Below are positions 1 through 64,000 of a DNA stretch of 64,000 nt, piece after piece. The translations under genes were made by a program, and so were the position numbers. Where the stretch lies: the IMG/VR virus record IMGVR_UViG_3300015607_002835, positions 6,976 through 70,975 of that record; one strand, given 5' to 3'. The notes beneath the pieces were generated by a model. The model saw only the letters and a list, made by a program, of their open reading frames with translations. It made no database searches and was not told where the DNA came from. Source of the DNA: a virus. Its lineage: Duplodnaviria > Caudoviricetes. The stretch's first letter is position 1, and each line of letters begins with the position of its first letter.

Positions 1-233
1 TGGGTCATAGCGATATCGATGATAGATTCTGGCGCATCAACTTGAAAACGCTCAATTCTTGTGTAGTTTTCCGCATCATGCAATCTAACACCTCCACCGT
101 CTTGGGTAGCTAATGCGCCAAACAGCTTACCATTCGGTAAAACAAAATCAACATGTGATGCCCAAGACCAAGTGAAGAATTGGATAGCTTTTGATGAAAT
201 GTGTTTAGTGGTGCTAAATTGTAAAGTGATCAT
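1..233 (-). CDS. Putative permuted papain-like amidase (YiiX/NlpC-P60-like); 3' end runs off the window
   Basis: Not in ORF track. ATG at 233 gives MITLQFSTTKHISSKAIQFFTWSWASHVDFVLPNGKLFGA, open to the window edge; the WxSHV motif is typical of permuted NlpC/P60 proteins. Confidence 0.45.
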   Translation of the reverse strand, partial: MITLQFSTTKHISSKAIQFFTWSWASHVDFVLPNGKLFGALATQDGGGVRLHDAENYTRIERFQVDAPESIIDIAMT

Positions 234-234
234 T

Positions 235-666
235 TTACTGTCCTGGAGGAGTGTTTGCAATAATTTGCGAAGCTCTTCCGGCAGCTAATAGTCCTACTTG
301 TTCCAAAAACTGAATACCAGCGGATACGTCAGGTAGATCAAGTTGAACCTCACCGGAAACTTCCAAATCTTTCATGATCGTCGAAAGCACTGCTTTGTTT
401 TGAGCAGAAATATTTGGATTCATCGCGAAGTTATCAATATTTACACGCTCGGTGAAAGTAAACAATTTTCTGAACTGGTACTTAGTGAGCACTCGTTCAG
501 GTAGGGCGTTAGGATTTGCAGCAATCCATGTGTCTAGGACAGACTTTGGTGGGATTGGCTCGCCACTGTCCCACACCAAGTTTTCATACACTGATCCGTC
601 ATCGGTTGAGTGGCATTGAACAAGAGGAAATCCGATGCTGATTGCGCTTAAGTAAGAATGAGACAT
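235..666 (-). CDS. Hypothetical virion/tail-associated protein
   Basis: 143-aa ORF, tightly coupled to neighbours in a structural-looking operon. Confidence 0.5.
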   Translation of the reverse strand: MSHSYLSAISIGFPLVQCHSTDDGSVYENLVWDSGEPIPPKSVLDTWIAANPNALPERVLTKYQFRKLFTFTERVNIDNFAMNPNISAQNKAVLSTIMKDLEVSGEVQLDLPDVSAGIQFLEQVGLLAAGRASQIIANTPPGQ

Positions 667-1301
667 TATGAGTACTCCGAAATTCTAATAGGGGTTGTGG
701 TAGTTCCACCGTTGCTTGCGCCAGCGTTCGTCTGGTTCAAGTACCAAGTAGCGCTAGCGTTTACTCCAAGTCTAATAGTGTAGGTAACTGGAGAAAGAGT
801 GTTTGGTGTATCAAACGCCTCAATGTTTAGGTTGACAGGTCTACCTGCAGTAACGTTAGTGACGTTTGAATAGACACAAAGGTTATCCCTAAATAGTGCC
901 ACCCCAACGTTGCGGTTGCTGGTATTGCTATCAACCATGAACGTCGCGCTGAAGCTGAATTTAGATGACAGTGATAACGGCGTTGTGGTAAACGAGGCAA
1001 TTTGAGCGCCTTCAGTAATCAGCGGCAAGTTATTGTCGAGCGTAAGCACGGAGGTTCCCGACATTCTGCCAACAAGAATGAAGTGGGTTTTGAGAGCTTG
1101 ACCTACGTCCTGAATGAATTGCGACACGCTTACTTGGTTGATCAACGCGTCTAGTTCGGCCTTCGTTGGCTTCGCATTTCCATTAAGGCTGAATACGATG
1201 CTGTCATAATTTTCAGGGTCAGAATACCCTAACACCGCTAAAGACGGATAAAACTGCTTTAGCACAGTGATGTAGTTGATTTCGTTATACTCAAATCGCA
1301 T
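666..1301 (-). CDS. Putative tail fibre-associated protein
   Basis: 211 aa, T/S/N-rich beta-type C-terminus. Confidence 0.5.
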   Translation of the reverse strand: MRFEYNEINYITVLKQFYPSLAVLGYSDPENYDSIVFSLNGNAKPTKAELDALINQVSVSQFIQDVGQALKTHFILVGRMSGTSVLTLDNNLPLITEGAQIASFTTTPLSLSSKFSFSATFMVDSNTSNRNVGVALFRDNLCVYSNVTNVTAGRPVNLNIEAFDTPNTLSPVTYTIRLGVNASATWYLNQTNAGASNGGTTTTPIRISEYS

Positions 1302-1306
1302 GGCTA

Positions 1307-2167
1307 TTATCCGTAGAAGTTAGGAGATTTGTTTTTGGTCGTTAAACCAGTTGATTGGTAATGCAAATCGACAGTGAACAGGAACGGCGCTGCCGAGCTT
1401 CCACCGGTAATGGTTGGAATAGTGACCACGTTGTAGTTGATCAAGAACAGGCCGTCAACTTCAATGTTGTTGGTGTTTATTCTTCCGCCTGCCCCACCGG
1501 CTGCTGAAAGTTGGATTTCATCAACACGATGGATGTACTGTGGAGAGTTCGTAATGTTGAGCGATGGAACGTTCAGTGATAGTGTCAATGGAGAAGAGAA
1601 AGCTATTTGATTGTGCCCCTTCGCATAGGTGACAGTGAAATCAACTCTAAACGCACCAGAAATGTTGGTGCCGTTATGACCCCAATGCACGTGAATGAAC
1701 AAATCCGTGCCTGGTGCGTAGTCATGCGGAACGTGGAAACGTGTATCTCCTTGATCGTTTGCAATGTACGAATATTCTCTGATTGACCCAACAAAGTTTC
1801 TTAGTGTCGGCGCATTGGTTCCGCCAGTTCACGGAGTGACATCACCAGTAAGGTCATGCCACCCATAGGAGTTTTCAATTTTTATCCCGATACCTGATGT
1901 TTTTGGAAAGCTCAACGACCCTAAAATGTTATCGCCCGCTTTATTGAGAGGGACAAAACCTAAATTATCAATTATCTGTTGGTATGATCCTGCAGCCCCA
2001 GAAGATGCTGCAACCCAACTTGAGCCATTATGCACCATTAATCCATCGGTGGTATGGAAAAATAGTTCGCCAATATTTGGATTTATTGGGTACTCAGCCC
2101 CATGGGCCGCCGTCAGATTTTTAACATCTGATCCTTCTGAAAGTGTAACGTTTCCATAAATTTTCAT
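1307..2167 (-). CDS. Virion structural protein interrupted by one in-frame TGA (1829-1831); readthrough or nonsense allele
   Basis: Track ORFs 1829-2197 and 1307-1702 share a frame and only the TGA separates them. Likely ATG at 2167 (AGGA upstream). The N-terminus (LSEGSDVKNLT..P..GELF) resembles that of the 33810 fibre protein. Confidence 0.65.
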
Positions 2168-2438
2168 TATTTTCCTATTAACGCCTGCCAGATACATCTA
2201 TGCAACTGCAGGTCGTCACACAGAAATATAAAATACCTGGTATTTATTTAGAAAACGTCAAAATGGTTCTTTAACATATCCACCATTAAGGATAACGAAA
2301 CGCTCGATTGATGCAAAACTTAATTTAGATTCAGTAAATTGAGCGAGCTTATTATTAAGCAATCGATGCTTAATAATTGGAAAAACGATTGTGATACGCT
2401 CATTATTGAGCGTAACGATTTCAGAAACAAATTGCATT

Positions 2439-2957
2439 TTACGCACGATGTCCTAGATATTCTTTATAGATACGGAGGAAAATTTTACGATCAAATGTAG
2501 TGGAACCCACATCACGGTGAAGATCGAGAATTTCGTCTAACATATAGATATTTTTATCTTCGTCTTCAACTATCATTCCTTTAGATACACCAAACTTTTT
2601 GTTGTGTAGTTTAACTGAAGCGACCTTTACCTTTTTGCTTTGTTCGAATTTTTCGTGACCTTCTTCAACTTCTTTGGTAGCAAAAACTGTGATGGTGTCA
2701 TGCGGTTGTGGGAGGTGGATTTTACGTTTCACTCTTCCCATAGCGTTGAAGGTCTTATTAGACGAAGAGAATTCTACTCGAACACCATTGATCTTTTCAA
2801 TATCAAAGAAATATATCGTGATAAAACCAGAAGATTCGCCTTCAGATTTGCAGTAAACCGCAGGGCCTTTAGTCTTAAAGTTGTTGTAACCAGCAACTTG
2901 AAGTTCTGCTCCATCTTTTGTTTCGATGTTGTCATTTGGTAGAGGGACGATAATCAT
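2439..2957 (-). CDS. Hypothetical protein
   Basis: 172-aa ORF on the coding strand. Confidence 0.5.
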   Translation of the reverse strand: MIIVPLPNDNIETKDGAELQVAGYNNFKTKGPAVYCKSEGESSGFITIYFFDIEKINGVRVEFSSSNKTFNAMGRVKRKIHLPQPHDTITVFATKEVEEGHEKFEQSKKVKVASVKLHNKKFGVSKGMIVEDEDKNIYMLDEILDLHRDVGSTTFDRKIFLRIYKEYLGHRA

Positions 2958-3472
2958 GATTAAATCTGAAATACGTTGATTTCCACATTCTTAATAAAGT
3001 TTTTGTGGAATTTGTTAACACGGTTTTGAAGCTTATCGCTCAAATCTTTTTGTCTACCTGGTTTGCGTTCTTCATCATGACATGAGCAGTAGAAATTGAA
3101 GGTGATACCATTCTCTCGTTTGATTTCAACCTTTTCGATTTTTACTGACGCTAATTCTTCCTCAGCGGAATGAATTACGAAATGCTCAATATTGTCATCA
3201 AGACCGTAGATGTCATTGATTTTCATCTTCGATTTCGTCGATTAGGCTTTCGGCTTCAATTTCTTCAAGTTCACGAAGATAACTTTTGAAGCTAATTCTT
3301 TTAGCACGGTTGTCTTGCATTTCAGAACTTTCGTTAAAACGTCTTTTGTTGTTCTTGAAACGAGAAATAATCTTCTTTTGCTTAGCAAGGTAGCCGTCGC
3401 TATTAACGTTTTTGGATGACATGTTAGTCAAAACTCCTGCGTTGAAACATATTTTATTTATCGAAAACTGAC

Positions 3473-4315
3473 TTAAGATGTCAATTTTATAAAAGGTTTT
3501 ATTTTTCCTTGGGTGATTCGCTCTATAGCAAGCATATCCCTTGTTATTTTACCGTGGTAAATGCATTTCGCTGTAGTTCTGTCAAAGAAAATAAAGTCAT
3601 GGTTTCCTATTGGGGAATTTACTACACTATCAAAATATCTATCTTCGATTTCCTTAAAGTAGCTTGGAGTTTTCGTTGAGGCCTTATCCATGGCCTCTTG
3701 AATTTTTCTTGCAAAATCAATATCAGATCGCTTGCAGATTTTTGTATTACCGACATAAACATCACCGTTAATTACTTTGAGATTGATCGTAAATTCATCA
3801 ACGTTCAACGCAATTTTACGTAGCTCTGTTATTTTTGTTCTGGTAATTTCGAGTTCGTTCTCTAGTAATGCGGGATTATTGGTATGGTTTACGAAGTTTC
3901 GAACTTCAAACAGGAACTGATGATTCGGTTCGCTAGCATCAGCACCAAATCTAAAGTCGTAATACCAATTGGGTTTATTTGAAGGTCTGACGGCTTTCAC
4001 TTCAGCTAAAGGTTTACCATCAACATGCGCGTCAATTTGCGATTTAAACCCGGACAGGGCAAGATTATCGCAAAGAAAATATAGCAGAATTTCCCCAGGT
4101 CCAAAACCAGTGATGGACATATTTAGAAGCTTTTTTGACTCTAAGGGAAATGATTCAACGAAAAGATTTATTTTGTCTGGGATATTAGGAAGAGAAGGAT
4201 TAAAAAAGAATCCTTCAACTTCCCAATTTTCCAGTCCTAATGCACTTATTATTTTTCTTCTTATTTCTGCCTTATTTTCAACCGACATAAAGTCAGATGA
4301 ATTAAAGGTGTGCAA
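3473..4315 (-). CDS. Hypothetical protein, possible PD-(D/E)xK nuclease
   Basis: GPGE...IDAHVDG..AEVK pattern. Confidence 0.35.
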   Translation of the reverse strand: MHTFNSSDFMSVENKAEIRRKIISALGLENWEVEGFFFNPSLPNIPDKINLFVESFPLESKKLLNMSITGFGPGEILLYFLCDNLALSGFKSQIDAHVDGKPLAEVKAVRPSNKPNWYYDFRFGADASEPNHQFLFEVRNFVNHTNNPALLENELEITRTKITELRKIALNVDEFTINLKVINGDVYVGNTKICKRSDIDFARKIQEAMDKASTKTPSYFKEIEDRYFDSVVNSPIGNHDFIFFDRTTAKCIYHGKITRDMLAIERITQGKIKPFIKLTS

Positions 4316-4326
4316 TTTTTAGTTCT

Positions 4327-4956
4327 TTATGCTAGTTGCTCGATGCGCTTACGAAGGTCAGCAACCTTTTTGTCGTAAGAACGGCCCCAAGTTTTGATGC
4401 TAGATAGAAGTTTTCTACCGATTGAACGTGCAAACTTTAGGATTGCGTCAATAGAGAAGTCTTCTTTTAGGTCGACGCGAAGTTGAGGAGCCTTAGCGAC
4501 TTTCAACTTTTCTTCGACCTGGGTATTTGCTTCGATGATTTCATCGATCTTGTCCTTTAGACCTGGGACTAGAGCGGTGATGTCTTTGATGATCTGTTCG
4601 TAGTTGACTTTTTCGGTCTTCTCAATAGAATCTGGTTGGCGCTTACCAATCAAAATAGTCATTGAGCAGGTTTCAACAATACGAGTATAGATTTCATCAG
4701 CTGCGTCAAAGAATTCGATTGCTTCTTCTTTGATTTCAGCGTTTAGCTTATCAGTTGCTTTTGATAGCTCATCAGTCTTTTCTTTGAGTTCCTTAAACTG
4801 TTTTGCAAGTTTAGTGAACTTACCAGATTCGTTGCCAGATAGAGCAACGGTGACTTTATCAATAGCACCTTTAGATTTTTTCTCGGTGTAAGGTAGGTCT
4901 GAACGACGTGCTTCGGTTAGCAGGTCTAGAACCAAATCGGCGATTTTCTTTTCCAT
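4327..4956 (-). CDS. Hypothetical coiled-coil protein, possible internal head protein
   Basis: 209 aa, K/E-rich, N-terminal LLTEA. Confidence 0.4.
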   Translation of the reverse strand: MEKKIADLVLDLLTEARRSDLPYTEKKSKGAIDKVTVALSGNESGKFTKLAKQFKELKEKTDELSKATDKLNAEIKEEAIEFFDAADEIYTRIVETCSMTILIGKRQPDSIEKTEKVNYEQIIKDITALVPGLKDKIDEIIEANTQVEEKLKVAKAPQLRVDLKEDFSIDAILKFARSIGRKLLSSIKTWGRSYDKKVADLRKRIEQLA

Positions 4957-5318
4957 GGAGTCCTCAAGTTAAAAGATGGGTTAACCTGAGGATATTTATT
5001 ACATTTCGCCTGGCTCATCATCCCAATCGTCGTTTACCCCACAACTTTTAACTTGATCCCAAAGGATCATTGTTCCATCTGGTAGCCAATCACCAGTATG
5101 GAGATACGAACAGTACGCGCCATCATAATGTCCTTGATATTCAGCATACTCTTTGGGTAACGGCCCATGAATTTTCTCTGAATAATGCTCCCAAAACGGG
5201 CAACACCTAATTTTCATACGCCACCCATAAGTTGGACATGTTTCAACACCCAATGAAGTGTAGCAGTATGGGCCTTGCGGAATTAGGGATTCTGCCCGTA
5301 TGAGAGGATATTCAGTCA

Positions 5319-6503
5319 TTAACCGTTTCCAGAGAAAGAAAGAGAATCAAGTTGAATTCGCATTGCGCTTGTGACGCAGCCGATTACGTACGGCTTTTTG
5401 CCGAGATTTTGGATAACTTCAGCAGGAACATCAAGAGTGGCAAACTGTTGGCCGTCTACTACAGCTGTTAGTTTAGATTCGGCATACGTCAAAACTAAGC
5501 TGAAGAATGGTCCACTCGTTGGAGATTCAGCAACTTCAGGAGCGACAGCAGGAGTACTTAAATTTGCGGTCGAAACTTCTTTAGCTTTAGAGACCAGCTC
5601 TGGTGAAGACACATTAAACTTGCACATGTTCGGCGTGACGTTTGAGATTCCACCGGGTAACGAGGAAACTGAAGACAAAATACTTGACTTGGTGTTTCCA
5701 GATGCTGATCCAAGTATTGAGCTTGCTGAGCTCTTTAGGCTATCAACTTTAGATGTCAGGTCTTTCAATGTTTCAGGCGTAACCATAGAAGAAAGAGCAC
5801 CTGTAACAAATCCAACTTTACTACCCAACGATGCGAGTTGTGTAGACGCCGTCGAAATCGCACTATTGACCGCCGTTAAAGCTGCTTGGCCTGCTGCAGA
5901 AATTACTCCATTTGCCGCTGAGTTTGCAGAGGTTATGAGCTTATTGAAAAAATCTTTGCTTGACGTTGAACTTAGCCCAGTGCTGCTAAAAATCCCATCG
6001 CTATTAGTGTTTTGAACTTCAGCATCTTTCGAAAGTTTTCCGTCCTCAGTGACGTACGGTTCATACGATAGAATTGACGGAGGAAAATAAGCATTCACTG
6101 ATCTAAACGATTCAAGAGTCCCGTTTACTGCACCAAATGAGTTGTCTTTACCACAATAAATCGCGCAAATAGATGAGGTAACGTCAATTATATCCGGAGA
6201 ATCTGAAAATGGCTGATTTAGTATCCCAAAATAAGCAACATTGCCATTTTCAGGTTTACGTCCATCGGCCGCCTTCTTGAATCGAATATTCATAGTCCAA
6301 GAAGTTAGCTTGGATATTGGTGCCCCTTGAAGGTTTAAGAATACACCGCCATCCTCGTTAATTTTCAGAACTCCCCAGTATTTTTCGTCTGGACCAATAC
6401 CTTCAAAATCTTGATTTGTCGAAATGTTGAAGACATTAAGCTCTTGGAACGTCTTGATGCTTTTCTGGCTGAAGTCTTCAGCCATTGAAAAATTGATACT
6501 CAT
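5319..6503 (-). CDS. Hypothetical protein with S/A low-complexity middle region
   Basis: ATG at 6503 overlaps upstream stop (ATGA). Confidence 0.5.
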   Translation of the reverse strand: MSINFSMAEDFSQKSIKTFQELNVFNISTNQDFEGIGPDEKYWGVLKINEDGGVFLNLQGAPISKLTSWTMNIRFKKAADGRKPENGNVAYFGILNQPFSDSPDIIDVTSSICAIYCGKDNSFGAVNGTLESFRSVNAYFPPSILSYEPYVTEDGKLSKDAEVQNTNSDGIFSSTGLSSTSSKDFFNKLITSANSAANGVISAAGQAALTAVNSAISTASTQLASLGSKVGFVTGALSSMVTPETLKDLTSKVDSLKSSASSILGSASGNTKSSILSSVSSLPGGISNVTPNMCKFNVSSPELVSKAKEVSTANLSTPAVAPEVAESPTSGPFFSLVLTYAESKLTAVVDGQQFATLDVPAEVIQNLGKKPYVIGCVTSAMRIQLDSLSFSGNG

Positions 6504-6952
6504 TCTGGAATCCAAACAAAGTGATTAAAACCGTCGAGTTGCTCATCAATAATTGGAGCAATCTCATTCCAGTCTCCGCCGCCCAACCCGGCACCAATCA
6601 TTGGGTAATTAATGGTTTCGATTTCAAGTTCTTCGGCGAGTTTTCGAACAATACCGAAAGCTACACGAATTGCGTGGTAGCTAACATATCGTTTACCATC
6701 ACCACCATAAAACTCTTGGGTGATAGCATTAGCCACGTAGCGACCTGGAAGAACCATGACATTGATAACTTCACCTAGCTTGAGACCGTGTTCCTCGTGA
6801 TGACGGAGATATTCATAGTAGGCGGCCGGAAAATTGTTGCGAACTACTCGTGCTACCCCACTTCCCATGACGCCCTGAGCATTACACCCATGGACGACCA
6901 TGGAATTTGGGTAGAGGAAAGAGTCGAAGACGTCTCCCTTAATAATTTCCAT
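6500..6952 (-). CDS. Macro-domain (ADP-ribose processing) protein
   Basis: IIKGD, VVHGCNAQGVMGSGVA, PMIGAGLGGGDW motifs. Confidence 0.85.
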   Translation of the reverse strand: MEIIKGDVFDSFLYPNSMVVHGCNAQGVMGSGVARVVRNNFPAAYYEYLRHHEEHGLKLGEVINVMVLPGRYVANAITQEFYGGDGKRYVSYHAIRVAFGIVRKLAEELEIETINYPMIGAGLGGGDWNEIAPIIDEQLDGFNHFVWIPE

Positions 6953-7472
6953 CTTTATTCCTCGTCAGCGTGAGTGTGCATTACTGGGATTTCTGGAGTA
7001 TCTGAATCATCAGCATCATGACGATGCATATTGATTGGCACTGCTTCGAAGAATTCATTCTCGATTGCGTGTAATGCCGCAACGACTCGTTGTTCAAAGG
7101 CGACAAAGTTGTCGAGACAATTAGTGACGTTGAAATCCTTGACGTTGATGAAGAACGATGAATGCTTATTCTTGATCTTTTGATCAAACTTTCCATTCCA
7201 ATGAACAATGATAGGAGAATCCTGTAGACTCTTAAGCTCGATTAGGTAACGAATATCGCCAAGAATACTGCGATATGGATAGATCACCAAGTCGTTTCCT
7301 AGTTCGATGGCGCCTTCAAACTTGTCGAAAAGCTTGTAGTGTGCAAGAGTGTAAAACACCTTAGTAGAAAGTGAACGAATTAGAGATTCAGATAGAGAAT
7401 CAGTGATTCGGAATTTCTCTCCTTGGAGACGTTCCTTGATAACAGGTGAGCTGTGGCTGAATAGCATGGACA

Positions 7473-7931
7473 TTATTTTTCCTCGTTTAGAAGGTTAGCA
7501 ATATGTTGAAGATCAGAAATCGGGGTCTCATTTGCGCGACCACCATTTTGTTTAACCATCACCGCAACTTTGCTAAGAGATTTGACTTGGTCCTTATTAA
7601 ATTCAAGATCACCATCCTTATCCAAAAATGCAAAGACCGTTTTCTCTGGTCGCTTATTGCTGTCATCAATAACTTCAGCAATCGAGTAAACTCCAGTCAT
7701 TTTAGGAGTGATAACATACAAACAGAAGTCACAATCTTCTCGCTCTTTGAGCTCTTGTTTGTAGGCTTCTTCTGTCCAATCGGGGACAACTGGATCAAAG
7801 TAGTCGATTGTCAACAAGGGTTTAAGGGTATCGCGCCATGCTGATTCATTGCAGGTGCCACCTAGGAAGACTTTCTTTTTACTGTTGAATTTCTTCTTTA
7901 GTTGTTCTTCAGATAGTTCTATCATTTTCAT
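7473..7931 (-). CDS. Nucleoside 2-deoxyribosyltransferase-like (NDT) protein
   Basis: VFLGGT..WR, YFDP, SIAEV motifs. Confidence 0.7.
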   Translation of the reverse strand: MKMIELSEEQLKKKFNSKKKVFLGGTCNESAWRDTLKPLLTIDYFDPVVPDWTEEAYKQELKEREDCDFCLYVITPKMTGVYSIAEVIDDSNKRPEKTVFAFLDKDGDLEFNKDQVKSLSKVAVMVKQNGGRANETPISDLQHIANLLNEEK

Positions 7932-8093
7932 TTGCTAGCTTTATTAGTTGGTAAAGGATTGGAGCATTGTATGGATTTCCATTGCATTTCGCGTAGATTT
8001 CCTCAGCTTCTTCATCCGTGATATTTGGATTTTGCTCTTTTAGAAGTTCGAGAGCAATCTCAAAATTGAGAATATGTCCAAGAACTTCTTCCA

Positions 8094-8966
8094 TTACACC
8101 GCTACCGGAATCTTCATGAATGGGTGGCAAACATAATCTTCAACGATCAGATCGCCAACTTTGAAATCATCGATATCAGAAACTTCACGGGTGATTTTGA
8201 TCTTCGCAGTATTTTCCAATTCAGGACGTTCAAGCATTTCGTTCATTTTTTCGATTTGATTTTCGTAGATATGAACATCAACACCCGACCAAACAAGCTT
8301 GCCAACTTCTAGACCTGTAACATGAGCAAGCATGTGAGCAAGCATCGCGTAATTGGTAAGGTTAAATGGCAAGCCGATAGGAACATCAACAGAACGTTGA
8401 AGAAGATGTAGATTCAACTTACCGTTTACCACGTTACATTGCCAAGTCATATGGCAAGGCGGTAGTTGCATTTCGCTTAGATCAGAAGGATTCCAAGCAG
8501 TGACAATCATTCGACGATCAGTTGGATTAGTTTTGATGGTGTTGATTAGATTGCGCACTTGGTCGATTTCTTCAACACGAACTTTTGCGTCAAAGTACGT
8601 TGCACCACCTTCAGGATGATTCAAGTAATCCTTATGGCTAACAACTTTAACTTTCTGCCAGTTACGCCATTGAACCCCATAAACTGGACCAAGCTGAGTA
8701 GTTCCAGGGCGAACCCAAGAATCCCAAATCTTGACGCCATTTTCTTGAAGGAATGAGATGTCTCCAGTTCCCTTCAGATACCAAAGTAGTTCAATGTAAG
8801 CGGCTTCCCAATTGGTCTTCTTTGAGTTGACGATTGGAGTTTCTTTTTGAAGGTCGTAATGGAGTTGAGCACCAAATAGTGAAATGGTACCAATTCCGGT
8901 ACGGGTATTTGGTTTGTACTCACCGTTTTCTAGGACATTTCGGACTAGGTCGTTGTATGATTTCAT
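8094..8966 (-). CDS. thyA: Thymidylate synthase
   Basis: RTGIGT, LGPVYG.QWR, LPPCH, QRSVDVPIGLPFN (Asn, dUMP-specific), HIYENQ. Confidence 0.95.
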   Translation of the reverse strand: MKSYNDLVRNVLENGEYKPNTRTGIGTISLFGAQLHYDLQKETPIVNSKKTNWEAAYIELLWYLKGTGDISFLQENGVKIWDSWVRPGTTQLGPVYGVQWRNWQKVKVVSHKDYLNHPEGGATYFDAKVRVEEIDQVRNLINTIKTNPTDRRMIVTAWNPSDLSEMQLPPCHMTWQCNVVNGKLNLHLLQRSVDVPIGLPFNLTNYAMLAHMLAHVTGLEVGKLVWSGVDVHIYENQIEKMNEMLERPELENTAKIKITREVSDIDDFKVGDLIVEDYVCHPFMKIPVAV

Positions 8967-9093
8967 TTATCTACCTGCAATCATGAATGAGAAGATTCTT
9001 TGGAGGGTTTTTCGTCTGACTCGATTGTCGAATGGACGCTTTGACGAAGAATTCATTCGCCAAAAGTTTCGACAAGACTGAGCCTTAGTCAGT

Positions 9094-9636
9094 CTATTGC
9101 GTTTCATTTTTTATTCTTGTGAATACTTCAATGAGGAATGAGCAAGATTTGTGGAAGTGGAATCCAAATCCTGTTGAGGGAGAACGATCTGCATTTCCTG
9201 CCACATTCAAAACTTGAACTTGGTGCTCTATCAGGAATTCGTAAAAAGCTGCAGCCGTTTCTCTTATATATGCTTTATCGTTGTGCAAATTCAGGTTAAC
9301 ATCGAAATACGGTTTGTCATATTTTCGAATGAACTTGAGAGTGCACAATTCTCCTGGCGAACCAAAATTCGTAGCAAGACGAATTGTAGCATCTCCAGTT
9401 TTAGCATTTAGTCCCGTTCTCGCTTGATAGTTTCGTTGGACGGTTTCTTCCAGACCGAACATATCACGTAGGATGTCGGGTTTATTTCCTGCTAGGGTAC
9501 GAAAACCTTGAGGTGCGAAGCCTCCTGTCTGGAATCCACAAGCCTTAGCAGCAAATAGACCAGCTTGGTCGGCTCCAGTTTGACCACCAGAAATGACGGT
9601 CCTCAGGCGAGGAATGTTTTCGTACTCGATCAGCAT
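9094..9636 (-). CDS. SLOG superfamily (cpYpsA / putative MoCo-carrier-like) protein
   Basis: VISGGQTGADQAGL, RT.LN...GDAT, LNVAGN. Confidence 0.75.
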   Translation of the reverse strand: MLIEYENIPRLRTVISGGQTGADQAGLFAAKACGFQTGGFAPQGFRTLAGNKPDILRDMFGLEETVQRNYQARTGLNAKTGDATIRLATNFGSPGELCTLKFIRKYDKPYFDVNLNLHNDKAYIRETAAAFYEFLIEHQVQVLNVAGNADRSPSTGFGFHFHKSCSFLIEVFTRIKNETQ

Positions 9637-9720
9637 TTTTATTATTTTTATCGCTGGGGTGATTCACAGGAAATCACCCGGTTTCATTTGTGCTCAGTGA
9701 GATGATAGGAACATCATCTC

Positions 9721-10533
9721 TCAGCGCATCACATTGATCAACGCATTGAAAATTTTACGACGATCAACAGCGTACATACCTGCACAGTTGATGCAGTTGT
9801 ACTCAATAAGGACTAGAGAGCCATCATCAAGCTTTGCAAAATCTGCTACGTACGCAGAATGAGGCTCGTAGTAATCCCTTATGACAGCAAGAAACTCGTT
9901 GAGTTGTTGACGCTCAAAGTCCGAAGGAACTTCATAAGTAACCTTTGTTCCGATTTTGTAGATAGAAGAGTCAACAATCTTTCCATTCACAACAAAATTT
10001 CTGTACTCTTTCTCGATCTTTCTCAAAGGAGAGATCATAATGACCTCATCATCTGGATTATCAGAGAAATTGGAAGAAAGCTGGTGAGAATAGACTTCCT
10101 CATAAATCGTCTTACCCTTTGGGACGATCAGACCAGCAAAAGCTTTAAGGTCTTTGGAGGGTTTGACGAACATTTCTTCCTTCATTGGGAAGTCTTTGAG
10201 ATAGCCAAATTTACCAAATGTTGCGTGGCCATTCAGCAGCAAATCCTTAGGGATGACGCGAGAATAGAACAATTGGTTAAACATGTCTTCGTCGTACCAA
10301 ACGACGGCTTCTCTTGGTAGGAAACCCTTCTGCCAAAGGTCGATCACCTTCACTGAACCGTGCATGATGACCTTATCGTAATTCGCAAAGTCTTCGATTC
10401 CAGTCATCTCAGTCGTAAATGGGATGATACCAAAATAAATTGGCTCGATACCAATCTCGCGAAGAGACATCTGAAATTCTAGAAGCTCTTCTTCGCGGGT
10501 GCAGTTCAACTGGATGCCGACACCGATTTTCAT
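9721..10533 (-). CDS. ATP-grasp protein (DUF4343/R2K-like)
   Basis: FVKP..DLKAFAG, EYRNFVV, YVADFA, LIEYN. Confidence 0.7.
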   Translation of the reverse strand: MKIGVGIQLNCTREEELLEFQMSLREIGIEPIYFGIIPFTTEMTGIEDFANYDKVIMHGSVKVIDLWQKGFLPREAVVWYDEDMFNQLFYSRVIPKDLLLNGHATFGKFGYLKDFPMKEEMFVKPSKDLKAFAGLIVPKGKTIYEEVYSHQLSSNFSDNPDDEVIMISPLRKIEKEYRNFVVNGKIVDSSIYKIGTKVTYEVPSDFERQQLNEFLAVIRDYYEPHSAYVADFAKLDDGSLVLIEYNCINCAGMYAVDRRKIFNALINVMR

Positions 10534-10886
10534 TTTGCGGCCTTTACGTATTCGGCGCCATTAACATTTACCACCGGGGCCTTTTCATCCTTCTTGACGT
10601 ACTCAACACCATCAATCAGGATCGTGTGGTAGTAAGTGGTAGTCTTTCCGGAAGATTGACTCCATTCGACGGATGTCTCAGTCTTTTTCCCTTGACCAGA
10701 GCATCGAACTACGTATAGTTTTGGTCCGTTTGACGAATCGATGGCATGAACCTTGCAATCGCTTAGTTCTGGCGGCATGATGTAAGTAACTTCCTTCGGC
10801 TGTTGCGGCTCGCAGGCAGTCAGAAGGATAGCAGAAAGAAGAAGGATAGCGTGGTGTTTCATTTTAATTTCCACAAATAGAGGCAA
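10530..10886 (-). CDS. Putative lipoprotein
   Basis: Signal peptide with lipobox LTAC. Confidence 0.6.
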   Translation of the reverse strand: MPLFVEIKMKHHAILLLSAILLTACEPQQPKEVTYIMPPELSDCKVHAIDSSNGPKLYVVRCSGQGKKTETSVEWSQSSGKTTTYYHTILIDGVEYVKKDEKAPVVNVNGAEYVKAAK

Positions 10887-11295
10887 CTTTACAAGCGATC
10901 ATTCGAGAGGTAGAACAATCATCTTCACCAAAGCATGGAGGTTTTGGGAGATTTCTACGGCACTCGCTCAGAAAATTCTCAATAGGAATACCAAAGCGAG
11001 GGTCTTCCTTGAAAATCGGCCCCCATACTTCAGCAAACTTTTCAAAGATCGCGATTTCTTCTGGGGTACGATCAATTGTTGTTGGTTTGAACATTTTCTT
11101 CCATCTCTGGGAGGAGGGCGAACCCTCCTTGACCCATTGAATTTCCATGACGGAACCCACCAACTACGTCATAATGACCAGGCGGAAGACCTTCCTTCAT
11201 GCAAGTGTAGCTGATATTTCCCTCAAAGGAATCGTCATCCTTAACAAGCTGTGCCAATTCCTCTAGGAGTTCAACAAGACCGCGTTTGTCAAGAA

Positions 11296-12606
11296 TCAAA
11301 ACTTTAGCTCCTTCAATTCCTTAATGTACATCTTCTGGGCGGTGGTAGTTCTGTAGTACTCGAGAGTTTTCTCAAGTTCAACAATGTCAGCTTCAAGCTT
11401 TTCGATCTGGTCCTTGGTCAAGTTATAGACTCGAATAGACATGAGTTCATCAATGTGGACGAACTTTTCCTTCTTCAGGCGTTCTTCAATTTCTGCCTTC
11501 TTGCTGGTGGAGAACCATTTTGCGTTGGCAATGTAGAACTTTATGAAGCGAATCTTTTCGTTCGCCAGGTCAAGGTCTGCCTGATATTGATCAATCAGTT
11601 TGAGACGGCGGATTTCATACTTTCCAGTGCGGAACTGAACGAACCAAGTCAGAAGTTCATCGACAGACTCGAACTTCTTGAGACGACCATTGTCAAGCCA
11701 GACAGTAACGTTTTCCGTTTCACGGGCTACCAACTTGAAAATCTTCAATAGTTCTTCTTGGCTATTGGAAGTCGTTTCACGAGGGCACTTGATCGTGAAC
11801 AGGGTAAAGGATTCCTTTGAATCGTCAGAGTAGTCCTTGATGATACCCTTTTCTTCAAGAGAGTTGAGCACTTCACGATAGGCCTTGGTGTAGGAACCAA
11901 TCGGCAACTCAGTAATCTTGATGGTGGTAGTGTTAACAACTTCAAGCTTACCAGTGAAGACCGCTTGGTCTCCTTCCTTGGTGATGGTGCCAGTAAAGCC
12001 ATTGTACCAAGGAATCAACTTCGTGCGCTTCGCCTTCGGATCAAGGGCAGCCAGACATTCCTTACGAATGTCTTCTGGATTGTAGTTCAGAATCGTGCAA
12101 GCAAAGCCGGTTCCCATACCCTTTGCACCATTGATTAGTACATTAGGAATGATCGGAAGGTAGTAATCAGGCTCAATCTGCGAACCATCGTCTTCAAGAT
12201 AGTTGAGGATCATTTCATCCTCTCGCTTGAAGATTTTCCTGAAGTTGTCATTCAGCCTTGTGAAAATGTAACGAGGAGCGGAAGCGTCAGGACCGATACG
12301 AGAACCAAACTGACCAATTGGGTCGATGTAAGGCATGTTGTTGGCGCCAGGAAAATCCTGAGCCATGTTGACCATTACGCCAGACAGGTCGCCGTGGTGG
12401 TAGCACGAAATTTCCATGATACCAGCAGAAGCGATGGAGACCTTCACTTCTTGGTTGTTGAACTTCTTGATCATCCCATAGATGACCTTACGCTGAGACG
12501 GCTTGAAACCATCTACTCCAGACGGGAGGCTTCGCTCACAGTCATAAATGGAGAATTCACGTACTTCGTCACGAAAGACGTCAGTAACTCGTTTTTGATT
12601 TGCCAT
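11296..12606 (-). CDS. Type II DNA topoisomerase, GyrA/ParC-like subunit (T4 gp52-like)
   Basis: DGFKPSQRK, YHHGD, GQFGSR, catalytic PRY, G.GTGFA. Confidence 0.95.
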   Translation of the reverse strand: MANQKRVTDVFRDEVREFSIYDCERSLPSGVDGFKPSQRKVIYGMIKKFNNQEVKVSIASAGIMEISCYHHGDLSGVMVNMAQDFPGANNMPYIDPIGQFGSRIGPDASAPRYIFTRLNDNFRKIFKREDEMILNYLEDDGSQIEPDYYLPIIPNVLINGAKGMGTGFACTILNYNPEDIRKECLAALDPKAKRTKLIPWYNGFTGTITKEGDQAVFTGKLEVVNTTTIKITELPIGSYTKAYREVLNSLEEKGIIKDYSDDSKESFTLFTIKCPRETTSNSQEELLKIFKLVARETENVTVWLDNGRLKKFESVDELLTWFVQFRTGKYEIRRLKLIDQYQADLDLANEKIRFIKFYIANAKWFSTSKKAEIEERLKKEKFVHIDELMSIRVYNLTKDQIEKLEADIVELEKTLEYYRTTTAQKMYIKELKELKF

Positions 12607-14513
12607 TATTTATCCTCCAATTGCAGCCATTCTTTACGCTTGTCAGCTGCACCATTTTCTTTTCCAAAGACCAGGTCAATTATATCATAGTCTGAGGAAT
12701 CTTGAACTTGAATTTGCACAAGGTGCTTATCCATATTGTTGAAGTAGCCTTCAAAGTCCTTAGCGGTAGAAGAACCAAGACCTTTCAAATAGCGTACATT
12801 GTAACGCTTGTCTTTGTTCTCGTCAGCCCACTTGGAGAATTCGTTCAAGGAGTAGAAAAGTTTTTCGGTCTTTCCAATCTGGACCTTCATGATCGGAGTA
12901 ACGAATTTATGGAAGACGCCCATTTCGAGGAGTTCTGGCCAGAACTTCTTGATCAAGGCTGAAAGCAGTCCGAAGATATGCTGACCGTCAGCATCCGCGT
13001 CAGTACACGAGACGATTTTACCGAATCGGAGTTCTGATAGGTCTTTCACCTTCTTGCCGATCTTCAAACCGGTGATCGCGAGGAGGTCAACGAATTCCTT
13101 GTTCTCCATCAGCTTCTTGACGTCGGTACCCATCGCATTGATTGGCTTACCCTTGAGAGGATAACAACCAATTAGAGGTGTACGAGCAGAAAGGATGGCG
13201 TTCGAAGCGGAATCACCCTCACAGATGAACAACATACATTCATCACGCTTTTCTTTCTCGGTTGCGTCAGTAAACTTGGTGATCTTGCGAAGATTCGCCT
13301 TATTGAGGTCCTTGTTGAGCTCACGTTCTTTTGCGCGATTGGCAGCATCTTCCTTAGCTTGAACCCAATCGAGAACCGACTGAATGACTGGAGATTTGAC
13401 CAGTTTGGCGATCATCTTGTCAGTCACAGTAAAGGTAGTACCAAAGTCCTTCTTCTCGGTGATCAGGTCTTCCTTAGTCTGAGAAGAGTAACGTGGCTTG
13501 ACAATAGTAGCATCAATGAAGAGCAACAAATGTTGACGAATGTCAGCAGGCTTGACTTCAACCTTGTGCTTCTTCTTGAAATGCTCACGAAGACGATCGG
13601 TGATTTGGTCAGAAACGTAGCTGATATGGTTACCACCGATCAGAGTTTCAGTGCCGTTGACGAAAGAGACGTGACGGAAGCCATCATCAGAATGTGCTAC
13701 ACCAACCTTCCACTTGTCAGAATCTTCAAAGACGAATTCTTCGGTATAGAACTTGATGTAGTCCTCAAAGGACTTGATCTTGATCTGTTCGCCGTTCAGA
13801 TAGACCTTCAGCTTTGGATTACAGCCAGCGACGTCATAGACTCGCTTGACCAAACGCTGATAGTTACCTTCATCTAGACCTTGAAGACCGAACTTCTCAT
13901 AGTCAGGAGTGAAGGTGATCTTAGTGTAATGCTTGGTAGAGTCAGAGATTTTTGGCTCTGTCTTCTTGCGAGAGTTTTCCAGATGTGTCTGAACAAACTT
14001 CTTCTTGCCATCGCACGTCTCAACGTTGAAGGACTTTGAGAAGATGGAGGTCAATGCGGCGCCTTCGCCATTCTGACCGGTCAGGACAGAATCATCATCG
14101 TCATCAAAGTTGGAGCCTGAACGAAGTTCGAAGATCATCTCAGGTACATATTGATCGTACTCAGAATGCTTCTTAACCACGATACCGCCATCATCATAGA
14201 CAGACAGTTCACCGGTTTCTTTGTTGATTTCAGCTTTGACGGTAGTTACATGCTTGCCTTCTACGGTCTTCGAAAAGTCGACCGAGTTAGAGATGATTTC
14301 GTCAAAGATCTTGAGGAGAGCTGGACACCAAGTGATTTCGTTTTGAACCATTGCAACTTCTGAACTAAGAGAAGTTCCATTGGTTTTAACTACCCAAGTA
14401 GTTGCAGTATGCGGATTAATTGAGCCGATGTAACGACCAGGTCTGAGAAGAACGTGAGAGATTTCATCTAATTTTTTAAACCGAGCTTCAACAGTTTTTG
14501 TTTTTTGCGTCAT
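12606..14513 (-). CDS. Type II DNA topoisomerase, GyrB/ParE-like ATPase-TOPRIM subunit (gp39+60-like)
   Basis: HVLLRPGRYIGS, EIISNS.D, GQNGEGA, EGDSA, PLKGK, DAD.DG.HI, YLKGLGS. Confidence 0.95.
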   Translation of the reverse strand: MTQKTKTVEARFKKLDEISHVLLRPGRYIGSINPHTATTWVVKTNGTSLSSEVAMVQNEITWCPALLKIFDEIISNSVDFSKTVEGKHVTTVKAEINKETGELSVYDDGGIVVKKHSEYDQYVPEMIFELRSGSNFDDDDDSVLTGQNGEGAALTSIFSKSFNVETCDGKKKFVQTHLENSRKKTEPKISDSTKHYTKITFTPDYEKFGLQGLDEGNYQRLVKRVYDVAGCNPKLKVYLNGEQIKIKSFEDYIKFYTEEFVFEDSDKWKVGVAHSDDGFRHVSFVNGTETLIGGNHISYVSDQITDRLREHFKKKHKVEVKPADIRQHLLLFIDATIVKPRYSSQTKEDLITEKKDFGTTFTVTDKMIAKLVKSPVIQSVLDWVQAKEDAANRAKERELNKDLNKANLRKITKFTDATEKEKRDECMLFICEGDSASNAILSARTPLIGCYPLKGKPINAMGTDVKKLMENKEFVDLLAITGLKIGKKVKDLSELRFGKIVSCTDADADGQHIFGLLSALIKKFWPELLEMGVFHKFVTPIMKVQIGKTEKLFYSLNEFSKWADENKDKRYNVRYLKGLGSSTAKDFEGYFNNMDKHLVQIQVQDSSDYDIIDLVFGKENGAADKRKEWLQLEDK

Positions 14514-14574
14514 TGCTTTCCTTTGTGAATAAATAACTTCATCAAGCTTACCAAATATTTATTCGGAGGTTTTT

Positions 14575-15369
14575 ATGTTTTTACAAAACAAATACACCAA
14601 ATGGTACTATGAAATTATAAAACAAGCCAGTGAAGATGTAAACAGAAGTTCTTCTTATATATCCTTAGAAAAGCATCACATCTTACCAAGAAGTTTAGGA
14701 GGCGAAGATTCCGTATTTAACCTCGTTTCGCTTACACCAAGGGAACACTTCATTTGTCATCTATTACTAACTAAAATGTTGACTGGTGAAGCAAAATCAA
14801 AAATGGTTTATGCGCTTATGCTAATGAAGTCTAAATCAAGGTGGTTAGATAGAGAAAATACAACTAAATATTCGTTCAAGTTTAAAAATCTTTATCAACA
14901 AATTGAATTTACAGAAGAGCATCGGAAGAATTTATCTATTGCTCAGATAGGAAAGAAGCGAGGTCCTATGTCAGAAGAACATAAAAGAAAAATTTCTGAA
15001 GGTAACAAAGGTAAGAACGTAGGAAAAATTCGTTCAGAAGAAACTAGACAAAAATTATCAGTGGCGCACACCGGTAAAATTCTTGGTGAATACTCTGAAG
15101 AGCATCGAGCTAATATTAGTAAAGCACTAAAAGGAAAGGAAAAAACAGAATCTCATAGAGCTAATATTAGTAAAGCCACTACTGGAAAAAATAGAAGCAC
15201 TCATTCAGATGAAACTAAAAGAAAAATGAGCGAATCTCATAAAGGTAAACCTAAAGATTTTTCTAAAATTTCAGACACTGATAGAAAAAGAAGAAGTGAC
15301 CAAATGAAGGCACTCAGGGCCCGACAAAAAGCGGAAAAGCTAGCTAAGTTAGCGATCGGGCACAATTAA
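14575..15369 (+). mobile_element. Free-standing HNH homing endonuclease with NUMOD3 repeats
   Basis: EKHHILPRSLGG..NLV.LT.REHF.CH; repeated SEE(H/T)(K/R).K(I/L)S..KGK; AT-rich and antisense to neighbours. Confidence 0.85.
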
Positions 15370-15784
15370 AACCTAGAGTTTCCATTACGCGCACTCCGAT
15401 TCGAATTTATCGTCAATAACCCATTCTCCAATCGAAGCTGAGTAGCGAGCTCCACAATACCGCTTAAAGTAATCTAGAGATTCGCAAGGTAGGATCACGT
15501 TCCGCATGAATTCATCTAATCCATGAGAAACGACAATCCTACCTTTCTCATCTAAACAAGTGATGAGGACAATCATTCAATCATGTCCTGCATCAAGCGC
15601 AGAAAAGAAATCGCTTCACCGACGTATTGACGTTCAGTAGCGTACTGAGTATTGATGTTGCCCAGCTTTGCAATCAAGTCAGGAATTCGTTCTTTGACAT
15701 TGTTCATCACATGTCTCGGGAGACGACGTTCAACTTTTGGTTCGAGAACAGGAGGCATTGGTGGGAATTTTTCAGTTTTTATCA

Positions 15785-16690
15785 TTAGAAGTCTTCAAAC
15801 TTGTTTGCAGGTTCAATAAAGATAGTTGTGAATTGCGGGAATTTTTCAGAGATACTTTTTTCGATCGCGTCAATATCTTCAATGATCTTCTTCGCATCTT
15901 CTTTTTCGACCATTCGGACCCGCATAAGGAGAACCGCTTCACTACCCATTTGCAAGGTTGTACAATCGTAAGTGTGTTCGATTTGGTCGCACTTATGAAA
16001 GATATGTTCACGTAAAGCTCGACGAACTACCGGGTCTACTGATTGACCAATCATCAAAGCCTTGATTTCAAGGAACAAAAACGCGGCAACAGCAACAAGA
16101 AGAATACCAACAAATAACGAACCAATCGCATCAAAGATTGGGTTTCCTGTAGCCCACGCAATCGTCAAAAATACTAAAGCAGTTGCAAGACCAACCAATG
16201 CTGCTAAGTCTTCAGCAAAGATCACCAGAAGTTCTGGACTTCTAGTCTCTTTAAAGAACCATTGAAAGGATTTTCCAGGGTGAAGGGCCTTGATTTCTTT
16301 TAAGCAAATCAAGAAGGATCGGCCTTCCATGATGACACCAAAAAGAAGGATACCAATGGCCCATTCAACGTTCTTCAACGGCTCAGGAGCCAGAACTTTG
16401 TGGATACCTTCGTAAACCGAATAAACCCCGCCCAATGAGAACAGAACTAAGGCAACGATAAATGACCAAAAATAGACGTTCATCCCATAACCAAGAGGGT
16501 GGTTGACGTCTGCTTCTTTTGCTGAGGATTTTACGCCCCACATTAGCAAAAGTTGGTTACCACAATCAGATGCTGAGTGAATTGCTTCAGCCATCATAGA
16601 AGCGGAACCGGTAGTTACCGCACCAAAGGTTTTTGCGGCTGCAATGGAAGCGTTTGCCAACATTGCAGCCTTAATACTGTCACTGCTCAT
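15785..16690 (-). CDS. Cation diffusion facilitator (CDF) family transporter
   Basis: SASMMAEAIHSASD, HPLGYG...YFW, EDLAA, C-terminal IEP; about 6 transmembrane segments. Confidence 0.9.
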   Translation of the reverse strand: MSSDSIKAAMLANASIAAAKTFGAVTTGSASMMAEAIHSASDCGNQLLLMWGVKSSAKEADVNHPLGYGMNVYFWSFIVALVLFSLGGVYSVYEGIHKVLAPEPLKNVEWAIGILLFGVIMEGRSFLICLKEIKALHPGKSFQWFFKETRSPELLVIFAEDLAALVGLATALVFLTIAWATGNPIFDAIGSLFVGILLVAVAAFLFLEIKALMIGQSVDPVVRRALREHIFHKCDQIEHTYDCTTLQMGSEAVLLMRVRMVEKEDAKKIIEDIDAIEKSISEKFPQFTTIFIEPANKFEDF

Positions 16691-17031
16691 ATGGGTTTGA
16701 TTTTACCTTTATAGAAATTAAGAGCACTTAGGCTCCAAAATGATTGACAAATATTCGATTGCGTCAATCTTCTTTTCGAAGAACAGAAAAAGCTTTTTCT
16801 GTCCCTTGAATTCTTGCACTGAGATACCCAGAGTTCTGAACCCAGGCTCTCGTTTCCAGACCGAGTAGCCCCAAACAAAATGGCCGCTAATGTGCGGGCT
16901 AGTCTTGATCTTGAGGCAATGAACAGATGGATGTGAATCGTATCCGTGCACACACCACAAAATCTTGTCCAAATTCTGAGGATCGTTTGGGTCTACTGCT
17001 AGACTTTCAAGTTCTCTTTTAGTTCTTGACA

Positions 17032-17775
17032 TTATATACCTTCTGGGAAATTTTGTACAACGTTACCATAGAAGATGTTGGTTCCACCATCTAGGCCGCC
17101 AGTTTGCTTGAAGAAGAATGGAATGCCTTTAAGCTTACATTGAATGTAAATCTTGTATGCCCAGTCCATTTCCATTGGTCTAAAGTTTTCTCCAGATTCT
17201 CCACCAACTATCACCCAATGGATACCATCAAGATTGAGTTCGCCTAAATCTTCTAGCAGGGGCTCAATAGAAAGAAATCGAACTTTTGCTGGGATCTTAC
17301 GAAGATGCTCAATCCTTGGGAGACCGTGTTTCTTGTTGCCGACTGAAACACCAATTGCGACATTCTCGTATCCATCTCCCCAATCTGGTGGTAGGTATTT
17401 CAGAATGTTTGGTGAGCGTTTTGTCAACATCAACCAGGATAGGTTTGGCGTTTCTTTGATGAGAGTCCATAGGCGCTCACGTTGTCCTTCAGGTGCGTTC
17501 TTGTCGGCCCAATCCATCATTGACCCACAGAAAACTCGACGCTTGCGGTAATGCTTCATGTAGAATTCTTCGTGGTCGCGATTCCAAATACGCGGATTTC
17601 GCCAGTTTCCAGAAGACATTTTACGAGGAAGAGAACGAATACCCCAATGATTCCCGCCGGTCGATAGGTCGAGAGTTTCCGCATAACAATGTTCGCATTC
17701 AGGACCAACCTTTACGCAACCCCACCACGCATTGAAGGTGCTATCAGTCCAGGCAATTCCAGTTTCTTCAGCCAT
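17032..17775 (-). CDS. DUF5131 / phage Gp37-Gp68 radical-SAM-like protein
   Basis: I.WTD.T.N.W.GC.K..P.C.HCYA, LTKR, SIEPLL, WVIVGGESG. Confidence 0.85.
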   Translation of the reverse strand: MAEETGIAWTDSTFNAWWGCVKVGPECEHCYAETLDLSTGGNHWGIRSLPRKMSSGNWRNPRIWNRDHEEFYMKHYRKRRVFCGSMMDWADKNAPEGQRERLWTLIKETPNLSWLMLTKRSPNILKYLPPDWGDGYENVAIGVSVGNKKHGLPRIEHLRKIPAKVRFLSIEPLLEDLGELNLDGIHWVIVGGESGENFRPMEMDWAYKIYIQCKLKGIPFFFKQTGGLDGGTNIFYGNVVQNFPEGI

Positions 17776-18794
17776 TTCATTTCACCTTTTCAAAACCGAT
17801 ACACTCACCGGTTAGATTTAGGAACGTAAGACCTTTGTTGTTCTTTTTACAGACTTGATAGGTCCAAAATTTGGACTGATCAGGAACTTTTGGGAGGTCC
17901 GCGGGATTTCCTTCAAACCGACCAGACCAGTCCCTAAAAATATAACCGTCACAATAGTGTCTAACGTTATGTTTGCAGTCTTCGCAAAACACCTTTTCTT
18001 TTTCAGCCATTCTTTCCACCGTTCATCATGTCAATCTTGTTTGCTAGCGCGCGAAGTGAATCTGAATCCATCGGCTTTCGGGATTTACCAACAATGAACT
18101 GGTGAATTCCATCCTGTTTTCTGATGGTTCCTACATGCTCATTGTTGATAAACACACCGAGAACATCCGGCAGCATGGTGATGAAACCCATTTCACGCAT
18201 TTTCTTCTCCAACCGGAAACAGCATATGTGGACGGACGTTTACAGTCTTCGCGTCCTCATGGGAATCACGATCGATCGGCTTTCCATAGAGGAAGTGATT
18301 AACCCTTTTGATGTTGAGGGTAACCATTCCCGTTTTGGTCATCTTATCGGCCCTTCCAACGGCAGTCTTTGACCAACCGCTAGAAGTAGTTGAATAGCCA
18401 TACAAAGTCCCCAATTGAATTGGATTACGCAATGCGTCGAGTGGTTCAAATGGTTCAGACATCGAGATTTTTCCTTACCAGATTAATGTACTCGTGGATG
18501 TCACAATTACGAACAATGCGATGCAGTTCTGGATCGAACATCCCATAACGATCCTTGATCGGACGAAAATCACGCAGATCATCCACCTTGAAAATCATGG
18601 AGGCGAATTGAGTGGTAATACGATCAGGCTCTTCATCAACCAACCGGAACACCCGGAATGAATGTGCCATAGTAAAGATGACCATCCATCCACCAAGAGT
18701 TGCGACTTCAGTTTTCTGCTTCGGCCAGATACAATCGCCCTTCCCGCAAAAGGGCGATTTGATTTGAGGATTACATTTACACATGACGTTCCTA

Positions 18795-19916
18795 TTAGTT
18801 GGTGCGAATGATGTATTCGGCCAGCGCTTTCCAGTTGTCAGCACCACCATTCCGAATCTTAGCAACCGAGATCAGGGACCGAAGGGTAAGGTCGCGAACA
18901 ACGAAGCGCTTTTCCTTGAGGAATTCCAAAGCATCACGCTTATGTTCGATCGGCAGGTTGGCCATGAATTCTCCACCCTCGACGATCTTGGCCATACGCT
19001 CAATCTTTTGATCAACCGTCATCGACAGATCAACACACATTGAACGGGAGCGAATAGCCTGATCAACGTGGTGGTAAGACAAGTTGCTGATGAAGATGAT
19101 CTGGCCTTCGAACTTGAAAGTCCGCGGCAGGTCAGAGAAGGGGTTTTCAGAATACCAAGAAACCCAGCGGTCATCGTAGCTATCGGCGGCAGCCTTGATC
19201 AAGTTGACAGCATTAGCATCCTTTTGAATGGAGTCGCAGTCATCGAAGATACAGATCTTGTCGCGATTTTCGTAGAGGATGCGATACAAAGCCTTAGCAG
19301 TCGAGTAACCCTTGATGAAGATGAAATCGCCCTTATTGCGGAGATTTGGCATCTTCGGCTCTTCAGGCATCTTCGGCTCGCCGAGACCAGTACGATTCGG
19401 CTTCGACGTGATCTTGATATACTGCTTCATTGCTTCTTCGTAAGCAGCGACGGCAGTCTCATACTCAGACTTTACCTTTTGCAGATCGTCTGCGTGGTTT
19501 GCGACATCATCCAAACCCATTTCAGTGATGACCTTCTTAACAGTGAAGGTCTTACCAAGACCGCCTTCACCAGTAATCAGAAGAGAAGGAATGTTTTTCT
19601 GGACGATCATGCGAACCAGAGATTCCAGGAATTCGAAACGGGTGTTGATGTCGAATTCGATAGCATCTTCTTCAAGGCGCTCATCAGTGATGATGCCTTC
19701 AGTCGTCATGTGAGATTCTTCTTCGACGTCGTAAACGCCGAGTTCCAATGCTCGTGCACAGTCTTTGTTGCGAATCTTTTCGACGACATATTCCTTCGAG
19801 AAGGACTTTGCCAGAAGACGACCATTGTAACGAGCGACGTACTTACCTTCTTCAAAGGTGAGCTTTGCGATGCGGCGTTCGGTGGTTTTGGTCTCAGTCA
19901 TCATTTTCCCTTTCAT
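18795..19916 (-). CDS. AAA+ ATPase
   Basis: Walker A GEGGLGKT, Walker B IFDDCD, AIRSR. Confidence 0.8.
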   Translation of the reverse strand: MKGKMMTETKTTERRIAKLTFEEGKYVARYNGRLLAKSFSKEYVVEKIRNKDCARALELGVYDVEEESHMTTEGIITDERLEEDAIEFDINTRFEFLESLVRMIVQKNIPSLLITGEGGLGKTFTVKKVITEMGLDDVANHADDLQKVKSEYETAVAAYEEAMKQYIKITSKPNRTGLGEPKMPEEPKMPNLRNKGDFIFIKGYSTAKALYRILYENRDKICIFDDCDSIQKDANAVNLIKAAADSYDDRWVSWYSENPFSDLPRTFKFEGQIIFISNLSYHHVDQAIRSRSMCVDLSMTVDQKIERMAKIVEGGEFMANLPIEHKRDALEFLKEKRFVVRDLTLRSLISVAKIRNGGADNWKALAEYIIRTN

Positions 19917-19949
19917 CGTAATTTCGATTTGTGCTGCAGTATGAGATGA

Positions 19950-19978
19950 ATTATATCACGACGGCCAGAAAAGTAAAC
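19950..19978 (-). promoter_or_regulatory. Sigma70-like early promoter (TTTACT ... TATAAT)
   Basis: Reverse complements of attata (19950-55) and agtaaa (19972-77). The same consensus recurs upstream of many minus-strand genes (e.g. about 22947, 23535, 42246, 48661, 53258, 62580). Confidence 0.75.
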
Positions 19979-19997
19979 TCAAAATTTGAATTTCACA

Positions 19998-20026
19998 AAA
20001 AGAAAAAGGGAGCCGAAGCTCCCTTT
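19998..20026 (-). terminator. Intrinsic terminator GGGAGC-TTCG-GCTCCC plus U tract
   Basis: UUCG hairpin; same hairpin at 21376-21400 and 38436-38466. Confidence 0.8.
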
Positions 20027-20042
20027 CAAACTCATAGAGCTT

Positions 20043-20651
20043 TTAGCCCAGGATACCACCATAGCCAGTAACGAAAGCGTCAAGGCCGAGGTTGTAGCCG
20101 GCACCGACAGCCTTGAAGGCGTAGGCACCATCTTCACGCTTGTACACGGAACCGAACTGAACTGCGGTTTCAGTCGAGAAGTCTTCGCCCAGATCGTAAC
20201 GAGCGATCAGATCGCCAGTTTCGTCGTTGTACAGAGCGATGTGGGACTTCGGAACTTGGCCGAAGTTTTGACGGCGATCGATAGCGTCGTGGATCGTGAC
20301 GATGAAGGAAATTTCATCGATCTTCTTGTCCAAGGCGGTCAGGTCGATGGTAATGGTTTCGTCACCACCGGAAGCTTCGCCCTTACGGGAATCACCAGAG
20401 TGAACGATAGCGCCGTCGATGGACTTTTCGTTGTTGTAGAACACGATGTAGTCCGGATCAGTCTTGCGACCAGCAAGCTTCGGATTGCCATCGGCATCGA
20501 GAGTCAGACCAAAAGCGGTAACATCGAGGTCGAAATCATGACCAGTGTCAGTAGCATTCGGTGCCCAACCTAGACCGACGCGAAGACGAGTCAGAGACGG
20601 TGCTTCCTTAGCCAGGTTGATACGAGAGCCTTTAGCCAGATTAATTGCCAT
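20043..20651 (-). CDS. terD: TerD-family stress protein
   Basis: MAINL.KG.RINL, GLGW, FDLD, HSGD...G..GDE, QNFGQV, FKAVG.G. Confidence 0.9.
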   Translation of the reverse strand: MAINLAKGSRINLAKEAPSLTRLRVGLGWAPNATDTGHDFDLDVTAFGLTLDADGNPKLAGRKTDPDYIVFYNNEKSIDGAIVHSGDSRKGEASGGDETITIDLTALDKKIDEISFIVTIHDAIDRRQNFGQVPKSHIALYNDETGDLIARYDLGEDFSTETAVQFGSVYKREDGAYAFKAVGAGYNLGLDAFVTGYGGILG

Positions 20652-20740
20652 GTTTCATTTCTCCTTAGTTAGTTCATCAAAAAATTAGGGGTAAAACGTA
20701 AAAAGAATTCTATTTCAAAAACGGAAATTTGTAAACTGTT

Positions 20741-21361
20741 TTATTCAATCCAATTCAAATCGTGTTTGTGGTTGGTGTCATAAACAGCGAATTCAATCTT
20801 TGGAAGTTTTTCAAGCGTTAGATGTTTGGAATACATCGTCTTCAAAATCTGGTCAACAAGAAGGCTGAAATCCTCGTTCACTTTGTCATACGAACGATAA
20901 GTCGCCATTTGGATGTAAGAACCATCAGAACGACGCTTGAAAACATTCTTACTCAAATGTAGATTGAAGGTCTTAGCAATTTCTTTCAGATTATCTACGT
21001 CTTCTGGATAATTAATCACTACACCAAAATGAGTTTCGAAATGGGAACCTTCAAAATGAGATTGACCGTTATGCTCACTGGGCGCAAGAGGATGCCAAGG
21101 AACGGTTTCAATTTTTGATCGGATAACTTCGAAACCAGCCTTAGTAAGAAGAACGCAAATGCTAACCATTGCAGCTTTTGCTTCTACGACCGTCTTATCA
21201 TAAGTTGAGATTGTTGATGAAGTCATCACTTCACACAGAACATCACCAGATTTCTTTTGCAGATCGAGGATGATAGATTTTACACCTAGTTCCTTGCACA
21301 CATCCTGGAATCTTTCAACTTCATTAGTTCGAACAGTAACGTGAATTTCATAATGCAACAT
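20741..21361 (-). CDS. Hypothetical protein in the Ter cluster
   Basis: 206 aa with YEIHVTV and FETHF motifs. Confidence 0.55.
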   Translation of the reverse strand: MLHYEIHVTVRTNEVERFQDVCKELGVKSIILDLQKKSGDVLCEVMTSSTISTYDKTVVEAKAAMVSICVLLTKAGFEVIRSKIETVPWHPLAPSEHNGQSHFEGSHFETHFGVVINYPEDVDNLKEIAKTFNLHLSKNVFKRRSDGSYIQMATYRSYDKVNEDFSLLVDQILKTMYSKHLTLEKLPKIEFAVYDTNHKHDLNWIE

Positions 21362-21375
21362 ATTGATTCCTAATG

Positions 21376-21400
21376 AAAAAGGGAGCCGAAGCTCCCTTTT
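21376..21400 (-). terminator. Intrinsic terminator (UUCG hairpin)
   Basis: aaaaagggagc-cgaa-gctccctttt. Confidence 0.8.
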
Positions 21401-21416
21401 CTTTGTGTCTTAGTTT

Positions 21417-22469
21417 TTAGGCTTTGGAAACTTCGCCTTCAGCTTCTTCTTGCTTCTTGGCATAGATCGAGTGGATCACACCAGCCGCGATGATGGCAGC
21501 AGAAGAAAGACCGACGATGGCTTCAGGGATATGCATGAAGGTACCGATGAACATCGTAGCAGCCAGTACACCGATTGCCCAGAATGCCGAGTGCTCGAGG
21601 TAGGCAAATTCGTCAAGGGTGCCCTTATCAACCAACATCAGGGTCAGCGACCGCACAAACATTGCACCGATACCAAGACCTGCAGCGATGATGAAGATGT
21701 TGTTGGTCAAAGCGAAAGCACCGATTACGCCGTCAAAGGAGAACGAAGCATCGAGGATTTCAAGGTACATGAACATTGCGAAGCCAGATTTTGCCATGGC
21801 GGCACCACCAGAGTGATTCACCATTTCTTCTTCGCTGGATTCCATTAGAGCACCGAATCCGTCGGCGATAATGTAGGTCACGATACCAGCCAGGCCGCTC
21901 AACCAGAAGGACAAGTGTTCTTCAGACGGCAGGAACTTGGTAACAGCATACATCGAAGCGATGGTCAAAGCGACTTGTACGGCTTCAATTTTACCAATGG
22001 CGGCCATCGGCTTTTCAATGATACCAATCCAGTGGTTGTCCTTTTCTTCGTCGACAAAGAACTTCCAGAACACCATTGCCAAGAAGGCACCGCCGAAACC
22101 AGCAACCTGCAGATGCGCAGAAGTCAGAGTTTTGGCATAATCGTCAGGCTTGAAGATTGCGAGTTGCAATGCTTCGAGCATATTGACATCTGCAATAATG
22201 GCAACGATCAGCAGCGGGAAAACCATTCGCATACCAAAAACTGCGATTGCCATACCCCACGTGATGAAGCGATGACGCCACTTGTCGTCCATATCCTTGA
22301 TTACCGTTGCGTTAACAACCGCATTGTCAAAGGATAGCGAAACTTCCAGAACACCAAGCAGAAGCGTGGTGAAAAGGGCGGCAGTACCACCCAGGAAGAA
22401 AAAGACTAGGGCACAAACGACTACCGTGAATACGATAGAGCTGTGAAAATACTTCATAATGTTTTGCAT
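21417..22469 (-). CDS. TerC-like DUF475 integral membrane protein
   Basis: LEVSLSFDNAVVNA, F.TWG..IAVFGMR, LEILDASFSFDGVIGAFA. Confidence 0.9.
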   Translation of the reverse strand: MQNIMKYFHSSIVFTVVVCALVFFFLGGTAALFTTLLLGVLEVSLSFDNAVVNATVIKDMDDKWRHRFITWGMAIAVFGMRMVFPLLIVAIIADVNMLEALQLAIFKPDDYAKTLTSAHLQVAGFGGAFLAMVFWKFFVDEEKDNHWIGIIEKPMAAIGKIEAVQVALTIASMYAVTKFLPSEEHLSFWLSGLAGIVTYIIADGFGALMESSEEEMVNHSGGAAMAKSGFAMFMYLEILDASFSFDGVIGAFALTNNIFIIAAGLGIGAMFVRSLTLMLVDKGTLDEFAYLEHSAFWAIGVLAATMFIGTFMHIPEAIVGLSSAAIIAAGVIHSIYAKKQEEAEGEVSKA

Positions 22470-22499
22470 CGAGATCTTCTCCTTGTTGAGAATGAGAAA

Positions 22500-22898
22500 T
22501 TAGGCAGCGACGGATTGGCTAATTGCCTTCAGTTGGTTTTCGATATTGCGAAGAGCAACGAGGAGTTCAGCCTTGCTCTTAGCCTTCGGCGCTTTCGCCT
22601 TCTTGGCCTTCGGAGCGGCAACCTTGCTGGCAGTCAAATTGACGCCATGAACCTTAACGGACAGGATGCGGTCCTTCAGGCGAGCAATCAGGTCTGCCTG
22701 ATTTTCGATATTCGGCTTTTGACGGGCTGCTGGCAGAACGGTTTGAGCAGCGTGCAGCAGATCGGTAAGGCCGACGATACGGCAGTTCTTACCAGTGCGA
22801 ACTTGGGAACGCATCTTCTTCAGCATTTCCATGGAAGCCAGGGACTTTGCCTTACGAGCAACTGCGTCGATTTCGTTTTCATTCCACTTAATCATCAT
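22500..22898 (-). CDS. Basic K/A-rich hypothetical protein (possible nucleic-acid binder)
   Basis: KVAAPKAKKAKAPKAKSK tract. Confidence 0.55.
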   Translation of the reverse strand: MMIKWNENEIDAVARKAKSLASMEMLKKMRSQVRTGKNCRIVGLTDLLHAAQTVLPAARQKPNIENQADLIARLKDRILSVKVHGVNLTASKVAAPKAKKAKAPKAKSKAELLVALRNIENQLKAISQSVAA

Positions 22899-22917
22899 TT
22901 TTCCTTTTGGTTGGTCT

Positions 22918-22943
22918 AATCATGCTATTGATTTAGCATGATT
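22918..22943. promoter_or_regulatory. 26-bp palindromic operator candidate, copy 1
   Basis: AATCATGCTA-ttgatt-TAGCATGATT, next to the -10 box. Confidence 0.6.
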
Positions 22944-23505
22944 AGAATTATATCTTAAATTTCAGGTTTTGTAAACTGAAATTTTATTAGTACACTGCTT
23001 TCGAGAAATTGAACGGCTGATTTTGCGCGACACCATGTTGACGCTTGCGCTTCGGATTGGCGCGATTCAGGAATTGCGGAACAGTTTGGACGAAAGTAAC
23101 CGCCTTGCCATTGGCTCGAGTTACAACTGCGGTATTCCAACAATTGGTACCAGAAACCCAGGAGCAGGTGACTTCATCGATTTGCTGAGCGAGATGCTGA
23201 TCTTCAGGGTCGACAATCAGGAAGGCTACCTGATCCGGCGTAGTGTTGCGACCATTGCGCAGCATGCGGATTTGAACCTTCTTGGAGTAGACGTTGTCAG
23301 GAATCGTTGCTTGAGTCTGAAATTCTTGAACAACGGGTTCTGCCTTTTTCTCGACAGTCGGAGCGGTTACAACAGAAGAAACATGCTTTTGCTTCAGCCA
23401 TTCGGCATATTCGAAGCTTGCGGCGCGATTGAATTCGCGAATAGCATTGAAAACTTCTTGTTGAAACGAATTAAGCTTGAAAGTCATATTCATCATCCTT
23501 ATTCC

Positions 23506-23531
23506 AATCATGCTATTGATTTAGCATGATT
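23506..23531. promoter_or_regulatory. 26-bp palindromic operator candidate, copy 2
   Basis: Identical 26-mer, same position relative to its promoter. Confidence 0.6.
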
Positions 23532-23563
23532 GGAATTGTATCAACTTTCCCGAAAAAGTAAAC

Positions 23564-24316
23564 TTATTTTGCGAACTTCTTAACCCAATTGCAGAATTCT
23601 TCGTTCAGAAGCTGCATATAGAAGTCTTCGTCGGACACCTTCTCGAGACTTTCAATCTTAATGAAGCCAACATTCGGATACTTGTCAGCAATTTTCTTCA
23701 GCCAGCCGAAGGATTCGTGACCGATACCAACCATCATCCAGTAGATGTTCTTGTTGGCACATTCCTTGATTACCCGTTCAGCTTGTTCATGATCAGCATT
23801 GTCACCATCAGTAACAAACGGAACGAAGATCGGGAATTTTGGTTCGCGGGCGCCGATCTCGAAAGATTCGACGGTGGTAACAGACGGCTTGGCGCCAAAC
23901 AGTTTACCAAAGAACCCAGGCTGTTGTTCAACCTGAGTCACGACCTTCTTTTCTTCAGTGAAGGATTGGTTGATGATATCGACCATAACCGGGGCGTAGC
24001 TCGTACCACCCCACTTTTCGATATTGCGGTTGTTCAGAATATGCTTGTCGATATAACCTTCATGCATGGATTCGGTAACAACCGGTGCTTCGCTGAAACC
24101 GTTGGTGAAAGTCCATACTTCCATTTCACCATTGTCATCGAAGCGGGAAGCCACGGCCAGAAGACGATCAGTCAAATTTTGTACCGTGCCGTTTTCGTAA
24201 AGGCGTTGCATAGAACCAGAAATGTCCAGTGCGAACTTGACTTCACAAGTCACCTGGGGCAGCTTGCGCTTTTCCAGAACGATACCAACTTTTTTCTTCA
24301 ACAGATCAATTGCCAT
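23564..24316 (-). CDS. vWA-domain protein (vWA-TerF-like)
   Basis: MIDAS motif ALDISGSM, GGT.YAP, FVTDG, VGIG. Confidence 0.85.
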   Translation of the reverse strand: MAIDLLKKKVGIVLEKRKLPQVTCEVKFALDISGSMQRLYENGTVQNLTDRLLAVASRFDDNGEMEVWTFTNGFSEAPVVTESMHEGYIDKHILNNRNIEKWGGTSYAPVMVDIINQSFTEEKKVVTQVEQQPGFFGKLFGAKPSVTTVESFEIGAREPKFPIFVPFVTDGDNADHEQAERVIKECANKNIYWMMVGIGHESFGWLKKIADKYPNVGFIKIESLEKVSDEDFYMQLLNEEFCNWVKKFAK

Positions 24317-24866
24317 GAGTCATCTCCTTAAAAGTAATGGCGAAATCATTCAAATAAACATGCAGACGATTATCCCAACTAACAGGAATTCCCTTCGTCC
24401 ATAGAGTATTCCATAGTGCCAAATATCCGTGGGTATCCACGTATTTTTCGGCATCATTCTTTGTCAGAAAGTTTTGAGCGATGCAGTTAGAACCAAACAA
24501 AACTTTCCAACGACGTTCTTTGTGAGACTTTTCAGGTGGACCTTTGTGGTCGATTACCTTTATCTCGTATTCCTCGATTAGGAACTTTCTTTCCAACAGT
24601 AGGTTGATCACGTTCGAGTGCTTCCTTACAGTAGTTCCAATAATGTTGCTGCCACCGACGAAGATAAGAATCTTTCGAAATTTTCAACAACAAACCTAGC
24701 CTTGATCGCTTTGCTGAACCTTCGGTGAAGAAAGCTGAAGAACCTAACAGCTTTCTTTTTCCGTTCGGCAATATTGCCCAAGACTGTTTATTCGTCCGGA
24801 TTTCAGCTTCAGTTTCCCAAACTGGATTCCACGGGCGAAGTAGATCGTAGACAAAAACCTTGACCA

Positions 24867-26036
24867 TTACTTCGATTGAACGACCAGCTTCTGGTACAGT
24901 TCCTTCTTCATGTTGCCAATAGAAGCCGACATTTGCTTGCGTTGTGCTTCGCCTTCAGCTTCAATCTTTTTCATTTCTTCGAAGGTCGAAATCAGGGTAG
25001 TCTGCATGTGTTGCAGAGATTCCAGATCAATAATGCTGCGCTGGTTGGAGCGAGCAACGGAAATTGCATTTTCACCGAGCATGTCTGCGTTTGCCTTGTA
25101 GAAATCGTTGGTCGCATCGTCAACGGTTTGTGCAAGATGAGCTGCTTTCTTCTGTTCGTCGAGAGAAACGGCCAGAATAAATTGCTTCTTCCATGCAGGA
25201 ATCGTCAAGGTCTTCGCGTTGTTGAACTTCTCGATCAACATTTGATTGTTGGACTGGATCATGCGAATTTCAGGCATCGCATGTACCGCCATCATTTGGC
25301 AAGCTTCAAGGTCAGACAGTCGCTTGCTGAAACGACCGATGCGAGCTTGCCAGTCAGTGTAGCTTTGGGCCGCGATCGGATCATTGATCTTACCGGTCAG
25401 AACCGCTTCGTTGCGTTGTTCTTCGAAGGTTTCTTGTTGAAGCTTGAGAAATTCCTTACCCTCGGTCAAGAGAATTTCCAGCTCGTTGTACTCAGCCATG
25501 TTGTGATCATACAGCTGATCCAGCAGCTTGATACGCTTTTCAAGTGCTTCATTCGTATTGTCCAGCTCGCCGATGACCTTGTCGATTTGGTCTTTCAGAG
25601 AGTTGAACTTAGCAACGAACTTGTCACGACGCTTGTTGAACGAATCAATCAAACCGCCGATCAACGGAATCTTGGAAGAGGTTCCATTCAGATCGGAGAC
25701 GTTCAGCTCTTTCGCGATCGAAACAATTGAAACAAGCTTGTCGCCGACTTGACCAGTGGAAGAAGTTTTCACATATTCGAGAACTTCATCTGCAAACTTT
25801 GCGACGTTCTCTTGAGCCTTCGCACCGTAGTTCGAAATAGAGACCGGATTGGAAAGGTCGAGATTTGCGATAGCAGTAGAGGTTTGGCGATTACCACGAC
25901 CAATCGATTGCTTGGTAGTAATCTGACCGACTGATTGTTGGACCGCGATATTTTGCTGAACCGCAGTCTTCATTTGGTCCAGAGTTGCGGTGGCAGATTG
26001 TGCAGCAGGTTGTTGAGCGAAAAGAGGTTTCGGCAT
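24867..26036 (-). CDS. telA: TelA/KlaB toxic-anion resistance protein
   Basis: I.NYGA.AQ, LD.LY..N..EY..L, TIP.WK.Q, N.F...NA..L. Confidence 0.85.
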   Translation of the reverse strand: MPKPLFAQQPAAQSATATLDQMKTAVQQNIAVQQSVGQITTKQSIGRGNRQTSTAIANLDLSNPVSISNYGAKAQENVAKFADEVLEYVKTSSTGQVGDKLVSIVSIAKELNVSDLNGTSSKIPLIGGLIDSFNKRRDKFVAKFNSLKDQIDKVIGELDNTNEALEKRIKLLDQLYDHNMAEYNELEILLTEGKEFLKLQQETFEEQRNEAVLTGKINDPIAAQSYTDWQARIGRFSKRLSDLEACQMMAVHAMPEIRMIQSNNQMLIEKFNNAKTLTIPAWKKQFILAVSLDEQKKAAHLAQTVDDATNDFYKANADMLGENAISVARSNQRSIIDLESLQHMQTTLISTFEEMKKIEAEGEAQRKQMSASIGNMKKELYQKLVVQSK

Positions 26037-26055
26037 TTAAGTCATCCTTGAAAAG

Positions 26056-27162
26056 TTAAGCAGCTTCCGCGGCTTTGATCGTCATTATATCACAAATAGA
26101 TTTTGAAAGTAAATCTTTATTTTTCTGAACGTTGTCAAAATTATTCGACGTGATTGCAGAAATCAGGCTTTGCTTCCACAACGGAATAAGGCTTGTCATC
26201 ATGTTGCTAAGGTTTTCAACCATCTTCACGTTGGTGGATTGTGTCATTCGAATCTGAGCAAGAGTCAGTTCATTCTGACCTACGGTGAGCTCAAGAGTTT
26301 CAATTCGCTTGACAAAGCTTTGGTAAATGTCAATCTCGTCGCGAGCATTTTGTGCAATCATGGTGTTAGTACCTTGCAACTGCTCTTCGAGCTTGGATAG
26401 CTTACGGCGTTGGAACACCTTGATTCGATCTTTGCCAGCAGCAATTGCGATGATCAGGTCCGCATGATAGCTCTTGCTACGATCAAGAAGATCATCAAGC
26501 TTTGGAACAAGGTCAAGGAAGAATTTTACATTCGACTCAATTGAATTGACGACGTTGTCAATTTCAGAAATGACGTCATTGATACGCTCTTCAAGAGACC
26601 GCTTCTTCTTAAACACTGAGAAAAACCCGCCATCTTCTTCCTGAGCAGGGTTGAAGTTGATAAGGCTCTTCAGCTTATTGACGTCAACCGATACGCGAGA
26701 ATTGAAAGAATTGGATTTAGCAAATTCCAAAATATCGTCAACAGCTTTGGCAAGTTTTTTGTTTAGGTCTTGACCGAACTGGAGAACTGAAACTCGATCA
26801 GAAATATCGATGGTTTCGGATTGATCTTTAATCTTGACAATCTCGCGAGCCGTAAATCCCTTGTAACGGATCATATCGTCAGGAGTAACTTCAGACTCGA
26901 CATTCCCTTTAGGTTTAAACAACGGAGCAGGAGTTTCATGTACTTTCTTTTTCTCCTCAACAGTGGGTTTTTGGACCACTGGAGGAACAAATGTTCCTGG
27001 CTGTTTCTTTGGTTGAAGATTCGTCTCCAACACAACTTTGCCGCTCTTCGAATCAGAAACCGTAAACTTGCCAACGAAATCTGTAGTCGCAGGCTTAGTT
27101 TTAGTTTCTTCTTTCTTAGGCGGCAAATTATCAGTGGTAAACAGCGCTTTTGGCACGTACAT
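26056..27162 (-). CDS. Divergent TelA-like paralogue
   Basis: QFG.DL, QIR..Q..N..MVE, LIPLWKQ; adjacent to telA. Confidence 0.65.
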   Translation of the reverse strand: MYVPKALFTTDNLPPKKEETKTKPATTDFVGKFTVSDSKSGKVVLETNLQPKKQPGTFVPPVVQKPTVEEKKKVHETPAPLFKPKGNVESEVTPDDMIRYKGFTAREIVKIKDQSETIDISDRVSVLQFGQDLNKKLAKAVDDILEFAKSNSFNSRVSVDVNKLKSLINFNPAQEEDGGFFSVFKKKRSLEERINDVISEIDNVVNSIESNVKFFLDLVPKLDDLLDRSKSYHADLIIAIAAGKDRIKVFQRRKLSKLEEQLQGTNTMIAQNARDEIDIYQSFVKRIETLELTVGQNELTLAQIRMTQSTNVKMVENLSNMMTSLIPLWKQSLISAITSNNFDNVQKNKDLLSKSICDIMTIKAAEAA

Positions 27163-27199
27163 CTCTCATAGCATCTTAAAAGTTGGTGCTATTATAAAC

Positions 27200-27811
27200 T
27201 CAGTTTTTGATCGTGTAAACCATTACTTTGTTGTTTATGAAATGCCATGGAGAATCTTCTTTAGAATCAATTACATAATCGTATTGATCTTTGTAACTAT
27301 CCCAATCTCCCTCCTTTAAAACCATATCCTTTACACGAAGAAGACTATTCTTTAGAACTCCCAATTCATCTAACGATCCACAAGCTAAATCTTTTTTGGT
27401 TCTTTCAGCAAGGCGAGTAAAAAGAACATCTTCGGGGCAGTCAATATAGAACGATAGAACACCAACATCATAAGGCTTTAGTAGTTCTTTGTAAGGAGCA
27501 AGTCCATTCGGGGTAAGAATGACACATGGAATTTTATCATTCTTCAATTTTTCAGTAAGCTCAAACTTGGTTAGGCCATAAATTTGACCTCCGTGGACGT
27601 TGCTTTCGACAAAGATGTTATTGTCGATATAATGCTCAGCTAAACTTGATGGAATAAAATGGTAGTCTTTCCCAGAAACTTCCCCGTCACGTTGAGCACG
27701 AGTAGTTGTCGTTACCAACTTAGTGTAATTTTCATTTTGCAACATTTTCTCAAGGGTAAATGTTTTCCCAGAGCAAGTCTTACCACTAATGACCACTACA
27801 AATTTGTTCAC
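27200..27811 (-). CDS. gmk: Guanylate kinase
   Basis: ISGKTCSGKT, TTTRAQRDGEVSGKDYHF, YG. Confidence 0.85.
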   Translation of the reverse strand: MNKFVVVISGKTCSGKTFTLEKMLQNENYTKLVTTTTRAQRDGEVSGKDYHFIPSSLAEHYIDNNIFVESNVHGGQIYGLTKFELTEKLKNDKIPCVILTPNGLAPYKELLKPYDVGVLSFYIDCPEDVLFTRLAERTKKDLACGSLDELGVLKNSLLRVKDMVLKEGDWDSYKDQYDYVIDSKEDSPWHFINNKVMVYTIKN

Positions 27812-28244
27812 AATGGTTTACCTTTCGTTATTTTTGTTTTGAATAGGTTCATTGATTCTACGGCTTCATCACTTAGAACTTCTCCAAGCTCCTTTATAAT
27901 CATGACCTTCATGAAAGCAATGGCTAAACTTGGACTTGAAGCTGTAATTTCAGGAAGCGCTTGAAAATAAAGGACAAAGTTTGATTTATCATCCCACTTT
28001 AGGCCAATGTTTTCAGAGCGAAGTTCGCGAAGAATGGTTTCATCGCTAAAATCCTTATTGAATTCTCTACCCTTAAAACACCCATATTCATCATTGATGA
28101 TTGAGACGGATGAAATGCCAAATCCAAATTTCTTTTCAGCACGCCAGCAAGAATACTCTGGGTAAAATTCGAACCCAGAGTATCCTGTCGCGAAGTGAAA
28201 TGCTAGCTCGAGTTCGAAGCCTTTCAAGGCTCCAATCGAAACTT

Positions 28245-28802
28245 TCATGCAAGGGCTTCCTGAAGAATTTCTTGAGGAGACTTAAAACCACCCTTACCAT
28301 TTGCGACGTCAATCACGACTTTATTCGGCAGAATTGACTTATCAAATGCGGCTTTGAACATTTCTTGCTCTTCTTCCTTTTTAGAGAAGTCGAAGCTTTC
28401 ACCATCATCAGTGACGATAGAGAAATCAGAGGTGGTCAACAAAATCAAATTGACTTGTGAGTAGGTGTGAGCACCAAAATCGTCTTCAAGCTTGAAGACG
28501 TAATCGCCATCATACCCACGATAGAGTGGCGCGTAAACATTTTCGCCCAAATGGAAACGATTGAAAATTAGAGGATTACGGAAGAATCCGCTCGCACAGT
28601 TGTCAATCAATGCAAATCCACGTTCAAAAGATTCGGCCTGATAGGATTGAAGGCTTCCATTATAGAACGCCAATTTTTCAGGCTTTGAGTAATGAATCAC
28701 GAAATGAAAACCAAGAGCATCTTGAATGTTCTTGATTAGTGTATCCTTGCCAAGGCGATCAATCCCCTCGACGATGAATACGTCGTATTTAGGTTGTTCC
28801 AT
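28245..28802 (-). CDS. dNMP kinase (thymidylate-kinase-like)
   Basis: FIVEGIDRLGKDT P-loop, IFNRFHLGE.VY. Confidence 0.75.
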   Translation of the reverse strand: MEQPKYDVFIVEGIDRLGKDTLIKNIQDALGFHFVIHYSKPEKLAFYNGSLQSYQAESFERGFALIDNCASGFFRNPLIFNRFHLGENVYAPLYRGYDGDYVFKLEDDFGAHTYSQVNLILLTTSDFSIVTDDGESFDFSKKEEEQEMFKAAFDKSILPNKVVIDVANGKGGFKSPQEILQEALA

Positions 28803-28831
28803 GAATTTTCTCCAAAAGAGGAATTATATCA

Positions 28832-30544
28832 TCAATTCCGGTTGCTTGAAACATCAAATTCGTCTCGCCACACATTGAGAGGGCTATTGAAAAGACGCTG
28901 TGCATTTGCATCAAGAATGTAAGTTACTGCGTAGTCATCCATACTTCGAACTGAACGGCCGCCACCTTGAACAATCTTCTGAATAGTGAGAAGATTGTAA
29001 ATATTTGGGTGATGTTCGAGAATATACTTCATTCTCTTCTCAGCCAACGACGGGAATGGAGCCTTCACAATGATTTGATAACGACTGTGATCACCTGGAA
29101 GGTCAACACCTTCATAAATTGATGGTGACAGCATTATCTTTGGTCCCTTTGACTTCTTGAACTTCTCGATTAGCTCATCAGCCTTCATACCACGAGTGTG
29201 TTCAAAGACCTCAAAGTCTGGAAGCTTAAGAGAACGAACCACTTTAGCAAGACGCTCAGTCACTACAAAACTTGGGGTAAGGATAATTCCATTTTCTTGA
29301 AATTGTTTCACGTGCGTGTCAACAATTTGTTTAACGCTTTCACATAAGTTATTGATTGTTTTCTCATCTTGCATTGAACGATAGTTCAAATTCTGAGTGT
29401 TGAAGAACATTATGTGCTTATGCTCTTTGGGGAAAGTAGGATCAACCTTGATGAATTCAACTTTATTCGGATCAATCTTAAGGGTTTCAGTGATGTAATC
29501 CTTGGAGATTGTCGCAGACATGAAGAGGTTAAACTCAGAGTGAACGAGGGTTTGCTCAAACATACTACCAATGAAGATCGGCTTTACTGTCGCCTCCATC
29601 GTCTCCTTGTTGAATTCGAAAATATGCTCATAGTTGTAAATGAGCAGATCGTCGATTTTGCAACCTAGGCCACGGTACTTATTTGCAAGCTTAGAATACT
29701 TGGTGTACTTGTTGATGTCATAACCAGACTCTTCACACAGGCGTTGGGCCTCATTGAATGCCGTGTTATAGACTTCGTGAAGAACTTTAAGATAGCCCTT
29801 ATAGCTGGATTCGTCAATTTTACCAGCTTCTAGGTCTTGTTGAACCTTTTTGAGCCGCTTGAACATTTCAAGATCGCCAAGTTTGAGATTCTCAGCAAGT
29901 TCTTCATAGAACTTCTTCAATCGTTCCTTCGAAAAGTAAATTGCATTGTGCTCACAGAAGGCATCGTTGATAGTGTGTGCTTCGTCCCAAATTACAACAT
30001 CACGAACTTCGAAAATATCGGAGTATTGACGATCGACAAAGTAGTAGCTGAAGTTAGTGATAACATTCTTAGAGTCATTTTTCATCCTCTTTAGAATTTG
30101 ATACTCGCATTTGTTGCAGTACTTTGACGTGATGTCTGTCAATCCTTCCTTTCGGAATTTTTGAAGAGCACAACTTTCAGCAGAAATCTTTCCGTCTGGG
30201 CCATCAGTTGAAAGTGCCTCACATGCGTAGTTGTTGGCACCTTTAAGTTGCAAAAAGCAATGCTTACCAAACTTAGAGAAAGTCTGGTAATATTGCTTTG
30301 TTAGTGCATTGTTATGCATAAGAATCAAAGACGCGAGCTTTGATCCTCTTAGAGCATTGATTACATCAGCAATGACCGCACCAATGATAGACTTACCGGT
30401 ACCTGTTGGTGCATTGAGAACAACGTAAGGTTTTTGTCGATCTACAAAGGCTTCGATTACTTCATTGATGTATTTGACTTGGTTTTCTCTTGGAGCCATT
30501 TGCAACTTTTTGAATGACTCCAAGATTTCGTTTTCATACTTCAT
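28832..30544 (-). CDS. DinG/XPD-like SF2 helicase
   Basis: [27 protein letters not shown]; Cys residues for an FeS cluster. Confidence 0.85.
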
Positions 30545-31763
30545 TAACTGCTTCCTTTTCGGTATAGACTAGCTTGGGGCTTTGACCCTTAGTCACGACC
30601 TTTTCGGAAACAATTACCTTTTCAACGTGATCCAAATCAGGGATAGTAAACATCGTTTCGCGCAAGCAGCGCTCAATAATTGCACGCAGGCCGCGGGCAC
30701 CAGTCTTATTTTCATAGGCAAGCTTAGCAACGGCTTTGATTGCCTTTTCTTCGAACTCAAGTTCAACACCGTCAAGTTCAAGTAGAGCTTGATATTGCTT
30801 GAGTATGGAATTTTTTGGTTCAGTCAGGACACTGCAAAGAGCCGCTTCATCTAGTTCCGTGAGTTGACAAACAACGGGGAAACGACCGATGAATTCTGGA
30901 ATTAGTCCAAACTCTTGAAGATCATCCGGAGTTACATCTTTAGTTTTTGTCTTCTTTTCGGTTTTCTTCTCAACGATTCCCGCAAAACCCATAGTTGGAC
31001 GATCATCCTTTTCGACGATTTCATCGAGGCCAACAAAGGCGCCGGCCGCAATGAATAGGATGTTCGTAGTATCAATGAATTCAGCTTGAGAACCTGGAGT
31101 TTTACGACCGCCGGTCAATTGAACTCGAGCATTCGTACCCTCAACAATCTTCAAAAGAGCCTGTTGAACGCCTTCGCCTGACACGTCGCGAGTAATTGAT
31201 GGACCAGAACCCTTTTTAGCGATCTTATCGATTTCATCAATGAAGATGATACCATGTTTTGCCTTTTCGTGATCACCGTCGGCAGCAAGAATCAAACGTT
31301 GAAGGATAGTTTCGACGTCATCACCAACATAACCGGCTTCGGTCAAAGAAGTCGCATCTGCAATCGTAAATGGAACATCCAAGAACTTTGCGATGGTTTG
31401 GGCCAAAAGAGTCTTACCAGTACCTGTCGGACCAGCCAAAAGAATATTGGCTTTTTGAATGTCGACTGGGGACTTCAAAATATTCTTTTTGTTGATACGC
31501 TTATAGTGATTGTAAACTGCAAGAGCCAAAACTTTCTTTGCTTCATCTTGACCAACAATGAACTGATCGAGATGCGCTACCAATTCGCTAGGAGAAAACT
31601 TGCGATCGGTTTTAGCATTCTTTTTTGCAGCTTTGACCTCTTCTTCGTGTAGCAAAGAATGAGTCAAATCAACACATTCGTTACAAATGAAGAAGTCTCC
31701 AGCTTTCAGCAGCTTTTGAACTTGATCCTTGGTCTTCTCGCAAATAGAGCAGTGTTGAGACAT
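30534..31763 (-). CDS. clpX: ATP-dependent Clp protease ATPase subunit ClpX
   Basis: N-terminal C4 zinc finger, [54 protein letters not shown]. Confidence 0.95.
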
Positions 31764-31784
31764 CTTTATCCTTTTTGTTTGATT

Positions 31785-32690
31785 TTACAGCTGGCCGCCA
31801 ATGAAGAACAGATTAATTACTGACTTCCAGTAGCTGTTTAGTTTTTTATAGAATTCGTTTTCAGGAATCTTGGTCTTATCCATATCCTGAAGGATACGCC
31901 AGGATTTTTCGAATTGAATCAGATTTTCAATGGAATCTGGATCAATCTGCATTTCCGGCATATAGAATTCCATTGCTTCATCGGAAGCGATGATCTTCTT
32001 TGCAGCTTCGAAATGCATTTCGTAAATGTGCATTGAAGCAGCATTGTGGTAGTACTTACCAAGTTGAAGATCGGGATAGAACTCGCGAAGTTCCAACATC
32101 ATCAGCTCTTGGAGCATGGTGAATTGGAATTGGTCATTGCAATATCCACGCCAAATGTCGTTGCTTCGCATATTAACAACGAGATGGAGTGCATTGTTTC
32201 GAATGAAGAACTGCAAAGTCAAAGTACAAGGAACATCAAGGTTCATGTAGGTGTAGTCATCTGCATGGTTGATACGGATGATCGCCTGACGACTATCTTT
32301 GTCCTTTTGTAGTAGCTCTTTGGCTTTGTTCCATTGATTGAACGGGTAAAGCTTGGAGTGACCGAAGATACGAGTTCCATAGTTGGAATTTACCGTACCA
32401 TCTTCCTTAGCGATTGCTTCCCAGAACTTCGAGTACATGTTAATGTCCTGAACATTCGGAGAACCGGAAAGATACCAAATGAATTCACCAAGAAGGTACT
32501 TCATACTGGTCTTACGATCAGCAAAGGTGATAACACGATTACGCGGATTCTCAACTACGATTGAGTAGTTGATGATTTCCTTAACCTTTTCTCCTCGGGG
32601 CTTCGTTTCGACTCCGTATTCTAGGAGTTCTTCTAGACATTCTTTGAATGACGCGTTTAGGGTTGAAACTGAAACTTGCGACTTAGCCAT
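31785..32690 (-). CDS. Thymidylate-synthase-fold enzyme, probable dCMP hydroxymethylase/modifier
   Basis: PCT and MRSNDIWRGYCND, with Asp where ThyA has the dUMP-specific Asn; H.Y motif. Confidence 0.75.
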   Translation of the reverse strand: MAKSQVSVSTLNASFKECLEELLEYGVETKPRGEKVKEIINYSIVVENPRNRVITFADRKTSMKYLLGEFIWYLSGSPNVQDINMYSKFWEAIAKEDGTVNSNYGTRIFGHSKLYPFNQWNKAKELLQKDKDSRQAIIRINHADDYTYMNLDVPCTLTLQFFIRNNALHLVVNMRSNDIWRGYCNDQFQFTMLQELMMLELREFYPDLQLGKYYHNAASMHIYEMHFEAAKKIIASDEAMEFYMPEMQIDPDSIENLIQFEKSWRILQDMDKTKIPENEFYKKLNSYWKSVINLFFIGGQL

Positions 32691-32776
32691 TTATTCTAAT
32701 TTCCCTTTAATTGTAGTTATGTGATTGCTACTACCGACTTTGAAATTTTAACATAACGGGGGAAATTTGTAAACTG

Positions 32777-33670
32777 CTAAAGCTCCTTTGGTGACTCAAA
32801 TCCTGACTTCTCTAACTGATTCTTTATATTTGACTTTATGTCAGCCAGCTTCTCACCAGAGAAATGGGAGTTTATCAATTTTGACACATCCTCGGCAGTC
32901 ATTATATCTTTAGCGAAGACCTTTGGCCCGAAGAAGAAATGTGCTATCTCATCAGGGTCGTTGATGATCGCCGAGTCCTTTTCAAACTGACCTACTTTGG
33001 ACTTATCAATCTCTTTCATCTCGTGCTCCAGCTCATCAGGAGACACTTTCTCGAGTGATTTAACTCTACCGTGGCCGTCTTTTCTCTTCTTCGCTACCTT
33101 GAAGAGTCGCTCCAAACCAACGTCAAGCTTAAGGCTTCTAGAAGCTCTTGCTATGATTTCATCTTCATGCTTCACTACAAAATCTTTTCCATCCTCAAGA
33201 ATAAAGGTCGCAAGAGTCATGAGCATGATGTTTCTTACTGCGCCTGGATACTTTGAGTCTTCACCCTCGGTCGAGAAGTATGTAAACTTTGCCAATTTTT
33301 CTGAATCGACGAACATCAAGTCCACCTGAACCTTCTTGCCGCCAACATCTACTGCATAAGACCCGACTTTCGTGCCCGTATTATATACAGCTCTGCCCTG
33401 TACAGCTGACTCCATGGACTTATGGTAGTCCGGGAAAAATTTAGAATTGACGGCAATATCGATATCACCGGAAGAAGATTTCTTATTGTGATACGTAAGA
33501 CGAGAAGTTCCAAGTAGATTTTGGGATAACTCTTTTTCGTCGACTCCGATAGCCTTTGCTACAATTTTTACCGCATTTTTCACGTCCTTAGGGAAGGCTC
33601 GTTCAGTGTGCCATTCGGCGGTTGCTTTTCCGCCCTCTTTGATTAGGAATCGTTTGAATGAAAGTTTCAT
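32777..33670 (-). CDS. Pol-beta-like nucleotidyltransferase, possibly head-packaged
   Basis: SGDIDIAV and VQVDLM motifs; N-terminal MKLSFKRFLIKE. Confidence 0.6.
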   Translation of the reverse strand: MKLSFKRFLIKEGGKATAEWHTERAFPKDVKNAVKIVAKAIGVDEKELSQNLLGTSRLTYHNKKSSSGDIDIAVNSKFFPDYHKSMESAVQGRAVYNTGTKVGSYAVDVGGKKVQVDLMFVDSEKLAKFTYFSTEGEDSKYPGAVRNIMLMTLATFILEDGKDFVVKHEDEIIARASRSLKLDVGLERLFKVAKKRKDGHGRVKSLEKVSPDELEHEMKEIDKSKVGQFEKDSAIINDPDEIAHFFFGPKVFAKDIMTAEDVSKLINSHFSGEKLADIKSNIKNQLEKSGFESPKEL

Positions 33671-33705
33671 GGTATCCTCATTTTTTCTTTATTTATTGTG
33701 GACAG

Positions 33706-33713
33706 TATAAATA
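33706..33713 (+). promoter_or_regulatory. T4-type late promoter TATAAATA
   Basis: Exact consensus upstream of the long fibre gene. Confidence 0.7.
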
Positions 33714-33809
33714 CATCATCCAATCGAGGTTTCTTAGATAAGAAGTACACCTCTCACTATATAGTGGTTTTCACAAGCAATCAAAAACCTTTCGAAAGGA
33801 AAACTAATT

Positions 33810-36575
33810 ATGTATTTTGACGGCATTAATCTAGCGGAAGGCTCCGTAGTTACAAACCTAACTGTAGCTTCTGGTCCATCCTTCCCAGCATCATCATCAA
33901 TCGGTGAACTATTTTACCTAACTGGTGCAAATGCAGGCCTTTATCTTTACGACGGCTCCAATTGGGTCGACTTCGCAGCAGAATCTGCAGTCACCTCTCT
34001 AGGTAACGTCCCATTTGTTGTAAAAACTGCAGACGCAGCTGTACCAAATGCTCTAGTTCTTGGCTCAATCGGCGCAGGTTTCGTTAAGAATTCTGGCTCT
34101 GCTGGTACTCTAACTTCAGTCAGCTCTGTTGACCTATCTGGTTCAGACGTTTCTGGCGTTCTAGCAGCAGCACGTTTCCCAGCTCTAAGCGGCGACGTTA
34201 CAACTTCTGCAGGTTCTACTGCAGTAGCTCTATCTGCTACTGGTGTTTCTCCAGGTACTTACAACAAGATTACTGTTGACGCAAAAGGTCGCGTAACTTC
34301 AGCAGTTCAAGCTACTACACTTGCTCAACTAGGTATCACCGACGGCGCAACTCTAACCGGTTCTTCTTCACAAGACTTCTCAGCACGCAACATCACCATG
34401 ACTGGTGACTTGCTTCCAGCAGTCAACGGAGTTCAGAACATTGGTTCCGCTTCTCTACGTTGGTCAACCATCTTCGTTAACGAAGCAAAGCTAAGTGTTA
34501 ACACCCTATACATCGGCGATACCGCTATTCTTGGTACTGCTGCTGATACTATCCGAATCAAGGCTGACCCAGGTCAATCAATCTGGATGTCTACTACTGG
34601 TGTAGGTTCAACCCTAATCACTTCAGAAAACCAAGTTCAGATCTCTTCCAGCGGTCTAAATGCAGACGTTATCATTCAGGCAACTGGCTCTGGTTCTGAC
34701 GTTCGTCTAGGTTCTGCATCTACCATTCAATTGACTGCTCCAGTAACCCAAATTTCTGGCGACTCTACTGTTTCCGGAAACTCAACTGTAACTGGTAACC
34801 TAACCGTAACTGGTAACCTAACTATCAACGGCACTAACACTATCGTTAATTCTTCTACCGTTACCACAAAGGATAACATTATCCTTGTTAACGCTGGCGA
34901 AGTCGGTTCAGGTGTTACTTCAGGTAAAGCAGGTATCCAAGTTGACCGTGGCGACATGGCTGACTATCAGATCGTCTTTGATGAAACCGACGACATGTTC
35001 AAGGTTGGTCAAGTTGGTCAACTAGAAACCCTAGCTTCTCAGAACTACGTTCAATCTTACTCTGCTCCAGTTGGTCACGTTGGTGCCGGCGGTACTGCTC
35101 ACGCAAACGCTACTGGTTCAGTCGCTGGTTTCATGTCTTCATCAGACAAATCCAAGCTAGATGGTATCGCAGCAGGCGCAAACCTATACGTTCACCCAAC
35201 TTCTGGTGTTGGCTCAGGCACTTACACCAAAGTCACAGTTGATGTAAATGGTCACGTAACTTCCGGTGCTTCTCTAGTTGCAGGCGATATCCCATCTCTA
35301 GATTGGGCTAAGATTGGTTCTGGTACTCCAACCACTCTAGCTGGTTATGGTATCACTGATGCAGTTTCTGCAAACGCAGCAATTACTTCAGGTACTTACA
35401 CTAAGCTAACCGTAGATTCCAAGGGTCTTGTTACTGCTGGTTCTTCTCTAGCTGCTTCTGACATCCCATCTCTAGATTGGACTAAGATCACCACCGGTAA
35501 GCCAACTACTATCGCTGGCTACGGCATCACTGATGCATACACCAAGACCGAAACTGATTCTCGTATCCAAGCTGTTGTTGGTGCTGCACCAGCTGCTCTT
35601 GATACTCTTGCTGAAATCGCAACTCAGCTAGCAAACGATGAATCTGCAGTTTCCGCTCTAACCACTACCGTTTCTGGTAAGCTAGATTCTTCTGAAGTTG
35701 TTGCTACCGCAACCGCAAACAAGGTTCTACGTCTTGACTCTACCGGTAAGCTACCAGCTTCTATCACTGGCAATGCTGCTACCGCAACTAACGTTGCTTG
35801 GTCCGGCGTAACTGGTACTCCAACCACTCTAGCTGGTTATGGTATCACTGATGCATACACCAAGACTGCTACCGACTCAGCAATCTCTACTGCTATCGCT
35901 GGTGTTCAAGCTGGTAACGTTTCTACCGCAACTTCTGCAGGTAAGCTAACTACTGCACGTACCATCGCAATGACTGGTGATGTTTCTTGGTCAGTTGCTT
36001 TCGACGGTTCTGCAAACGTTACAGCTGCTGGTACCCTAGCAAACTCTGGCGTAACTGCAGGAACTTATCCAAAGGTTACTGTTAACGCTAAGGGTCTAGT
36101 GACTGCTGGTGCAGCTCTAGCAGCTTCTGACATCCCATCTCTAGATTGGAGCAAGATTACTTCTGGTAAACCAACCACTCTAGCTGGTTATGGTATCGGC
36201 GACGCATACACTAAGACAGAAGTTGACACTGCTCTAACCGCAAAGATCAACACTACAGCAGTCGGTGCAGCAAACGGTGTTGCAAGTCTAGACGGCGGCG
36301 GCAAGGTTCCAGCTTCTCAATTGCCTTCTTACGTTGACGATGTTGTAGAGTACGCATCCTTTGCTAACCTACCAGCTATTGGTGAAGCAGGAAAAATCTA
36401 CGTCACAACTGACACCAACAAGGTCTATCGATTCACTGGCACGATCTATGTTGAAATCTCTGCAGCTCCAGGTTCCACCGATGCAGTTGTTGAAGGTTCT
36501 ACCAACCTATACTTCACCAACGCAAGAGCTCAAGCAGCAGTTGCAAACATCACAATCGATGGTGGCTCATTCTAA
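33810..36575 (+). CDS. Long tail fibre protein
   Basis: 921 aa, G/S/T/A-rich; repeated Y.K.TVD.KGRVT and DIPSLDW.KI..G.PTT.AGYGI.DA. Confidence 0.85.
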   Translation: MYFDGINLAEGSVVTNLTVASGPSFPASSSIGELFYLTGANAGLYLYDGSNWVDFAAESAVTSLGNVPFVVKTADAAVPNALVLGSIGAGFVKNSGSAGTLTSVSSVDLSGSDVSGVLAAARFPALSGDVTTSAGSTAVALSATGVSPGTYNKITVDAKGRVTSAVQATTLAQLGITDGATLTGSSSQDFSARNITMTGDLLPAVNGVQNIGSASLRWSTIFVNEAKLSVNTLYIGDTAILGTAADTIRIKADPGQSIWMSTTGVGSTLITSENQVQISSSGLNADVIIQATGSGSDVRLGSASTIQLTAPVTQISGDSTVSGNSTVTGNLTVTGNLTINGTNTIVNSSTVTTKDNIILVNAGEVGSGVTSGKAGIQVDRGDMADYQIVFDETDDMFKVGQVGQLETLASQNYVQSYSAPVGHVGAGGTAHANATGSVAGFMSSSDKSKLDGIAAGANLYVHPTSGVGSGTYTKVTVDVNGHVTSGASLVAGDIPSLDWAKIGSGTPTTLAGYGITDAVSANAAITSGTYTKLTVDSKGLVTAGSSLAASDIPSLDWTKITTGKPTTIAGYGITDAYTKTETDSRIQAVVGAAPAALDTLAEIATQLANDESAVSALTTTVSGKLDSSEVVATATANKVLRLDSTGKLPASITGNAATATNVAWSGVTGTPTTLAGYGITDAYTKTATDSAISTAIAGVQAGNVSTATSAGKLTTARTIAMTGDVSWSVAFDGSANVTAAGTLANSGVTAGTYPKVTVNAKGLVTAGAALAASDIPSLDWSKITSGKPTTLAGYGIGDAYTKTEVDTALTAKINTTAVGAANGVASLDGGGKVPASQLPSYVDDVVEYASFANLPAIGEAGKIYVTTDTNKVYRFTGTIYVEISAAPGSTDAVVEGSTNLYFTNARAQAAVANITIDGGSF

Positions 36576-36596
36576 TACGATGAGTTAAAGAATGGA

Positions 36597-36625
36597 AAAT
36601 GGCGCATCATGCGCCATTTTCTTTT
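36597..36625 (+). terminator. Intrinsic terminator
   Basis: aaaatggcgcat-c-atgcgccatttt followed by a T run. Confidence 0.7.
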
Positions 36626-36631
36626 TATCGC

Positions 36632-36639
36632 TATAAATA
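36632..36639 (+). promoter_or_regulatory. T4-type late promoter TATAAATA
   Basis: Exact consensus upstream of the 36681 gene. Confidence 0.7.
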
Positions 36640-36680
36640 GCTTCATGATTCTTAACAAAACTTCTATATAGGAGAACACA

Positions 36681-37409
36681 ATGTCCCAAACAATTCTAAT
36701 CAAGCGTTCCTCAGTATCAGGAAAAGCTCCTACTACAGCCCAGCTTTCTTTGGGCGAACTAGCACTAAACACTTATGACGGTAAAATCTTCCTAAAGAAG
36801 AACGTTCTTGGTGTCGATTCTATCGTTGAAGTTGGTGCAGTTTCTATCACTGGCGACGCGACTGGCTCTGGTAACGGATCAATTGCTCTAACTCTTTCAA
36901 CAACTGGTGTAGCAGCTGGCACTTATACCAAGCTAACTGTAGACACTAAAGGTCGTGTTACAGCTGGTTCAACTCTTGCAGCTACCGATATTCCATCTCT
37001 AGATTGGTCAAAGATCACTTCTGGTAAGCCAACCACTCTAGCTGGTTATGGCATTACTGATGCTGTAAACGCAAGCAACGCTGTTATCACCAGCAGCCTA
37101 ACATTGACATCCGCAAACGCAGGCCTAGAAATCGGTCAGAGCGGCGCATCAAACACACCATACGTTGACTTCCACTCAGGCGTAACAGCAACTGACTATG
37201 ACGCTCGTATTATCGCTTCAGGCGGTACTGGAGTTTCTGGTGCTGGTACACTAAATGTAGTTGCTGGTTCATTCACTGTTAATACGCTCCAAGTTCCAGT
37301 TGTAGGACCTACAACTCCAAAGGATGGTGACGTAAAGGTCGTTTCTGGCGTTGTTTCAATTTATGCAACCGGTGCATGGAGACAAGTCTTCCCAGCAGTC
37401 TACGCTTAA
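36681..37409 (+). CDS. Short tail fibre / fibre-associated protein
   Basis: ILIKRS..GKAPT..L..GELALNTYDGK N-terminus plus one fibre repeat; PYVDFH..DYDARI. Confidence 0.75.
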   Translation: MSQTILIKRSSVSGKAPTTAQLSLGELALNTYDGKIFLKKNVLGVDSIVEVGAVSITGDATGSGNGSIALTLSTTGVAAGTYTKLTVDTKGRVTAGSTLAATDIPSLDWSKITSGKPTTLAGYGITDAVNASNAVITSSLTLTSANAGLEIGQSGASNTPYVDFHSGVTATDYDARIIASGGTGVSGAGTLNVVAGSFTVNTLQVPVVGPTTPKDGDVKVVSGVVSIYATGAWRQVFPAVYA

Positions 37410-37443
37410 TTTAATTCTTAACTAAATAACAGGAGAATTAAAT

Positions 37444-38427
37444 ATGTCATACGCACAAGGTCAAAATATCGCAGCCGCAGACTACAATGGCTTTACTGGT
37501 GGCGTGCAAACTAACGTTGCATTCGCATCAGCAGCCGCTGCTACTCAAAAGGCTTCAGCGATCTACGGTACTGGCTACGGCGATAGAGGTTATGGACAAG
37601 CATATCTTCCAGCTCCAGGTCTCCCACTAATCGCTGTTGGTGATACTATCACCGCTCAGCACTGGCTAAACTTGAGAACTGCTATCGCAACTTGCGCATC
37701 ACAGCAAGGCACTGCAGTCACTCAACTTCCACCTGCTTCTGACTTCGTTGCCGGTGCAAACATCAAAGCTGAAACCACTGCAGCAACAGGAACTTACGAT
37801 TTCGCAACCATGATCGCAAACATCGATGCAAACCGCTTTAACACCGCCGCCGGCGCATCAATGACCCTAACCTCAAATGCTCTAACAATCACTAGAGCTA
37901 CTACTTGGGGTGCAGCTGCTGGTGGAATTACTGCTGTAGCTTCTGTAACATTCCCTTCTGAGGATGCTGCTCGTTACTTCTTCAACTCGGGCGGCGAAGT
38001 TCGTTTCGCATTGTATCATCCAGTAGGTTCAACACAGGATAGCAACTGGAATACTGCTCTTGCTAACCTTGGAACAGTCGCATTCAAGGCTCATTCCACT
38101 ACTAGAACTGGTACTGTGGGAACCCCAGCTGCAGTTGGTTACTACGAACTAACTACTACTGATCAAACTGTTCTATCAGGTGCGATTGGTACTGGTGCAT
38201 ACTCAACCAACTCTATTTCGGTTTCTGCAAGAGCTGCATCAATCACTGGTGCAAACGGCGCAAAAGGATCACAGATCATTTTCACTATCACTCTAACCGA
38301 CTCACACACAAATGCCTTCTCAGATATTTGTGCGGCTGGAACCAACGTTACATTTGCACATTTGAAAGCAACTGCGGTTCTTTCAAACATCGCATCGCCA
38401 ACTTTCGCAACAGTTACAAACTGGTAA
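37444..38427 (+). CDS. Virion structural protein
   Basis: A/T/G-rich, ARYFFNSGGEVRF motif, late-operon position. Confidence 0.65.
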   Translation: MSYAQGQNIAAADYNGFTGGVQTNVAFASAAAATQKASAIYGTGYGDRGYGQAYLPAPGLPLIAVGDTITAQHWLNLRTAIATCASQQGTAVTQLPPASDFVAGANIKAETTAATGTYDFATMIANIDANRFNTAAGASMTLTSNALTITRATTWGAAAGGITAVASVTFPSEDAARYFFNSGGEVRFALYHPVGSTQDSNWNTALANLGTVAFKAHSTTRTGTVGTPAAVGYYELTTTDQTVLSGAIGTGAYSTNSISVSARAASITGANGAKGSQIIFTITLTDSHTNAFSDICAAGTNVTFAHLKATAVLSNIASPTFATVTNW

Positions 38428-38435
38428 TGGAAGAC

Positions 38436-38466
38436 AAAAAGAAAGGGAGCTTCGGCTCCCTTTTTC
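38436..38466. terminator. Bidirectional terminator between convergent operons
   Basis: A tract - GGGAGC TTCG GCTCCC - T tract. Confidence 0.85.
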
Positions 38467-38987
38467 TATTTGTGCTTTGCTAAAGCTATTGCAGCTCTAA
38501 ATTTTCGTTTCGACCAATGTTCCTTCTTGGTCTTAATCTTAGCAACTAGATCTTTTGCTCGATGGTAGGCCGGTTGTTGTTGGACCCAAGTATGAGCCCA
38601 CGCTCTCAGTTTAGCCACATTGTCGCGAACCCAACAAACCCATGCAAACTGAGTAATTTTTGCTTCAGTGACTTCCCACATCCATGCAAACAATGCGGTA
38701 CCTGTGATTTTAGCAGCAATGAACAGGATTACACCGGAAAAAGCATGATTATTACCCATCAACCACACTACACCGAGTTTAACCGGGATGAACGACAATT
38801 CTGGGATGATGAATACAGCAAGTGAAACCCATTTGTTTTGTTGTCGTAGAACAGTTTCAAGGTTCCGAATTATCGGTAGCGCAGCGACCGACTTCATGAA
38901 AGCTAACAGTCGGAACCACAACCATTCTTCGAAGAAAATGAAAAGCGTTGCTACGAAAACGAAAGCTCCACTTAATAGCCTTTTCAT
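38466..38987 (-). CDS. Membrane protein
   Basis: Several hydrophobic segments; FEEWLW, PELSFIPVK. Confidence 0.65.
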   Translation of the reverse strand: MKRLLSGAFVFVATLFIFFEEWLWFRLLAFMKSVAALPIIRNLETVLRQQNKWVSLAVFIIPELSFIPVKLGVVWLMGNNHAFSGVILFIAAKITGTALFAWMWEVTEAKITQFAWVCWVRDNVAKLRAWAHTWVQQQPAYHRAKDLVAKIKTKKEHWSKRKFRAAIALAKHK

Positions 38988-39385
38988 TTGGAACCATCCG
39001 CTTTAGTTGGCTGGGAAATTTTGGTAAGCTGGCCGTTAATTATAGCAGTCTCATCAGAAGTAATGCTACCATAGAAGATTTCTTCTGCGGTTACTTTACC
39101 ACCCGAAATAACAATCAATGACTTATTCGCAACGATTTTACAAACTGAAACTACGCCAGTTACGACAACATGGTCAGCTTCAATGTTTCCGCCTTCTATC
39201 GTACCTTCAATGATTACAGTGCTTTCGTTAGGATGTTGCGCATCACTTTCGAAGATGTCGCCTTTAACTTTACCCGAAATTTTCATGGTTCCAGTGAAAG
39301 TGATAGCACCTTCAATTTCCATGCCGGCAGCAACGATAGAGTTGATTGCGTTAAGATTGGGCTTCTTCGACTTATTACCAAACAT
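38984..39385 (-). CDS. Bactofilin (CcmA/BacA-like polymer-forming cytoskeletal protein)
   Basis: SIVAAGMEIEGAITFTG.MKISG.VKGDI..V.IEG.IEG.I.AD.VVV.G..(S)G.V.A beta-helix repeats. Confidence 0.8.
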   Translation of the reverse strand: MFGNKSKKPNLNAINSIVAAGMEIEGAITFTGTMKISGKVKGDIFESDAQHPNESTVIIEGTIEGGNIEADHVVVTGVVSVCKIVANKSLIVISGGKVTAEEIFYGSITSDETAIINGQLTKISQPTKADGSK

Positions 39386-39386
39386 C

Positions 39387-39917
39387 TTATTTTCTCCTTA
39401 TGTCCATGAACACGGACTTAAATTGATTATGTTCATCAGCGTCTATAGATTCTAGAAGCTCATGTTCCCATGACCCCAAATCGGAAAAATCAGGAAATTT
39501 AACAAAAGCATCTCCGTCAATTTGTGTTTTTACAACGGCGATAAAAAATTTTCTGACTAAATCTTTTTGGATTGCTTCATTATATACCATTCCTCCACCG
39601 ATTAAAAATGGTTTTTTCTCAGGAAAGATAGTATAAGCCATTGCACAAGCGTCTTCGAGAGAGTTTGCAACAACCACATCACCACGCTTTAGCATTTCGT
39701 ATTTTGATTTGCTAGTGATGACGATATTGACTCTATTTGGGAGAGGTTTACCAAGGGATTCAAACGTATTTCTCCCCATGATTACCACATTTCCAGTGGT
39801 AAGTCCCCTAAATCGGATCATATCTGTCTTCTGTTTCCATACCAACGGTTCTGGCCCAGATTTTCCAATACAGCCATTAATGTCGGCTGCAACAATCAGA
39901 TTTAAAAATCTTTTCAT
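39387..39917 (-). CDS. folA: Dihydrofolate reductase
   Basis: IVA.D..G.IG, DM.RF..LT.G..VIMGR.TFESL.KPLPNR.N, IGGG.VY. Confidence 0.95.
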   Translation of the reverse strand: MKRFLNLIVAADINGCIGKSGPEPLVWKQKTDMIRFRGLTTGNVVIMGRNTFESLGKPLPNRVNIVITSKSKYEMLKRGDVVVANSLEDACAMAYTIFPEKKPFLIGGGMVYNEAIQKDLVRKFFIAVVKTQIDGDAFVKFPDFSDLGSWEHELLESIDADEHNQFKSVFMDIRRK

Positions 39918-39970
39918 TATGATAGATACAAAAATGGCGCAAAGTCCTAAAACCTTGCGCCATACAGTTC

Positions 39971-41578
39971 TTAGAACTGGCTGATCAGCTGCGGAGCAGC
40001 GGAGTCGAAGCCAACGATGTCAAGCATACCAGCATCCTTCGGATCAGCGATGGAGAAGTTGGTGGTGGAAGTACCAGCCACGATCAACTTACCCTTACCG
40101 TACTGATCACGGTATTGCTTGAGCGCCTGGACCGGTTGGATGCGACCAGCCCAAGTTTCGTTGTCAGTGTAGACACAGAACTTGTCAACGTTCATCTTAT
40201 GCTTCAGCGCGTACAACATTGGCTGAGCGCAATCAGTGCCGCCCCAGTTGAAGTGCTGCATGATCTTCAACACTTGATCCAAACGCATATTCGGAGAAAT
40301 CTTCAGTTCAGACATGGTAGTGTCGAAACCACCGATCCAGTAATTGGATTCAACCTTTGCGGTAGCCAATGCCATAACAGCAGCAGCTTCAGCAGAAGTA
40401 AGATTGTTGATACCCATACAGCGGGCGCCGAACATGGAACCAGAACAGTCGATACCAAGCAGGTAGTTTTCACCGGAAGGCTCGATATTCTTGAAAGAAG
40501 CGTAGAACGCGTCATTCAATGCATCAACAACCTTCTGAGAAACACGCCAAGTCATGGAACCCTTGTCGCCGCGGCCTTGTTGGTAGGTCTTCATCGCGGA
40601 CAGAAGAGTGATCGGGTGAACACGACCATTCTTCAAAGCTTCAGCATCGCTCAAGCGAGCAACAGCCAGCTTTTCGCCTTCAGACAGACCAGCGATTACG
40701 CCATTGGCAGACATTCGACCCAAGTTGCGGATCAAAGCGGTGACACCCATGGTCGGGAGCAGAGCTTCCCAAACCTTAGAATCAGTCAACACTTGGGTTG
40801 GCAACATTTCCCAGGTCAGACCATAATCGCGAACTGCCTTAACGGCATTAGCAACAGACGGATTCTTGTGCAGTTCTTCGAACACCAAGAAGAGTTGAGG
40901 CAACTTGGCATTATCGAGATGCTTGCGATCATTGGTAACCCAATGGAACATCGCGTTGTGAGAATCGGTAGTCGGCTTGACGTGAGCAAGACGCAGAACG
41001 TCGCGATGAGACCAGCCATTACGTTGTTGATACTTCAACAACTGCATAGCGAGCTTGTCTTCTTGACGAGCATACCACTTGGCAACACCACGCTTAGCGT
41101 AACCACGCCACTTACCAAACTTGTTGTAAGCTTCCATGAAGGAGAACAAGTGGGTACCGATACGGCAGACCTTACCAAGGTTAGCGAAAGCATGTTCCGC
41201 AACTTCCTTGTTTTCGGATGCAGCAGCCAGAGCCATCACGAAGATAGCTGGATCGTTCTTGAAAGCACGACCTTGGTCGGAGATTTCAATGACGCGATCA
41301 ACTGCGCGCTTACCGTTTTCCTTGATACATGCGATAACGTTCTTCGCGTTGTCCAGGGTTACGTTCTTTTCAGAAGCGTAATAATGGCCGCCTTCAGAGC
41401 CAAGGATCAAGAAGCGGTCAAATTGACCCCACTTGTCCATAACGAAGGTGTAACCACCTGCGTTATTCTTTGCCATTTCAGCCTCGCGGCCAGGAATTGG
41501 CTTGCTTTGAGCAGTTGCCTTTGGATTGAGTTCGCCATCGAGGATATCGGAATAACGAGCGGTTGCGTTCTTAGCCAT
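39971..41578 (-). CDS. rsr: Ro60/Rsr (TROVE + vWA) RNA-binding protein
   Basis: NNAGGY.F, RFLILGSEGG.YY, KYQQR.GWSHRD.LRL.H, LPM-like TALIRNL, RVHP, DCSGSM, GGTDCA.PM, YTDNETWAG, GFD. Confidence 0.93.
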   Translation of the reverse strand: MAKNATARYSDILDGELNPKATAQSKPIPGREAEMAKNNAGGYTFVMDKWGQFDRFLILGSEGGHYYASEKNVTLDNAKNVIACIKENGKRAVDRVIEISDQGRAFKNDPAIFVMALAAASENKEVAEHAFANLGKVCRIGTHLFSFMEAYNKFGKWRGYAKRGVAKWYARQEDKLAMQLLKYQQRNGWSHRDVLRLAHVKPTTDSHNAMFHWVTNDRKHLDNAKLPQLFLVFEELHKNPSVANAVKAVRDYGLTWEMLPTQVLTDSKVWEALLPTMGVTALIRNLGRMSANGVIAGLSEGEKLAVARLSDAEALKNGRVHPITLLSAMKTYQQGRGDKGSMTWRVSQKVVDALNDAFYASFKNIEPSGENYLLGIDCSGSMFGARCMGINNLTSAEAAAVMALATAKVESNYWIGGFDTTMSELKISPNMRLDQVLKIMQHFNWGGTDCAQPMLYALKHKMNVDKFCVYTDNETWAGRIQPVQALKQYRDQYGKGKLIVAGTSTTNFSIADPKDAGMLDIVGFDSAAPQLISQF

Positions 41579-42288
41579 CTTTTTCTCCTTGTGAAAGTGT
41601 ATACGGATTAAGTTGATTGTTGCTTAATCAAATTTAGCTGCAACAGGATTAGAATTGTAATCCAATCCTGGTAAGTTGTAAACTGCAATGGGTGAAATTA
41701 TTTATTTGACCGGAACGTAAACAATTCCAGGGCCCAGAATCAGTGAGCCGGGTGTAAGATTGGAAACGTCAAGATTATCTACGTTTTCAAACTTAATGGT
41801 GTTTTCGTAGACGTAATCTGCTTCAAAGCCGTTTTGAAATACTACTCGAACTTTGTCGTAGATTTTACTTCCACCAAAAACACCAATCACCTTAGAATTA
41901 TCACTGTTAACGTCTTTGATTTCGAATCCATCTTCGTCTTCAAGCTGTTGAACGGTGATTTCGCTTGTTTGCTTTACTAGGCCCAACTTTGAACCAATCA
42001 AGTATGACAATCCCCCAATGACCGCGAGAATTACTTGATAGAGAACAGCGATACTTGCTGAAGAAAGCAAGCTAGTGTCTACATCATTAATTTGGTTTGA
42101 AAAAACAATTGCACCAAAAATGCAGACGGCACTAAGTGCCAGACGTGAGGCTGTGATCATGTTTTCTTTCTTTTTTGATTTCTATTTTTGTACAATGTGC
42201 ATTGTACGCCCGACCCCTCTGACATAAATGCCAGCGGATTAGAACATTATACTAAGTCCGCTGGCATTTGTAAACGACTTTATTCAAG

Positions 42289-42855
42289 TCAATTTTGCCG
42301 TAGTCTGGAATTTTCTGGGACAAACTGCATCAAGAAATCCATCTGATCGGCTAGGATATTACGATTCATCAAGATCAAGTGTTCTGCTCTAGATGGCACA
42401 TATGGAACATACAACAATTCCATGTTTGCTTGTTCTGGAGTTCTACCGTCTTTGTGCTGATTACAACGAACACAAGCAGCAACAACGTTCATCCAAACGT
42501 CAGCACCGTTCTGACAACGCGGTTTGATGTGATCACGTGTCAGATCATCTGCGCTAAAGTGTTTTCCACAGTACGCGCAAATGTTTCGGTCTCGTCTGAA
42601 TAGAGCCTTGTTGGTTAGGGTAGGTGTCTTATGATTAAACTTGACCTTGCCATTATCGCTACGAACAGCAATGATGGAAGGGGTTGTAATTTCAGACACT
42701 TCTCCTGTCATGCGTGAGACCCCACCGTGGAAGGTGAAGTAGTTTTCTCCCAGCGACCAAGCAACCTGATTTTTGGCTTGGTAGGTAATGGCGTCTTGCC
42801 AAGTTACCCATTTTTGAGGAGTTCCATGAACGTCGAGTGATAGAATAAGTGCCAT
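42289..42855 (-). CDS. HNH endonuclease (McrA-like, CxxC)
   Basis: LFRRD..ICAYCG, TRDHI.P...G...W.NVV.AC..CN..K. Confidence 0.85.
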   Translation of the reverse strand: MALILSLDVHGTPQKWVTWQDAITYQAKNQVAWSLGENYFTFHGGVSRMTGEVSEITTPSIIAVRSDNGKVKFNHKTPTLTNKALFRRDRNICAYCGKHFSADDLTRDHIKPRCQNGADVWMNVVAACVRCNQHKDGRTPEQANMELLYVPYVPSRAEHLILMNRNILADQMDFLMQFVPENSRLRQN

Positions 42856-42889
42856 GTTTTTACCTTCTTGAATCTACATTTAAAATGTC

Positions 42890-43336
42890 CTAGTTAAGTT
42901 TAGTTTTTCGTAAAATCCCTTCGAGCCTTTCGATGAAGTCCCGATGGTCTTCTCGCCCTTCTTTTAAAAAATCTTCAGCGGTCATCCACAACGTATACTC
43001 TGTTTCATAACACGGTTTAGTAAATTTTGAAACTTCATTTACTTCACCCGCGAAAACTGACAACTTATGGTTTTTATATGACTTTTTAGCAAGATGCCAA
43101 AAATCATTTAGATTCGATCTGACCAGACCGAGTTCTTCTTCAGCTTCTCTTAGCGCAGTTTCTTCGTCAGTTTCTCCGGGGTCTTGACCACCTTTTGAAA
43201 CCATGGGTTTATCCCCTCCAAAACGAGCATCAGAAGATACCATCATTAGGTATTTAAACTTTCCGATCGTCTCGTCAAAAAAGTAAGGAATAAACCCAGC
43301 TTTTCTTTGCTTTCCCATTTGAAGACTACCTTTCAA
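42890..43336 (-). CDS. NUDIX hydrolase
   Basis: KGG.DPGET.EETALREAEEELG. Confidence 0.9.
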   Translation of the reverse strand: MKGSLQMGKQRKAGFIPYFFDETIGKFKYLMMVSSDARFGGDKPMVSKGGQDPGETDEETALREAEEELGLVRSNLNDFWHLAKKSYKNHKLSVFAGEVNEVSKFTKPCYETEYTLWMTAEDFLKEGREDHRDFIERLEGILRKTKLN

Positions 43337-44178
43337 TCAGTCATTCGCGTCTTCTCCAATATCCAAATCCAAATCAATTTCCGAATATGCAAACAAATCC
43401 GGACGGTATTTAGACATCCCAAGGATGTACTTACACCAGTCTTTGATGTAGTGAAAATAACCAACCCATCCAAGGTTAGTAATTTCCCACCAATCAAATT
43501 TGACCTTTGATAGAAAATTATCAATCATCGAAAACACCTCATCTGTTTATGCAATTATAACAACGATTTACGAATTTGTAAATCGTTTATTATGCAACAG
43601 CTGGTTTTCCTTGAAGGTGTTGGTTGTGTTGTTGTGATAGGTGAGTTTTGAGCTTGTTACGAATTTGTTCAAAGAAGGTTCTCATCTTGTTGATGTCGCG
43701 TAACAAAGTTTCACGAGATTGATCATCTTCATTATCTTCTTCTAGGTTCTTAAGAAGCTGCTCGTATTGCTCAATGAACGAAGGCGCTGCTTCGCCTACT
43801 TGCTTAACTCTCTCGTCTGCGATGACTTTATGATTTTCGTCTTCACCAAAAGTCTTTTCTTGGCCGACTTCAGCAATATCATTCAATAGGCGTAGAAGAT
43901 TTTTAGGATTGCTAATGTCGCTAAAGCCGCTGCGCAGATCAGATTTACCAATCACTCGGAATCCTGCTAAAGTCTTGGCAAGATCTGAAGGATCAATATC
44001 TTGCTGCTTTAGGGTTCGATGACGATTGTTTAGCTTCGCGAATACTTGACCAAGATATTTATCGGCGCTTTCAGACAAAGTGATAGAGCGCTGGAACTCA
44101 AGGTCAGAGCTGATAGTTTGAAGTTCTTGGATTAGTTTTAGCATTTTGACGCCTAAATAGAGTGCGAATGAACATATT

Positions 44179-44745
44179 CTATTTATAGTCGATTATGCCG
44201 AAAATTTCAAACCCTTCAAATATTTGGCGCCACGCCAACCCATCAAAAAAGTCGATTAACACGACCTTTTTAGGATCAAGGTGCGGGTGATTTAGAACTG
44301 AAATGTCATCATCGAGGATCAAATAGTTCTTAATCTCTCCACGATAATGTGAAAGCCAATAAGATATTTCGTCAGCTCTGCTCCACATCTTATGCTTTAT
44401 TGTTTTCCAATCATCATGAAATGCTGTATAGGAGTGATCAAATCCATTCACGCTTAGGATTTTCTGTATTTCTTCCTTGGCCGCGTACTTCGTCCAGTTT
44501 GAAGACACTACAATTTTTGATCCTGAAGCTTCAACCCATTTGTTCAGGGCGTTCACTGCACAGGGGTCAAATTGTATTTTGCACTTCTTTTCGAAATCGT
44601 CTTGCCAAGAGCATTCGTCGTCCCCAACCACTATGCCATAATTTTGCTTCGCATAATGCATTCGCGCAGGCAAAAGTGGACCATCTATGTCAACAAAGAT
44701 GATCGAATCGCCGGTTAAATTGAGTTTAAACATCATCCCTCCCAA
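44179..44745 (-). CDS. HAD-fold phosphatase, RNA-repair-associated (HAD_SAK-like)
   Basis: FVDIDGPL, IVVSSNW, R..EI..WL, Y.ILDDD. Confidence 0.75.
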   Translation of the reverse strand: MGGMMFKLNLTGDSIIFVDIDGPLLPARMHYAKQNYGIVVGDDECSWQDDFEKKCKIQFDPCAVNALNKWVEASGSKIVVSSNWTKYAAKEEIQKILSVNGFDHSYTAFHDDWKTIKHKMWSRADEISYWLSHYRGEIKNYLILDDDISVLNHPHLDPKKVVLIDFFDGLAWRQIFEGFEIFGIIDYK

Positions 44746-45169
44746 CGGTAATGTGAAATGGGTAATTCTCCTTCAGACCAAGTTGACGACGAATTTCAAC
44801 CATCTCCTTGGTGGGTTTCACTTTCAAAACCCAGAACTGCCACTGCTTTCTCACTTCTACATCGTACGGAACGGAAATAATTTTTCCGTTAAGGGAATTC
44901 TTTAGCAAGCTAAAAGTTTTTTCGTCTTTAACACGATCCTTGTCGCTAACTACAGTAATATGCGTACCCCAAGCTGGCTTCGACAGATTGAGATTGAACT
45001 TCCTATTTAGCCACCAAGAATAATACTCAGTGATGCCGTTATCAACCTTCAGAATGATTGCATTATCAAATGCACGATGAGCCTTCTTTAATCCTGGACG
45101 ATCCGGACTGAAGATAAACTTACCATTACATTTCGCATCCTGAAGGTTCAATTGCATAATCAAATCCAA
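44726..45169 (-). CDS. 2H phosphoesterase
   Basis: Two HxT motifs: WGTHITVV and PFHITVG. Confidence 0.7.
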   Translation of the reverse strand: MDLIMQLNLQDAKCNGKFIFSPDRPGLKKAHRAFDNAIILKVDNGITEYYSWWLNRKFNLNLSKPAWGTHITVVSDKDRVKDEKTFSLLKNSLNGKIISVPYDVEVRKQWQFWVLKVKPTKEMVEIRRQLGLKENYPFHITVGRDDV

Positions 45170-45926
45170 AATATTGACACATCTCTTTCAGTCTTTCGAG
45201 AGGTGCCATGGTTTCAATAAAAAATTCACGATCGTCGCGAACAAATAGATTGTATAACGGTTTGTTCGAATCGTAAATATAGAAATTGAAAAAACGAAAC
45301 TCTTTTGGGTCTGACTTTTTAATTACGAGTGGCAATCTCTCTTCAAATACTGAAATCGCATAATACCTATCATTATCTTCGGTAAACATAGACAGGAAAT
45401 CAAGAAGCTTTGATTTCCCGCTCAAACACTTCTTCTCTTCTTTGTCGAGAAAGAGTGATGTGTCACCAACATAAAAATTGATAGGCTTTTTTGCTAGTCC
45501 TTCAGGCATTAGTATCCTCAATAAGAGTGCTCATGTGTGCGCATGATCCTACCACGAGTTTTGAATTCGGGGTCGATGTTCCCATCCTTTTCATGCTCAT
45601 CAGGATTAAATAATTCCCGCTGTTGGCCACGCATAAACGGGTGTCTCGATTTTCTACGAGACAGTAGTGGAATCTTTTCTACTCGATACGAGATTCCGCT
45701 AGAATATCGCTCATTATGAGTTCGCTCGTCATTTAGCCGATCACATTCGCTATGCGCGACAGTGGGGTCTTCAGTTGCAAACAAAAGGGTCTTCACCTCT
45801 TGGTTTATCTGGTTTAATGTACCGCGATAAACAACGAAGATAAAGTGTTCGCGTCGATTTTGGGTTGCGTGTGACATCACGAATCTCCTTAAATGAGAAA
45901 ACATCAAACTAGATACAACGTCCCCC

Positions 45927-46379
45927 TTAACGTACTGCGTTTTTTACGGTCCTTCGAATCTCGCGGTCGATATCCTTGGTCTTTTTAGCTTCTCTCTTGT
46001 CATGAAGCTTTTTGCCCTTGGCTAGGGCAATTTCCATTTTAATACGCCGATTCTTGTAGTAGATCTTTACAGGAACGAGCGTAAATCCGGAAATTTGAGT
46101 CTTACCAATCAGCTTGGAAATTTCACTCTTGTTGAGTAGGAGTTTCCGAGACCGCATGGGATCGACATTGGTGAACGAGGTGTTTTTACCAACCGGAGTA
46201 ATGTTGCACCCAATTAGAAAAACTTCTTCACCTATAACGCGAACATACGCTTCGTTAAGTGACAGTTTTCCAGCAAGAATTCCTTTTACTTCCCATCCTT
46301 CAAGGACCATCCCACACTCGTAGAATGTCTCAAGGAAATACTGGAATCCGGCATTTTTGTTGTTGGCTAGTACTTTCAC
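45927..46379 (-). CDS. smpB: SsrA-binding protein SmpB
   Basis: A.NK.A...Y...E..ECG.VL.GWEVK, R.RKLLL.K.EI, ALAKGKKLHDKR; GTG start at 46379 overlaps the upstream TGA. Confidence 0.92.
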   Translation of the reverse strand: MKVLANNKNAGFQYFLETFYECGMVLEGWEVKGILAGKLSLNEAYVRVIGEEVFLIGCNITPVGKNTSFTNVDPMRSRKLLLNKSEISKLIGKTQISGFTLVPVKIYYKNRRIKMEIALAKGKKLHDKREAKKTKDIDREIRRTVKNAVR

Positions 46380-47066
46380 TTCTCTTTTTCCTGTTCTCGG
46401 CCAATAAAGACCTTCCCGCGAACACTGTTCAAAGAAACAAACCTTGTGTTCTTTTCGCAAGATTTACATTTATCATCCATTAGCTGCTGAACTACCTGGC
46501 GCTGATGGACACCGTCTTCGTAATCTGCCCTATATTTCTGTGGTACAGTTTTTCCTACGCTGTCTTGGTTCTCTTCAAGCTGCAAAGATCTGCCAAGTTC
46601 AAAGAAAAACTTTCGATTTAAGCAATCCTTGAACTCTCCAACTAAAGCAACAAACGTAGATTTCGGGATCATCAGCATAGCAGAGCGATGATTTCCAGCA
46701 GCTTCAGCTTCGCTGACCTCTTTGCTGACTTTATGGAAAAGATTCATGACCTCTTCACCAGTCATCTCACCAAACATCTTAGTCATCATAATCTCCTAAA
46801 AAGCATTGACAATTGTGCGTCTACAGCTTTTTATTATGAGACTATACTATACTAAAGTTTACTACTTGTAAACATTTTTTCAGAAATCTTCTTCAAATTC
46901 TTTAAGCTGTTTTTCGATTTCTCGAACATCATCCTTCCGGCGCTTTGCTCGGCTTGATGTGTCTTTCCAGCTTTCAACATCATCAAGATCAATAAACTTA
47001 ATCTTGTTCTTGGGTCGAGCTCGAATGGCCCGACCCTGTTTTTGAAACTCTTCCAAATACGACATG

Positions 47067-47567
47067 TTAGTGGTTGCTTACTCGCATGTGTGGGACGTTG
47101 TCGAAAATTCCGCCGTGTTCCATAGTGCAGAAGAAACTTCCATCATTATCAGAATACTCGAAGGTGTAAACGTCCATTCCTTCGAATTCAGACTTGATCT
47201 TTTCTGCCATGACAGCTCGATGCGCAGAGCTTGCCTTTTCGTATGCGTCCCAATCGTAATCGTAGCCTTTTCCGTCAGCGCTACGCTTACGGAAGCTATC
47301 AAAGTTTGGTGCACCAGGCAAGTGACCACCAAGAGCCTCAGCGATTTGCTCATCTGCGTTAGGAGTTTGATCTCGCATATCGCGGGTTACTTGATCAGCA
47401 ATTTCTTTCGTTGTGAAAGTGCCTATCCAGTCATACGCTGTGATAGCTTCCTGACCGGCGAACAAGTAGTTTTGGACATTGTCGCTAGAGATTTCCATAC
47501 CCTTCGGAAATGCGACGATGAAAGAGGAGCTTGAGCTGTTGCTTACGAAGCCTTGACGAATTTTCAT
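47067..47567 (-). CDS. Conserved phage hypothetical protein (MKIRxGFVSNSSSSSF family)
   Basis: Characteristic N-terminus. Confidence 0.6.
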   Translation of the reverse strand: MKIRQGFVSNSSSSSFIVAFPKGMEISSDNVQNYLFAGQEAITAYDWIGTFTTKEIADQVTRDMRDQTPNADEQIAEALGGHLPGAPNFDSFRKRSADGKGYDYDWDAYEKASSAHRAVMAEKIKSEFEGMDVYTFEYSDNDGSFFCTMEHGGIFDNVPHMRVSNH

Positions 47568-47887
47568 TTGATTACCTTTTCACCTTGGAATGCCAAGATA
47601 AAATTGGACATTCCGAATGCAATGTTTTCGGCGTTCTTAGCCTTCTCAACCATTGCTTTTGCCTTTTTGATATTTTCTTCACGAACCTTTTTGCCACTTT
47701 CAGCGATTGATGCTATTGCTGTTTTTGCCAAAGTTTTCGCTTCTTCCAGAGAACCAGCTTTAAGAATCTGATGAACCACATCCATAGAAAAAATCCCCGT
47801 GCTGCAATTTTCCATCTTCTTTTATCCCTTTTGTTCTTGGTTATTTGAGTATTTTATACTCAGTTTTTCTTTTTGTAAACTACAAAC

Positions 47888-48637
47888 TTACAAATATTTT
47901 TCTGTCTTAGTGTTCAGTACACCAAACGGAGTAACGATCTGCTTGCCATCTTCAGAGATTGTATACTCTGCACCGATGGATTTAACAGGAGGGAACATGA
48001 CAAACATCTTAACGAGAGTGTTAAGAACCTCTAAATCGGATTCTTGCCGATAGAGGAATTTAGTAGTATGAACATTGTTGAGATGCGCGGCTGCCTGGGA
48101 CTTCGAATACACCTCAATGTCCATCATTAATCCCAAATACTGAGCAATCTGGAAACAAATGAACTTGTGAACTTCTTTTGCTGGTTCCTTACCGAAATCT
48201 TTAATCTCAGAAAAATCGATTTCAAGGATTGCCTTCAGCTTATCAAAAACATTCTCAGCACGAAGTGCTTCCTTAACAATAGGACGATATTGCGTTCGTG
48301 AGCAATGCGACAGAATCCCACGGATTACACGAAGCCACTTAAGACAAATATCACGCTGAACCTTCTTGGTGACAGGAATCGGATGAATTTGTTCATGAAG
48401 ATGGTATGTTGCAAGAATGCTGTTGTTCACTTCGTCAACGGTTCCCTTATACACGTCGACAACTTGACCATCCTTTACAACTATCAAGTTCCCATTGACC
48501 GCATGCTTATGTGAAAGATCATCACAAAGCTTCTTTGCTTCATTGAACGTTCCAAGCTGGTCAACTAGAAAGTAGACATCAACATCCAACGAGTCTTCTG
48601 ATCCGTGGAAAATAAAAGGCGCTGCAATTTCAGTCAT
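47888..48637 (-). CDS. Putative nucleotidyltransferase-fold protein
   Basis: GS.DS.D.DVY motif. Confidence 0.45.
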   Translation of the reverse strand: MTEIAAPFIFHGSEDSLDVDVYFLVDQLGTFNEAKKLCDDLSHKHAVNGNLIVVKDGQVVDVYKGTVDEVNNSILATYHLHEQIHPIPVTKKVQRDICLKWLRVIRGILSHCSRTQYRPIVKEALRAENVFDKLKAILEIDFSEIKDFGKEPAKEVHKFICFQIAQYLGLMMDIEVYSKSQAAAHLNNVHTTKFLYRQESDLEVLNTLVKMFVMFPPVKSIGAEYTISEDGKQIVTPFGVLNTKTEKYL

Positions 48638-49248
48638 CTTAGAATTTCTCCTTTTTCGGAATTATATCACAACTTCCGAAAAAAGTTAATGTAGAACCAA
48701 CCAATGCAAATAAAGATGAAAATTAAGGTCGCCTTTTCTGACCAAGTCATTCGTTCCATTCGATCTGTCCCCTTTTAAAATCAAATCCGAAACCAATCAG
48801 CTGAGCAAATTCAACAGCAGAAAAACTCTTATCACCAACAATGGAAGAGTTGAACTTATATTCGTGACCAATTAGCTCAATTGGTGCCCGAGAAGTATCT
48901 ACTTCAGTGACGATAACACGAAGTTTAGCACCATCCTTTACAACTTTTATTTTGTTCTTTATCATCTTCGGTGTAATAAATAAATTTTAGGAGGAAATCA
49001 TGCAAGTAACTGACATTATGCCACCGATCCCCACTATGGATTATTCAAAGTTCATGGATAAGATGATGGCGAACTACGAAAAATATCCAAAGAATAGTTT
49101 ATCGCAGCGCGAGGTTGTCCAGTCTATTGACCTTGGTACTATGAGTTTTGAGGAAGCTCAGAAAATTGCTGATAAACTCAATGACGAAGTCACAAACACA
49201 ATCCTAAGCTTCCAATCAAATCTCAACAAAAAGACCAAGAAGTAAAGT

Positions 49249-49755
49249 TTATTTCGCGAGACCGTATTGATTCAGACGTTCGCAAAGATCAAAATCGAAC
49301 TTTGTAAAAGAACCCTCTTCAACGATCATCACTTCCATACCTGGGTGGCGCGGGTAAAACGACAGCAGTTGACGTGATTCATTGTAGTCGTAGTTATCCT
49401 TGCGCATACGAGCAGCCGTGTCATAAATTTTCGGCGGAAGAATCAGGCCGACGTAAGTAAGCGCGCCATTCAGCGAAACCTCATCTTCATGAAACTTCAC
49501 GAACGGATAGGGGTTCTCTTCGCAGTAAAGGAACGAGTAAAGGTCAGCCAAATCCGCCGAGTTACCACCGTTCAGAAGAACCATGGTTTTGTGATTCTCT
49601 GCCCAGTCGTTATACATGTCTTGACAGGGTTTGATGTCAAAATGACCCTGCTCATGAATGTTGTATTTCACATGCAGATCGACTGCGGCATGGCCAGCCT
49701 GCAGACCTTGTTGCAGGGACGAAAGGTAGTAGTTACCAAAACCGTAAAAACGCAT
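49249..49755 (-). CDS. Pth2-like peptidyl-tRNA hydrolase homologue
   Basis: G.QAGHAA, KT.VLL, F.EDE..L...LT. Confidence 0.45.
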   Translation of the reverse strand: MRFYGFGNYYLSSLQQGLQAGHAAVDLHVKYNIHEQGHFDIKPCQDMYNDWAENHKTMVLLNGGNSADLADLYSFLYCEENPYPFVKFHEDEVSLNGALTYVGLILPPKIYDTAARMRKDNYDYNESRQLLSFYPRHPGMEVMIVEEGSFTKFDFDLCERLNQYGLAK

Positions 49756-49857
49756 CTTATTTCTCCAAAGATTTCAAAAGTCCAAAAATCAGGGCGCGAC
49801 AAGCAAACTTACCATCGACGATCTTGTCAACAATAAAGAACGTATCAAAACGAGGAT

Positions 49858-50277
49858 TCACTTTAATTCGTTCTTGGTAGAAAAGAGCAGCCTCATCTTG
49901 TGAAGCAAAATCTGGACCAAATTGGGATTCGTGTCCGGTGCAAAATCCACGGCGCATGAGGCGATATACTGTTGACATTTGTCTTCCCATTTATCAAGTT
50001 TGTTTTGTGCAATTTCCATCAACTGTTCTTCAGTGATGTCGATACCATTCTTTTGTGCGTGGATATAAATCATGTCTACCAAGCAGAGGATGGCGTCAAT
50101 TGATTCACCGATAATTCCATCTGGACCTGGATCTTTATATGACTTACCACCGCACTTGATTGAGATTTCCTGAGCCAGTTCACCAACTTCTTCCATCGTA
50201 TGGGCAAGAATAGAATATTCTTCACGATAGACTGGAATTCTGCGACTGACTTCTAGGATTTGGTTAATTAGGCTCAT
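49858..50277 (-). CDS. MazG-like all-alpha NTP pyrophosphatase
   Basis: MEEVGELAQEI ... GE..D. Confidence 0.7.
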   Translation of the reverse strand: MSLINQILEVSRRIPVYREEYSILAHTMEEVGELAQEISIKCGGKSYKDPGPDGIIGESIDAILCLVDMIYIHAQKNGIDITEEQLMEIAQNKLDKWEDKCQQYIASCAVDFAPDTNPNLVQILLHKMRLLFSTKNELK

Positions 50278-50338
50278 ATCAGTTACGACAGAAAGAAAAC
50301 AGAAACATTATAACACGGTTTTATTCCTGCGTAAACGA

Positions 50339-50746
50339 TTACTTGTATTGCGCGGAAGAAGATTTACGTTGGTCGTAATGATGATCGCAACAAGGTTCGC
50401 CCTGATTGAACTTCACACGTACTGCTCGATCGTCCCAAAGCTGAATCATTCCGTAATCCTTAATGTTGGTAACCTCAAGGCGAACACCAAGATGTTTTTC
50501 GGACCATTCTTCAACATAAGGAATATGATCAGCAACGCAAGCGCGAGCAGTAAAGATTTTGACAGTCTTTCCTTCAGCGAGCCACTGCTTAATTCGAGCG
50601 ACCATTTCAGGAATTGGGTCACCAATATGATCAGGGCCCTTGAAGCCAGAATATTGTGCGAGTGTACCGTCTAGATCGACACCGATCCAAGCAGATTTTA
50701 GGCTCTTCAGGTTCTGCTCACCTGGAAGTAGAATGATACTTGACAT
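50339..50746 (-). CDS. HAD-superfamily phosphatase
   Basis: IGVDLDGTLA, IFTAR, LWDDRA. Confidence 0.75.
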   Translation of the reverse strand: MSSIILLPGEQNLKSLKSAWIGVDLDGTLAQYSGFKGPDHIGDPIPEMVARIKQWLAEGKTVKIFTARACVADHIPYVEEWSEKHLGVRLEVTNIKDYGMIQLWDDRAVRVKFNQGEPCCDHHYDQRKSSSAQYK

Positions 50747-50774
50747 GATAAATACCTTTTTATGGAGAAATCAA

Positions 50775-51146
50775 ATGTTTCTTGAAGAATTAAAACCAAA
50801 CCTTCTAATAGAAGAAGCTATGGCGCTGTTTGAAAAAGAAGACCAAGGAGCACAAGCCATTCAGCATATGGTATCACAGTTACCCAAATTTCCTGGTACT
50901 CAGTTGAAAAAAGAAATTGATTCATTGATTAAATCTTCTGCGGATTTGTTGAAGGATTTTGCTAAGAAGGCGAAACCATTTGCTCAAGAGCGCGGTTATC
51001 GCACCCAGATTTTTGACGTGATACTTGACAATCCTGAAAAGGTCGCAAAGACTCTTATCAAGAAATATGCTTCGGCTTATAAGGCTGATGGAATGGTGTT
51101 TAACTTGAGAGATATTCTTAAGGATATCGACTTGAACTTAAAATAA
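50775..51146 (+). CDS. Hypothetical protein, possible internal head protein
   Basis: ATG with GGAG RBS; MFLEEL..LLIEEA. Confidence 0.5.
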   Translation: MFLEELKPNLLIEEAMALFEKEDQGAQAIQHMVSQLPKFPGTQLKKEIDSLIKSSADLLKDFAKKAKPFAQERGYRTQIFDVILDNPEKVAKTLIKKYASAYKADGMVFNLRDILKDIDLNLK

Positions 51147-51443
51147 GTTCCAATGCCAGACGTGTTCGCAGAATGCATCAAAGTCTGGCATTTCGCAAAC
51201 TTCGTCGTAAGTGAGGAACATATTGTCCTCATTATGAGAGAATTCTGAATAAAGTTTAGCAAGAGTTATGGCAAATTTTGCTTGATCCGTGAAAATTTGA
51301 ATTCCTTCAATTTCATCGTAGTCAATATTATAGCTGCTTGGATTTTTAAGGATCATGCCATAACTGGTCAATTTACCAGAAGAATCCACATTTGTTGATT
51401 CAATAATCTGTTTAAGTGTTTCCAGTTTCATGATGATTCCTTT

Positions 51444-51519
51444 TGGAGCGGGCGAGGAGATTCGAACTCCCGACATCTTCCTTGGCAAGGAAGTGCTCTA
51501 CCAACTGAGCTACGCCCGC
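51444..51519 (-). tRNA. tRNA-Gly(GCC)
   Basis: Canonical cloverleaf, CTTCC-TTGCCAA-GGAAG, CCA encoded. Confidence 0.95.
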
Positions 51520-51909
51520 TTAGATTAAGCGTGTTGTCTTTTCAGACGAGTAAAGTATTTTTTGATTTCGTCTTCTTCATCAAAGCTGTGAATTGGCATT
51601 CCACCGTATTGGCAGTCAACTTTTCCATTCTTTGGAAGATCGACGTAGACTTCAATAACTACCCACTGTTCTTCATCGTCGTCAAACCATGCATATTGAT
51701 AGCCATGAGATTTTGACTTTTCATAGAAACCTGAGTAAGCAAAATAACCGAGTTTTTCTGCTTGTTCTACTGAGCTGATTTCAGTTCCTTCACTGTAACC
51801 AGAGGATTTAAGTAACTCAACAACGTCAGCTGCAGTTAACTTTGCTGCATTAAAGTCTTGTACTCTACCTAACGATTCGAAAAGTTCTCTTAATTCCATA
51901 ATCTCTTTT

Positions 51910-51985
51910 TGGTGCTACTGATCGGGATTGAACCGATGACCTCTTCCTTACCAAGAAAGTGCTCTACCAACTGAGCTACAGCAGC
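51910..51985 (-). tRNA. tRNA-Thr(GGT)
   Basis: Canonical cloverleaf, loop TTGGTAA, CCA encoded. Confidence 0.95.
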
Positions 51986-52034
51986 ATACCCTCACTGTAA
52001 TAGTAAGGGTATTTATAGAATCCGAACTTATTTT

Positions 52035-52547
52035 TTACCGGCGCTTTGCAACCGCGGAAGGTTTAAACGAAGAAGACGAGGACGACGGAGCACTTGTCTT
52101 CGGTGGAGTAACAGTCGTCATCTTCGATGCAGCAACCGGTGTGAAAGTTTGCTTCGGCGCAGCCTGCTGAACTGGCACCGGTTGAGCAACAGGCGCTTGG
52201 ATTTTGGGTTGTGCCGGTGCCAGTGCAGAAATCGTCGTGGTCGGACGATAAACGTTGGTAGTTTGAGGTTGTTGCTTTTCTGCGCTATTCTTACCAGCGA
52301 GATACGCAGCGGTCCCAAGTGCTGCAGCACCAATTAGTGCCGTACCAGTACCAATACCGTCATGCTGTTGGACTACAACCGGCTGCTGCTGGTATGGTTG
52401 CTGGTATGGTTGCTGATATTGTTGAACTTGCGGGGCAGGTTGAGGGACGTATTGAGCTTGTTGGTTGGGGCTCGGGCCACATGCAGTCAAACTAGCAACC
52501 AAAACGAAAATGAAACCAAACTTAATACCACCATTGAAATTACGCAT
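52035..52547 (-). CDS. Putative lipoprotein, Q/P-rich
   Basis: Lipobox LTAC and a glycine-zipper-like GTALIGAAALG segment. Confidence 0.65.
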   Translation of the reverse strand: MRNFNGGIKFGFIFVLVASLTACGPSPNQQAQYVPQPAPQVQQYQQPYQQPYQQQPVVVQQHDGIGTGTALIGAAALGTAAYLAGKNSAEKQQPQTTNVYRPTTTISALAPAQPKIQAPVAQPVPVQQAAPKQTFTPVAASKMTTVTPPKTSAPSSSSSSFKPSAVAKRR

Positions 52548-53530
52548 CAGAGTTTCTCCTTAATTTGCGTTAAAATTGAAAGTCTTTTTAAACAACTCGT
52601 TTAGTTCATCTTCCGCTTCCTTAAACTCCGGAAGATTACGATTACGAATCCACATATTGTATTTCAACCACTTTACGTTCTGTGGCTGGGTGATGTCCTT
52701 TCGGAGGATTGGGACATCTGCAATTTCGAGAAATTTTTCAAGCGCGCTCATTTGCTACCTCAATAGAATGCTCAGGCGTTGGGACAGAAAAAAGCTTCAT
52801 TGCGTCTTCTTCACGAATAACACTGGTCAGCTTAGCATTCCCGCCGTCGAAGTAGATGTAAACATCACCGTCACAATCTACGTAAGCGCCAACCGCTTCG
52901 AAGAACTGATGGTGATAGTTTGAGTAGAGGCGTTCACCCTTCATGATGGCTTTACCATCAACCCCAGCGGTCAGAAAATACTGACAATTGAGTGGAGGAA
53001 TTCCAAGTTCTTCTTCAACAGAAGACGTTTCCTTGATCTCGAAAGCATTGTAAACATGAACAAACATCCCATTTTCAAGAACGTAGTAATTCATGTTGTG
53101 GAGTTTTGCGGGAAAAATTTCACCAGCATGTTCTTCGATGAACTGGCGATTTTCCTTGGAGAGCCGTCCGTACGGAAATTCAACACCGCTCAAGCTTTTG
53201 GTAATTCTGATCTTTACAGTTGACATCTTTAAACCCCATCGAGAGTAGTTGAAAAGAATTATATCAACTACTCTCGAAAAAGTAAACTAGTTTTGCAACG
53301 TTTTGCGATATTCCTCAACAGTTAGGAAGAGTGATTCGTCCTTTGGCCGTTGATATGACAAATCCTTAACCCAGTCACTATGTGATTTGTAATGATGCCA
53401 GATGTACCAGCAATTCACCGCTCCTGGTTTGTTTTCAGAATAGTACCATTCATCCCACTTCATGAAAGTAGGGCGTTGACAATAGTCTAAAGGATTTGCA
53501 AGCTGCACGTGAGTACAGCCCCAAGGAATA

Positions 53531-54133
53531 TTATTCAGCGTAATTTGTCCATTCATCAGTGTAGACCTTTTTCAACCTATCCAAATATTCGATCGTCTTG
53601 ACCTTCACCATAAAGTCATCACCTTTGCAGATAACGCCTTCATAGACCGGATATTTTCCTTCACGAACGTCTTGAATGAATTGAGTATTCAAGTTGCCTT
53701 CGTAAATTACTTCAGCTCCCCAATCTTGATGACTGAATAGCTTAGCAAATGGGCGAGGAGGAATGAACCCTTGCTTAAAGACAAAAACATCAAACAATCT
53801 CAACTCTTTAGGCTCGTCAAACTCATGAGAACCAGCAAAGCTAGATTTACCGAAGAACTCGGTGAACGCCGTAATTCTTTCAGGTTTCCTTCCACAGAAA
53901 TGTTTGGTTGCGTCTACTACTGCAGGTCCAATCAAATCCAAGAAAGGTTCGATTGCTTGATTGTAAAGCGGAGTGTTTGCGTCGAACAGTTGACGACGTG
54001 TTCCGTATTTTACCCAACCTCTTTTGGGATTCCATTCCCAACGAAGGTTTGAGCCGTCATATTTGTTAAACGCGATGCATTTTTTACCGAGAGGAGCGTC
54101 CTTGCTCCCAATGATTGATGGGTACTGTAACAT
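53531..54133 (-). CDS. ATP-dependent RNA ligase (Rnl2-like)
   Basis: Motif I KYDGSN, F.EFFG, LFDV, EGVICK, terminal KVK. Confidence 0.75.
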   Translation of the reverse strand: MLQYPSIIGSKDAPLGKKCIAFNKYDGSNLRWEWNPKRGWVKYGTRRQLFDANTPLYNQAIEPFLDLIGPAVVDATKHFCGRKPERITAFTEFFGKSSFAGSHEFDEPKELRLFDVFVFKQGFIPPRPFAKLFSHQDWGAEVIYEGNLNTQFIQDVREGKYPVYEGVICKGDDFMVKVKTIEYLDRLKKVYTDEWTNYAE

Positions 54134-55040
54134 AGAAAGCCTTATTAGAAATTGTAGAAATGGTGGATTGTTTGGCTTTACAGACCTTCATGATACAGTA
54201 CCTCCTATTGATTTTCTTTTTAGAGTTCTAGCAGAGCGTAGCGCTTGCCAGAGATTTCCACGATGCCATAGCTTTCGCCAGTCTTCGGATGTTCGCTGAA
54301 ACCTTGGAACTTCATGTTCGGAACAAACTTGGCCGATTGATCAAGAGCTCGCTTGATCGTGGTCTTGGTCGGGACATCCCAACCTTTTGGTTTATTTACA
54401 ACGACCGGCTCAGCAGTCAGGCGTTGCGCATCAGAAAGCGGCTTGGAAACCGTGGGCTTCGGATCGGGAGTAGTCGTCAGAGCCGACTTTTCAGCCTTGC
54501 GTGCAGCACGAAACTTCTCGCTAGTGTTGAAGTACTTGTCGTACCACACCTTGAACGGAACTTCGTTGGTGTTGCCTACACCAGACTCGGGAATTTCCAC
54601 GACAATGCAGTCACCGTACAGCTTGAACAGGGAGAGAGGATGACGAAGCATCTTGTCCCTGTTATTTGTTTGCAGTGCTAGATGACTAGCAAATGCGGAA
54701 AGAGAAGACCAAATTTTCCCATTTGCCTTCCAACCGACAGTTTCTCCACCAGTTGAATACAATTGAACACCAGTTCCATTTTTACGGATTCGATACAGCA
54801 TTTTCTTTCCTTTCTAGTCTTTCACGTCGAATTTCTTTTTTAACTTCAGTTGCGATTTCTTCACCGTAATGCCATCTAACGGAATCTTGAATTTCTTCCG
54901 GTGAAAAATCCTCGTAAGATTCACATTCACCATTAGCAAGATTTGGACAGAGATAACCACAATTACCAGCGATCCCATAAGAATCACAAATACTCATGCC
55001 AACAGGATAGTGATCAGCTAAACTCATATGAGAATTATAA

Positions 55041-55562
55041 TCAGAAATCCTTGTACTGTAAACAGGAATTTATTCTTTTTCTCAGTTCGATGAGACCACC
55101 TTCAAAACTATGAGTGAAATAGATGTCATCATTACCAAAATACTTATGGGCTAAAGTGACTTGTACGTTAGTTTTTCGAGTGTATAGTGGATCACAGGCG
55201 ACTACAATAGTTTTGCTTATTTGACCTATTCGATTATTTCCTTGAAGAAGCCCAAGTTCATACAAAGAAATAGGAGAAACGGTATTAGCGGCCAAATGCA
55301 TGAAAATAAACTCAGATTTTTCAATAGAGTTTAATTCCCATGTGATTTGTTCAGTAATTAGGTCTTCATCTGGCGCTACGACCCTACGTGGGTTGTAGAT
55401 GTCAATTGGTAGGTCTTGAAGCCGGCGAATAGCTTTTGCTTGCCAATCAATGCTATTACCCATTTCAATCGTGCCAGCAAGAAATACCGAATATTTCCAT
55501 TCAGCTCCATTTTCATCTACCTTTGTTTCTGGTGTGAAAACTCTTGCTTTATTCGATATCAT
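55041..55562 (-). CDS. NDT-like nucleoside deoxyribosyltransferase, second copy
   Basis: VFLAGTI...WQ, YNPRR, QITWEL, SPISLYELG. Confidence 0.75.
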   Translation of the reverse strand: MISNKARVFTPETKVDENGAEWKYSVFLAGTIEMGNSIDWQAKAIRRLQDLPIDIYNPRRVVAPDEDLITEQITWELNSIEKSEFIFMHLAANTVSPISLYELGLLQGNNRIGQISKTIVVACDPLYTRKTNVQVTLAHKYFGNDDIYFTHSFEGGLIELRKRINSCLQYKDF

Positions 55563-55960
55563 AGCAACTTCAGTTCTTTCGTGAACGGATCAATCTTTTC
55601 CGGATAGTCAGGGCCAATTGCAATACAGGTAAGGGTCTTTTCTCCGCTGAATTCGGTTAGACCACTGTCGATGATCTTAGCAGCAGGGATACCAGCAGCC
55701 TTCACTTGGTCGTAAAGATCGTTGAGTGCCTGCTCAGAATCGATACCAACGCAGATTTTCTTGAATGGACCATTTAGCCAAGCATCCAACGCTGATCCTA
55801 CTGGAATGGTAAGATGTCGACGCTCATACAACTCAGTGTATTCACAATCCATCATGTCCAATAAGACTGCCATTGACGCATGAGAAGCTTGGGCGGCCAT
55901 TTTACCTTTGCGCATATTCAGATCGGTGCGCATAACGATTACTTGCTTTGGCGAGCTCAT
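55559..55960 (-). CDS. pth2: Peptidyl-tRNA hydrolase Pth2
   Basis: KQVIVMRTDLNM.KGKMAAQASHA, KICV, IIDSGLTE, TCIAIGP. Confidence 0.92.
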   Translation of the reverse strand: MSSPKQVIVMRTDLNMRKGKMAAQASHASMAVLLDMMDCEYTELYERRHLTIPVGSALDAWLNGPFKKICVGIDSEQALNDLYDQVKAAGIPAAKIIDSGLTEFSGEKTLTCIAIGPDYPEKIDPFTKELKLL

Positions 55961-56604
55961 CCTCTTTCTACTCCTTGTTCTTCAAGTGCGTTTTCAAATG
56001 CTTCTTTAGCATCCAAAAAAGCTTGGGCGGCTTCAACTAGCTCAGGACAGTCTTCAACATCAACTGCACCTTCAGCAAATTCGTGAAGCTCGTATGGAGC
56101 CCCTGAAAATTCTTCAACAAATTCTTCAATACTATCTGCCATTTTTCTCTCCTTAAAGTTGTACGTACTGATATTTTATGGGTTGTTCTTTGAAAACGAT
56201 AGGTTTTGAATAGCACCCAAAATTATAAGCGTTTTCATCTTTTTCACATGAATCTAAAACCTTTTCAACGTAGTCTCGAATTCCATTGATGTGAATCATT
56301 TCATCTAAGGAATAATCATCTAAATCATAGCTTAACATAGTAGTTAAGCTATAGAAAACAGTTTGCGCAACCGCAGTAAGATCATCATTCGTTTTGGCGC
56401 CGACTTGAAAGATAATCTTACTGAACTTCCGTCCATTTACCTGTTCGGTGATTTCTAATTCGTATTGATTAACCTTTAGTCCGTGTGTTGGTTTACAACC
56501 ACGTTCAGTCATAACAAAATTAAAAATCCACCCATAGTTTGATGTCAAAGAATCCTTATCAAATTCTTCAGGCGGGAACATTACACCATAGTACGGCTCA
56601 CTTA

Positions 56605-56934
56605 TCATGACGTGTACTCAATAATCTTTATTGGTGTTGCCTTAATTCCATCTTGACATACTTCGCATGGACATGCTGGCATAGGTTTACCGTCTTTGGA
56701 ATATCGAAAGATACTTATCTTATGGGCCTTTGAAATATCACGACATTTAATGATAGCATCTATCTCAGCATGCAAAAATATCTTTTCTTCCCGTCCAACA
56801 TTTTTCGCGTGGTGTGCCTGCATCGGGTGAGTTTTGACATAGGAGTTCTTCCCTATGCTGAGAATTCGCCCTCTTTTATCATAGATGATTGCGGTGAGGT
56901 CGTACTGTCTTTTTGATTTTTTACTTTTATACAT
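56605..56934 (-). CDS. Zn-dependent cytidine/dCMP-deaminase-fold protein
   Basis: HAEIDAI and PCxxC (CPCEVC). Confidence 0.75.
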   Translation of the reverse strand: MYKSKKSKRQYDLTAIIYDKRGRILSIGKNSYVKTHPMQAHHAKNVGREEKIFLHAEIDAIIKCRDISKAHKISIFRYSKDGKPMPACPCEVCQDGIKATPIKIIEYTS

Positions 56935-57380
56935 TCAAACCACTGTTGTTTTTCTTCTAAAATCTTCAATCCTCCTTTGAGGTTAAAGCTTTCACCAATC
57001 GTTAGATCGTCGATTCGGTCTCTTAGCTCATCCAAGCAAAGATTAATGAATTCCTCAACACTTTTCTCAGCGTATCCTTTAATGTTCAACACCAATTGTC
57101 CGACATCGTGATATGGTTTAAACCAATCGTTCTCGCCAAAAGACGAAACTTTGATCATCAAGAAATGATTTATTTCGTCTTGACCGGTAATTGGATCAAA
57201 TCTGAAACGTACACCATCAGAGTTTGTTGCATTACGTTTGTGGATGACTACTGATGACGATAGGATTGCCAAATCTTTTGGTAACGACATTGGCTGAACG
57301 CTAACAATCTCTTGTGCAATAACACTTGGCATAATCCTTCTAATTTTTGGTAGAAGAACATTGCTCCACGGAGAGCTCAT
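56853..57380 (-). CDS. Small protein whose N-terminus resembles the T4 gp23 Gol segment
   Basis: KIRRIMPSVIAQEIVSVQPM vs gp23 MVRRAIPNLIAFDICGVQPM. Confidence 0.6.
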   Translation of the reverse strand: MSSPWSNVLLPKIRRIMPSVIAQEIVSVQPMSLPKDLAILSSSVVIHKRNATNSDGVRFRFDPITGQDEINHFLMIKVSSFGENDWFKPYHDVGQLVLNIKGYAEKSVEEFINLCLDELRDRIDDLTIGESFNLKGGLKILEEKQQWFECIKVKNQKDSTTSPQSSMIKEGEFSA

Positions 57381-58185
57381 CGACGTTTCTTCCAGTCATA
57401 ATCAGGTCCGACCACGTCGAAGCCTTGCTTACCAACACAATTTGGATTTTCTGATGACATCACAATAAACCCAATGTTTTCACCAGCATATTTACGCTGT
57501 CGAATAGATTCTGAAAACTTTAAAGCTTCAGACATTTTGTCAGATTCGAACAACTGACTGTTTGGGACAGAATTTTCTGTCCAGTAAATCATGTACATCA
57601 AATTTCCTTAACTTCGTCGATTTCGTAATTGGTCTCACATCTGTTGTACAATTCGTATGAAAGAGAATAGTACGCGCCCGTAAATTTTTCTTCAGGGATA
57701 AGGTCAAACAGGCCAATTGACCGCGCATATTCAAATTCTGCTTCTATCCGACGTTTACGATGTTCAGCATTTTTTGCGGCGTTTCGCTGCATGACTCCGT
57801 TATTGAATTCACGGATAGTCTCACGCTCAATGCGCATTTCTTTAGTGATTAGCTTCTGAGCGATCCCACTTGGCCATTTTGGGACATCAACAACCTTTTC
57901 AAGGGTGGTTTGATCAAATGGATTAGCTTCATCCCAGCGATCGCAAAACTCCTGAATTTGCTGCTTACAAACTTTGAGCTTTTCTCGCCGCTCTTCCTTG
58001 TTGACTTTCAGTTGCTCAATTTTGGATTTATCGGTAGATGCGGCAACATTAGCACACCAAGCGTCTTCATAGGACCCACCAAAAGCAATAAGGATAAAAA
58101 TCATATCATCATCTCCTGAATTTTGTGAAATTATATCATAAGTCTCAGGAAAAGAAAATAGGGGAGAATTTTCTCCCCTATGATT

Positions 58186-58872
58186 TTACCAAAGAAGATC
58201 AAAGTTACCAGCGAGAACCTTTGATGTCAAATGACGTTTTCCTGTTTGATGATCTTGAACGACATCGTCTTGGAATCGATAAGTTCTAATCTTATCTCCT
58301 CTCATACCAGAACCAACTTGATCTGACCGAATAGAATTAGAAATCATAAAATTTTCTAATCCCATTTGTTGATCTAATTCCGCAACTAAAGACTCTTTAG
58401 CTAAACGTAAACTGTTTTGTCTTGATCTTGTTTGCGCGGTCTTCACTATTCCAGATGGAAGGTGTGTTAACCTACATGAAGACAATATTTTATTACGATT
58501 CTGACCGCCACATCCAGTACCAGAGTACCACTCTATCTTGAAGTCTGATTCTGATCGTTTGTGGAATTTTTCAGAACTTTTGTCATTACAGTCCATGACT
58601 GCGACAGTTACGGTTGAGGTATGAACTCGACCTTTTCGTTCTGTGGGTGGAACTCGCTGAATGCGATGCCCACCTGATTCATTTTTGAGTTGGCTGAAGA
58701 ACTCTTTACTACACTCTATCTCTAAAGTTGTTACGCCGGGTACTTCAACCTTTTTAGGATTGAGTCAACCGACGCGATTAAGGAACTTAGAGTAAGCTTG
58801 AGCAAGGTCCTTAACGAACAACTTGCTATCGTCGCCGCCTTCAGCGGCTCTAATTTCGATCTTAACGCGCAT
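58186..58872 (-). CDS. RF1-type peptide chain release factor lacking domain 1, with one in-frame TGA at 58765-58767
   Basis: AAGGAG RBS and ATG at 58872; EIRA..GGD..LF..DL...Y, ESGGHRIQRVPPT (PxT), HTS, GGQ; continuous frame except codon 36. Confidence 0.9.
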
Positions 58873-58904
58873 TATTTTCTCCTTATGTTAGTAGATCGTT
58901 TTGA

Positions 58905-59513
58905 TTAAACTTCGTTTGCAAACATTTCTAAACAAATTAAATTACTACCTGACGGTTGGCCTGGCCATGAATTGTCATAAAATCCATAAAAGTCACCGTA
59001 CATCTCAATTAGCATTCCGGTGTTCTGGTTACCATCAAAAAACTTTGAAATGTCAAATTTAAATTTTTCTTTATGCTTGGCATTGAATCCATAAATGTCA
59101 TCTTCGAATCTTGGATCTTTCACCAAAGAGTTTATAAAATTTTTACCATCATCAAAAACAACCCCACCGATAAATACGGATTTCTTCATTGACGCCTTAA
59201 ACCAATAAAGAAAAATTTTAGCAACTTTTACATTTCTAAACTCAGGAAGAATGAAAATTTTCTCAAGGGAAAGAATAGATTCATCTATTTTTGTGTATTG
59301 CAAAAATCCAACAAATTTATCATCTGATGTAAACATACCGACGGAACTTTTTTGAGGGTGTAGTTGTTCATCAATATAAAGCTTATATTTGTTTCCCTCA
59401 ATTGACTGTAAGAACTTACCGTCCTTTAGAATTTGTTTCTCTGTTTGTTGTATTTCTGCGTCAGAATGTGTAATTTGCATGTTCACCTTAAATGCTAATT
59501 CATTCAACTTCAT
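58905..59513 (-). CDS. Putative GNAT acetyltransferase
   Basis: FVGFLQY..LSLEKIFILPEFRN.KVA motif. Confidence 0.45.
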   Translation of the reverse strand: MKLNELAFKVNMQITHSDAEIQQTEKQILKDGKFLQSIEGNKYKLYIDEQLHPQKSSVGMFTSDDKFVGFLQYTKIDESILSLEKIFILPEFRNVKVAKIFLYWFKASMKKSVFIGGVVFDDGKNFINSLVKDPRFEDDIYGFNAKHKEKFKFDISKFFDGNQNTGMLIEMYGDFYGFYDNSWPGQPSGSNLICLEMFANEV

Positions 59514-59910
59514 CGTTTAGATCCATTAAACCTATTGATGTCATACAAAGACGGTGAATGTCCATGCTTGTCGACATATGGCATTATGTCATCTAGAGAG
59601 AACTCTGAAACTGATACATACCCGTGTTGCTTTGCTGGATCGAGTGTTACATCATAGTAGGTGTCACCATCTTTAACCCAGGCGTGTTCAATCGGAATGT
59701 TATGAAGGAACACATACCCAAGAACGTACTTAGAATCCGGATGTCCTGTCAGTGCTTTGAACGCGTTGTTGAAGCATTGTTTCTTCTGAGCACCAGCCAT
59801 CTTTTTGAACTTTACTTCAACTTCTTTTGGTTCAATCTTTACGTGGCGAATCGCCTGCGTCATCATTTTAACGAGGCTCAGCTTATCATTTTCAAGTAGC
59901 TCACGAGTTT

Positions 59911-60249
59911 TCATACAAACTCCTGATGATCCAGTTTAGAACGTAAGGAAGCTTGTTTGTTTTTATTAGCTGGTTGACCTGTACCGCTTTCATCATGCGA
60001 AAATAACCCGTAAAGATAGACAACATTCTTTTCTACCTTATAGATCACACTCACATCAAATGAGAGCTTGGCATGCCAAAACCCTGAAAAATTTCCAGAT
60101 CCAGAAAAGGGATAATCACTTGAACCGAATTTCTCAGTTGGATGATCCTTCTTCCAATTAACAAATTCTTTAAACTTGGATTGTATTTGTTTAGTAGCTT
60201 TTGCGAATGTTTTATCGAATAGCTTACATTTTTTAAATAGTGCCGTCAC
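59911..60249 (-). CDS. RelE/YafQ-like toxin (mRNA interferase)
   Basis: F.K.F.K, DYPFSG, G.WHAKL..D..IY, GLFSHDE; probable GTG start at 60249 with GAGG RBS. Confidence 0.65.
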   Translation of the reverse strand: MTALFKKCKLFDKTFAKATKQIQSKFKEFVNWKKDHPTEKFGSSDYPFSGSGNFSGFWHAKLSFDVSVIYKVEKNVVYLYGLFSHDESGTGQPANKNKQASLRSKLDHQEFV

Positions 60250-60403
60250 TTTCAAGAGCCTCGAAAAGCTCATCGGCAGTCAAGGCATCAGACCATTCGC
60301 CGCTCTGTTCCTGCTGTGCCAGTTCTTCTTTGAGACCGGAAGCTTCAATTCCCGCAACAAGCGTTTGCTCTTGCAGGAACTGGGTGAGGGTTGTATTAGC
60401 CAT
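60233..60403 (-). CDS. Small acidic protein, candidate antitoxin (56 aa)
   Basis: Not in ORF track. MANTTLTQFLQEQ...EWSDALTADELFEALESDGTI; AGGAG RBS; overlaps the toxin start. Confidence 0.55.
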   Translation of the reverse strand: MANTTLTQFLQEQTLVAGIEASGLKEELAQQEQSGEWSDALTADELFEALESDGTI

Positions 60404-60725
60404 TTTGATAACTCCTATAGTTTACCGATAAGATCATTGTATAACAAAAATCGAAATATGTAAACTATTTATTCAGAGTCTGGATCAAAGGCCTTCTGTA
60501 GGCTTCGTTTTTCTTCGTTTCGTCGGCGCTTGTTTCTATCTCGTTTTATGACTCGCTTTGCTTCACGAACCAAAAACTTCACGTTTGACGGAATTGGCCC
60601 ATCCAATTCATCTAACTTTTCTTGATAGTAAATGTCGTCCTTATTTTTCGGCTTCATGAAAATCTACCAATAGCTTTAGTTTCGACTAACATTCTTCATG
60701 ATATTCGAATTTGTAAAATATTTGT

Positions 60726-60800
60726 TGGAGACGGCGATGGGACTTGCACCCACTTCGGACGGATTTGCAATCCGTTACATACCTATTCTGCCACACCGTC
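60726..60800 (-). tRNA. tRNA-Cys(GCA)
   Basis: ACGGA-TTGCAAA-TCCGT, U73, CCA. Confidence 0.9.
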
Positions 60801-60879
60801 TGGGCGTCCCCACCGGGAGTCGAACCCGGTTTCCGACCTTGAAAGGGTCGTGTCCTAACCAATCGTAGACGACAGGGAC
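60801..60879 (-). tRNA. tRNA-Glu(TTC)
   Basis: CGACC-CTTTCAA-GGTCG; 3' end reads GCCCA and abuts tRNA-Cys. Confidence 0.9.
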
Positions 60880-60898
60880 AATTAATTGGATAACTTTA

Positions 60899-61020
60899 TT
60901 CGGAGCTAATATTCAGTGCTTGAACCTGTGGTAGCCCTCTTATCTCTTCCTGGCCTATCCTTACCGTTCCCGGTTATAAGTAAGAATTATCGGTGTTCCA
61001 GTGTAGCTACTATATTAGCT
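60899..61020 (-). ncRNA. Candidate structured ncRNA (about 120 nt) directly after tRNA-Gln
   Basis: 9-bp terminal stem AGCTAATAT/ATATTAGCT, nested stems, GGAA tetraloop, no ORF. Confidence 0.4.
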
Positions 61021-61094
61021 TGGCAGGGGTACTAGGAATCGAACCTAGGACACATGAATCAAAATCGTGTGTGATACCATTTCACCATACCCCA
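61021..61094 (-). tRNA. tRNA-Gln(TTG)
   Basis: TGGGGTA acceptor, loop TTTTGAT, GCCA end. Confidence 0.9.
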
Positions 61095-61284
61095 ATTGTT
61101 CGCGGAGTTTTTGCAAAGCCCATAGTCCGATAAGATCAAGGCTAGACTGTAAATTCGTAAACCCAAACTCCCTAAGGCTTGTCAATCAAATTCTCCAGCT
61201 TATCGTCAAGGATAAGTAACCTATACGAATATTCGACGGAATTATTTTACGGTTCGTTGCGCAATGACCGTGTTTGGTTCCGCC

Positions 61285-61361
61285 TGGTCTCGCTGGTAGG
61301 ATTCGAACCTACGAAATCCTGTTCCCAAAACAGGTGGTATAGACCACTAACCGACAGCGAG
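61285..61361 (-). tRNA. tRNA-Pro(TGG)
   Basis: CCTGT-TTTGGGA-ACAGG, CCA. Confidence 0.92.
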
Positions 61362-61368
61362 ATAATTT

Positions 61369-61439
61369 TGGCGCCCAGTAGAGGAATCGAACCTCTCTCG
61401 ACCGGTTTCGAAGACCAGTGACTGTCCGACAGACTAGGC
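61369..61439 (-). tRNA. tRNA-Arg(TCG) with shortened D arm
   Basis: CTGGT-CTTCGAA-ACCGG, normal T arm, 71 nt. Confidence 0.75.
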
Positions 61440-61441
61440 AA

Positions 61442-62095
61442 TTATTTTCTTCCTTTTCTCCAACCTTTAACTAACCAGAATTGTAACTCTTCCTTTTTGA
61501 TTTTCTTTACTTCAGTATCGTTACAAATCCAACAAGTTCCAAACTGTGAATTGTTTTCACCTTTTCGGTGTTTACATGACTCACTTATCTTTTTTCTTGA
61601 CTCCTCTGTATGCGATTTTCCAACAAAAGTGTCATATTTTATTAATCCTTCTTTATGCAATTTTTTAAAATGATTTGATCGATGGGTAAGCATTTTATTT
61701 GCTAAGTTCTCATCCGATTTTGCTCGTTCATTTAATGAAATTGCTCCCTGAGATTGTCTTCTTTTTCTTTCATCATCAGAAATATGTTCATTAACATATT
61801 CCCATCCACCTTCACCGCCAAACTTCAAGTTCATGCAGAGCGGATGTTTTAACATCTCCTCATTTACTACTTCAGCTTCTCTCTTCTTGAGTTCTTCTCT
61901 CGAAGGTAGAAACTCCAAAATCTCAAACTTGTGGTTTTCCAACCCGTACTTCCGAATCGAATAACCTAACCTCTTTCCACTTCCTACATAACCATCTTCC
62001 AAGTTATCCGTTGAGTGCATCCCAACGTAAAATTTCTCGTTAGTAAGATTAGTGGTCTTGTAAATGAAGTGGTGCTTCTTTTGTTTCCTTGGCAT
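61442..62095 (-). mobile_element. GIY-YIG (Seg-like) homing endonuclease with NUMOD3
   Basis: FIYKTTN...KFYVGMHST.NLEDGY.GSG; GKSHTEESRKKIS; TATAAATA late promoter at 62123-62130. Confidence 0.85.
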
Positions 62096-62155
62096 ACATT
62101 TTGCTCCAAACTCCTATAGGTTTATTTATAGAAGGAAGAACAAAATGTTACCGGG

Positions 62156-62229
<74 letters not shown>

Positions 62230-62887
62230 GTAGAAGAACGTTTTAGGCCTTTCAAACGTTCAGGGAATATTTAGCCGGGCTCGGCGAGTAACCCTTCCCT
62301 TGACTGACTTAAGGCTCAGTGAACCTAAATTAGATACGAACCTCGTATTCCTCGACATACAGGTCGGAAGTACGGATAAGAACTCGGTCGTTGATGAACC
62401 ATTGGAGAACATTGCGAACAGTCATCCAATTCTTGATAACCATTCCAGATTCCTTAACAGCTTCCACGATTTGCTGCCAAGAAACGATCTTCTTTCCAGA
62501 AGCGGTCTTCTCGATAACCATGAAAATGTTCTCTTTGGTAGTTTTCATCATCGACTCCATATCAGCAGTTGTTAGATGAATTATATCAAATAGACCGAAA
62601 AAGTAAACTGTCAAACAAAAATTAAACTGTTTAGAAGATCATACCATTGAGCAAACTGAATTGCAATATCACTTTGGAGGCCTGTAGTGTAAATCGCAGT
62701 AATTGGCGAATTATTTGCGACAATATCGATAATTGCATCCTGCATGACGTCGTGCATCTCTTCTAGCTTTGGTAGTTGTTCTTGAATAAACATTTTGTTC
62801 TCCTTTGTGAATTATTCGTATATAGAGTAATTCACGAGATCACAAAAGGTTTAAACTCATTTAGTACCTGTTAGTAACAGATTGTAT

Positions 62888-62961
62888 TGGCAGAGCTAGA
62901 GAGAATCGAACTCCCATCTGCGGACTTGGAAACCGTTATGTTACCACTACACCATAGCCCT
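62888..62961 (-). tRNA. tRNA-Trp(CCA) with non-canonical anticodon stem
   Basis: A1-U72, G73, Trp-type T stem GGGAG/CTCTC; anticodon arm ACGGT-TTCCAAG-TCCGC. Confidence 0.8.
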
Positions 62962-62973
62962 GTAAAAATTACT

Positions 62974-63525
62974 TCATTTTCTACCTTTAGACCAGCCAAT
63001 TGGTATATCTTCATGCACTTTTATCAACTTAGCGGTCTTTCCATCATTTATCCACATTGTGCCTTTTGTTGGCAAATGTTTTCTTCCAACTGCAGTTCTT
63101 AGTGAATTCTTTTCTTCTTTTGATTTCTTTGCAAATGACTCTTTAATTTTCTGCTTCGTTTCTTCACTTCTTGGTTTACCAAGCCTCGCTGCAGAAATTT
63201 TTTGTTTAGATTCTTCAGACTGAGGTCCCCAACCGCCTTCTCCACCAAGCTTTAAATTTAGACATAATGGATTATCAAGAAGATTAGAGTCAACAATTAA
63301 CGACTCCATTCGTAAAATAGATTCACGATTTTCTGCGAATTCTAAAATCTCCATCACATGGTTATCTTTACCATGCTTATTTACGGATCGAGTTAACATT
63401 TTTCCGGAACCAAAATATCCGTCATCTAAGTCATCTGTTGAATGGACGCCTACATAAAACTTTCCATTCAACTTGTTAGTTATCCTATAAAGGTAATGAA
63501 ATTTTCGTCTTGATGCTCGTACCAT
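62974..63525 (-). mobile_element. GIY-YIG (Seg-like) homing endonuclease with NUMOD3, second copy
   Basis: YLYRITN...KFYVGVHST..LDDGY.GSG; SEETKQKI; paralogous to 61442-62095. Confidence 0.85.
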
Positions 63526-63571
63526 TTTATACTCCTTTAACAGGAGTATTTATCCTAGCCGTTGGCACTTT

Positions 63572-63646
63572 TGGCACTCCATACGGGATTTGAACCCGTC
63601 CGCCTACCTTGAAAGGGTAGTGACCTAACCGCTAGTCTAATGGAGT
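63572..63646 (-). tRNA. tRNA-Glu(TTC), second copy
   Basis: CTACC-CTTTCAA-GGTAG, CCA. Confidence 0.92.
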
Positions 63647-63649
63647 ATA

Positions 63650-63721
63650 TGGCCCGCGAGAGAGGATTCGAACCTCCAATGGCCGGCTTCGTAGACCAGC
63701 TTCCATCCAATTGGCTCGCGG
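63650..63721 (-). tRNA. tRNA-Arg(ACG) with shortened D arm
   Basis: CTGGT-CTACGAA-GCCGG, normal T arm, 72 nt. Confidence 0.75.
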
Positions 63722-63729
63722 AATAAATT

Positions 63730-63806
63730 TGGGGTGATCAACCGGTTACGATCCGGTACCTACTGTTTCACAGACAGTTATGCAGAGCCACTACACTATG
63801 ATCACC
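63730..63806 (-). tRNA. tRNA-His(GTG)
   Basis: G-1:C73, ACTGT-CTGTGAA-ACAGT, atypical T loop ATCGTAA. Confidence 0.88.
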
Positions 63807-63937
63807 ATTGTTATTTCAGTTTAGCGTAACTTGGAAATCCAAATCCACCAAACTCTGTTGCCGAATCATCCATTTGATCCCTCCTTTAGCAGTTGATTTA
63901 TATTCCGCATTTGCAAGTAGATGTTAAATCATGCGGA

Positions 63938-64000
63938 TGGCTAGGGAGGAAGGACTCAAACCTTCACAAGGCTTACGCCGACAGAGTCAAAGTCTGTTGC
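63938..64000 (-). tRNA. Partial tRNA (5' end beyond window), anticodon TTG (Gln), long variable arm
   Basis: ACAGA-CTTTGAC-TCTGT, variable arm GGC-GTAA-GCC, GAAGG/CCTTC T stem, GCCA end. Confidence 0.7.

Follow-up and report, generated by a model that had tools for sequence, protein, structure and literature searches.

An in-frame UGA conserved in the short RF1-type release factor gene of large phages as a probable readthrough gate

How, and to what end, would a phage make a release factor from a gene that is interrupted, at one of the conserved residues of the factor, by a stop codon which this very type of factor does not recognize? RF1 reads UAA and UAG but not UGA, whereas UGA is read by RF2 and UAA by both factors. 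The question is posed by a gene on the minus strand of a 64,000-nucleotide stretch of viral DNA (the window), which is part of an IMG/VR contig of 70,975 bp. A sequence-only reading of the window had described the gene as a sensor of UGA readthrough that could bias the infected cell toward the use of UGA as a sense codon. Of this proposal we retain the first part, as we find a real RF1-type gene that needs UGA readthrough, and abandon the second. The reading that we favor, and hold to be probable though well short of certain, is that the gene encodes an RF1-type class-I factor devoid of domain 1, that the factor is made by programmed UGA readthrough, probably with Trp at the stop, and that the UGA serves as an RF2-sensing gate.

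A release factor gene divided at codon 36

An ATG at 58872-58870 on the minus strand opens a frame of 228 sense positions that closes with TAA at 58188-58186, and its sole in-frame stop is a TGA at 58767-58765, codon 36, in the context GGT TGA CTC. The sequence and the ORF list thus bear out the frame, the lone TGA and the AAGGAG ribosome binding site that had been noted before. Under table 11 the gene appears only as two ORFs of 35 aa (58765-58872) and 136 aa (58186-58596), the latter being the one previously remarked upon. The upstream gene stops 32 nt ahead of the ATG. The features of the locus are the following.

58186-58872, minus strand: short RF1-type gene, with RF domains 2-4 and without domain 1 (ORFs, Pfam, PDB match, AF2 model)
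58879-58884, minus strand: Shine-Dalgarno sequence AAGGAG, 6 nt ahead of the ATG (read in the sequence)
58768-58872, minus strand: codons 1-35, 5' of the proposed gate, with strand 2-11 and helix 13-34 of domain 2 and a conserved GG(D/E)D segment (pN/pS, model)
58765-58767, minus strand: in-frame UGA, codon 36, at the conserved RF1 Trp; the proposed gate (alignment, relatives)
58186-58764, minus strand: codons 37-228 and the stop, carrying PPT and GGQ (pN/pS, motifs in the alignment)
58642-58650, minus strand: PPT (PxT), residues 75-77, 3' of the UGA (read in the sequence)
58501-58509, minus strand: GGQ, residues 122-124, 3' of the UGA (read in the sequence)
58158-58181, minus strand: strong intrinsic terminator directly 3' of the gene, with a stem of 10 bp ahead of a run of T (sequence)
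58742-58765, minus strand: small local hairpin, UCAAUCCU / AGGUUGA, beginning inside or just after the UGA (folding)
62888-62961, minus strand: phage tRNA-Trp(CCA), 4 kb upstream on the same strand, candidate UGA reader (tRNA structure)

The Pfam matches of the conceptual read-through product span the UGA, with PCRF (PF03462) at residues 3-90 (E 9e-24, 84.8 bits) and RF-1 (PF00472) at residues 107-208 (E 9e-16, 58.4 bits), both over the cut-off. In a HMMER comparison with the PDB, residues 4-225 align to residues 89-314 of Thermotoga maritima RF1 (E 9e-36) and the UGA falls on the Trp of the 'KGW' of this protein, which confirms that the stop occupies a conserved RF1 Trp. The assignment to RF1 rather than RF2 follows from three comparisons: RF1 chains in the PDB are matched with E values of 9e-36 to 3e-29 versus 2e-20 to 3e-15 for RF2 chains, Foldseek identity is 32-33% to RF1 versus 24-29% to bacterial RF2, and the recognition tripeptide is of the PxT type and not the SPF of RF2. 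The PDB RF1 matches begin at RF1 residue 89-113, and therefore domain 1 is missing. In cellular factors this N-terminal domain comprises about 110 residues and contacts the L11 stalk and RF3.

Among the homologues E6, G12, G13 and D15 are invariant, and PPT and GGQ are invariant or nearly so. An AlphaFold model of the read-through product, built from 50 homologues, has a pLDDT of 90.4 and superimposes on ribosome-bound RF1 with TM scores of 0.88-0.90 and an rmsd of 2.2-2.3 Å. In this model the β-strand 2-11 and the helix 13-34 precede the UGA and are part of one domain together with the sheet that follows it, so that neither fragment corresponds to a folding unit. Moreover, by their coordinates both PPT and GGQ lie downstream of the UGA, in agreement with the earlier statement that an active factor requires readthrough. 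As judged from sequence, the gene is a class-I release factor of the RF1 type, and its release activity at UAA and UAG is predicted.

Conservation of the UGA and genetic code of the phage

Of the 277 loci that a scan of IMG/VR brought to light, the best 80 were retained (54-83% amino acid identity); in all 80 of these best of 277 viral loci codon 36 is TGA, three apparent exceptions having turned out to be alignment shifts. A second scan, for which the divergent member L065 was the seed, retrieved 26 full-length loci, of which 18 lie on contigs new to the first scan, and again the gate codon is TGA in 26 of 26. Whether homologues alternate between TGA and TGG, as the sequence-only reading had wished to see examined, can thus be answered: across the 106 relatives checked in DNA they never do. 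The Trp codons 115 and 228, on the other hand, are TGG in all relatives with the residue there (73 and 72 of 73). Across the relatives, codons 2-35 evolve with a pN/pS of 0.13-0.22 and codons 37-228 with one of 0.18-0.31; as read from these ratios, purifying selection acts on both sides of the UGA, and with no relaxed selection downstream the TGA is not a private nonsense allele. A stop that is conserved in diverged relatives and followed by purifying selection in the same frame is the pattern that defines programmed readthrough.

The codon preceding the UGA is always Gly (GGN in 73 of 73 relatives), whereas the codon that follows it varies. The base after the UGA is A, G or C but never T, a bias that may also reflect protein constraint; in E. 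coli, termination at UGA is strongest when a U follows. The UGA-C context to which significance had been attached is hence not a conserved property of the family. The window gene (L001, 58186-58872) and its nearest relative L002 (65994-66677 of the 359-kb relative G001) differ by a dS of 0.095 in codons 2-35 and of 0.98 in codons 37-228 taken together, and their DNA is near-identical to at least 60 nt past the TGA. Such mosaic divergence points to recombination or to a constraint at the nucleotide level around the gate.

Among GenBank phages, blastn of the region gave no match and the relatives found by tblastn are all below 40% identity. In protein databases the family is represented by full-length entries of 222-229 aa on short contigs and by truncated calls of 136-190 aa on long contigs. 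The full-length entries, which show W at the site, might have been taken for TGG alleles; this was rejected, as all 106 DNA-checked relatives have TGA. The short contigs were probably called with a TGA=Trp model, and if so protein databases mask the stop. This carries a warning for annotation, since gene callers truncate such genes or, on short contigs, probably translate the TGA as Trp.

What kind of phage carries the gene? With a CheckV completeness of 20% the contig is a fragment, and its relatives are phages of 318-369 kb, three of them with terminal repeats; five large relatives (G001 to G005) are 100% (four) or 91% (one) complete according to CheckV. We take the source phage to be roughly 350 kb in size. 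Along with 11 tRNAs, the window has genes for topoisomerase II subunits, ClpX, two TelA proteins and a Ro60/TROVE protein; the Ro60/TROVE protein with a vWA domain, the two TelA-like proteins and the ClpX-like ATPase are located at 39971-41578, 24867-27162 and 30534-31763, all on the minus strand. All five large relatives have a tmRNA, which in G004 (160426-160939) lies 54 nt from the gated RF gene (160993-161598) and in G002 about 2 kb from it.

TGA is in regular use as a stop in these phages. It terminates 38-39 of about 113 genes of the contig (34%; UAA, 58%), the frames close quickly past these terminal TGAs, and tight ATGA overlaps occur. In each of the five large relatives TGA serves as terminator 102-224 times and about 90% of the DNA is coding under table 11. 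A gene-versus-genome comparison of the contig and three large relatives revealed no recurrent in-frame TGA or TAG, and neither the contig nor the five large relatives have a tRNA(UCA). Nor do the five large relatives encode RF2, each having a single RF-domain gene, the gated RF1. By these measures the phage uses the standard code and is not one of the code-4 or TGA-recoded phages. The suggested bias of the cell toward UGA as sense falls with this, as TGA ends 34-42% of the phage's genes, other conserved in-frame TGAs were not found, and RF1 does not compete at UGA.

Several further signals were followed up. Apparent TAG-to-Gln reassignment at 20.5-22.3 kb of the window proved to be the shadow of minus-strand genes, a stricter gene-based scan showing no recoding. 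A second in-frame TGA suspected near the ORF 59911-60273 lies before the ATG of this ORF, whose G001 homologue need not start earlier, and a YafQ/RelE toxin identity of the same ORF found no support in Pfam or PHROGs. Three other loci deserve mention as observations in their own right. At position 6002 (+) of contig G000, outside the window, a TGA is aligned to Arg in a 55%-identical match to a 382-aa gene of G001, which could reflect either a genuine stop within the frame or the edge of a gene. At window positions 1307-2197 (minus strand) a 122-aa ORF, the N-terminus of which weakly resembles a virion structural protein (PHROG E 5e-4), terminates at a TGA (1829-1831), past which its frame stays open for another 173 codons; this could represent a second readthrough or two genes. 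Finally, a 175-aa ORF at 56853-57380 (minus strand) resembles the T4 Gp23 major capsid profile (E 9e-7) over no more than its initial 36 positions, and may have a prohead-targeting leader on an unrelated protein.

How the gate would work, and what else the UGA could be

As the frame is continuous, no frameshift is needed to pass the UGA. In our favored reading most ribosomes would terminate at codon 36, because host RF2 reads UGA, and would release a 35-residue fragment, while a minority would insert an amino acid and go on to complete the 228-residue factor. The inserted residue would most likely be Trp, delivered by tRNA-Trp(CCA) with a C:A mismatch in the third position. It is from the alignment that this identity is deduced, the position being occupied by Trp in cellular RF1; in bacteria, moreover, UGA is classically read as a near-cognate codon by tRNA-Trp(CCA). 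Being of the RF1 type, the product cannot read UGA and therefore cannot close its own gate, so that its output would be set only by the balance between RF2 activity and UGA-decoding tRNA. With RF2 alone closing the gate and tRNA-Trp opening it, full-length output should rise whenever RF2 falls short of demand. We therefore regard RF2 sensing, not autoregulation, as the best reading of the gate. Its most likely use would be that of a cross-sensor: overloaded or scarce RF2 would lead to more of the short RF1, which would take over termination at UAA and UAG and thereby free RF2 for UGA, in a simple negative feedback. This homeostatic purpose is suggested by the logic of the circuit.

Does RNA structure contribute to passage of the UGA? 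The hairpin to which the sequence-only reading had drawn attention does exist, but it is weak, with a folding energy of -5.2 kcal/mol (z -1.6) that is matched by 16 of 200 shuffles, and in both the window gene and L002 it starts 2-3 nt after the UGA, which is too close for it to act on a ribosome holding the UGA in the A site. It is thus probably not a stimulator of readthrough. In the major subclade, a hairpin of the form CGCC.GAUA ... UAUC..GGCG follows the UGA after a 6-nt spacer; 77% of its cells are paired and 28 are double-change cells, values that were reached by 0 of 500 shuffles. The hairpin of L019 has a z of -5.4. The 6-nt-spacer hairpin is not formed in the window gene or in its nearest relative L002, and RNAalifold found no family-wide consensus structure around the UGA. 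A stimulatory RNA structure is accordingly not supported for the window locus, and we do not count it as part of it.

The main rival to RF2 sensing is that the UGA is a plain attenuator, which would keep a possibly harmful factor at a low and constant level, a few per cent of initiations, without conveying any information on RF2 or tRNA. Readthrough would be needed for this too, and the weakness of the hairpin in the window gene, the variation of the base after the UGA among A, G and C, and the lack of a universal partner tRNA are all as such a passive device would have them. However, a weak ribosome binding site or promoter would serve equally well and would drift, yet the TGA is invariant in about 100 diverged genes, and in distant lineages the stop occupies other sites but is always TGA, the one stop that RF1 cannot read. 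This invariance, together with the sameness of the codon across sites, argues for a role of codon identity, and we consider the plain attenuator unlikely, if a good deal more than a formality.

Could the gate instead be a timer that is opened mainly by the phage itself, once its tRNA-Trp(CCA) accumulates after expression of the tRNA cluster? The tRNA-Trp gene of the window has features that make this worth considering. Its product has A24 opposite U11 and mismatches at A27/C43 and U31/U39, leaving three Watson-Crick pairs in the anticodon stem, and the anticodon loop is UUCCAAG. The copy in G001 has an identical anticodon arm, while its acceptor pairs 3:70, 6:67 and 7:66 are changed yet still paired, from which it follows that the tRNA-Trp is maintained by selection. 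In one relative, L028, a short-stem tRNA-Trp directly adjoins a canonical one. A mismatch at 27:43 is found in 6 of 13 distinct phage tRNA-Trp versus 66 of 522 other tRNAs (Fisher p 0.004, the sequences being related to one another), and it is enriched in tRNA-Lys, tRNA-Met and amber suppressors as well.

There is experimental precedent for such a tRNA. According to Fakih et al. 2026 (PMC13092985), E. coli tRNA-Trp(CCA) unpinned at 27:43, and thus left with a 4-bp anticodon stem, brings about a roughly 2.5-fold increase of UGA readthrough in vivo, and the G24A (Hirsh) tRNA-Trp is noted in the same paper to have a like effect. The window tRNA resembles these variants in its unpaired 27:43 and in A24 opposite U11. 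It differs from them in the additional U31/U39 mismatch and in the UUCCAAG loop, and in being phage-encoded in a standard-code setting, where its UGA reading is predicted. By analogy, it probably raises the basal opening of the gate in the window clade, and the earlier suggestion that a UGA-reading tRNA-Trp could open the gate has in this sense gained support.

As the principal switch, however, the tRNA fares less well. The tRNA-Trp gene is absent from the complete relatives G003 and G005 and is canonical or near-canonical in two others (canonical in G004), yet TGA is kept in all of these, which means that the phage tRNA cannot be a general requirement. Furthermore, a strong reader of UGA would also extend the third of the phage proteins that end in UGA. 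A timer run by the phage tRNA thus appears improbable to us. Concerning other unusual tRNAs of these phages, four of the five large relatives (G001, G003, G004 and G005) carry one or two tRNAs with a CUA anticodon, i.e. amber suppressors, as do L008, L023, L034, L050 and L062; in-frame use of TAG was not detected. The 27:43 mismatch occurs in half of the distinct CUA-tRNA copies, and the pairing of an amber suppressor with a UAG-reading factor in one phage is a curious combination.

The remaining explanations carry little weight. That the locus specifies two products, a 35-aa peptide and a C-terminal fragment made by reinitiation or from an internal start, might be suspected from the 136-190-aa C-terminal ORFs that gene callers report on long contigs. 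But the relatives have no conserved start codon near the UGA, and in the window gene the next ATG is codon 93, after the PPT; reinitiation is thus unlikely. Moreover, strand 2-11 and helix 13-34 share a domain with the downstream sheet and both parts are conserved in one frame, so that we give this alternative very little credence. Insertion of selenocysteine, directed by a SECIS-like hairpin downstream, could draw on the major-subclade hairpin with its 6-nt spacing and some covariation, and on the z of -5.4 of the L019 hairpin. It is nevertheless scarcely believable, as the site is Trp in the cellular RF1 homologues, the window clade has no conserved hairpin and the family no consensus structure, and in other lineages the TGA occupies other sites. 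In one sequence, a single in-frame TGA at a Trp site would be expected of a sequencing error, of a pseudogene, and of a phage or host that uses code 4 (TGA=Trp). Hardly any of these would give a TGA kept under purifying selection in about 100 independent assemblies of phages that use TGA as a frequent true stop, with ATGA overlaps and about 90% coding under table 11, and they can be set aside as next to impossible.

Wider distribution and relation to known systems

In-frame stops in short RF1 genes extend beyond the family of the window. The short RF1 genes of the 630-735-kb phages LR745206 and LR756501/2/4 (37-39% identity) have one or two in-frame TGAs, of which one coincides with the Trp site and the rest fall at different points of domain 2, and their neighboring genes read normally. 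These loci (L137-L140, L143 and L144) belong to phages of Al-Shayeb et al., which look standard in code, as in the local regions the coding density hardly differs between tables 11 and 4. The short RF1 of LR756511 has no in-frame stop. Among bacterial homologues lacking domain 1, some carry the TGA at this very site, including those of Pararhizobium, Thalassospira, Jiella, Rhodovibrio, Kiloniella and Sphingomonas MAGs, and in Variovorax, a Cupriavidus plasmid and two MAGs the TGA comes about 11 codons later. On three contigs from a single Myxococcales MAG the site encodes Tyr and the gene is free of in-frame stops. Wherever a stop was seen in the short RF1 genes examined, phage or bacterial, it was TGA, never TAA or TAG. 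The neighbors of the bacterial copies are mostly ORFans, although a YqaJ recombinase adjoins the copy on the Cupriavidus plasmid and two tRNA genes adjoin that of Variovorax; the bacterial copies could represent prophages or mobile elements of another kind, and could give a clue to hosts. Those from isolate genomes (Pararhizobium, Thalassospira, Jiella, Rhodovibrio and Variovorax) and from the 307-kb Cupriavidus plasmid are L197, L201, L205-L207, L216 and L217.

To our knowledge, regulated recoding within a release factor gene has one textbook case, the +1 frameshift of prfB. The gated RF1 shares with prfB that a release factor gene has an early in-frame UGA, the bypass of which is, or would be, inverse to RF2 activity. 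Different from prfB however, the frame of the window gene is continuous, and neither a CUU-UGA-C slip site nor a fixed SD-like element is present: the context is GUC GGU UGA CUC, with no AGGAGG-type element within the 12 nt before the UGA. And since its product is of the RF1 type, the proposed loop would be a cross-sensor, unlike the autoregulation of prfB. A resemblance also exists to the read-through A1 protein of phage Q-beta, which arises when a small proportion of the ribosomes decode UGA as Trp by means of ordinary tRNA-Trp. There, a coat protein is extended past its natural end, whereas the window UGA lies inside a single folded domain and its short product is probably useless. PrfH and ArfB, too, lack RF domain 1 and keep GGQ. 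They match only the GGQ domain of the window protein (E 7.6e-07 or weaker), which retains PxT and the whole of domain 2.

Phage-borne class-I factors located among tRNA genes are known from recoded and huge phages. A full-text literature search found phage RF1 and RF2 reported in such phages and nowhere an account of a UGA within the RF1 gene of a phage. In the searched text of Borges et al. (10.1101/2021.08.26.457843) and Al-Shayeb et al. (PMC7162821), RF1 is described in TGA-recoded Jade phages, with its own gene in standard code, or release factors are merely listed, and an internal UGA in a phage RF goes unmentioned. The Jade phages are TGA-recoded, whereas the window phage uses the standard code.

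If our reading is correct, the gene would be a second and differently wired case of recoding after prfB, in which an RF1-type factor is gated by a codon that only RF2 reads. About 100 uncultivated large phages have conserved the UGA, which reappears at different positions in distant lineages, and the gate would provide a natural and compact UGA-readthrough cassette that is amenable to reporters. For the short-anticodon-stem tRNA-Trp it offers a possible natural use in a standard-code setting. More broadly, and as a tentative idea to which we would give somewhat less than even chances, the short RF1 of large phages and mobile elements may repeatedly have gained an early UGA, at several different codons and always as the one stop that RF1 does not read, to serve as a sensor of RF2 sufficiency that would replenish the capacity for termination at UAA and UAG on demand, paired in some clades with a short-stem tRNA-Trp(CCA) that sets the leak. 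Sensor and tRNA-Trp would then make up a compact phage unit by which termination is balanced against readthrough in a cell using the standard code.
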